Shown one piece after another: positions 1-45,661 of a DNA stretch of 45,661 bases; position 1 is the stretch's first letter; each line of letters begins with the position of its first letter. A program made the position numbers and the translations under genes. The notes beneath the pieces are model-generated. The model ran no database searches, had not been told where the DNA came from, and saw only the letters and a list, made by a program, of their open reading frames with translations. The stretch is taken from the NCBI GenBank assembly GCA_001179505.1, contig CDMY01000596.1, positions 1 through 45,661 of the forward strand, in the 5' to 3' direction. Source of the stretch: Vitrella brassicaformis CCMP3155 (taxonomy: Eukaryota > Protista > Chromerida).

Positions 1-353
1 CCGTTCCATGAGACAGGCCATGGCGGACAGGACGTCAGACAGGATGGACTGACGCATACTACATGTCCTACGTGGACTCTCCACAAAAACCACAGACCTT
101 ACGTTGCATTGACTTAATCCTTTATCCGGGACTGACCGCCCGGCAGATCCTCTCTTCACCATTCTCCCCGACTCTCTCCCACCTATTCTTACAATCTGCA
201 CCAGAGATCACGCCAGCCCGAACTTCAGCTCGCAGATATACCGCTGCCGTGCTCGAAGAAGCTCACAGCAATTCAGTGGCATCTCAGCTATCGTTTCCGC
301 GTAGACCATGAGATCCGGAGCATCAACGATGATCGTTGTGAGGTGACTTTTCG

Positions 354-2054
354 ATGGCCTTGCTTTCGGATCTGTCTGCTGCTGACGCTGATGCTCCGCA
401 TTCGAATGCTGCCCTTCTGGCCTGCAGCTGCCTCGCTGTCCTCGTTTTATCCATCTGGGCAGCCTGCCTGCTGCTTGTCAGGGGCAAGGGATGCCGCCGC
501 AGCTTCATGCACGCAGCCGAGCGAGTGCTGTTGGTCTTCGCACATCCCGACGACGAGGTCATGTTCTTCACGCCAACACTGGCGGAGATCCAGCGCCTCA
601 ATCAAGGGAGGAGGAGGCGCAACGAAAGCGAGATGGAGGTGCACTGGCTGTGCCTATCCACTGGTGGGTCGTTACCACGCAAGAGGTGGAAAATGCCCCT
701 CACCGTGTGATCGTGTTGTTGTGTGTGCGTGCGTCGTTCAGGCAACTATGATGGCTTGGGAGGTGTGCGTTCCAACGAGCTGATGCGATCGGCTGAGTCC
801 TTCGCCGTACCGGCAGACCGTGTGTGCATCGTCGATGAGGCGGACCTGCAAGATGGATGGGCGGAGTGGCCGACAGAGGCCACCTCTAATGCCGTATTCC
901 AGACACTGATCAAAGTGCGGCCCGACACGGTGAGGCTTCGTGTGTGACGTGACAGACAGCGGAGCCATGGGTGTGTGTTCTTCCGGCACGGCTCGCTCTT
1001 TTTATGTGAATGTGCAGATTCTGACGTTCGATGAGTGGGGCGTGTCGGGGCATCCTAATCATCGGGCCGTCGGCAAGGCCATCAAGTAAGCACAGCACAA
1101 GATACACGTGACTCTGCTGTGGAAGCTTCAAGGACTGCTGCTGCTGCTATTGGTGTGCAGGTCGCTTTATGAGCGGATGAACCCCTCGGCGAGGCTGGGT
1201 GTCTACCGACTGATCTCTACGCCCCTCGTCAGGAAGTACATCGGTATGGATACCAATGCGATACGCGGAATGCGTGTTGCCCAATGCAGTGCACCACAAT
1301 CTGCCCTCCTGTGCGCCCTTTCCTGTTTGTTTGCATGATCAGGCATGCTTGACGTGCCGCTTTCGTGGTGTCTCGACAGGCGTGTGTGCCCGTCCCCCCG
1401 CCCCTCCCCTCCCTCTCCGTCGTCGCTGCTCGCCCCCCCTGGATCCTTGTCTAGTCGTCCGAAGCTCGAGTTGAGGGCATTGGATGCCCTCCAGCTGTCG
1501 CCCCTGCGCGCCTTGCGGGGCATGATGAACCACAGGTCGCAGCTTGTGTGGTATCGCTACCTATTCGTCTTTTTCTCCAGGTGACACTCAACGAAACGAA
1601 CGAACGAACGAACGATTGTTGATGCGTCCCTTCGTGTGTGGGTCGATCGCATCGATCGCACAGGTATGTGTACATCAACACGTACGAGAGGCTCCTCCCT
1701 CCCCCGCCGGCCAAGCCCCCCGCGCTGCCCACGCTCGACATTCTAGCGCAGCACCTCATCTCAACTGAGATCGATGACACTGATGAGCTGATGGACCCCA
1801 GCCCGTCGACCTCTTCACCATTCAGCCATCCGGAACGCGCCTCGTCACCCGCGACCGACTGCCAGCAGACAAGTGGAGCAGCAGCAGGCTGTCCGCCACC
1901 CCGGCGGCATCGAAGGCGGCAGCAGAAGGGCAGCATGGCAGCCGGGGTGTCGGATGAAGCGGCGAGCGACTCCGTGGAGGGCGACAACGGCAGGGCGGCA
2001 TTGCGTCCGGGGGGAGAGGGGGAGGCGTGTGTTGCGGAGGAAGACACTGGATGA
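354..2054 (+). CDS. PIGL: N-acetylglucosaminyl-phosphatidylinositol de-N-acetylase (GPI biosynthesis, PIG-L family), 6 exons
   Basis: Exons 354-663, 742-929, 1018-1085, 1161-1243, 1343-1580 and 1664-2054 join in frame at GT-AG sites. N-terminal TM anchor, then LLVFAHPDDEVMFF, CLSTGNYDGLG..R..EL, ILTFDEWGVSGHPNH, LISTPLVRKYIG and HRSQLVWYRYLFVFFSRYVYIN, all PIG-L family motifs. Confidence 0.93.
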
Positions 2055-2381
2055 GGATAGAGACAGACAGATGTCTTCTGTGTGTGATATATGAGACATT
2101 GGCATTTTATGGCTGGCTCTTTCGATTCAGTGTGCCGCACGTGCACAGAGAGGAGGGGCTTCTGATTGTGCGGTGGTGAACGCTTTTGTTTGTTGCATAT
2201 ATCGGACCTGACCGACCTTTTCTTTCCCTTTTCGATTACACACACGACATGTGAAACGATTGCGGAAGGCATGAGAAATTGACACGCTTCACAAACACAC
2301 ATGGGCACGAACCAGCACATTCACAAGATCCGTCTCCGCCCACGCGGCACAATCCTCACGCGCCCACAGACAGACGCACCC

Positions 2382-5127
2382 TCACGACCGTCGCTTCGCA
2401 GTCGACTTCAACCGATCGAAAAAATCTTGCATCTCAGCATCATTATCGGCTGCTGCCCCTCCGTCATCATCCCCGCCACCCAGCGATGCCGCAGCAGCAG
2501 CTGCTGCTGCTGCTGCTGGTCCGGGTGCTCGCCCCTGTGTCATCCCCCCTCTGCCCCGGCCTCTCCCGGTGAACATGCCCCTGGGTGGCGCAAAGAATGG
2601 CGGCACCGACCGAGGTGCTGGTGGGTTGTGGATGGCCTGGGGAGGTGGTACGATGGGCCGCCAGGGGGCTGCAGATGAGGGGGCGGGGTGGTACGGGTTG
2701 GGGGGGTTCTGGTCGAGGAAGATGGAGTCAGCGGGGGTCATCATCTCGTCACCGTCCCTCTGGTAGCAGAGAAGGAGCAGATGGATTGGGCGGCTGTGTG
2801 TTGGTTTGGAAATTGCTGACCTGGGGTGCGTGTGTGCGTGCGAAGGCCGTGGGTGGTCCGTCCACTGATGAGTCGAGCGGTCTCTTGGTGCGCGACCCGC
2901 CACTTGACGATGACGAGAGCCCCTGAGCTGCGATGACCTGCACCATGGATGGGCAACACACACGACACGGCCGGCCATGAGAGGGTTGATGTGGGGAGCC
3001 GTGTGTGGTGCCATCCATCCATCCACCCTGTGTGCCATACATTTAGGCTGCGTAGTGAGATGATGAACAGTTTTCCCGTGGGTCCCTCCTCGAAGGCCGT
3101 CACCTGACACAGAGACAGACAGACAGACACGTTTATGGATGAATGAGACGGGGAGTGATCGACACGGACGTCGTTGAGTATGAGCGTCGCCCCGTGCTGC
3201 AGGGTGTGTGCAGACGCCTGCCACGCCTGAGACAAGGCAGGCAGCAAAGGACAAGGAGGAATAATCGACCGTGTGTGCAAATGGTTCGGGGTTTTCCTGT
3301 ACGGTGGCCGGCTTACGTCGCGCTGCACGACGGCAGGCATCTGCCCCGTTGGGTCCTGAGAACAAGGATACAGAGCATTGCAGACAGGCCAGTGGCGTGG
3401 GGTGCGCACAGGTTCTGTGTGTCTTACTGCGACGAGTATGACGGTCCCATCGTCAGAGGACTTGATGACGCTCTTGAGCAGAACCAACATCTGCGGCACC
3501 TACACACACACCACACACGCACAGCACAGGCGAGGAGGTGCATGCCATGCGATCCTCTCTCTATACGGCCGTGGTGGCGTCACCTTCATGAAAGGTTTGT
3601 TGGACCGCAGGATGGACGCAATGTTGTTCTTAGCCACGAAACTATGGACACAGCAACCACTCCACACAAACCTGGGTGGGTGCGGTGCGTGTGAGGGTCA
3701 TGGGTACCTACCTATTGGCGCTTGCAGGGTCGCTTTGCGATGGGTAGTAGGTCTTGCCGACGTGAAAATCTAACCACACACAACAGAGAGGCAAATGGGC
3801 CATCGCGGGGCTGGGCGTGTTGTGTTGTGTTGGGTGTGGTTTGCCTACCGTCATGAACAGGCAGCCCGAGGGCCTCCAGGGCCTCCATCCACGATGCAAA
3901 GTCACCCAAGAAATCTGACAAACGAAAGAAGGATTGAGATTGACACATGACGCCTTTGTCTTCGCAGCGCAGCATATTGATCACATACATGGTTTTCCGG
4001 CGTCAGCGTCACCATCGTCGTCATCCTCCTCCTCATCGTCGCCCCCACCGTCACCATCCTCACTAAGCAGACAAGAACACACACAGCGGCATGACTGACT
4101 GTAGGTGCAGTGCAGTGCACCTGGCCAGCCAGCCTACTTACTGCTTCATTCTCTTCATCTTGATGGCCCTCCGCCTGCCCATCTGCAGCCCCGCCGGACC
4201 AGGCAGCCGCATCGGACCCCCATCGCCCTCGTCGCCCACCTCATCCAACATGAAAGCATCCATGCCATCATCACCACCACCACCACGGCCTCCCCCCTCC
4301 CTCTCCCCCCCTCTGCTGTGCGATGCCTGTGATGAGGCCGCCAGTGACGACTGCACGACGCCCGAGAACGGCTTCTTGACTACCGTGCCGGGCTTCATGA
4401 GCAGGCCGCCAGCCAGTCTCTTGAGTGGCCGGGGATGGTTTGCCGTGAGCTGCGATGGCATGAAGGGCGCGGGAGGGGGAGGGGGAGGGGGAGGGGGCAT
4501 GGAGGCCTGTGACGGAGGCGGGCGGAAGGGACGATTGTTGCTATTGTATGCGGCGCTGGCCTGTGGCGCCCTCTGGCTCTGCCAGAAGGGGGGCTGCTCC
4601 GATGCGGCGACGGGGTTGTCCGATGCGATGTCGTCCCAGGCCTGGCTGCTGCCGTCGTCGCGCCCAGATTGGTATGCTCTTCCGTTGCTCGGCTGGGAAG
4701 GTCCCGTCGGATGACGAAACTGCGCACCGCCCAGCGGTCGAAGCCCTGCAGGTCGCTGGGACGCCCGGAATGGAGGCTGCTGCGATGGAGGGAAGGGCGG
4801 CTGAGAGGGTAGGTGGTCCTGCGATGCCAGACCACCACTCTGCGACAAGAACGCGCCCTGCAGACCACCTCCGAACAGCCGCCTGCCGCCACCTTGTCCG
4901 CCTGCCGCTGCTGCCGCTGCTGGTGCTGCTGCTTCGCCTCCACTGTTTGACTGGATCAGCGGTCGGTTTGGCCCAGTCGGCTGCTGGAACGCTCGTCTGA
5001 AGCCCAGGGCTCCTCTGTTGAATCCGAACCGCCGGGCGGGCGCGGCCGGCTGTCGAAACGAAGGGTCCGGTGCAGCTGAAGCAGAGCCGACGCCCTCATC
5101 TTGCGAACTGCACAGAAACGCGTCCAT
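2382..5127 (-). CDS. HROB: HROB/MCM8IP (C17orf53)-like OB-fold protein, multi-exon
   Basis: First ATG at 5127 (MDAFLCSSQDEG), followed by a long low-complexity N-terminus. Spliced core (~3910-2930): DFASWMEALEALGL...FVAKNNIASILRSNKPFMKMLVLLKSVIKSSDDGTVILVADPTGQMPAVVQRD...LQHGATLILNDVTAF...LFIISLRSLNVI. This matches the HROB pattern as I recall it (DF..W, IKS, DPTG.M, L..G..L.L). The 3' end (stop 2382-2384) is less certain. Confidence 0.72.
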
Positions 5128-5189
5128 CTTGATTTCAATGTGTTTACACAGAAAGCTCGCAATCGAAGGGAAGCACACGGCAGAGCGGA
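5128..5189. promoter_or_regulatory. Very short divergent intergenic segment between HROB-like and NFU1 start codons
   Basis: Minus-strand ATG at 5127 and plus-strand ATG at 5190 (alternative 5211). Promoter function is inferred. Confidence 0.45.
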
Positions 5190-6802
5190 ATGCAGCGGAC
5201 CGTTCGTTCGATGCTTCGGCAGCATGGCTGTCGGAGGTTTGTTTCAGATCACGGCGCAGCGGACGCGCGGAGAGCACTTCGGCATCTCCTCGAGCAGGGT
5301 AGGTGCTTCGCGAGCGTCACGCTGCAGACGATGGACACGCCGAACCCACAGGTGGATATGTGAATAGGGAGGGAGGACAATGAAAGAATGCTGTTGACTG
5401 TCATGTCTGTCTGTCTGTCTATCCGTTCGTGTGTCAGGCGAAGATGTTTGAGGCTCGTGAGTCGTCGCGTGCGCAGGCCGTGACGATATTGCCCGACGAG
5501 GTCAAGGAGAACAGCTTCTTCTACCCATCGCAGAGTGGGAACACCACATGAGCACGACACGGCGCTGTTCGCCGCACTGTGTATCCGTCTGTCGTGCGCA
5601 TCGCATCTGTGTGTGTCGTCAGAGAACCCCCCATCGCCCCTTGCTGCGTCACTCCTGCAGGTCAGTTCTAACCAGAGAGCAGTCGAGAAACACACGAGGC
5701 GGACTGATGTGTGCCATGTGTTGGTCAGATCCCTGGTGTGAAGAGTGTGTTGCTGGGCCACAGCTACGTGTCGGTGACCAAGGAGGACACGTCTGCGTGG
5801 GACGAGCTGGAGCATCACCTCAGGGAGATGCTCAAGAGCCACCTCGACCAAGAGAAGACCATCATCGAAACAGAAGGTGCCTGCGAACGGCCCATCACAT
5901 AATCCACGTAGCTTCGTTCTGGGTGCAGTGTGTCCTTGCTGCATGTGTGTGGTAGGTATGGGTGAGCCCGCTGCGGCCAAGGAGGAAAGCCCCAGAGGTG
6001 AGGGCGAAGACGATGAAGACGGAGAGGACGACGACGACGACGAAGACGTCGTGTCGAAAGTAAAGGTACGTCAAATCAATCCGCCGACCCGAGTGCCGTC
6101 TGCATGACACTGTGTTTCAGTTAGTCACGGTCGCTTGGCTACCTGTGTTGCCTTCTTCATGTGTGTCTGTCAGAGCCTGATTGATATCCGTGTGCGGCCC
6201 TTCGTCCAGTCGGATGGTACGGTACCAACACACACACGCCCATGGGGGGGATGCAATCGGTGACACGGGGTGAGGTGATCGGGTGGGGTGCTGTGTTTGT
6301 CTCCCGTGCGGTGCGGTGGGTGCGTCAGGCGGCGATGTGGAGTTCATTCGATTCGACGACGCCAACGGGGTAAGTCAGTCAGTCATGTGGCACTCACTTG
6401 TCTTGTTGCATGTGATGTGTGATGCGATCGATGTATGTATGTATTGGATGGCATGCAATGCATTGATTGCATCATGGCCATGCATGGTGTTGTGTGCACT
6501 GCAGGTCGTGTGGGTGCACATGAAGGGTTCGTGCGAGGGCTGCCCCAGCTCAACCATCACCGTCAAACGCGGAATGGCCGAAATGCTCAAGTACTTCATC
6601 CCTGAGGTAGGGAGGGAGGTGTGGCACACACGACCACTCGTAAAAATGTGCTGTCTGTCTGTCTGTCTGTATCTACCTGCCGCCCTCCCCTCCCCTCCCT
6701 GCCCCCTCCCTGCCTGTGGACCGATTGACTGCCAAGGTTGAGGATGTGCGGACGTGTGACGAGAATGGCGACCCCTTGGACGAGGGCGAGGATGACGCGT
6801 GA
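5190..6802 (+). CDS. NFU1: Mitochondrial NFU1-type iron-sulfur cluster scaffold/carrier (NifU C-terminal domain), multi-exon
   Basis: Arg-rich presequence-like N-terminus (MQRTVRSMLRQHGCRR...), then TLQTMDTPNP, SPLAASLLQIPGVKSVLLG, acidic linker, LIDIRVRPFVQSDGGDVEF, MKGSCEGCPSSTITVKRG..MLKYFIPEV with the CxxC motif. Stop TGA at 6800-6802. Confidence 0.93.
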
Positions 6803-8969
6803 ATCAATCAATGGATGGCGGCCCCCGGCAGACCTGCATACATGTGCTAACTAGCTTGTGAGAGCTTGTTGGTTGGTTGATGTGTGTGTCAATGTTGTGG
6901 CTGCTGGTTCCCGGGCCGCTGTGCACTGCAGGAAGGCACAATCAGACACAAACGATTGCTGCCCCCCTAAGTTGTGCGGCGTCGTGGGAAGCCACAGCCA
7001 CAGCACCACACACCATGTGATGTGTGCTGCGTCGAGTTTTTGACCGACCCACAGACAGAGATGCGGGGACAGCCGATGTTCTAGCGCTCACCTCGACGCC
7101 ATGGCCTTTTTCTTGGCCGGTGGTGTGGGTGTGGAGGGATCTTGTACAGAGAGGCAGGCAGACAGACAGCGTGGCTGGGTTAGATTGACCGAGTGCGTGT
7201 GTGTGAGTGTCTGTCTGTCTGTCTGTCTGTCTGTGGCGATGTAGGGTGGTGGTGCGTGGTGTACAGCTCAGAAGGTAAGAGGTATACGATGGTAGGTTGG
7301 GTTGACCAACTCTCAGCAAAGCATGCATCTACACGAGTCCATTGGTTGAGAGTCCAAGAGAGAAACACTTAGCTGTCGATTGGAGGTCGCGCACCAGCAC
7401 GGAGCGTTATCCCGACAGGCAGACAGACACGCCACGACATGCAATGCTATGCTATGGTACGGTGGGTGACTCATCTTCAATTGGCATGACTGACACAAAT
7501 GCATTCATTCTTGCAGACACGAGAGAGCGAGAAACCAATCAGCACAGCCAATTAGGGCGGCCCACACCAACACGTACCTTTGTACCGACCGACATGGGGA
7601 GACAGAGAGAGAGGCGCGAGAGAGACAGAAAGACAGAGAGCGAAAAAGGCGAGAGAGCGTGTGTGTATGGGTCATCATTCAGGAGGCGGGCGCGTGCATA
7701 GAAACATATCACACACACACAGACACATCCAGTATACTCACCGAGACACACAGACATACATACATCTGTCTGTGTGTCTTTGGGTACGATCGATAGCAAT
7801 GGTAAGGCAGGCAGGCAGGCCGGTAAGGGTGACGCAGACACCTTTCATGTCTTGTACACGCACACCCCACCACACCAGGCCACGCCACACGCCCAGTAGT
7901 GCCCTCCCCTCGCTGGCTGACCAACATATGCACATAAAATGCCGCCCATCAATCCATACCGATGTCTGCCGGGTGCATGGCCATTCGGAATTCTCCATCC
8001 ATCCATCCAGCACACCCCCGCCAGCCGACAAATGAATTGCCGTGCGTACGCCCACCGTAAACACATCGTGCTGTCATCATATCCCTCACGTCCCACATGC
8101 AATTAGATATCGCCCATTCCCGACTATTTGTTGTCGCGTCCCGGTCTGCACATTCTCAACGTCTCTCGCTATCATCCATCGCCGTCTACCTCCCCATGCA
8201 TATGGGAGACCTGACCAAGAGAGACTGGCCGCTTGAAGCCAGCAGCCCCTCTCCATTGGCCCGGTGCCGCGATATGCGTGGCGAGGCGTCATGGGACAAA
8301 TGACTCGCAGAGAGCCCACAGAGACGCTTAGACACGCTCACCCACTCCTTGGCTCGGTTGCCACATGGCACTCACTGATCAGGGGGGATACAGGTGATGG
8401 ATAAAAAACCATGCGCCCGTCCGGGCAGGCAGGCTGGCAGATGAGAGCCCCAAAGGCGAGGCGAGCAGCGCCACAGCATAGAGTAAGTCTACATGCCACG
8501 TGTGTATGTCATGGCGCTGCCTGCCTCTTTGCCTCCCTCCGTATGCCCCTCTGTCTGTCTGTGTTGGTCTGTGTTGCATCCCTTGCAGACAGACAGATGG
8601 CTTCCTTCGTGTGTGTCCCTCCCTGCTTTGCCACGGTCTGTCAGATCGCCCCGGTGTCATTGCCACGGGCGCGAGCACTCACTCACTCACTCACTAGCAC
8701 ACAACACGAGTTATGCAAGAAAGCCATCCAGGCAGCTACAAGAAGCCACCACGACCACCACCAGCAGCAGCAGCAGCGTCAGCGTATCTACAGGCAGGCA
8801 GGCAGGCCACAGCCAAAAAGCCATCAAAAACAAGACGACCCCCCGTCAAGTCAATTCGCCACCCGTTTGTCTGTCTATGCACAACAAATGAACACTCCCC
8901 TCCCCATCCCTCCCCATCCCATCAGCTGCTATGCCATGTGGTGAGCACATGCAATGGAATGGATGGATG

Positions 8970-10845
8970 CTATCTGCCCGTCCCCCTGTCCGACAGGCTC
9001 TGTCTGTGCCTCGCTATCGCCGAAGCGTGGGGCGTCGGCGTCATCGCCTCGCCACCACCACCACCACCGACCTCATCCCCGCCACTTCCACGTGCACCCC
9101 GGCCCCCGCCCCCGTCACCGTCACCGTCCATGGCCGATAGCTGCAGGGTGGTCTCGATTGTCCTCCGCTCCTCCTCCTCCCTCTCGGCCGTCTCCATCGA
9201 CAGCTGCAGCGCGTCCTGGAGGATGCGGTCGCTGTCGCTGTCAGATGTGGAGTCGCCCAGGCCCTGCCACTCCGATTGCCGTGGCGGAATGTGCAGACAG
9301 TCGATTGGCTGTGCCCCGGCGCTGCGTGACCGCCTTCTCCTCTGCTGATGGTGTGGCTGCTGGTTGTGGTGCTGCTGGTGGCCGTTGGATGGCTCGCGCG
9401 TCCGTCTGTGTGGGTGGGGGTGGGGGTCGCTCGACTGTGACCGTCTTGGCCTCCCCCTCTGGTGGTCGGTGTTACAGCGGCCGGTGGTCAGCGTCACTCT
9501 CGACCGCTCGTGTGGGGGGACGGGGGGCGGCAGCGGCACCACAATCGGCTCCAGAGCCCTCTCGGGCCGTGTGTGTCGCCTGTCGCGCCTCATGTGCTGC
9601 AGCTGCTGCTGGTGCAGTGCGAGAGACGCACGGATGGCCACGCGGAGCTCCTCCTCTTCACGCCTGCGCGCCGCCTCGCTCCGTGAGTTGCGCCGGGAGT
9701 TGCGGGCAGACCCACCGGCCGATGATGCGGACGTGCCTGACCGGCCGCCGCCTCTGCTCGTCCGCCGCTGTGTGTCGCCACCCACGGCCGACCGAGCCGC
9801 TGACGCACGGACCTTCTTGGGTCTGTGAAGAATGGCAACACAGAGGTGTGTGTTGCGTGTGTGCGTGTCTTGGCTTCTTCTTCGGCTGCTCACCTCAGGC
9901 AGCAGAATAGGAAAGATGAGAGGCAGGAGAGGAGGAGCAAGCCAATGGCGCCCAGCAGGCCGACCAGCACTGAGGCTGACCATAGCAGGCACAGACACAC
10001 AGATAGCAGCAGGAGGCATGAGAATGACGGCGCCTTATGTGTGTGTGTGTGAAGGCATACAGGGTATGGCGTCTCTGATGGGCTTGGGCACCCAGCTGAT
10101 GATCTTCTCCACCAAACCCAGCTCTGGACATTGGCCACAAACACATCAGACGTATGCCAGAGGCTCCACACATCTGATGTGCACGTGTGTGTGTGTCTGC
10201 CCGACCTTCCTCCTCCGTCAGCCCTTCCAGCTTGTAATCCTCTGTGCGAACAAACCACACACGAACACGCAAAAGACGAGACCGTGAGACCCCCTCAGCC
10301 CTTCTGTGTGCCCCACCCTCTCTCTGTGCCCTCACTCACCAATGTGTGCCACCTCGGCATAGTCACCAAAGTTGCCCTGCCTGAGTGAGCTGCTGGGGTT
10401 GCGCAGCTCCTGCTGCAGCACCACTATGGCCTCGGCCGCACTCGGCTCCGTCTGCCTGAGCGTCTTGTCCTTGGAGGGCACCACCCTGAAGTGGATCTTG
10501 AGGGGCGTGCTGTCCGTGTCGACGCTGATGTCCTTGATGCGGCCGTGGGAGATGCCCAGGGCGCGGGCGACGGACGCGTGGAAGAGCTCCTGGAAGGCCT
10601 CGATGGACCCCAGCTTGGACTTGATCTTCTCGACGTCCATCAGCACTGACATGGTGGCCTGACGGGCGGGCAGGGGAAGGAAAGAAACAATGGAGACGTG
10701 TGAGTGTTTGTTGTGTATGAAGTTGCTGCTGTTGCTTCAGTGTGGGCGTATTACCACGACGATGGGCTGCCCCTGCACACAAGTGCGGCCGTCGCCCACG
10801 TAGCCCTTGATGCAGGCGCAGAAGTAACCACCCTGATCACACACG

Positions 10846-10882
<37 letters not shown>

Positions 10883-13800
10883 CGCTATCCATACGTGTCG
10901 CGTGTCTCATCCACCCACTCATCCACAAAACCTGTGTTGTGTGTACCTGTGTGTTGATGCACTTGGTGTTCTGCCCGCACGCCGCCAGGCCGGATGAGCA
11001 CTCATCGACGTCCTCGCAGAGGCCCCCGTTGACCACATAGCCCTCCGCACACCCGCAGTCATATCCCCCCTCCGTGTTGACGCACGACACACCAGAAGGG
11101 CACAGCTCGCTCGGCTGGTCGCTCGCGCGGTCCGCCTCGCACTCATCGATGTCGCGACACACCTCAAAGCCATCGCCCTCATAGCCCGCGGGGCACTCGC
11201 AGGTGTAAGACCCCTCCGTGTTGGTGCACACGGCCTTCTCGTGACACACGCCTTCGGTGCCTTTCCTCTCGCCCACCGAGAGCACCATGGCGATGCTGCC
11301 GTTGCCGCTGCCTGGCGGACGGGATGGCCGGCCGGAGCCTGACGACCACCCGCGGCACTCGTTGACATCCTGGCAGTGCTGCCCGTCGCCCTTGAAGCCC
11401 GCGGGGCAGCTGCATGTGAAGGGCGGCCCCTCGCTGCCGGCGACCGGGCGGCAGTCGGCGTTGGGGTGGCATGTGTCGCATGAGTCCACCTCGGTGGACG
11501 ACTGCAGGGACAGGTTCGTGCCGTCGATGCCCGACGTGCCGAAGCAATCGCCGCCGTCAAAGTCATACCTGCACACACAGACAAAGAAAGGGACAGAATA
11601 ATGAGACAAGGGTAGGGTGCTTTCTCGTCCATGGTGCTGTCTGTGTCAGTCAGGTCAGGGCCTGCCCGACTCACTTGGTGGTGTTGCAGACTTGGTCGCA
11701 CACATCGTCCCCGATCCACTCCATCGAGCAGTGCGGCCCGTGGCTGTCATCGCTGTCGCCTGCCTCCCCGTCCTCACCCGATGAGGGCGACGGCGGCGTC
11801 CGCAGCTTCACCTCAGCCAGGTGCACCTGGTGCTTGTCAAACGCATCTTGAGCGAAGAAACCCAGGAAGGCCTTGGAAGGGAACACCCCCGAGGCGCGCA
11901 TGTCCTCGCTGGTGGCGGCCGCGGCCTCCTCCTTGCTGCGGAGCGGCACTGGGCGGATTGTAAGCTCGCCAACGGTGTCTGGCTCGCCCCACAGGAAGAG
12001 CTCCTCGCTCAGGTCAGGCTGCAGCAGAAAGTCGGTGGCATTGGTGGGCAGTGAGTAGAGAATGGGTCTTAGGATGCCGCCCTGCTGGAAGGAGAGCTCG
12101 CCGAGCACGTCGTTCTCGCTGACGAACAGTGTCTTGGTGGTCTGGCCGTTGGTGCGGTCGTAGGTGAGCTCCAAGAAGGCCTCCAGGAAGTGACCGTCGC
12201 GGAGGTCACGGGGAGTGCGGTAGTACTTGAAGGGAATGCTCACGTACTCCTTCTGCACACCCACACGCACAGACGACACACACACGGTCAGCCCAGCACA
12301 TCGATAAGTCACTCGTGCGGTCCGTCTGTGTGACCTTGGTGTTGGAGGCCTCTCTCTGCTTCTCGGTGGCGAACAGCCATGAGCGGTGTACGAGTTGGTC
12401 CTGGCCGTCGACAGCAGGTGGAGCGGGTCTGGGGTCCTTGCTGTCCTGTGCCAGGTGGTGCTGGCTCATCTGCCACACCTCGCCGCGCCACCAGCCCGTC
12501 AGCTCGGTGCCGCGGCCACCCGCCAGCTCACTCTGGAGGGTCTCGCCCACACTCGCCACAAACACGCGGTCGCTGCCCGCCTTCATCAGCGGACCTGGTG
12601 GGTCAAGGAATGATTCGAATCAACAGGACGGGCAGTGTGTATCGTTCGCCTCTTCTGCTCGTCTGGTCTGGTCACCTTTGAATACGAGAGAGAAGACGAC
12701 AGTGGAAGGCACTCGTGCGTGTAAGTAGTAGATATGTTGGGAGGCGTCGTACATGAGCCGCCCGTCGTGGACGCCGAAGTCCTGATCCCGGTCGACGAGG
12801 GTGGCCGTGGTATCCTGTGTGACGGAGTTGGATGGCCCCGCCCAGCAGACGGAGCCCTCCTCGCTGTTGACGACGCTCTTGACGAACGACGAGTAGGTGG
12901 TGCGGATCTGGCGGAAGAACTCCTGCTGCCAGATGTAACCCACCACGGGCTGGTCACACGTCACCTAAACACCACACACCCATGCATACACAACGAAGTC
13001 ACTTCCCCTCCTCTCCCCTCTGTCTGTCTTTGTCTCACTCTCACCTGTAGGTTCGAGTCCGGGAAGAATATGTTGACTCCCGTGAATCGCGCGTAGGGCT
13101 CCTTATCGACCTCGAGCAGCACCATCTGTGAGTAGAACCGCCGCACCTCCACCACCTGCCGCTGCAGCGTCTCGTCAACCTGGTTCAGCTGCAGAGCCGA
13201 CCCGAGCTTGTCCAGGAAGTCGCCCAGGTCGATGCAGCCACACAAGCCGATCATACGACAGCCGGGGAGGGAGTAGGCCTGGCTGGCGGCCTTCTGGACC
13301 AGCACGCTGACGCCCTTGCCGCCGCATGAGTAGAGCGACTCGAGAAGGGTCTCAAACTGCTTCTTGAAGATGTTGAAGTCGCGGATGGCGATCAGCGACA
13401 TGGTCAACGGGTGGCTGCGCACATGGCTCTGTGTAGAGCAAATAAGGGACAGGGAGAGGCGGGATGACGACACGACATGCATCCATTCTCGCAGACTTGT
13501 GTGCCACCCATCGCATCTCACCTCATAGCCTTGCAGGAGGCTCTCGCCGTATTCGTAAGCCGTGGCAGCCCGCAGACCGTCAGCCGCACGAACAGTAGGG
13601 CGCAGGTACCTGACAACACCCACACATACGCACACACAAGCCGTGCCTGCCTGTCTGTCTGTCTGTCTGTGGGCGGTTTCTTCGGTTCTCCCCCCTACGT
13701 ACCTCCAGTTCCATCCGTGTCCTGGTTCGTTCTCCTCGCTGGCCATGAAGTAGTGCGTGAAGGGCCCCAGGCTCTCTATCACATTGTACGACGACATCAG

Positions 13801-15574
13801 ACACGCATCGAAGCCCAGAAAGGCAAACTTCAAGGGCAGCGCCCCGTTGCCCTGCCCCGTCTGCTGCGCCTTGTGCACTTCGGTCGCCGTCAGGCCGTCA
13901 CGCACGCCCTTCACAATCGACTGCAGCGACATGGACCGCCCGTCGCGGTTGCCGTCGTCCTCGCCGAACCCCGCCCACGCCGAGCCATGGTTCCTGCGGG
14001 GCGTGAGAAGGGGTGCGTGTGGGTGTTGTCCAGTTGGTGTGTGTGTGTGCGTGTCACGTACCACAGCGTGAGTGCGAAGTGTTCAGCGGGGAAGTCGTCG
14101 ATGGATCGTGTGATGAAGCTCGACAGCACGTCGGGGTCGTTCATGTCAATCTGATTGACCAGGACCACATACACACGCACACACACACACACACACGCAC
14201 AGGGCACATCACATGAATGCGATACACGTGCACGAACAAGAAGCACTTGGTTTCCCTTGAGGTCTCACCTCTCCATGGTCGCGCAGCAGGAGCCATTCGA
14301 ACTGGTTGCTCTCGCCGTTCCACACCATCAGCAGCTCATAGGCCCGCTCAAACTGCAGACGGATGTCGCGCTGCGGGGTCGAGTCTGTCAGGCCGGACAA
14401 GGGGCAGGCGTGGACGCGGCCGATGGGGCTGTTGGTGTGCCCCTGGGCACGGTCGATGAGCACCACCAATGTCAGCTGGCCCTCGAACAGCGGCCGGCGC
14501 ATCTCCTTGAGGTCCCATAGTGCCGACATCTCGAGGTTGTTGTCTGCGTGCATGAACACGAGGTGCGTCCAGTGGGACTTTTTGTAGCTGCCGCCCTTGG
14601 TCCGCTTCATGAGGGTGCCGCACACGCCACTCTCGGGCACACTCTCCTTGACCGAAGGCGGCTGCTCGTCCTCGGTGCTGCTCGCCACAAGTGTCGCCTC
14701 CTCCTCCCCTCGCTCTGTCGCGTCACTCTCTTGTTGCTGCTGGTCCTCCTCTGGCTGTTGTGTCTGTTGCTCGACTCCATCCTCCCTCTCTCCGTCTTGC
14801 TGCCCCCCATCATCTGGCGGCGCCCCCTGGCTGTTGTTGGCATCGCACCTGCCGGTGCCGTCGGTGTAGACAGGAACGAACACCCGTCCCTCGTCGCAGC
14901 TGAAACAGTTGTCGTCGGCCTTTGGGCAGCAGTCCTTTCTGCAGGTCATGCAGGTGGGGTGGCAGTGGCCGGGCATCTCCTCCTCGCTCGTCTTGGGCGT
15001 GCAGATGCCAGTGCCGTCCGTGTACTGGATGGCCAGAATGGACCCCTCGGGACACGACAGGCAGTTGTCGTACTTGCCCCTGCAGCAGTCGGCCCTGCAC
15101 GTATCGCATGACTCGTGGCAGTGGCCGGGCTTCTTGGCGTTGGAGGTCGACGGGGTGGGCTCGTGGTCAGACGCACTCGACAGCTGCTCGTCGCAATGGT
15201 CCCAGTAGCCCAGGAAGTTGCTTTGGCAACGACACGACCCCTTGCCGCAGTGAAACTCGTCCACGTAGCACCTGACAGAGCAAAGGGACGCACAAGTCAA
15301 TTAGCCACCGATCTGCGTTGCTGTCCGGTGTCTGCCTGGGTGTCGGTACCAACCATGGCTTCTCCTCGAGCAGCGACGGCGCGCATGGGTTGCCGAACAA
15401 ACGCGGAGCACAGGGACACCCTGACACGCACACCGAGCATCTCTCTGTGCCCTTGTGCACCATGCAGTGCGCTCACGCCTTCTCACCTGAGTTGCTCTCG
15501 AGGGCTGCGATCTCTCGCAGCAGGACCAGCACAGCGGTGAGGGCCACCAAGCGCCACGACCACCGAGGCGCCAT
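8970..15574 (-). CDS. Type-I membrane protein: signal peptide, kringle-like module, 2 furin-like Cys repeats, clostripain-family (C11) cysteine peptidase, LNR, 4 EGF/EGF-Ca modules, SEA-like domain, TM helix, UIM-bearing tail
   Basis: ATG at 15574 (MAPRWSWRLVALTAVLVLLREIAA). C11 motifs: WTHLVFMHADNNLE, IDMNDPDVLSSFI..FPAEHFALTLWNHGSAW (His at 13987-13989), FLGFDACLMS (Cys at 13801-13803), ASEENEPGHGW. LNR: CSMEWIGDDVCDQVCN..FDGGDC. EGF-Ca signatures DVNEC, DIDEC, DVDEC. TM exon 9975-9894 splices in frame into the 9827-8970 exon. Exons join in frame at GT-AG sites; some donor positions are approximate. Confidence 0.85.
10838..10882. repeat. Compound (CA)n(GA)n microsatellite in an intron; representative of many intronic (GT)n, (CTGT)n, (CCAT)n and (GACG)n tracts
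   Basis: Read directly from the sequence. Confidence 0.9.
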
Positions 15575-15769
15575 CGCTGGCACCTTTGATGATGAGGCAG
15601 GGCGCCCTCCCGCTATCGTCTCCAACTATCCAGCGCAGCGAGATCAGGATTCAGAACAGGACCGCGGCTGACGGCAGGGCATTGCCGAAAATATCAGGCT
15701 GGAAGTCCCGGCAATACAGCTGGCAAAACACGCGACTTCACCCAATACTCAAAAGCTCGCCATCGTTCG

Positions 15770-15791
15770 TAGGGTTTGGGTTCTAAACCCT
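15770..15791. promoter_or_regulatory. Inverted pair of telo-box-like motifs in the divergent intergenic region upstream of RPA2
   Basis: TAGGGTTT (reverse complement AAACCCTA) at 15770-15777 and TAAACCCT at 15784-15791 form an imperfect inverted repeat. Function is inferred only. Confidence 0.3.
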
Positions 15792-16004
15792 TTGCCCCGC
15801 GATTCATCTCCGCAGCGGAAACAAAGCAAAACAAAGAAAAAAGATGCATTTGATCACCATCTTCCTTGCGGGCCTCTGCCTGTTGTGCATCTTCGGCACC
15901 TACGTCTAGTGGATGATCGTGGACGCCGCCCTTCACCCTCCCGCGCCTCGTCAGCTCCCCGCCCAGGTCTACCACTGAGAGAGGCAGAGGCTCCCTCTCC
16001 TGAT

Positions 16005-19000
16005 ATGATGAGGAGTGCGGAGCGCCCCCGCACGCCTCATCCCACCAAACGGGCGCGGCCAACCAAGCCCCATGCGCCCACCTCACACCCGGTGACCACC
16101 AACCAGCCCGCCTCCCAGCCTACACCTCTTGTCAAGAAAGCTGTGTTCAGTCACATTCAGTCATTCAACTGGTTCTTACAATCAGCACTGCCCCGCATCG
16201 TGGCCGAGCTGCCGGCGTTCGAGGTCGACCCGCATGAGGACTTCGACTGGCGCTCGTCGTTCCCGAGACCAACGCCACCTAAGATCTGTAAGCCAGGGGG
16301 AAGAAAGAAAGAAACACAGCCTAAACCAGAGCATCATTCCATCTGCTGCATCTCTGTGTGGTGCTGTCCGTCCTTCCAGCCCTCAAGTTCTGGCTTCGGA
16401 GCGTCGAGGTGGGGCGCCCGACTCGGTTCGAAGACACCATGATGGACCAGACTCTGTTCCCCAACCACTGCCGGGAGGCTCGTGTGCACTACGCCGCGCC
16501 CCTGACCTTCAAGTGGGCATACCAGTGGTCTGACGAGGATGAGCCGACGGAGGTGGTCGATCCTGCGGGTCAGCTGCCGATCATGGTGCAGTCGATCAAG
16601 TGCAACCTGCACGGGCTGACGAGCGAGCAGATGGTGGCCCACAAGGAGGACGAGAACGACCCCGGCGGCTACTTCATCATCAACGGCAACGAGCGGCTCA
16701 TCCGGTTCGTCATCAAGCAGCGCAGCAACTACCCCATGCTGCTGCGCAAACACGCCCCCTTCAAGAGACTCGGGAAGCTCAAGTGCATGATCACCATGGC
16801 CTGCCTGCGCCAGGACGGCAGCCAGCTCGTCAACCACATCTACTCATTCCTCGACGGCACGGCCATCTTCCAGACTCTCATCAAGCGGCGGTCGGTGTAC
16901 CTGCCCTTCTATTTGCTGCTGCTGGCGACCAACCCACTGCCGGCCGGCGACCAGTGCATATGGGAGCGGCTCATCGACGGCGATGTGACCAACATGCAGC
17001 TGCTCTTCCTGGTGCAGACCCTCATGGACGATGCCAAGACCAGATTCTCAACACTCTGGCCGTCGCTCAGCAGGGACAAGGTCAGGTCACAACACACACG
17101 ACAGAGATGGATGAGATGGCTGAACCAATGGGTATTGTGTGATGTGTGGGCTGGTCCTGGCTGTCAGGCGCGTCAGCTGCTGGGTGACCTGATATGGGAC
17201 CACATTCGCGAGCTCGTGTCGCCGTGGTGCAGCTACCGCGAGTGCAGCACGCTGTTTCTGCGCAAGTATGTGCTGCCGCACGTGGACTCGGACGCCGCCA
17301 AGTTCGACATGCTGTGCTTCATGTGGAAGAAGATGATCAGCCGCGCACACCTCAAGGGCAAACACAAAACAACGGTAGGTATCATAACAAGGGAGGGGCA
17401 AAGGCAGGCAGCCGAGAGGGGCGGGAGAGTACCACGGATGTGTGTGGGGGATTTGTGTGTTTGTGATGCATGTGCGTGTGGTCAGTATGAGAACGTGGAC
17501 GCCTTTGCCTTCCAGGAGGTCATCACCCCCGGACAGATCTTCGGAGCCGTGTTCAGGGTACGCAGCCCACCCACCACCTCCTCAATCGCCTCCCTCTTCC
17601 TCTCCCGTCATGGATCCATCCTCCATGCATTCCGTGATATGTCAGGACGTGTGTGAGCAGAACTTGATGAGGATGCGCGGATCCTTCTACGGCGAGGCGA
17701 AGCAGGCGCGCAACAACAATGCCGACCCCGTGGCGCACCTCAAGTCGGCCAAGGTGTTCGAGAGGCGTGCACACGGGGCGTCGCTGGAGATCAGCTCACG
17801 CATGATCAACTTCGTCGCCACGGGCAACATCAAGACAGAGCACCTCGACCTACTGCAGGTGTGTATGTTATATGTGAGGGTGGGGAGGGAGGGAGGGAGG
17901 TGCGCTAAAGGAAAATGTCCGTGCGTGTCTGCTTGTGTGTGCTTGTGTCCTGGCTGTGCTGTGCTGTGTCGTGTTGTTTTCTTGTGTGCAGACGGCTGGT
18001 TGGTCCATCTCGGCTGAACGCATCAACTGGTACCGATTCCTGGCGCACTTCCGTGTGGTCCAGCGCGGCAGCAGATTCATGGGCTCACGAAACACCATGG
18101 TAACACATAAGCTGTCCATATGGCGTCGAGAACCTCACCCTCTTTTGTTTTGCAGCCTCGCAAGTTGCGCCCCGAGACGTGGGGCTTCCTGTGTCCCGTC
18201 CACACACCCGACGGCAGCCCATGCGGTCTTCTCCTCCACCTCACACAAGACGCATATGTGGTGAGGACATGGCACACCACAACACGCGCACACAGACCCA
18301 CATTGCCCCTCTGCAATCGGTCTGTCTGTCTGTCTGTCTGTGTGTCAGACGAGCGCCCCCGTGGGGGCCTCCACTTTCGACCGCGTGGCGAAGGTGCTGA
18401 CACGTCTTGGGTGCCTGGTGACATCTGCCAACGAGGCGCCGCCCTGGGGGCTGCCTGGATCGTGGGCGCACATTATCCTGGACGGCCGCATCATCGGCCG
18501 CGTCCAGATGGAGCTGCTGGAGCGGGTCTCTCTGTCGCTGAGAATGTGGAAGATACTCGGCTTCGCTGGGCTGCCCGAACACATGGAGGTCGTCGCTATC
18601 GGCCAAAATTGCGGGTGGGTGGACAGGACGATGGTCGGCAAGGGTGTGTGTGATGGGAGGCGGAGGGAGGGGTGGCATGTGCATGTGTCGGGCCCCCCTG
18701 TTGGTCGTGTGCAGGTTCTACTATCCTGGTTTGTATCTGTTCACGACCCCTGGCCGTGTGGTGCGGCCCGTCAGGAACATCAGAGCATGGCGGTCAGTCA
18801 GCCAACACACCAGCACCACATTCACCACACACCACTCATGCCTTCCTCCTTCTTGTTTCTTCTACCTACTGTTCAGGCCCGAGTGGATCGGTTCCCTGGA
18901 GCAGGGGTGGCTCAACATCGCCGTCTTCGAGACGGACATCTTCGACTTCTCCGTCGACAACCTCTGCCTGGACATGCGCCAGATGAAGCGTCTCAAGGAC

Positions 19001-19992
19001 CAGAAGGGCGCCGACTCGCTCACCGACAAGGAGCTGCTGCACATCTGCCGCAGCACCGACCCCAAGGAGCTGTCCGACAAGCTCGACATCATCGCCAGCC
19101 AGCAGGACGTCAAAATCAAGGAGATCAAGGCGGCCATTCGCCAGGCCAAGGAGGAGCGACAGGCCCGCAGAGAGGGGCGGGAGCGGCAGAAAAAGAAGAA
19201 GAAGAAGCAACGCGCTGAGGGGGGAGGAGCGGGCGATCCCGAGGTGGATGTCGAGACCTCTGACAGTGAGGATGAGAAGCGCGCCGAGAACATGCGGATT
19301 GAGGCGGTGGTGGAGCTCTTCCGCATCGCAGAGGACCGCAAGCACACGTTCGAAGGCCTGGACGTGACGATGATGCAGCGCGTGTTGGACGCCTGTCCGG
19401 CGCCCACCCACGAGAAGCTGTGTGTAGCCGACATGATGGACCGGCACATGAAGGTGGAGGACATCCTGAGTGAGGGGGTCTACTGGGACATGCGGCCCAA
19501 GGAGCCCGCCGGGACCGTGTGGCTGGACGACGAGTTCGACCTGTACGAGAACTCGCCTGTCAAGTACACACACGTGGAGATGAAGCCGTCGGCCATGCTC
19601 TCCATCATGGCCTCACTCACGCCCTTCAGCAACCACAACCAATCGCCCAGGTGGGCACAGACATAGCCACACCCACAGCCACACACACACGTGTGCATGC
19701 TCTCTCTCTCTCTGTGTGTGTGCGTGTGTGCAGAAACATGTACCAGTGCCAGATGTTGAAGCAGACCCTTGGCATCCCCTTCCACAACACCGTGTACCGG
19801 TTTGACGTCAAGTCCTACCACCTGCACACGCCCCAGCGGCCCATCGTGCGCACCCACGAGTACGACAGCTACAACTTCGACACATACCCATGCGGCACCA
19901 ATGCCATCGTCGCCGTCATCTCCTATAGCGGGTCAGTCCAGACAAACAAGACACCTTATCCATCCACCGTACATCTACGGCTGGGCCGGTGT

Positions 19993-20023
<31 letters not shown>

Positions 20024-22622
20024 CTGTGTGTGTGTGGAAGGTATGACATGGAGGATGCGATGATCATGAACAAGGCGTCGATGGAGCGGGGACTCTGCCA
20101 CGCGTCCGTCTACAAGACCAAGGTCATCGAGGCCGCCCCACCCGGACTCGACATCGTCAGCGCAACACCACACACACACCGCATACACTGAGCGACGACC
20201 GCACCGCATCGCCCCTCCTTCTCTCCCCGTTTTTGTTTGTGTGGTCAACAGAAGTATGCCAGCCCGTATCGGTTCAACAACCTCGACGCCAGTGGTGTGC
20301 GGGCCGTCAGCTCTCTCGACAAGGACGGCCTGCCCTTCATCGGCTCCAAAGTCACCGAAGGCTCACCCCTCTACAGGCATGTCAACAAGACCACACATAC
20401 ACACATACACACACACACTTTTTTCTCTCTCTCTGTCTGATTTGGTGCAGGATTGAGCACTCGGCGACTCGTGTGGCCAAGACGTCCTACTACAACGACG
20501 AGGAGGACGCCTTCGTGGAGCGCATCAACCGCATTAGCCCACCTGACGTGGCCGCCTACCGCAAGCAGATCTCACAGGTCGGCAAGAAGGGCGGCGGGGC
20601 CTTCTGCGCCGAGAGGGTGCTGCTCAAGCTGCGGTGCAACCGCAACCCCATTGTTGGCGACAAGTTCTCGTCGCGGCATGGGCAGAAGGGCATCCTCAGC
20701 CGACTATGGCCACACGAAGACATGCCATTCACTGTGAGTGCAGTGCATGGAGAGAGGGGGAGGGAGGGACAGGCAAGGTGGTGGGCATATTGATGGATGT
20801 GTGTGTCTTCCATGTGTGTGTGTGTGTTGTGGGTGTGCAGGAGTCCGGTCTGGTGCCTGACATTCTGTTCAACCCCCACGGTTTCCCCTCCCGCATGACC
20901 ATCGGCATGCTCATCGAGAGCGTCGCCGGCAAAGTCGCCGCCATACATGGCACACCCAAACAGGCAAGCCGCCAGCAATCGGCGGGTGGATCATGGAAGC
21001 CTCTCTCTCCCTCTGTTTGTGTGCAGGACGGCACGCCGTTCCGCCGCTTCCCCAAGGTGCGCATGAACAAGCCCTGGCTCGACAACGGCGGCATGCGGGG
21101 CCTGTTGACCGACAAGGCCAAGCCCATCATGAAGGCGGTGGAGGGTTTCTTCATCCGGCCGGGCAAGATGGGCGGGCAGAAGCGGCCGGGGGTGCCTCTG
21201 GACGAGGAGGACAAGGGCGACGAGTGGGACGACAGCATCGACTACTTCGGCAAGGCGCTCACACAGGCCGGCTTCGAGTACTACGGCACCGAGCCCATGT
21301 ACAGCGGCCTCTTCGGGGGGCTCATGGAGGCCGACATCTTCATCGGCATCGTCTACTACCAACGGCTCAGACACATGGTCTCGGACAAGGCACAGGTGGG
21401 TGGGCGAGAGGAGAGGGAGGGGTGTGTGTGTTGGTGTGTGAACATATGTGTGTCGGTGTGATGGCTGGTGTGTGTGCAGGTGCGTGCGACCGGTCCGGTT
21501 GACATGAACACCCGCCAGCCCGTCAAAGGCCGCAAGCGGCACGGCGGCATCCGGCTGGGCGAGATGGAACGAGACTCGCTCATCGCACACGGAGCCGCTT
21601 TCTGCCTGCACGACCGACTCATGCACGTAGGCCATGCGCATACTGCCCACATGTGTCTGTGCCATCGGCTGGCATGGTTGGGGTGTGTGTGTGTGGTTCA
21701 TTCATTCAGTGCTCCGACGAGCACAAGACGTACGTGTGTCCGTCGTGTGGTTCGTTCACCTCGCCCGTGATGCCGCTGCGTGTGTCGGAGATGGAGCGTC
21801 ACGGCCTCAAGAGCGCCGCACTCAGGCCAGTGCCGCGGTGCCAGGCCTGCAAGGTGCCGTGCAGACTCGTTGCCCTCCCCTTCGTCCTCAGGTCAGCACA
21901 CACCACACACACCACACCACACCACACCAGACCACAACACAACACAACACAGCACAACACAACACACGGCCCACAGACACAAGAATGCCTGTGTGCTGAT
22001 TCCTTGGATGTAGGTACCTGTGCGCCGAGTTGGCGGCGATCAACGTGCACGTCAAGCTGGACCTCTCCAGCCGCGGCGAGCGCATCACGGTGCCGCCCGC
22101 CCCCGAGTCGGCCACGGGCCACTGGCAGATGCACAAGGGCATCCAGCCGCCCTTCAAGGAGCCCCACCCCCACCTCATGCGCCACTCACGAGCCGGCTGG
22201 ATGGCGGGCGTCAAGGACGAGGAGGGAGAGGGGGAGCTCGGCCTGCCATCCGGCCTCGAGCGGGGCCCGGTGCTGCCCACCGGTGGGGCGCGTGGTGGGG
22301 TTGGCGTCAAGAGGGAGGATGTGCCCGACAAGCTGGGCGTGGGTCGTGTGGTGGCGGGGCCTCAGCGGGTGCGGCAGCCGGAGATCAACGAACAAGAGGG
22401 GGAATTCTACTACTATGACGAATATGACGAGGTGCGCATCTGTGTGGATGGGAAGAGGAGGGCGTGTGGGGCTTACTTGTGTGTGTGGTGTGTGTGTCTG
22501 GTGTGTGTGTGTGTCAGTATCCCGACCAGGCGATGGTGGAAAATGAGATGGACGAGTATTTGGGTGACGAGGACGCCATGGATGAGGATGAGAGGGAGGA
22601 GCGGATGGGCTGCGCTGAGTGA
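16005..22622 (+). CDS. RPA2: DNA-directed RNA polymerase I second-largest subunit, multi-exon
   Basis: Motifs [148 protein letters not shown], and a C-terminal zinc site (CPSC...CQAC). The ER.IR..I..R.NYP, NMYQCQM and [11 protein letters not shown] variants are Pol I-type rather than RPB2 or RPC2. Confidence 0.95.
21897..21967. repeat. Pentanucleotide (CACAC/CACAA)n tandem repeat in an RPA2 intron
   Basis: Read directly from the sequence. Confidence 0.85.
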
Positions 22623-23129
22623 TGGATGTCCAAGACACACACACACACACTTAGGCAGCTAGGCAGATAGGCATGTGTGGCCATGACATGACCTGCTTGC
22701 TTCCTGTGGTCTTATGCGTGTTGATTGAGGATTTGTGCGTGTGAGAGGGATCCGTTACAGAGAGAGCACTTTGCTGCCTGCCTTGTCTGTCCACCAGGTG
22801 TGGTGTGCACATGATGGATGGGCCTATCTTTCTCGTTGTTGCATGCTGGCTCTGACGTTTAAGGCAAACCGACGCTCTCTTTTGTGCCGTGGTGTGTTTG
22901 CCTGGGAGGAGGGAGGGAGGGAGGGGGGGAGGGGAGAAGGAACAGACATTCTTTGACAAATACCGAAGAGCGTGCAAGTAAGTCCACATAGCGACTGACT
23001 GATTGGAGGCTAAGCTCAATGCCTGACTGAATGGCTGAATGGCTGAATGGGAATCCACAAGCACAGGACAAAGGCCACAGACGACAAATAGTCACTGGCG
23101 CTCTCAACCAATGGCTAAGTAGTAGGTAG

Positions 23130-24339
23130 CTACAGCGGCCTCATCATATGCCGTTTCGGCTCATGGCCCCCTGTGAGTGAGTCAGCGGTAGAGGTGTCAT
23201 CCTCATCGAAGGAGAGGGCCTCAAATTTGAAGTGACTGCCCCACACCTCCATCTGATGCTTTAACGCCTCGTCAGCAAAGTGAAGCCGACACTGCAGACA
23301 GAGACAGACAGCACACACACGGACATTGGACAACAACACATCAAATCACGTTTGAGGGCCCGCCCGTCCATTGCAAAATATGCATGAGGAGGGAGGGGCT
23401 CACTCACTCACCGCAGCCGTCAGAGACACGAGTGCACCGGCGAGAGCATCGATGGCGGCGAAGACGGCTATGTAGAAGGCGGCATGAAAACGCACCGATC
23501 CACGAGGGTGATCGAAATTGCTGCAGGCAAGTGAAACCAACAAGACAAACCAGACGTGTGATCTGATGCCGGGCCGGCAAAGAAGCGACTGCTCTGCTGT
23601 GTGTACCGAAAAACGGGGGACCACAATCCAGCTGCACGCCACACAACACTCGTGGCTGTGACAGCAGCAACCAAGCAGATTGAAGGAGCGACGTAGATGG
23701 CCAGACCTCTCGACCGCATCGATACCGACAGTGCGTTGGCGACCCCACCACACGCACTCAGCAGAGAGGCCAACAGCAGCAACACTTTGAACCACTGCAT
23801 CCACACACACACACACACACACACACACATCCATTGGCCCTATAAATGGCGCATTCACAACAAACTCTTCGGCACTCACTCACCGCGGCTCGTGTGTGGC
23901 TGGAGACATACAGGCGCATGAAGCCACTGTCGGCCCCATTGTCCGAGTAGGCCATCCGTTTGCTGCGTGACCTGGTGGCTGTCTCACGCAGCGGCAGCGG
24001 CATCCCCGGCCCCCGCCGATATGGTGGAGACAGCCACCGACGGCCATGCCGCCTGGCCCACAGTCTTCTCTCAATGAAGACACGCTCGTAGACGGACTCC
24101 CTCACCCGTGAGCCCTCGTGAAGACCTCTCAGGAAAGGAACAACATCACCGTCATGGGCGGACGGCAGGTCTCGGACCGTAACACCCGTGGCGTCCGCCT
24201 GGATGACCGGCCCCTCGCACCGGAACTCGCCTCTCTTGCCGACCCAGACAGGCAAGAGAAATGACGTGGTGAGGAGGCCGAACGAGAGAAGCATCATCAG
24301 GGCGGCTGCCACCAGCTGAGTGTCTCCGTCTACCACCAT
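23130..24339 (-). CDS. Four-transmembrane protein with claudin/PMP22-like topology, 4 exons
   Basis: ATG at 24339. TM1 (LVAAALMMLLSFGLLTTSFLLPVW), ~120-aa loop, TM2 (FKVLLLLASLLSACGGVANAL), TM3 (GLAIYVAPSICLVAAVTATSVVW), short loop, TM4 (FHAAFYIAVFAAIDALAGALVSL), acidic tail, stop at 23130. Exons splice in frame. Confidence 0.65.
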
Positions 24340-24795
24340 GGATGGCCGGCCAAATCGACGAGGGAACTGGAAAGGATCAGATCAGGCAATAATAGTCTGG
24401 GGACGAACTGAGAGACAGAAGGGGAGGGAAGGGAGAGCAAGGGGGAAACGCGGCGGGATCGGAGCAACGAGCGAGGGGCTTGGCACGGCGCCTCTGGGGT
24501 GTCCCTGTGCGGCCTTTTGCACTGGAAGCTGCTGGGGTAACCTCACAGGCGCGGTGGAGTCCGACGAGTTGCGATGCCCCACAAGCGGTAAGATGATCAA
24601 GGATATCTCAGAAAATGTCGACGCGAAGGGAGGGCCGCAGTGGAGGAGCTTTGAACTCGGACGACTTTCGAAGGCGAGCTTCCATTGCGAGCTTAGCTGA
24701 GAGATGCACCGCTGAGGTCCACCTCCCTTTTGGCCCCAGAGCAACAGCACGATGCGCGAATGACCAGATGCACGGAATGACCAGCTCACACTTTG

Positions 24796-27700
24796 ATGAG
24801 AATGGGCGAGGCCCAACCTGAGGGCGTCAGCGAGGGCGCCGCTCCATCGTTGGGAGCTCTGATGGAGAATGGTTCATCCGCCTCATCCCTCGGCTCTTGG
24901 CTCAAGTGCTGCTGCGTCGTTAAATTCGACCCCGACATTGGCCACCATCTCGACTTTGAATACCCAGCAGACACGCTGTCCAAGACGGAGCGGAACACGG
25001 CCGTCAAGCTCAGCCTGCCCGACTACAACTCCTTCTTCAACACGACTGGTGACCTGGTCTTCAGCTACCGACTCCGCCACGACTCGTCGCTGCCCCTGGG
25101 CTCCTCCAGTATCAGCGAGCAGCAGTTCAGCTTCGGCTACGTCTTCTTCCGCACCCAGCGGGACCCTTCGGCCACGCGCGAGTTCGTCCAGACGGCCGTA
25201 GTCGTCATCTCGCCGCTGGCCTATGTCGGCTTCTTCAAGTCGCTTGTGCAGCTGCTGGGGCCGCTGTTCTTCGAGTATGGGGAGAAGGTGCTGGAGAAGG
25301 CCTGTCTGCTCATCGGCCAGTGGCCCCTGCCGCAGCCCGGCCTGTCGGTGCGCCTGGAGCTGGGGGGCTATGCATTCACGGCCACCACACCCATCCAGCC
25401 CGCCATGACCAATCCAGACCGGCTGCCCAGCCTCAAGCGCCCCTCAGCCAACCAGTCCAAGTCGTCGTCCGCAACGGCGCAGGAGGAGGCGGAGAGCAGT
25501 CACTTGCGGGCGGTCTCGCAGCCCCACTCGATGCCTACGGGAGGGCGGTCGTTCGTGTGGAACAGGTCGTCCCCGCGGCACCACACCACGACTGTCCACC
25601 GGCACAAGCCACCTGCTGGCAGCCTCCCCCGTCCCCACTCTGCTGCCCCGCATCCCCAGGAGGCCGCCAGCACTGCGCCGCCCACCCCTCCCTCTCACGA
25701 CCATCGGTCCTTCATACGGAAGGCCAGCCACATGGGCGAAGTGGATGTCCCTCCCGCGGCCATGGTGGTGTCGCCCATGGCCTCCGCCCCCCTGATCTCG
25801 CCGCTTGTGAGCCGCGAGATGGTGGATGAAGAGGGCATGAAGGTGCCGAGACGCAATTCGGACACCGACGAGCCGATGAGGGAGGACCACCGGCCGGCCG
25901 ACCACCAGAGAGAGGACCCCCGTTTGCTCACTAACGGCACATCCAAGGACGAGAGCGCCGTGTCCACTGAGTGGTCCGACGCCCAGGAGGTGTTTGTGAT
26001 TGACACCGAGGAGGACACCACCATGTGTGCCGGCGAGGAGGCTGCCCCGTCATCCCTGGTGTCCCCCCTGAGTGTGGCCAGCGTCCCCCATCTGCCCGAC
26101 GAGGACCAGGGCGGCATCAGGGGCGGCCTCAGTCCCATCCCCGAGACCGCTGAGAGAACTGACACCGTCCCCCCGCCCATTCGCGTTGTCAGGCGCCCGT
26201 CGACCCGGTCCGGGTCTCGGCGGCGCGCCAGCTCTCTCGACAGTTTCGACAGGGAGGTGCTCCGGACCACCACACGGCCATCCAACGACACACAAGCTCA
26301 AGAAGACAGCGAGAGCGACAGCGATGACGACAGCCACGCAGGGCCGGAGGAGTCGGCAGAGGATCGCCGGTTCCTGGCGCGTCATGCCGTCGTCGTCCGC
26401 GGCCGCAACGCCAAGTCCAGCCCGGGCACACGGCTGCCGAGCAAACATTCCGACGAATCGAGCCCGGAGTCGTCAGATGTCAACCTGGGCGAAAATGAGG
26501 GGCCCCGCGAGACCGAGGAGACTGTCAAGGGCCGGCAGGGGGAGTTCGGCGTTGCTCGTGAGGCGAGTTCAACCCCCACGCCGCAGATTGCCCACATCTT
26601 GGAGGGTGTGCACCAGATGATGCCTGGGCCGTTTCAGGAGCTGAACGTGTATGAGAGTTTCCAGCCGTTGCTGCCCTTCCTGTGGTTCCTGTGGGAGCTG
26701 ACACTCGTGGGCGAGCCGCTCCTCATTCTATGCTCCAACTCTGCTAGGTGGGTGAATGGGTGAGGGAGACGAGGGGGGCCAGGGAGGCAGCAGTATTGTT
26801 GTCAGTCATGTCATCTGCGTGTGCATGCTGCGTTTGTGCGTGCAGGTGTTCTGATTGCGTGTTGTCCCTGATCTCGCTCATCTCGCCGCTCCTGTACGCC
26901 GGAGACTACAGGTCTGGCCAGACACATACAAGTGAATGCATTGATATCAATGCACGCACTGACTCTCGGTCGATTGCTGCGTGTCTGTCTTGTCTTGTGG
27001 TGGTGTGGGTGAGCAGGCCCTACTTCAACACATTTGATGGTGACTTCAAGCTGTACCAGCAGCTGCACGACCAGCGACACCTCCCCTGCGTCACACTCGG
27101 CGTCTCCAACCCATTCTTCCTCGAATCCATGGTCCGTCCGTCCGTTCGACCGCGCACACACGCAAACAAACACCCATGATGATCTCTCCCTCTCCATGCC
27201 ATGCCATGCCATGCCGTCTGCAGAGTCACTTCCCGACCATCCTGGTGATCGATGCGGCCAAGACGGTCGTCTCCAAGTCATCCCGCCTCACATCATCCCC
27301 AGCCACCACTCTCTTCCGCAACGAGACGGCCACCGCCATCACCCTCCTGCAGTCCGTCTGCACACCCTGCCTCCCCAAAGACTCCAGGCTCCTGCGACAG
27401 CTGCTCGTTCCTCAGCAAGGCGTGGCGTCAGTGTCGCCGCAGCAGGCCCCGCTGCCGGCTGCCAGCGACCCGTCGTGGGGCTCCCCGAGCATCCAGCCCA
27501 TCTTGCCGACATCTGCTCTGTCTGTGCCGTCACCAATGGCCGACAGTGGGGGTGGCGGGAGTACTGCTGTGGTGGCCACGGCAGGTGTTGCTGGTGCTGG
27601 TGCTGGTGCTGGTGGTAGTGGTGGTGGGGACCAGGAGGCCGCGTCGGCCATCAACAACTCCATGATTCGGCGGCACTTCCAGGACCTCACTCACGCCTTT

Positions 27701-28002
27701 CTCGCTCCATTCGAGAGATACTTCAGGGTAAATAAACACGTGGCCTGATGTATGAGCGTATGGATGAGCCCTCTCACGCCTGGCCTGATGCGCATGTCAT
27801 GTACCTGTGTCTTGGTGTGCAGATGGATTTGCATCGTCTGGCCACGAATCCCTTCCAGGACCTCCCCCAGCTCCCGCCATTCAGCGAGGCAACCTTCCTG
27901 GCGTCACTCAAACCTGTCGGGGCCTTCAAGACACTGCCGAGAAACAGGTGACACACTGACCGGACAACGTCCCTGGCTGGCTGGCTGACACGATGCTGAT
28001 GC

Positions 28003-28034
<32 letters not shown>

Positions 28035-29456
28035 GTGTGTGGAGCTGTATCGCCGGTTCATCATGTCGCCCAACTTCCGGCCGTGGTTCCATCGGCAGCG
28101 CAGCAAAAGCGAGAGACTCAGGAGGGAGAGATACCTGCAGCTGGCACTCAGGGTGAGTCGGTCGGTGTGAGCGAGTCAGACTAAGGGGGCACACACCACA
28201 CACAGGATCACTCACTCCACCGACACTGAGTGCCACTTATTCAAACAGCTCGCCTGCCCTTGATTTGTGTGTTTGTGTGTGGGTTTGGTGGCTCGGTTGT
28301 TTCAGACTGACTTCCCGGCTCTGATGCCTCGGCTGACGGTCATGCAGATGGTCGAAGGGTGCTCAAATCTCAGGTACATGCAGAGTAGGCAGCCAGCCAA
28401 TGTTCTCCATTCTCCCCTCCTGCCATCCTCATCCCTTGTCCCTTCCAGGGACGCACTCGAAGGCTGCCCCGACGGCGTGTCACCGGTCGATCGCGAGGGC
28501 CTGGAGACGACACTGCAGGAGCTCAAGTCAGCCGTGGCCGCTCGCATGTGTGCCGAGGGGTCCTCTGCGACATTGCAGAGGAAAGGCACCCGCAAGTCCG
28601 CCCGCCACGTGGCACGCAGCACCCTGAGGGCCGAGGGGGGCGGCAGACGCACAGGTGGGTGAGTCGAGGGAGGAGGCACAACAAGGGAGGGAGACTGAGG
28701 CACACCGACCTTTATGGATCGTCTTGTGTTGCAGAGGAGGGTCAACGTGAGCCGCGTCGGGTCCCCTCCCATCACCCCAATGGCTTCGTCGCCGCCCGGC
28801 AGCAGTTCGGCTCAGAGGCCGACGAGGCGGCGGCTGACGCCAAGAACAACCCTCTCGAGTCGCTGTTCAAAGGCTTGAAGTCGGTCATCCGCAACACCAA
28901 CACGATCTTCCGCGCATCATCGGGCGCGGCACCGAGCGACGGCGAGGCCGATCTCACCAGGAGGGACCAGCTTCGTTCCCATCGGTCCAACCCCACCAGC
29001 CCCGCCCCTGCTGCTGTGATGGGGGCCACTGAGCGGCTGGACTACCTGAGCCCGTCGGTGCACCGTGATGCGCCAAGACCTCAGCGCGACAAACCTCCCA
29101 AGCCGCCTACTGCCGACCGCCAGGGAACAGCTGAATCAGCTGTAGACATCACACCCACGCCCGCATCACCCGAGCCGCCACGGCCGGCGCCAGCACTCCA
29201 TCCACGAGTGCCGACACCGACTGACAGAGGAGGGGCTGGACGACAGAGAGAGGCGGCGCGGCCGTCCACCATCAGCAACACGTCGGCATCGACTGAGCCT
29301 GCACCGACGGTGGCGGCCGGCAAGACTCTTGTGGCTGGTGGCCGCGCCGCGTCTGCAGCCGTGTATGTGGGGAGGGGGGTCAAGAGCAGTAAGCAGCCAG
29401 TGGGTGGTGCTGTAGGGCCGTCATCGAGTGGTGATGACGAGCCTGACGGGATATAG
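24796..29456 (+). CDS. DENND6: DENND6/FAM116-like DENN-domain Rab GEF, multi-exon
   Basis: CCVVKFDPDIGHHLDFEYP, LSLPDYNS..GDLVFSYRLR, FGYVFFRTQRDPS..REFVQTAVVVIS, LGPLFFE..LEKAC..I.QWP.P.PG, LWELTLVGEPL, LISPLLYAGDYRPYFNTFDGDF, LGVSNPFF, LYRRFIMSPNFRPWF. The ORF track starts at TTG 24793; the first ATG is 24796. Confidence 0.88.
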
Positions 29457-29907
29457 GCAGGCCGTCGTGTTGTGACTGACACCTACTGGGCTACTGCTGG
29501 GCGTGGGTGTGGATGTGGGGTGGGGTGGGTAGTTGTAGTGTGCATGCTGCTGTGGGTTTGAGGGAGGGAGGGAGGGAGGAGGGAGTGGGCGGCGGTTTTC
29601 TGCTGGTTTGATTGCTGCGGCTTTTTTCTGCATACCCACACTGACTGACTGATGGATTTGATTGGGTGCATTTGTGCATTTTTCGGTGCCCACATGACTC
29701 CTCCCTCTAGCTCCCTCTCCCTCTTCTCTGGCGCCACACAGACCAGACCCATCCCACACATGCATCGCAGGACACGCAATATGACAGACACGGCGACCAT
29801 CCTTTTGTGTATTTGTTATCCATTGCATTGCGGGCACCGTTGCCTTGACTGACGGGGGCAGACGGACGGACGGACGGACGGACAGACCGGGGGGGGGGGG
29901 GGGGGGC

Positions 29908-30207
29908 NNNNNNNNNNNNNNNNNNNNNNNNNNNNNNNNNNNNNNNNNNNNNNNNNNNNNNNNNNNNNNNNNNNNNNNNNNNNNNNNNNNNNNNNNNNNN
30001 NNNNNNNNNNNNNNNNNNNNNNNNNNNNNNNNNNNNNNNNNNNNNNNNNNNNNNNNNNNNNNNNNNNNNNNNNNNNNNNNNNNNNNNNNNNNNNNNNNNN
30101 NNNNNNNNNNNNNNNNNNNNNNNNNNNNNNNNNNNNNNNNNNNNNNNNNNNNNNNNNNNNNNNNNNNNNNNNNNNNNNNNNNNNNNNNNNNNNNNNNNNN
30201 NNNNNNN
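29908..30207. other. Assembly gap (300 N) flanked by poly-G runs
   Basis: N run 29908-30207, with a G run at 29889-29906 and another at 30208-30216. Confidence 0.99.
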
Positions 30208-30524
30208 GGGGGGGGGCACAGTTGCGCTTTTGTGTTGGGCGGGCGTCATGTAAGCAGGTGGGTTCATTGGCTCTTTCTTCATCTTGCTCGCTCTGTCTGG
30301 GGCCGGGCCAGCCACTTTTTGTCTGACAAAGGAAGAGACACAACCAACCGAGCGAGACATTTCGTTTGCTGCACCATCCATCCATCCATCCATTTGACTC
30401 CATCAGTCAGTGCAACAAATCGGCGCGAACACATCAGTACTGGACCAGGCCAGCAGGCCGCCAATCAACAAACAGCACGAGAAACCATGGCCCACACACT
30501 GGCCTCCAAGGACGTCAGGCAGGG

Positions 30525-33500
30525 CTACTTGTTGAGGATCCACTTGTCCTTGAGCTCCTCGAGAGGCCTCCTTGGCTCCTGCCACGACCATATGAGCATA
30601 CTGGTGGGGCTGTAGGGCGGCGCCACATCCAGGGGCGTCCTGCCTTGGTTGTCTGCCGTCCCCAGCACCTCACCCACTCCCACCCGGGCCATCCGGAAGG
30701 TGGTCGACTTGCGCTTCACCCTCTCAGCTTCAGCTCCCCTCTTCTCAGCCACATCCACATCGTCATGTCTCCCTCCGTGTCTCTCTTGTTCATCGCCTCT
30801 CTGCCCTGTTGCCCTCTGGTGTGCTTTGTGCAGCTTGTCGAACATGACTCCAAGGGCCGCGGCGAAGTCTGCATCGCCCTTCTGCACACAAGAACCACAA
30901 GACATCGGTCACGAGACAAGGGGAGGGAGGTATACGAACATTGTAAGTATTGTGTGGAGACCTTTGCAGCGATGTGTGCTGCCGTGGAGCCATTCTCGTC
31001 CTGCAGCAGCGGGTCTGCTCCCAGCTCAATGAGCACGCCTGCAGCCCTTGCCCGGCCGTTGGCGCATGCGGCCATCAGGGGCGTCCAGCCGGCATCGTCA
31101 GTGTCAGTGGTCGGTATGGCATTGCCCGGTTGCGTGGGAGAGAAGGCCCTGAAAGAGGTTGCACCAGAATAAATGTCCTGTCTCTCCCTCTCTGTCTCGC
31201 CTCAGGTGACCTGCTGTTGACGTCACATCCCCCCTGCAGGTGGAGCGTCCGTATGACCTCCGCATGGTCCCCCTCCGCAGCCAAGTGGATCGGCTGACGC
31301 CCCTGCACCGAACCGTGCACACACATACACGGATTGGATGAAGACATGCGACTGCCGACACACCCGTGTGTGTGCCACGTACTCGCAGAGGCAGTGCGTG
31401 TGGTCGCGTGAAGATCGACCGTATCAGCGGCATCCTCTGCCCAAGACACTCGCCGACGCGCGGGATCCCAACATGGTCGTCACACTTCTCCGGCTGCCCC
31501 TCTTTCTCGTCTGTGTCGCCATTTCTCGGCCTTGTCAAAGGTTGGAACTGGATCGGAGCTTTCCTCTTGATGAGGTGCCGCAGAAACAAGACCCTGCCGT
31601 TCTGGGCTGCATAGTGTGCTGCCAGCCATCCGGCGGGGCTGAGCCGACTCAGCTCAGCGTTGTCCGACCTGTTTCGACGGACAGACGAGACACAGATTGC
31701 AGCCAGCAGAGAGACAGCGCATTGGCGAGCCGCTCACTCTTTAAGGTTGGCGAGCCGCCTCGTGTCTCCTTCACGAGCAAGGTCCCACACAATGAGGCGA
31801 CCCTCCTGCACAAGACGAACCAAGACACCAAGCCAGGAGACTCACTGACTGCCCAGTGTCCAGCACATCGTTCATTTCCTACCCAGATGGCCCCGACATC
31901 GTCATAGATAGCAACAGTGGGCGGCGGCCGGCCAGAGGAATTCGCAATGGCCAAGTAGATGGCAAAGGTGTTGCCTCTCGAGTCGCTGTGGCTCTGCAGC
32001 AGTGTCCGGTCGGCGTCAAAGTGCAGGAACAGTGCGGCCGCATGCAAGTGCTGCCCGATGACGGCGAGGTGCAGGCCGCAGTGTCTGTGCCGGTCCATAG
32101 CGTAGCCGTCTGTGTGGGTGCGCTCCTTGTCTCCTGGCTGCCGCATCGGCTGGGAGGGTATCGTGGCGGGGGGGACGGGTCGACGACTGGGGTCATCTGC
32201 ATGGCGAGAAAGGAACCACTTGATCGCCTCGCAGCACCCGGCCTGACAAATGATCAACGCAAGCAAAAAAGTGTGTGGATACGGCAACGAAGTCCGTGCT
32301 CTCTGTTTGTGTGCCTCACCTCCGCAGCCATGAGCAGGGGTGCTTTCAGGTCGGCGTCCACCTCTTGCAGGTCCGCATACTCGCGGCACCTGAGAGGCGC
32401 GCTCAACAAGCAGTCCTGGCTCCCGAGCTGGTTGCATCTTGCCGCCAGGTGGAGGGGCGTGCGGCCCCGCATCGTCCTTGCAGGCAGCCGCAGGGCCGAC
32501 GTGGTCTGGACAGGCGGCCTGCTGCCTTGCGTCTTTTGTGTGTATTTGGGGTCAACCTCGAGGGAGCGACGGTCGTGGAGGTGGTAGAGCAGCCGCTCGA
32601 GCTCCTGCACCCTCCCCATCGACGCAGCCAGGTGCAGCCCCGTCCATCCGCTTTTGTCGGTCTGGAGCACGTCAGTGTCGGGGTAGTCGAGAAGGTACTC
32701 ATCTGAGAATGAATAAATGGAGACACACATGCACTTTGTTTGCCAGAGAGCCCTCATGTCGATATATCTTTGCTCCAGCAATCCTTCTCCTTACCCAGTG
32801 CCTGGAAGTTGCCCTGCAGGACCAGCGTGCGGACCGCATCGCTGCCCAGCCTCTCCATCTTGGCTGCTGTGGCACTGCCCTCAACACTCTCGGCGATGCG
32901 CATCATCTTGCCCATCGAGCTGTCCGAGAGGACATAGCGGGAGAAGGGCGAGGCCGTGAGGGTCTGGAGTATCTGGGCGGCGATGGGGTTGTGGCAGAGC
33001 TGCGCGTGCTCCAGCAGATGGCTGTTGCGCACCGTGACGCGCAGCACCTGCGGGCGGATATGGGAGACACGATCGACCATCAGATGGAGGACAAGCTTTA
33101 AGGTTTTGTTGCTCGAAGTGAAGTACCTCTAGAGCCCGGAGTTGGTAGTGCTGGTCGAGGTCTGTCAGTTCTTGGTGCGACATGAGTGCCGCCAGCTTCA
33201 GCAGCTTCCCCTCTGCCTTCCTCGCAAACAACAGCGACTCCCTGACAGACAGGCACACACGGACCGAGAGAAAAAGACACAACCACATCCAATCTGCACC
33301 TCTGTGTGCCGGGACCACATGCTTACCTGCCGACCAGCCTCTCCATATCCCTCGTGTCCTTGACCCCTCTCAGCAATGGACAGCCGCTCCCCCCCGTCCG
33401 CAAATCGGACGGCCCAGCCTCGCCCGCCGCACCATAAGCAAGCGGTGGGTGCAGCAGTGTGGTGAGCATGAAGGCCAGGGCGGTGTTGCAGCCCGGGTAA

Positions 33501-34944
33501 GTGTTCTTGATGGCGAAGTGAATCGGGAGGAAGTGACGACAGTCGGGAAAGAGGATGAGCGTGTCGTAGCCATCGGAGACGTCACTGTAGAATGTCGAGA
33601 TGACCTGCCGGACGGCTTGGGGGTCAAAGAGGTCGGACGCTCCTTTGACCTGACACACACACACACACACATATTTCAGCCAGGCAATAGTCGGCGTGTC
33701 TCTCTCTCTCTCTCCCTCCCTCCCTGTCTCTCTCTCTCGTCCTCTGTGCGTATGCAAACCAATTTGTTGTGTGTGTGTATTTTCCGCATGGCGAGTTTCA
33801 CCGCCCGAAGCCACAGATGGCCCAGGATGACACGAATGCAGGGCGTGTCACCGCTGCAGTGCACACACGACACCGATCCTTCAATGAATACATCAACAGC
33901 CAGGCGGGCCGCCCACCGGTATCCGGCGTAGTGCATCGGCGCGCGGCCGTGACGGTCAGGTGGCGAGAGAGGCGAACCGACAGACAGCAGTGCATCGCAC
34001 GCCGCTGCGTCGCCCGAGAAGGCCGCATGGTGCAGAGGGAGACGGAGGGCGCTGCCATCCTCCTACCGCACACACGCATTCATTGACGTGGTCGAGCAGA
34101 GTTGTCTCGAGGTGGCACACTGACCTCCACCAGCTGTTTTGCGGTGTAAGTGGCTTTGTCATCCCCCCTCAAATCCGCCTCGTGGATCTTCTTGCAGATG
34201 TAACGGACCCAGTTGGTCCTCTCTGCACACAAACAACAGCATCCACATAGAGACAGACATACAGAAATGGCTGGCTGGCTGGCACATTGCGAGTGTACCT
34301 TCATGAGCCGTGCTGAAGAGGTTTGGGGATGTAGTGTGCGCCGGTCTGTCGATGACCAGCGGCGGGATGGCTTCAAGGATCTCTGCCCTCCCCTCAACGT
34401 CTGCATCCTCTGCAGCCACACCCCTGCCCGCTGGTGCCTCAGCAACAGCCCCTTCTCGAGTGGCCGTCTCCCTCTTGTCGATGGCTGTGCCGTCGAGCAG
34501 ATCTTGAAGTGCTGCTGCATCCCTCTCAGCTGCGGCAGCCTCTGGCGTCCTCTGAGAACTATGGCCCTTGCCAAACAGCCCGGCCAGCGCCGCGTCATCG
34601 GCTCTCTCCCTTCGTCCATCAGCGGGCTCTTCTGTTCGTCCATCACTCGCTTGAATCAGATGCCGTGGGGCGGTTTCCTTTGGCGCCTTGGGCGGTGCTG
34701 AAGGGGCGCTTTTGTCAGCCAGAAGGGACGTCAGTGCATCGTCGTCGGTGCGGCTTCGGGGCGGCTGTCGAGTGTGCGGCTGCCGAGGGTGTGGGGGCTG
34801 TGGTCGCAGAAGGGCTGCGAGTGCTGCGTCGTCGGCAGCTCCCGCCGCTATTGGTGCCGCAGAAGGTTGAGAAGGCGCATCCATGCTTACATACGCGGCG
34901 GACACTTGTGGGTTAACTTTGCGAGATGATTTCGACCCAATCAT
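30525..34944 (-). CDS. Ankyrin-repeat protein (about 8-10 repeats in two clusters), multi-exon
   Basis: Repeats include LPLHHAAFSGD, GRAPMHYAGY, GWTGLHLAASMG, GRTPLHLAARCN, CGLHLAVIGQH, GWLAAHYAAQNG, GRQPIHLAAEGD, GWTPLMAACANG, GSTAAHIAAKKG and GRTPLDVA. Start at 34944 or at the downstream MDAPSQ. Stop TAG at 30525-30527. Confidence 0.8.
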
Positions 34945-35505
34945 CGACCCATTCGCTGACGCAGAAATTCACGATGACTCATGAATGAATGATGCACATG
35001 CACTGAGAGAGACACATGCATGTATGCAGTGCCACCAACCAACATCGATCTCTACAAATCGGACCTATCCTATGCAGCCATGAACTCATCTCATCTCATG
35101 ACACTCACTCACTGTAGCCATTAATGTGTGTTGCAGGTCTGCAGAGAGACACACACAACTGCCACGACGAACAGATCTAGCTAGCTGGCCAAGCAAGGCA
35201 GGAACGCTCAGGCTCCCCGGCTAGGCTACCCATACACACCAACACGGCTTACACAGTCGTCAATCGACTCCATGGGACGGACGGAGGGAGGGAGGGAGAA
35301 CAGCAAGCCCCCACAGACAGACAGGCATACAAACAGACGACAAACAAACGATCCATCACATCGATCACCGTTCGTTCGTTCAAAAAGGCAACAAACAGAA
35401 CACTTAACACTAACTGCATCTTCGTCGGCTCATGGTCTTCTGGACAGTCAGCCAGTCAGTCGAGTGTGGTCGTGAGGTGACTCGATCAATCCATCCATCC
35501 ATCCA

Positions 35506-38500
35506 TCAGACGGGTGGCTCGGGTGTTGCCTCGTCCTCCAGCGCCTCAATCACTCGGTGCCACACCGACATCAGATGCTCCAGCCCGCCCAAATAACCTA
35601 CACACGCACACGCAGACACGCAGATCAGATGACGTCATTAATCTCAGTCAGTCGTTGACCGCTCACCTTCGTCGAGTCGATCGGTGCCGGCGGCGACGTG
35701 TCCGAAGTCGATCATCCTGACGTCTGCCGACTCGACGGGGCTGTCCGCCGCACCGTCGTACACGTACAGCAGAGACGAACTGTAAAACGACCAGTGACGC
35801 TGACATGACAAGGGAGAGACACAGACACACACAAAGACACAGACAGACAGACGGCCACACAGGTTGTCGGCGTGGGTGGCTCTCGTGGTGTGTGGTCAGC
35901 CCTCGTGGACCTGCACTTTGAAGAAGGCGTCCACTCGGCGCGTGCACTGCATCGTCAGACACAGCACGCCACGCAGAGGGACAATCGCTCCCTCTCTCCG
36001 TTTCAGTCAGTCAGGCCATTGTTCGTTTCCTTGTTACCTCCATCAGTCTCTTTGCGATATCGATGGCTCGCTCGTCGGCCGGGCCGTCGCCACGCAGCCA
36101 ACGTATCATTGCTGCACAATGACAAAAGGCACACACAGAGTCATCGCAAACGCGACAGTGGCTGTCGATTCAATATGGGCCTTCATGGTCACCTCACCTT
36201 GTGTGATCTCGTCCATAGTCTGAATGCGCTTGGCGTCCGGACGGGACAGCTCGACACTCGAGCCGTCACTCCGGTGCGCCTGCACACACACAGAGCAGAG
36301 AGAGGAGACGTGACGTTGGTGTGGATTCGGGGTTCATTCATTCTGGCTGGGCTGATATCTGACCGTGTAGGCCGTGACTGCGATGCCGTATTTGGCGGTG
36401 GTCTGCTCGTTGGCCTTTGCGATCATCTTGTCCCTCTTGGCGTCGCTGGCCTCGTCATCGTACAAGCGGTAGCCCATCTTGATGTCGCACTGGCAGGGCA
36501 CCGACAGACCACCGACCAAGTTGCCCAGCTCTATCAGACACTGAATGACCACACACACACACATACACACACATAGAGAGGGGATTGGATTGCAGACAGC
36601 AGATCGTCTTATTCTCGAAGCGCACATGGTGGCCGTCGCTCACCCGTTTCGGCCTGCCCTCAGTGCCGTTCTCTTCTCGGTCCTCTTCGTCTTCGTCAGT
36701 CTGGACGTGCGAGAGCCCCTTGGGGTTGAGGTCGATGTAGTAGCAGGGCGGGGTGAGCATGACGAGCTGCCTGGCCCAGTCGACCTCCTCCATCCGCAGC
36801 ACCAGCTCCTCAGCACCCTCCGTCCACACACCCTGAACTGCACTCACACACGAGCACAGCACAGCACAGACACACCTGTTGTGTGTGTGTGTGTGTGTGT
36901 GTGGTCGTACCAGTGGGTGCGTTGATTCTGTAGTCAGGTTCGCTTGGGAGGGTGGTGGGGCTGTCGGTGTAGTGGGAGGGGGTGAGGGCCATGCGGTATA
37001 AACCACGGTAAAACTCAGCCTCCTTCGGCAGACACAACTGACGCACACACATAGAGAGAGACATTCGCGCAGTCGTCTCTCTGCGGTGCATACTTCGCCA
37101 GCTGACCTTGACCACTTTGGCGTTGTCCCCTTTCGATTCGTCCCCCTCGTAAACGAAAAACGAGTCCGGATGACCTCCCAACTGAGCCTGCACCACACAA
37201 ACACACATAAAGGGTCACCTCTCCACTACATCCCTTCCTCTCCCTCTCACCATTTGGCTGGCCGTGACAGGCACCAGCTTCCTCTCCCTAATGGTGTCGT
37301 TCATCTCCTCCCCGTCGTTGTTGCCCTCGTCAAGACAAAACGACAGGTCGGCCGCCACATCCTTGGGCGACTCCTCCACAGGCGAAAAAGGCGTGTTGGG
37401 CGGCGGCGGTGGGCCCGGCAGCGGCGAGTTGGACTCGCCAGGCGACGGTGCTTCTGCCCCAGGCGCGAGAGCGACGATGCGGGGCAGCCCGTTGATGTCT
37501 GCAACGAGTGGCTCCGGCCTGGGGGGCGCCTCGCCGCGGCTGGGTCGTGTGGAGCGTCGAGTCCTGGGCGCCGCGGCTGGAGGAGGTGTGGGTGTGGGCT
37601 CGGCCTCGGGCATGGGTGGGGGAGGGGGAAGGGGGACGAGGGGGCTGAACAGCTCGTGCACCTGCTCCAGCTTCTTCACAAGCTGATCAACGGAGAAAAG
37701 GTATCGGCTTTGACTTGAGCAACCCGTGCATGTCCGTGCGTCACCATTGAAGAGTACGACGGGTGTGGGTATCTCCTCATGTCGCCCTCATCCCGCAGCA
37801 CCCGGTGCGCGGGGAAGCCGCCTGATGATCCATGGGTGCAGATGGACACACAACAGATTATTGACATCATCTAAACCACATGGCCGAGCAGAGCACCCTG
37901 TGTGCTGTCTGTGTGTTACCTGTCCATGGTTCTAGCGACGACAGGTGGAATGTCTCTGCTGTGAGTGCGGGGTCTCTACCGATCGGCTTCAGCAACGCCT
38001 TGACGGACGCGATCGACGCCTCAGACAGCATGGACAGATTGTAGCCGCCCTCCAACACTGCAGCACACACACACACACACAGATAGCATCACACGTGTCA
38101 TTCTCTGTCATGAAATGTCATGTGTGGTGTCTGTCTGTGGTTCTCGCCGACCAAGTATGACTTTTCCGTCCGCGTAAATCTCCGCGAGGCGGCACATCTG
38201 CTCCGTCATCCAGCCGAAGAACCCGGGACTCACATGACACTCACCTGCACACACACACACATGGACCCACACCATGCCCAAACCAGCCCAGCCCATCTCT
38301 CGTCCCGCGTATTATATGGCCGATCGCTCACTCACCGAGGGGATCGAGCTCGACAGCGTCCATGCCGTGCGACACGACGAAGAGGTCCGGCTGGAGGTGG
38401 TGGACGAGAGGCACGATGACGTGCTCGAAGATGGCGTACATGTCGGTGTCGTCGTAGAGGTAGTCCAGGGGCACGTTGAGCGTCGCCCCAAACCCCTCGC

Positions 38501-38727
38501 CCTCGCCCATCTCGTCCATGTCGCCCGTATTCTGATCAGGCAGGCAGACAGGCAGACGGACAGACGAAGGGATTCCCATTTATGCAGATCTGCCCGTGGT
38601 AACGGTGGGTTGCTGTGTTGGTCGTCTGGCTTGGGCTTGGCTTACGGGGTAGAAAAAGGAGTATCGGTGTGTGGAGCAGTAGAACACGTCGGGGTCGGTC
38701 CAGAAGATGTTCTGGGTGCCGTTGCCT

Positions 38728-38760
<33 letters not shown>

Positions 38761-40104
38761 GGCATACACTTGACCTGCCATCCGTAGCGGGTGTCTCTCT
38801 CTCGGCAGTGAGTACCGTGGTGCACGTCCCAGTCGAGTATGAGGACCTTCCGAGCGCCGTGTTTGGTGCGAGCATACTGCGCACCAATGGCGGCATTGTT
38901 GAAGAGGCAGAATCCCTCAGCCTGATTGGCACTCGCGTGGTGACCTGAGATGAGACCCCACACACCGCACGACACACGGATGAATACATTTGGGCCAACA
39001 CAAACAAAGAGTGTCGTCAGTTGGTACCAGGGGGTCGCATGACGACGTAGCCCTTGGAGATGGGCGACGACTGATCGTACACCTGACACACACGTGGAAA
39101 ACAGAAGGGAGGGAGAGATAGAAGGATGTATACGTCTGCGAGATGAGAGCAGTGTGTCCAAGTAAGTCATCTCACCTCATCGCAGAGCGTCAGGACCGCC
39201 CCAGCCGCCCGCAACGCCGCCTCGGGGGTGTACTTGCACACAAACGTATCCGCCCTGATATAGGCACACACACACACAGGTAGGGGCGGCAGAAGAGCAT
39301 GCAGATGCATGTGAGAAATTTCGGCGGTCTCTGTCAGTCAGCATACCCGAATGGGTATATCCACGGCTTCTTCTTAGGCATCACCACAAAGTTCTGAAAG
39401 CACCACAGAGAGCACAGGGAAGGCTAAAGCGGCATAACAGCCTCGCTGACGCGCCGTACATGTGATCGACCCACCTCTTCTTCGTCGACCAGATCTTCCT
39501 CGGTCGCCTCCTCAGCTGCCGATGCTGAGGGCTCCTTCGCCTCCCCCTCTCCCTCTCCCTCCCCCTCCTTCTCCTGGAACAGCCCCAGCACTCGGTCCAC
39601 ATGGCGCTCGGTGTGGCACAACATCACATCTTCCTTCGTCGCACACCTGAACAGACAGACATACACCAACCGCAGCACAAGACACACGGACGACAGGCAG
39701 ATCATGCGCTTGACGACTGGCTGGCTGGCTCGCCTCTCCCCTTCGCTGTCTACCTGGGCGTGAGCTGCGTGGTACGGCTGAGGAGGCCGCTCTCTTCCAG
39801 GCCGTTCATGATGGCCTGCACACGGGAGGGACTCTCCACATGAGGCGGACCTGCGTGACACACACCACACGAAGACCCAAAACCATGCGCTTCAGATCTC
39901 TCGTGTGTGTCCGCCGCGCCCCCCTTTCTTGCCTGCGTGCTTGAGAACGAACGGGTCGTACACCACGGCAACCGACGGCCTCGCCGCTCTCCCCGCCTCC
40001 ACGGGTGACGCGCCGGATCTCTCGTCTGACGTGCTCATCGCCTTGAGTCTGTCCGCCAGAGAGGCAGCCAGCTGTTCACCCTCAGCAGGCTCTGTGGACG
40101 CCAT
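35506..40104 (-). CDS. HDA2: Class II histone deacetylase fused to a C-terminal inositol polyphosphate kinase (IPK/IPMK) domain; Plasmodium Hda2-like
   Basis: ATG at 40104. HDAC motifs: [75 protein letters not shown]. Pro-rich linker. IPK motifs: [19 protein letters not shown] (PxxxDxKxG), [26 protein letters not shown]. Continuous in-frame splicing to the stop at 35506-35508. Confidence 0.9.
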
Positions 40105-40575
40105 CGTGAGCGAGATGAATGAATGCCAACAGATCCGAGCACTTCGGGGTTTTTTCTTTCCAATCCGACTGACGGACCTCTCAACACCCAACAGAGTGCT
40201 ACAGGCCGCGAGTGCTTTCGCCACACTTCGCAAACTTTTCGAGCTCGCAGATCGGTGGCGACGTGGAGAGGAGGCGAGCGCAGGCACCCGTGTGCAGCAT
40301 TGAGGGGCGACCGAGGCCCCCCTTTGTGCCTGCTGCGCCTCAAATCGATGGGTCGAATGACAGACTTCGTCGCGTCCCGTCCGTCCTGAGGTACTTGAAG
40401 GCAGAGAGAAGGCGAGTTCGCCATCGGTGGCGCCCTCATTGCTGTGTGTGTGTTTGTGTGTCAGGGAGGGCCGTGAGCATCGGTCAATTAGCCTCCTCAG
40501 AGCGAGAGGGCCTCGATTGGAGTTCTCATCGGAGCAGACAGAGGCCAAGCCGCTGCATCAGATCTACATCTAGCC

Positions 40576-42723
40576 ATGGAGGGCGATAGACAGGTGAGAC
40601 GCATCAGACCACTGGTTGCAATGGATGGCGCATTTCACCACCCGGGGGTCGGCTGTGTTTGTGCGATGGGTGTATGTTTGCAGGTCAAGAGGACTCGTCG
40701 TGGTGATGATGCACCGGCTGCTGCTGCGACTTCGTCTGCATCTTCATCGGCCGCTGCTGCATCTGGTGGTGGTGGTGGCAGTGAGAGTGGCGGGGAGCGG
40801 CAGCGGCGGGCTGAGAGGGAAAGAGCCTTGTGTGAGAAGATCAGCGGCACGGTGAGCCAGCCACACACACTAAGGCGATTCCGGCTGTATCTGTGAATGG
40901 CTGCGTGTGTTTCAGGAGGGGCTTCTTAGCTACATGATGGCCTTGCTGCCCATCCACCTGATGGTGCAGCTGGCCAAGTCCATCTGGCAGCACGCCGCAC
41001 CCCACCTCTCGGACGTCACCATCAGCTCGGCAACCAAGGAGGAGCGGTCCTTTTGGCAGCACGTCCATCTCGCCTTCGTCACCCAGCTGGCCGCCCGACT
41101 CAGGCGCCTCACAACCATCACACTCCGATACCCCATCGGCGCTGCTGACTGGTGTTTCGACGTCTTTGTGGCCATCATCGAGGGCCACATCGCTGGCCGA
41201 CGGGCAGCCAATCTGGGCCGCGGGACTCTGCAGACCATCACCATGCAAGGTGTTCGGCTGACCCGCCCCTCTCGAGACCATCGAGGGTCTGCACCGCGAC
41301 CATCGGCAGTTGGCCAGCCGACGCTGGCTGATCCCCTCCCTCACCACCGCGCAGCAACGGGGTTGGGACGCCGGCAGCCTGGGCCAGTTCATCAGCTCCT
41401 CCCGCTCCCTGCGGCGTGTGGACGGCAGCTTTGGGGGTGAGGACTGGGCGGGTGTGTTTGAGGGCATCCCTGCGGCACCTGCTGGGCAGCAGGGGGGGCC
41501 ACTCGCCCAGCTGGAGAGCATCGGCACCATCGAGATCGATGACAATGAGGCGGCGGGCATAGATCGGCTTCAGGTGACAACAACGCACAGGACAGCAGGG
41601 TCTTGGGGCTGGTTCATGATCACTCATATTGGTGTGTTGGTGCCTTCAGGAAGTGCTCGTTGCGCGTGGCTGCCGACGGTCACTCACACAGCTGCATGTC
41701 GACTTTGCTGCGCATTTGCGCATTGGTGACATTAACGTCATCGGCCGCCGCACCCTGCCCGTCCTGCTGGCCCTAGACCGGCTGCTCACCACCTGCTGCC
41801 GACCAGACGCCCCTCTCACGCTCACCACCACCAGCTGTCTCGAATTCGACCTCTCCATCTTCTACCACAACGCCTTCCCCACCCACCCCTCACCCTCATT
41901 CAAGACCATGACGCAGCAGCTGGCCCGGCAGGCCACATCGGTGGAGTACCTCTTCACCCAGGACGGCCTCACCGACCCACACACCGACCCGAGCCAATCG
42001 GCCATCGACATTGCGTCGACACTCTCATTCGACGAGGCCACGGATGTGAGGGTCGAGAATGCCCGTGGCTTCCACCCCCCGGCCAACATTCCCTCGCCCC
42101 ACCCCACCATCATCACCCACCTCAAGCCATTCCCGAAAGCCTCACGGCTGCATGTCTGGAGCGACTTTGGTGGTGCTGCGGGCCAGCTGATGGCCGCCAA
42201 GATGCCCGAGGAGGTGCGGGTGGTGAGCGTGTTGGGTGGTGTCGAGAGGGTGGGCGTGTTGACGGCGCTGGGGAGGGAGAGGGAGGTGAGTGAGGTGGAG
42301 ATGGGGAAGGTCGACGTCGACCAATTAGACCAACTGCTGCTGGGGGCGGCCGATAGCTTGCCTACCATCTCGGGACTACATTTCGCCATGACACGTACGC
42401 CGAGAGAGGATGGAAGCATGTCGTTATGCCCTCATTTCTGCCTCGTGTGTGTTCCCTCCCCTTCAGTGCCCGCTGATGTGAATGAAGCGGGCAGCTTTGT
42501 CCGCGCCCGCCTCTCGTCGGTCATCCCGCACATCAGGGGCCTTCAGGGCGTCACACTGCGTGTCCAAAAGACGACAGCTGAGCAGCATGATTCCATCCTC
42601 GCTTCCCTCCCTGTGGGCGCCAACGTCGGGGGCTTCAGCGTCCGAAGCACCTTCGGGTCGGCAGGCGTATGGACGAGAATTGCTGCAGTTCGGACGCCTG
42701 AGGCAGACGGGCTGGTTGTCTGA
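40576..42723 (+). CDS. Lineage-specific (Vitrella-type expanded family) hypothetical protein with an apparent frameshift near 41262; possible pseudogene
   Basis: Exons MEGDRQ|VKRTRR..KISGT|EGLLSYMMALLP..TITMQGVRLT. The coding-like sequence then continues in another frame (LETIEGLHRDH..GQFISSSRSL..LESIG..IDRLQ|EVLVARGCRRSLTQL..GLVV*). Family assignment is from memory of such repeat-family genes, not a search. Confidence 0.55.
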
Positions 42724-44385
42724 CCTCTGTGCGTGTTGGTGGTGGTGTCTGTCAGGCCGCCCATTGTGTGTGGTGGATTATTCGTAGCAGACGGGCAGTG
42801 GGGCCATTCTTAGCCGACGACACTTATGTGCTGCATGGCATAGCTGCGGGCCGTGTGTGTGTATGACTGACTGGGTAGTGTACAGATTGACGGACGGACG
42901 GACGGGGGCTGGCTGATGCGGGCGTGAGACTTAGCACATCACACATACACACACTACTGTCGCGTGTGGTGGTGCTGCATCGACTGACTGACTGACTCAC
43001 TCACTCACTTGTCTGTCTGTCTGTCTGCCTGGCTGCCTCCTGGCCTGCCTGTTTGTATCGATCGCTCCTTGCTGCTGTCTGGCCTCTTCCTCTCCTCCCT
43101 TCCTCAGTTCAGTGGCCGGGAGGAGTGGATGGACAGCAGCAGCACAGGGGAGATGGGCAAGCGCGGCAAGGCAAGGCACACACACGGTGGGTAGGCAGAT
43201 TCAAGTGTCAGGGCTGAAAGAGGATAGACAGCAGACGGGAGGGGCCCACACAAGGCGACGTGTCTGCCGATACCCTTGGTGAGTCCAGACAGACAGACAG
43301 ACAGGGTGGACGTCTTCGATGGCTGGGCGTGTTGCCTTTCATTATTCGTCTGATGGACGGCTGTGTGGGATGTGTGTGTGCGCGATGAGAGAACACCCAC
43401 ATATGGGAGCCACAATTGACAGCACAGCTCATTCAATGCAGTCCACTCACACTCCACTCACACTCACACGAGCCTCCATTCACGCTGAGAGCCGAGGTGC
43501 TGCATATCCGGCTGTGTGTCTTCACAGAGCCACTCACCCACCCACCCACCCACCCATCCATCTACACGCTGCCCCGACGCCATTGCACTGCACATGCGGA
43601 TGTGTTTGTGTGTGCGTGTGGGTCAGCCGTGGAGCCGACATGCGCACAGCACACACCAAAAAACGATCAACGCAATCGGCGGACGTACGGACGGACGGAC
43701 GGACGGTGTGTGTTTGTGTGAGTGTAAAGACATGGAAGACGCTGATATAAACACACACCACATTCAACATACCTGCGTATCGGTCTTTGCGCTCTATGCC
43801 CGCCGCCGTAGCACCCGCCCGCCACTCAGCCACCAATCATGACACCACTGCCCAGCCCAGCCTGACACACACATCGAGTGACTCCAGGGCAGGCAGACAC
43901 ATAGGGAAGTGTGTGTGTTTCAAATTAAGTGGAGTCTGTTTAGAAAACAACGGCGGCGATATTTTGCTGACTTGATGACTCAATTATAGTCTTGATTTCG
44001 CTCTTGCTGTTGGTCCCATATAGTCTTATGATTGGCTGCCCTGTCTGTGTGGATCTGTGGATGCGTGGATGTGTGGGTGACAGGACGTTTCTTTTGGCCC
44101 TGAGAGAGACTGACTCAAGTGGCGCCAGAATGGCTGATAAATCAACTGATGGACAAGACCAAGACCGGGTTTCACTCTATAAATCATTCCACCAAGTAAT
44201 CTGTGTCGAAAGCAAGTCACTTGTATCGGAAAAAGTATAGTATTCAAGCAAATCTACTCCCACACACATGCAGAAAGACTCAACTCAAAGTGACGACAGA
44301 CAGCCTCATACGTGATCCATCCAGACGACCCACACACGAAGAGAATCCAAGAGAATCCCTCTCTCCACTATCCCCATTTCCACCC

Positions 44386-45500
44386 TTAGACTGTCACTCT
44401 CCCGCCGTCGATGACCTCTTTCTCGAGCCCGAACCGCCCCAGCACACGACGGAAAAGGCCCATCGATGTGGGCAGACGCTCGTCCAGAGGACACGATGCC
44501 GACGCCGCACATCGCTCGGTGGTGTAGAGCTTCAGGTTCCCGCAGTACAGCTTCATGTAAGCCGCAATGGTGTCGTCAGGACGAAAGCCGCTCACCATCA
44601 CCACACGTTGGTATGTGACCGACCCGCTGTCGTGAAGCCGGCAGCCCACTGCGAAGACATCCTGGCCAGTCAGCCCATCACTCATCAGCGAGAGGTAGCG
44701 ATCGTCGCTGACATCAACGCGTCCCCTGAGCACCATTCTGTGTTCCAAACAGTCGCATGCAGCCAAGCGACGGACCAGCCTCCATACCAGAGCCGCCGAG
44801 AGAGAGGGAAAGAGATAGAAACGGGTGTCATCCATGCGGAGGTGGACAGCGGGATCGTGTCGGTTGTAGCCCACCTCATACGGATCATCACGCTGCAACC
44901 GATAATCATCATCATGCTGCACCCGATCACCTCCACCCATGCCTTCTCCTTTCGCCGGTGGCAGTATCTCTCTGCTCAAGCTCAGTCGACGTCTGATCAA
45001 AGAGAAGGACACGACCTCCATCAGAGACAGGTCCTCGGCGGCCGGCTTCGTGCGCAGATGAGCGGCCATCCACCGGGCCGAGACCACTAATGGCACTGCC
45101 TCAGGAGCCATCAGCCGGTAGATGACGGCCAGTCTGAGGAACACAGCGATGTTCCGCCAGCCGCTGCCGCCCTGCTCGAGCATGAGAGCGCAAACAGATA
45201 GCTGAAGCGCCTCGGAGGGCTGTCGCGAGCCCACGGCATCACCAGTCGGCAGACGAAGACGACAAGGCCGTCCGGAAGGCAACCACCAAGGCCACCCACT
45301 CCGTAGCTGCGGTCGACGTCGATAAGGCCATGGAGGGAGTTGCGGGTCAGAGAGGCGTCAATGCGGCCCAGCAGTAGATCAGCCGTGACGACGGAAGTAG
45401 AGAAGACAGGGGAAGTGGTCCGCAGCGCCGCCAGACCAGCCACCGGAAGGTAGGGAGTCACGCTTTGGCGCCATAGCTCCAGGGGCACCAGATCTGCCAT
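44386..45500 (-). CDS. Lineage-specific hypothetical protein with an F-box-like N-terminus; frame discontinuity near 45190-45290
   Basis: ATG at 45500 (MADLVPLELWRQSVTPYLPVAGLAALRTTS, F-box-like). An overlapping second frame, LEQGGSGWRNIAVFLRLAVIYRL...GFRPDDTIAAY..LYTTE, runs to the stop at 44386. The two join either through an ~80-nt intron or a 1-nt frameshift. Confidence 0.55.
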
Positions 45501-45661
45501 CAGACGTCCCTTTTCTCCTTGCTCAGCTGCGCTTGGTTGGTTGGTTAAGGGTTTGACGAGACACCTGTCCCTAAGCCCGGCGCTACCTTCCGGCGCAACC
45601 AGGCATCTTCTCTGTCCACAGCACACACCAAACAGGCAACAGGCACATGCAGAATGCATGC

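Follow-up and report, generated by a model that had tools for sequence, protein, structure and literature searches.

A single gene of the free-living alga Vitrella brassicaformis, on the minus strand of a 45,661-nt contig (the window, meaning the whole stretch of DNA analysed), encodes a further member of the known chromerid/apicomplexan protein family that combines a clostripain-type (C11) peptidase with LNR and EGF modules and a transmembrane (TM) helix. Its parts are ordered as signal peptide, two 8-Cys repeats, acidic linker, C11 domain, beta-rich domain, LNR, four EGFs, SEA-like domain, TM helix and tail (Table 1). The protease faces the lumen or the cell exterior, behind the signal peptide, and the catalytic unit is mounted on a stalk of LNR, four EGFs, SEA-like domain and TM helix. 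With moderate confidence, we read the protein as a type I membrane-anchored cysteine endopeptidase (C11, clan CD) of the cgd6_670/TgCBDP3 family that would process proteins at Arg or Lys, and not as a Notch-like receptor.

Table 1. Features of the Vitrella gene, with positions in the window and the basis of each assignment; X1, X6 and X7 are RNA runs.
Feature	Position	Strand	Basis
Whole coding region (17 exons, 1729 codons + stop)	8970..15574	(-)	spliced RNA contigs, GT-AG check, ORF assembly
Exon 1: start codon and signal-peptide-like N-terminus (MAPRWSWRLVALTAVLVLL...)	15487..15574	(-)	ORF assembly
Exon 2: small, Cys/Pro-rich, aa 30-52	15354..15420	(-)	joints 15269>15352 and 15419>15486 in X6 and X7
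Two tandem 46-aa repeats, 8 Cys each	14836..15129	(-)	spliced sequence
C11 (clostripain-type) peptidase, aa 283-670, exons 3-7	13045..14580	(-)	Pfam PF03415, C11 structure alignment
Catalytic His418 ('NHG')	13989-13987	(-)	spliced sequence
Asp478	13809-13807	(-)	spliced sequence
Catalytic Cys480 ('FDAC')	13803-13801	(-)	spliced sequence
C11-associated region, aa 671-1020, exons 8-10	11752..12964	(-)	AF2 model of relative, AFDB cluster search
Single four-Cys LNR (HCSMEWIGDDVCDQVCNTT, then YDFDGGDCF), aa 1027-1055	11541..11733	(-)	Pfam, family alignment
Four EGF modules, aa 1076-1271	10779..11480	(-)	Pfam, sequence, RNA
SEA-like membrane-adjacent alpha/beta domain, aa 1280-1385, one exon	10341..10658	(-)	AF2 fold and fold search
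Two mini-exons, conserved stalk outside membrane	10241-10206 and 10123-10061	(-)	joints in X1, X6, X7
Single TM helix, aa 1420-1445 (SVLVGLLGAIGLLLLSCLSSFLFCCL)	9896..9973	(-)	hydropathy
284-aa cytoplasmic tail, rich in R, S, G, Q	8973..9822	(-)	hydropathy, sequence
Three UIM-like motifs in tail	9618-9665, 9189-9239, 9123-9176	(-)	motif pattern, sequence

Gene model and transcript

Seventeen joined exons run from an ATG at 15574-15572 to a stop codon at 8972-8970 and yield a single ORF of 1729 aa. One 7137-nt spliced contig of RNA run X6 (word depth 160) lies across 9650-15640, and its junctions recur in contigs of run X7, from another sample and study, and of run X1, from a third study. Thirteen joints were obtained directly from the RNA alignment; three more fall at masked CA/GT repeats and were placed from the contig's own coordinates. 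All 16 introns (66-118 nt) read GT..AG on the minus strand after shifts inside the allowed ambiguity. The RNA alignment spans down to 9650, below which the tail exon (the final 680 nt of coding sequence) is defined by the open frame alone; the transcript's 5' end lies at 15760 or beyond, and the length of the RNA contig implies a long 3' UTR.

The single spliced ORF of a preliminary description of this DNA is borne out by the spliced contigs from the three studies, with both endpoints exactly where that description had placed them. Its central claim, that one gene links the C11 and EGF/TM parts, agrees with the single spliced contig, the single ORF and the collinear relatives, and the parts it named are all present in the order it gave, as judged by Pfam, the spliced sequence and a fold model. 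Three features go beyond it: the 8-Cys repeats, a beta domain lying between C11 and LNR, and the UIM-like motifs. An RNA contig across two genes is no proof of a single transcript, and a neighbouring secreted C11 gene and an EGF/TM gene fused by read-through or contig mis-assembly might imitate such a structure; however, one frame stays open for 1729 codons through all 16 junctions, identical junctions appear in three studies, and collinearity from the Cys repeats through the TM helix is seen in some 20 relatives of other genera. This two-gene artefact is exceedingly improbable and already close to refuted.

Domains from signal peptide to tail

Relatives also have hydrophobic N-termini, comparable to the signal-peptide-like start encoded by exon 1. 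The two copies of the 8-Cys repeat (pattern PGHCH..C..CR.DCC....DNC..C..G......Y.DGTG.C) are identical at 26 of 46 residues, and modules that precede C11 in Neospora, Besnoitia, Cystoisospora, Eimeria and Cyclospora match them at 49-64% identity. Pfam gave no match for the repeats; a separate search gave weak furin-like/VSP leads only. After the repeats comes an acidic Q/E-rich linker (aa 198-265).

On sequence grounds, the protein belongs to peptidase family C11 (MEROPS clan CD): exon 5 alone scores 49 bits with Pfam Peptidase_C11 (cut-off 25.8), the family profile matches clostripain 9cip (E 5e-13) and 6mzo (E 1.4e-12), and the comparison of atlas features with C11 clusters gave 0.94. Both catalytic residues named in the preliminary description (NHG His, FDAC Cys) are intact. 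In 13 family members drawn from five lineages, His418, Asp478 and Cys480 never vary, and the flanks LWNHGSAW, GFDACLM and SE.NEPGHGWN are likewise constant in chromerids, Cryptosporidium and coccidia. The first two flanks align with 'LWSHGtAW' and 'FDACyM' of 4yec, 6n9j and 6mzo, where PmC11 has His133 and Cys179. Asp478, two residues before the Cys, is the S1-pocket Asp, present and invariant; we take Asp177 of PmC11 to be its counterpart. In PNT1 of Trypanosoma brucei, the equivalent of this S1 Asp is Asp134 (PMC4850289). Because Asp478 is conserved, and on that sole basis, we infer that the enzyme would cleave after Arg or Lys.

The 8-9 residue loop after the catalytic His that carries a PmC11-type autocleavage site in 6n9j and 6mzo (from 'HG..W' to 'FGQD') is a gap in the whole eukaryotic family in alignments to these two structures. 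Two arginines further downstream, Arg432 and Arg435, are not conserved in the family alignment. Autocleavage in this loop, as in clostripain and PmC11, is no strict requirement of C11 enzymes, so membership of C11 stands; the absence of the loop in the family suggests that activation is different or unneeded. The loop is thus lacking in a protein for which the preliminary description put forward possible self-processing or shedding. Chromerid C11 proteins, one of them a Vitrella entry in their C11 tree, were listed alongside coccidian ones by Grewal et al. 2016, and lateral transfer of C11 has been proposed (PMC4850289).

The region that follows C11 is predicted to form three helices and then beta-sandwich subdomains, according to an AF2 model of the corresponding stretch of the nearest relative, P0001 (a 32-36% identical proxy, mean pLDDT 75). 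An AFDB cluster search with this proxy returned matches just downstream of C11 in bacterial proteins named 'Peptidase C11 clostripain' (E 4.7e-10 to 1e-4), and a PDB search with the beta domain returned generic Ig/FnIII-like matches only (Z 6-7). C11 and the beta domain were probably acquired from bacteria as a unit, which would then have been fused to eukaryotic extracellular modules, probably before the chromerid/apicomplexan split.

An intron (11569-11674) interrupts the LNR, so that its first half alone was scored, at 13.9-14.5 bits against the Pfam PF00066 cut-off of 21.2. Once spliced, the pattern C..W..DG.CD..C......DGGDC is visible, with four Cys against the canonical six, and the aligned modules of relatives exceed the cut-off (Cardiosporidium 29.4 bits, Neospora 22.4 bits). 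The EGF region matches EGF_CA, cEGF and EGF_3 in Pfam (E 1e-19 to 1e-22). EGF2-4 are of the calcium-binding type, starting with DVNEC, DIDEC and DVDEC and carrying the Asn-hydroxylation consensus C.N....Y/F.C; an insertion of 35-40 aa lies in EGF2, an intron (10833-10946) divides EGF4, and an RNA contig is unbroken over 10946-11566 in this region.

The juxtamembrane alpha/beta domain had been likened to SEA heterodimerisation domains, and at fold level the likeness is upheld. AF2 models it (pLDDT 92.9) as a ferredoxin-like beta-alpha-beta-beta-alpha-beta fold, and VIA matched it to CELSR1, TROP2, SorCS2, IA-2, PCDH15 MAD12, the SEA domains of TMPRSS6 and Gpr126, dystroglycan and MUC16 SEA5 at Z 5.0-8.2, values in a range common for the tool, which thus show the fold class and nothing more; Foldseek matches were marginal (E about 0.05). 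Pfam SEA (PF01390) has no match in the protein, and the G/SVVV autocleavage motif is absent, the turn reading DTDSTPLKIHF in Vitrella and EGS-I/V in some relatives. Between this domain and the membrane, the stalk sequences ..EDYKLEGL.. and ..ISWVPKPIRDAIP are conserved across the family. The TM helix takes an equal position in all full-length relatives, and all members have type I topology.

Three copies of a ubiquitin-interacting-motif (UIM) core, e-e-e-e-h-x-x-A-x-x-x-S, occur in the tail, where Pfam UIM (PF02809) scores 10.1-11.5 bits, below its cut-off of 21; the tail of P0001 carries the UIM-like EEQQIRLAMELSLEE (13.9 bits against the same cut-off). The pattern, which was written after the motifs had been seen, has 0 occurrences in the 1419-aa ectodomain and about 0.003-0.05 per shuffled tail. 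Apart from the sub-threshold UIM, a Pfam search of the tail up to E 10 returned no RAM/ANK or other domain. Tails of the 11 Cryptosporidium members checked are 1-62 aa long and have the UIM-like motif in 0/11 cases; some coccidian tails are long (63-202 aa), without a convincing UIM-like motif. We treat the UIM assignment as a lead only, under which the motifs of Vitrella and P0001 would probably serve to link the protein with endocytosis or sorting that depends on ubiquitin.

Relatives and probable function

About 23 collinear relatives form one clade of Chromera, Cryptosporidium, coccidia and Cardiosporidium, with many Cryptosporidium spp. represented and with Eimeria, Cyclospora, Cystoisospora, Neospora and Besnoitia among the genera. 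Single BLAST alignments run over aa 64-1418 to P0001 and aa 289-1410 to the Cardiosporidium protein; Neospora, Besnoitia, Cryptosporidium and Chromera match segment by segment with the order kept, and the Pfam architecture of the relatives is C11+EGF(+LNR). In a quick C11 tree, a branch with SH-aLRT 98 separates all 24 family rows from other C11 proteins, and the family profile scores at least 554 bits inside the family, falling to 195 bits outside. UniProt and CryptoDB describe the same architecture for C. parvum cgd6_670, whose TM position has been reported and whose Toxoplasma counterpart is CBDP3 (TGME49_269930) (PMC13095730). The preliminary description knew of no characterised protein with this architecture, unless a search showed it to be already widespread and described. 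Our search found this largely to be so, with annotations already in Cryptosporidium, Toxoplasma and others, and since databases hold the architecture already, the discovery is a modest one. Three points look new: a beta domain of bacterial origin, the lack of a PmC11-type activation loop, and a tail with UIM-like motifs that the nearest relative also has.

As a membrane-tethered endopeptidase, the protein may cut other secreted, surface or wall proteins, or itself, after Arg or Lys, in a convertase or sheddase role much like that of ADAMs and meprins. The calcium-binding EGF and LNR modules would then serve as a rigid spacer or docking unit and the SEA-like domain as a membrane-proximal spacer. 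A specific version of this explanation, which does not contradict it, holds that the family processes wall-forming proteins of oocysts in Cryptosporidium and coccidia and of sporangium or cyst walls in chromerids. Several reports point that way: spatial proteomics of C. parvum assigns cgd6_670 to the 'oocyst wall' cluster, with peptides recovered from the insoluble fraction after excystation and little mRNA in either sporozoites or intracellular stages (PMC13095730 and its Table 2), an antibody signal was non-micronemal (PMC8710574), and oocyst-wall-protein domain arrays are also found in Vitrella (PMC4501334). Lineages that form walls possess the family, and C11 is reported absent from Plasmodium and Babesia (PMC4850289). 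Yet this evidence is correlation only, Cardiosporidium has a member too, and a 284-aa tail with sorting motifs better suits a trafficking membrane protein than a wall component, and we regard wall biogenesis as a possible but doubtful role. A broader version, in which an ancestral tethered Arg/Lys convertase, made by fusing bacterial C11-beta to LNR/EGF/SEA-like modules before the split, matures cyst or oocyst wall proteins, with its surface level set by UIMs in free-living members and this control lost in parasites, seems to us improbable.

That the C11 domain might be a silent binding module, making the protein a surface adhesin or scaffold like apicomplexan EGF/TSP proteins, is suggested by its adhesive-type modules and by the role of T. 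gondii CBDP3, which 'remains elusive' after the deletion study of Wang et al. 2023 according to PMC13095730. We think this decidedly unlikely, given that His, Asp, Cys and their flanking motifs do not vary among chromerids, Cryptosporidium and coccidia, as is typical of a functional active site kept by selection. A Notch-like receptor, in which ligand binding to the EGFs exposes a site near the SEA-like domain, the ectodomain is shed and a tail freed by intramembrane proteolysis signals, would draw on the Notch parts present (LNR, calcium-binding EGF, SEA-like), on the Gly-Ser that several relatives have at the beta2-beta3 turn, the SEA autocleavage position, on the small residues in the TM helix (GAIG), and on cgd6_670 being an in silico candidate rhomboid substrate (PMC13095730). 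Against it, the single LNR has four Cys, no NRR-like clamp is possible because four EGFs lie between LNR and SEA-like domain, DTDSTPL replaces the relatives' Gly-Ser in Vitrella, and the tail, without ANK, RAM or recognised signalling domain, is unconserved; nor is Notch HD among the fold matches of the SEA-like domain in Foldseek or VIA. Such a receptor is very unlikely.

The protease-on-stalk design of Cryptosporidium, Toxoplasma and Eimeria is already present in free-living photosynthetic relatives and so did not originate for parasitism. The Vitrella protein, compact, algal and free of Neospora/Besnoitia-type insertions, is a convenient model for the family's function. That function could be relevant to how oocyst walls form, the oocyst being the stage by which several parasites of animals and humans are transmitted.

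Comparison with known systems

The parasite proteins of the cgd6_670/TgCBDP3 family share with that of free-living Vitrella the order signal peptide-C11-beta-LNR-EGF-SEA-like-TM and identical active-site motifs, coccidian members have the 8-Cys repeats in common with it, and overall identity to the chromerid/apicomplexan family is 25-36%. Differences lie in the number of EGFs (four, against two annotated in cgd6_670), in the tail, which is long with UIM-like motifs in Vitrella but short and without the motif in Cryptosporidium, in the large low-complexity insertions of the Neospora and Besnoitia members (about 2950-3000 aa), which Vitrella lacks, and in the beta2-beta3 turn described above.

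Bacterial C11 enzymes (clostripain 9cip, PmC11 3uws/4yec, the 'clostripain-related protein' 6n9j and the 'inactive zymogen C11 protease' 6mzo) have the same His-then-Cys dyad, Asp two before Cys, 'HG..W' and 'FDAC.M' motifs and PF03415 domain, but are soluble or lipoproteins of roughly 370-530 aa without LNR, EGF, SEA-like domain or TM helix. In longer bacterial and algal proteins of about 620-1000 aa named 'Peptidase C11 clostripain' (for example R5LJ60, A0A521H411, A0A662ZBF1, A0A1H4AST7 and Monoraphidium A0A0D2MVH2), a beta-rich domain with a similar predicted fold comes directly after C11; this length is also that of many of the closest matches outside the family. Most long bacterial C11 proteins have undetectable sequence similarity to the Vitrella protein beyond C11, and the long bacterial and algal proteins lack eukaryotic extracellular modules and such a membrane anchor. 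The one eukaryotic C11 enzyme with experiments, PNT1 of Trypanosoma brucei, localises to the kinetoplast (PMC4850289); it is inside the cell, in a separate divergent C11 clade and without extracellular modules, whereas the Vitrella protein is predicted at the surface.

Notch, like the Vitrella protein, is a type I membrane protein with LNR, calcium-binding EGF and a SEA-like juxtamembrane fold. The 'Notch-type modules' of the preliminary description are present as parts (LNR, EGF-Ca, SEA-like), but the label goes too far, since they build no NRR-like unit: Notch has three LNRs with three disulfides each and Vitrella one with two, and the Vitrella protein places its EGFs between LNR and SEA-like domain, carries its own protease and has no ANK or RAM. 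Membership of the Notch receptor family is ruled out by the one LNR, the four EGFs before the SEA-like domain and the tail without RAM or ankyrin repeats. A design principle is shared with ADAMs, meprins and TMPRSS6-type enzymes, in which a catalytic domain sits on a surface stalk of EGF, SEA or LNR modules and acts on surface or secreted proteins; PAPP-A, too, is a protease containing LNR modules. The ADAMs, meprins and TMPRSS6-type enzymes are metallo- or serine proteases and the Vitrella protein a clan CD cysteine protease, a likeness by convergence, not homology.

Transcript structure of the gene

The gene lies in eukaryotic, GC-rich sequence (about 60%) with short introns; one segment of the window, 30001-31000, has a GC content of 0.457 against about 0.6 in the remainder. 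We placed assembled contigs from four public sequencing runs on 9650-15640, the whole of which is crossed by a single contig from run X6 (7137 nt, word depth 160). Missing from this contig are 13 segments, each bounded by CT..AC in plus-strand orientation and hence by GT..AG on the minus strand. Another three splice junctions were hidden because microsatellites in the introns had been masked as repeats (CA/GT), and these were derived from the contig's own coordinates. Once each joint had been moved within the ambiguity reported for it, every one of the 16 introns proved to be GT-AG, with lengths of 66-118 nt. Run X7, from a different sample and study, has identical junctions, as does run X1, which belongs to a third study; run X8 consists of unspliced genomic pieces.

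Joining the 17 exons yields one 1729-codon open reading frame on the minus strand, with its ATG at 15574 and its stop at 8970-8972; the last 680 nt of coding sequence (below 9650) are supported by the open frame alone, RNA having been placed on 9650-15640. The preliminary description had proposed a single spliced gene at 8970-15574, and spliced RNA and reading frame agree with exactly these coordinates while refining the anatomy. With one frame kept open across all 16 junctions, and junctions shared by X6, X7 and X1, the alternative that the model fuses separate genes is close to excluded.

With its start near 15760, the X6 contig leaves at least 186 nt for the 5' UTR; from its length, transcribed sequence would run on for about 1.7 kb past the stop (about 7209-8970, minus strand), as a long 3' UTR or through overlap with an adjacent transcript. 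Directly upstream on the opposite strand lies an exon of the gene for an RNA polymerase second-largest subunit (open reading frame at 16358-17653 (+); Pfam RNA_pol_Rpb2_1, E 6e-26); this gene and the protease gene stand head-to-head.

Features of the gene and its predicted protein
Feature	Location	Remark
Microsatellite tract in intron	10834-10893	CA/GT or CT/GA; from repeat masking
Microsatellite tract in intron	13614-13679	CA/GT or CT/GA; from repeat masking
Microsatellite tract in intron	14157-14208	CA/GT or CT/GA; from repeat masking
Signal-peptide-like start	aa 1-25	
Cys/Pro-rich stretch	aa 30-80	includes small exon 15420-15354
Two 46-aa repeats	aa 100-197	8 Cys each; 26/46 residues identical
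Acidic Q/E linker	aa 198-265	
C11 peptidase domain	aa 283-670	
Helical-then-beta region	aa 671-1020	
LNR	aa 1027-1055	one copy
EGF modules	aa 1076-1271	four copies
Alpha/beta domain	aa 1280-1385	one exon
Conserved short stalk	between alpha/beta domain and TM helix	two mini-exons
TM helix	aa 1420-1445	one copy
Tail	after TM helix	284 aa

Membership of a chromerid/apicomplexan family

The preliminary description knew of no characterised protein with this architecture; the claim that it is new does not survive comparison with other proteins or with the literature. When the catalytic core was searched exhaustively with HMMER, identity to the window protein reached at most 55%, and the first ten matches are long proteins (1145-2977 aa) with C11+EGF(+LNR) Pfam content, drawn from Neospora, Besnoitia, Cystoisospora, Eimeria, Cyclospora, Cryptosporidium, Cardiosporidium, Chromera (Cvel_15101) and two transcriptome assemblies. 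Collinearity with the window protein extends over aa 289-1410 for the Cardiosporidium protein (31% identity) and over aa 64-1418 for P0001, its nearest relative (36% identity). P0001, a 1642-aa protein of the same architecture encoded at 493-5421 of L001 (a 5956-nt contig from Logan SRR28036162), may be either a paralogue or, in a related alga, an orthologue. A word-index search with its residues 350-1120 returned bacterial C11 proteins only; the family was listed by profile search, in which about 20 members score at least 554 bits and ordinary C11 proteins follow only from 195 bits down. All 24 family rows form one group in a quick maximum-likelihood tree of C11 domains (SH-aLRT 98).

Published work already covers this architecture. 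The Cryptosporidium parvum protein cgd6_670 has a TM segment at 1528-1550 and falls in the spatial-proteomics cluster "oocyst wall" (PMC13095730), and its antibody signal is non-micronemal (PMC8710574). Its Toxoplasma counterpart is CBDP3 (TGME49_269930), whose role "remains elusive" after the deletion study of Wang et al. 2023 (both as stated in PMC13095730). Chromerid, coccidian and chlorophyte C11 proteins have been placed with bacterial ones in a tree that includes a Vitrella MEROPS entry, Cvel_15101, F0VJH3 and B6ABJ5, with a lateral transfer proposed and no evidence for C11 proteins in Plasmodium or Babesia (PMC4850289); Woo et al. 2015 do not mention the architecture of the window protein. 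The window protein adds a free-living member to a chromerid/apicomplexan family that is already known but functionally unstudied.

Metazoan-style modules also occur on C11 proteins outside this family: TSP1+Kre9+fn3 on P0040 and EGF+laminin-EGF on P0229 (both from ENA/JGI assemblies), and CUB on two eukaryotic proteins, P0138 (Volvox) and P0210 (a EukProt entry). Fusions of C11 to extracellular modules seem to have arisen repeatedly.

Anatomy of the protein

Pfam, fold and structure analyses used single exons, a stretch in which two in-frame introns can be read through without a stop (13045-13992), and relatives as proxies. Near the N-terminus, the 8-Cys repeats matched no Pfam family and gave Atlas scores of at most 0.77; they are common to the window protein and coccidia, which we count as a modest new point.

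The C11 domain scores 49 Pfam bits on exon 5 against a cut-off of 25.8. Exon 5 alone found no match among PDB sequences; matches came with the family profile, in which LWNHGSAW and GFDACLM of the catalytic core align with LWSHGtAW and FDACyM of the solved C11 enzymes 6n9j, 4yec/3uws and 6mzo, and which also matched clostripain 9cip. Across 13 family members, drawn from chromerids, Cryptosporidium, coccidia and Cardiosporidium, His418, Asp478, Cys480 and the motif SE.NEPGHGWN do not vary, which argues for a working active site. Between HG..W and FGQD the entire family lacks an insertion of 8-9 residues, seen as alignment gaps; in 6mzo this insertion bears the basic residue at which PmC11-type enzymes are cut for activation. 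The family therefore differs from PmC11-type enzymes in having no such activation loop, another modest novelty. Arg432 and Arg435 were considered as counterparts of Lys147, the PmC11-type autoprocessing site, and rejected, the cleavage loop being missing and the arginines not conserved.

The beta domain between C11 and the LNR, spread over three exons, was modelled by proxy on P0001:721-1110, whose identity to the three exons of the gene is 32-36% (pLDDT 75.5, pTM 0.73). Foldseek found nothing meaningful for this model in the PDB (TM about 0.1), and VIA returned only generic Ig/FnIII-like matches among solved structures. In AlphaFold DB clusters it matched regions just downstream of C11 (E 4.7e-10 to 1e-4) in bacterial proteins named "Peptidase C11 clostripain" or "Clostripain", one green-algal C11 protein and unnamed proteins, and many of the nearest non-family C11 matches are 620-700 aa long, consistent with C11 plus beta domain. 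These matches and lengths argue that the recruited catalytic unit was C11 together with the beta domain, which, judging from the model, travels with bacterial C11; this too is modestly new.

The spliced LNR reads C....W.GD..CD..CN......DGGDC, with 4 Cys against the canonical 6; it is interrupted by an intron (11569-11674), so that its first half alone could be scored (14 bits), while the aligned modules of Cardiosporidium (29.4 bits) and Neospora (22.4 bits) exceed the Pfam cut-off. EGF families match at E 1e-19 to 1e-22, and EGF2-4 start DVNEC, DIDEC and DVDEC, each with the C.N....Y/F.C hydroxylation consensus. A Gly/Ser/Pro-rich insertion of 35-40 aa separates the first Cys of EGF2 (DVNEC) from the next (11250-11370, minus strand; aa about 1119-1153), and is coding rather than intronic because the spliced contig is continuous across it.

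The juxtamembrane alpha/beta domain, modelled on the gene's own exon together with 18 relatives (pLDDT 92.9), has the order beta-alpha-beta-beta-alpha-beta. Foldseek matches were marginal (E about 0.05); a Foldseek-independent aligner ranked membrane-proximal SEA and MAD domains top (Z 5.0-8.2), namely those of CELSR1, TROP2, SorCS2, IA-2, PCDH15 (MAD12), TMPRSS6 (SEA), Gpr126 (SEA), CDH23 (MAD28), dystroglycan and MUC16 (SEA5), supporting the earlier label "SEA-like" at the level of fold class. The beta2-beta3 turn, the site of SEA autocleavage, contains Gly-Ser in several relatives, whereas the window protein has DTDSTPL.

No Pfam domain was found in the tail, where UIM-like cores occur three times (EEEELRVAIRASL, DRILQDALQLSME and RRTIETTLQLSA). 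The search pattern for these cores, written after the motifs had been seen, has no occurrence in the 1419-aa ectodomain and an expectation of about 0.003-0.05 per shuffled tail. Pfam UIM scores fall below the cut-off of 21 (10-11.5 bits in the window protein, 13.9 in P0001). The tail of P0001 has a textbook UIM, EEQQIRLAMELSLEE. The tails of the 11 Cryptosporidium members checked are 1-62 aa long and have no such motif, and the longer coccidian tails hold no convincing copy. A putative UIM-like tail common to the window protein and P0001 is likewise a modest new point.

Proposed activity and alternatives

A single transcript encodes a type I protein whose C11 domain is extracytoplasmic and keeps its conserved active site intact; a beta domain and an LNR/EGF/SEA-like stalk follow. 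The Notch-like receptor suggested in the preliminary description shares LNR, EGF and SEA-like parts with this layout, but is a weak reading, as the single LNR does not adjoin the SEA-like domain and the tail has no signalling domain and is not conserved. An adhesin with a dead protease is unlikely given the invariant catalytic motifs. We favour a membrane-tethered endopeptidase whose predicted substrates are other proteins that are secreted, at the surface or in the wall, with cleavage following Arg or Lys; processing of wall proteins is a more specific version of this proposal, for which the support is only correlative.

Since it has no cleavage loop, such an endopeptidase would probably be activated in another way than clostripain or PmC11, and the tail motifs suggest ubiquitin-dependent sorting in this lineage. 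In design, though not in ancestry, the proposed enzyme is analogous to the ADAMs, meprins and TMPRSS enzymes.
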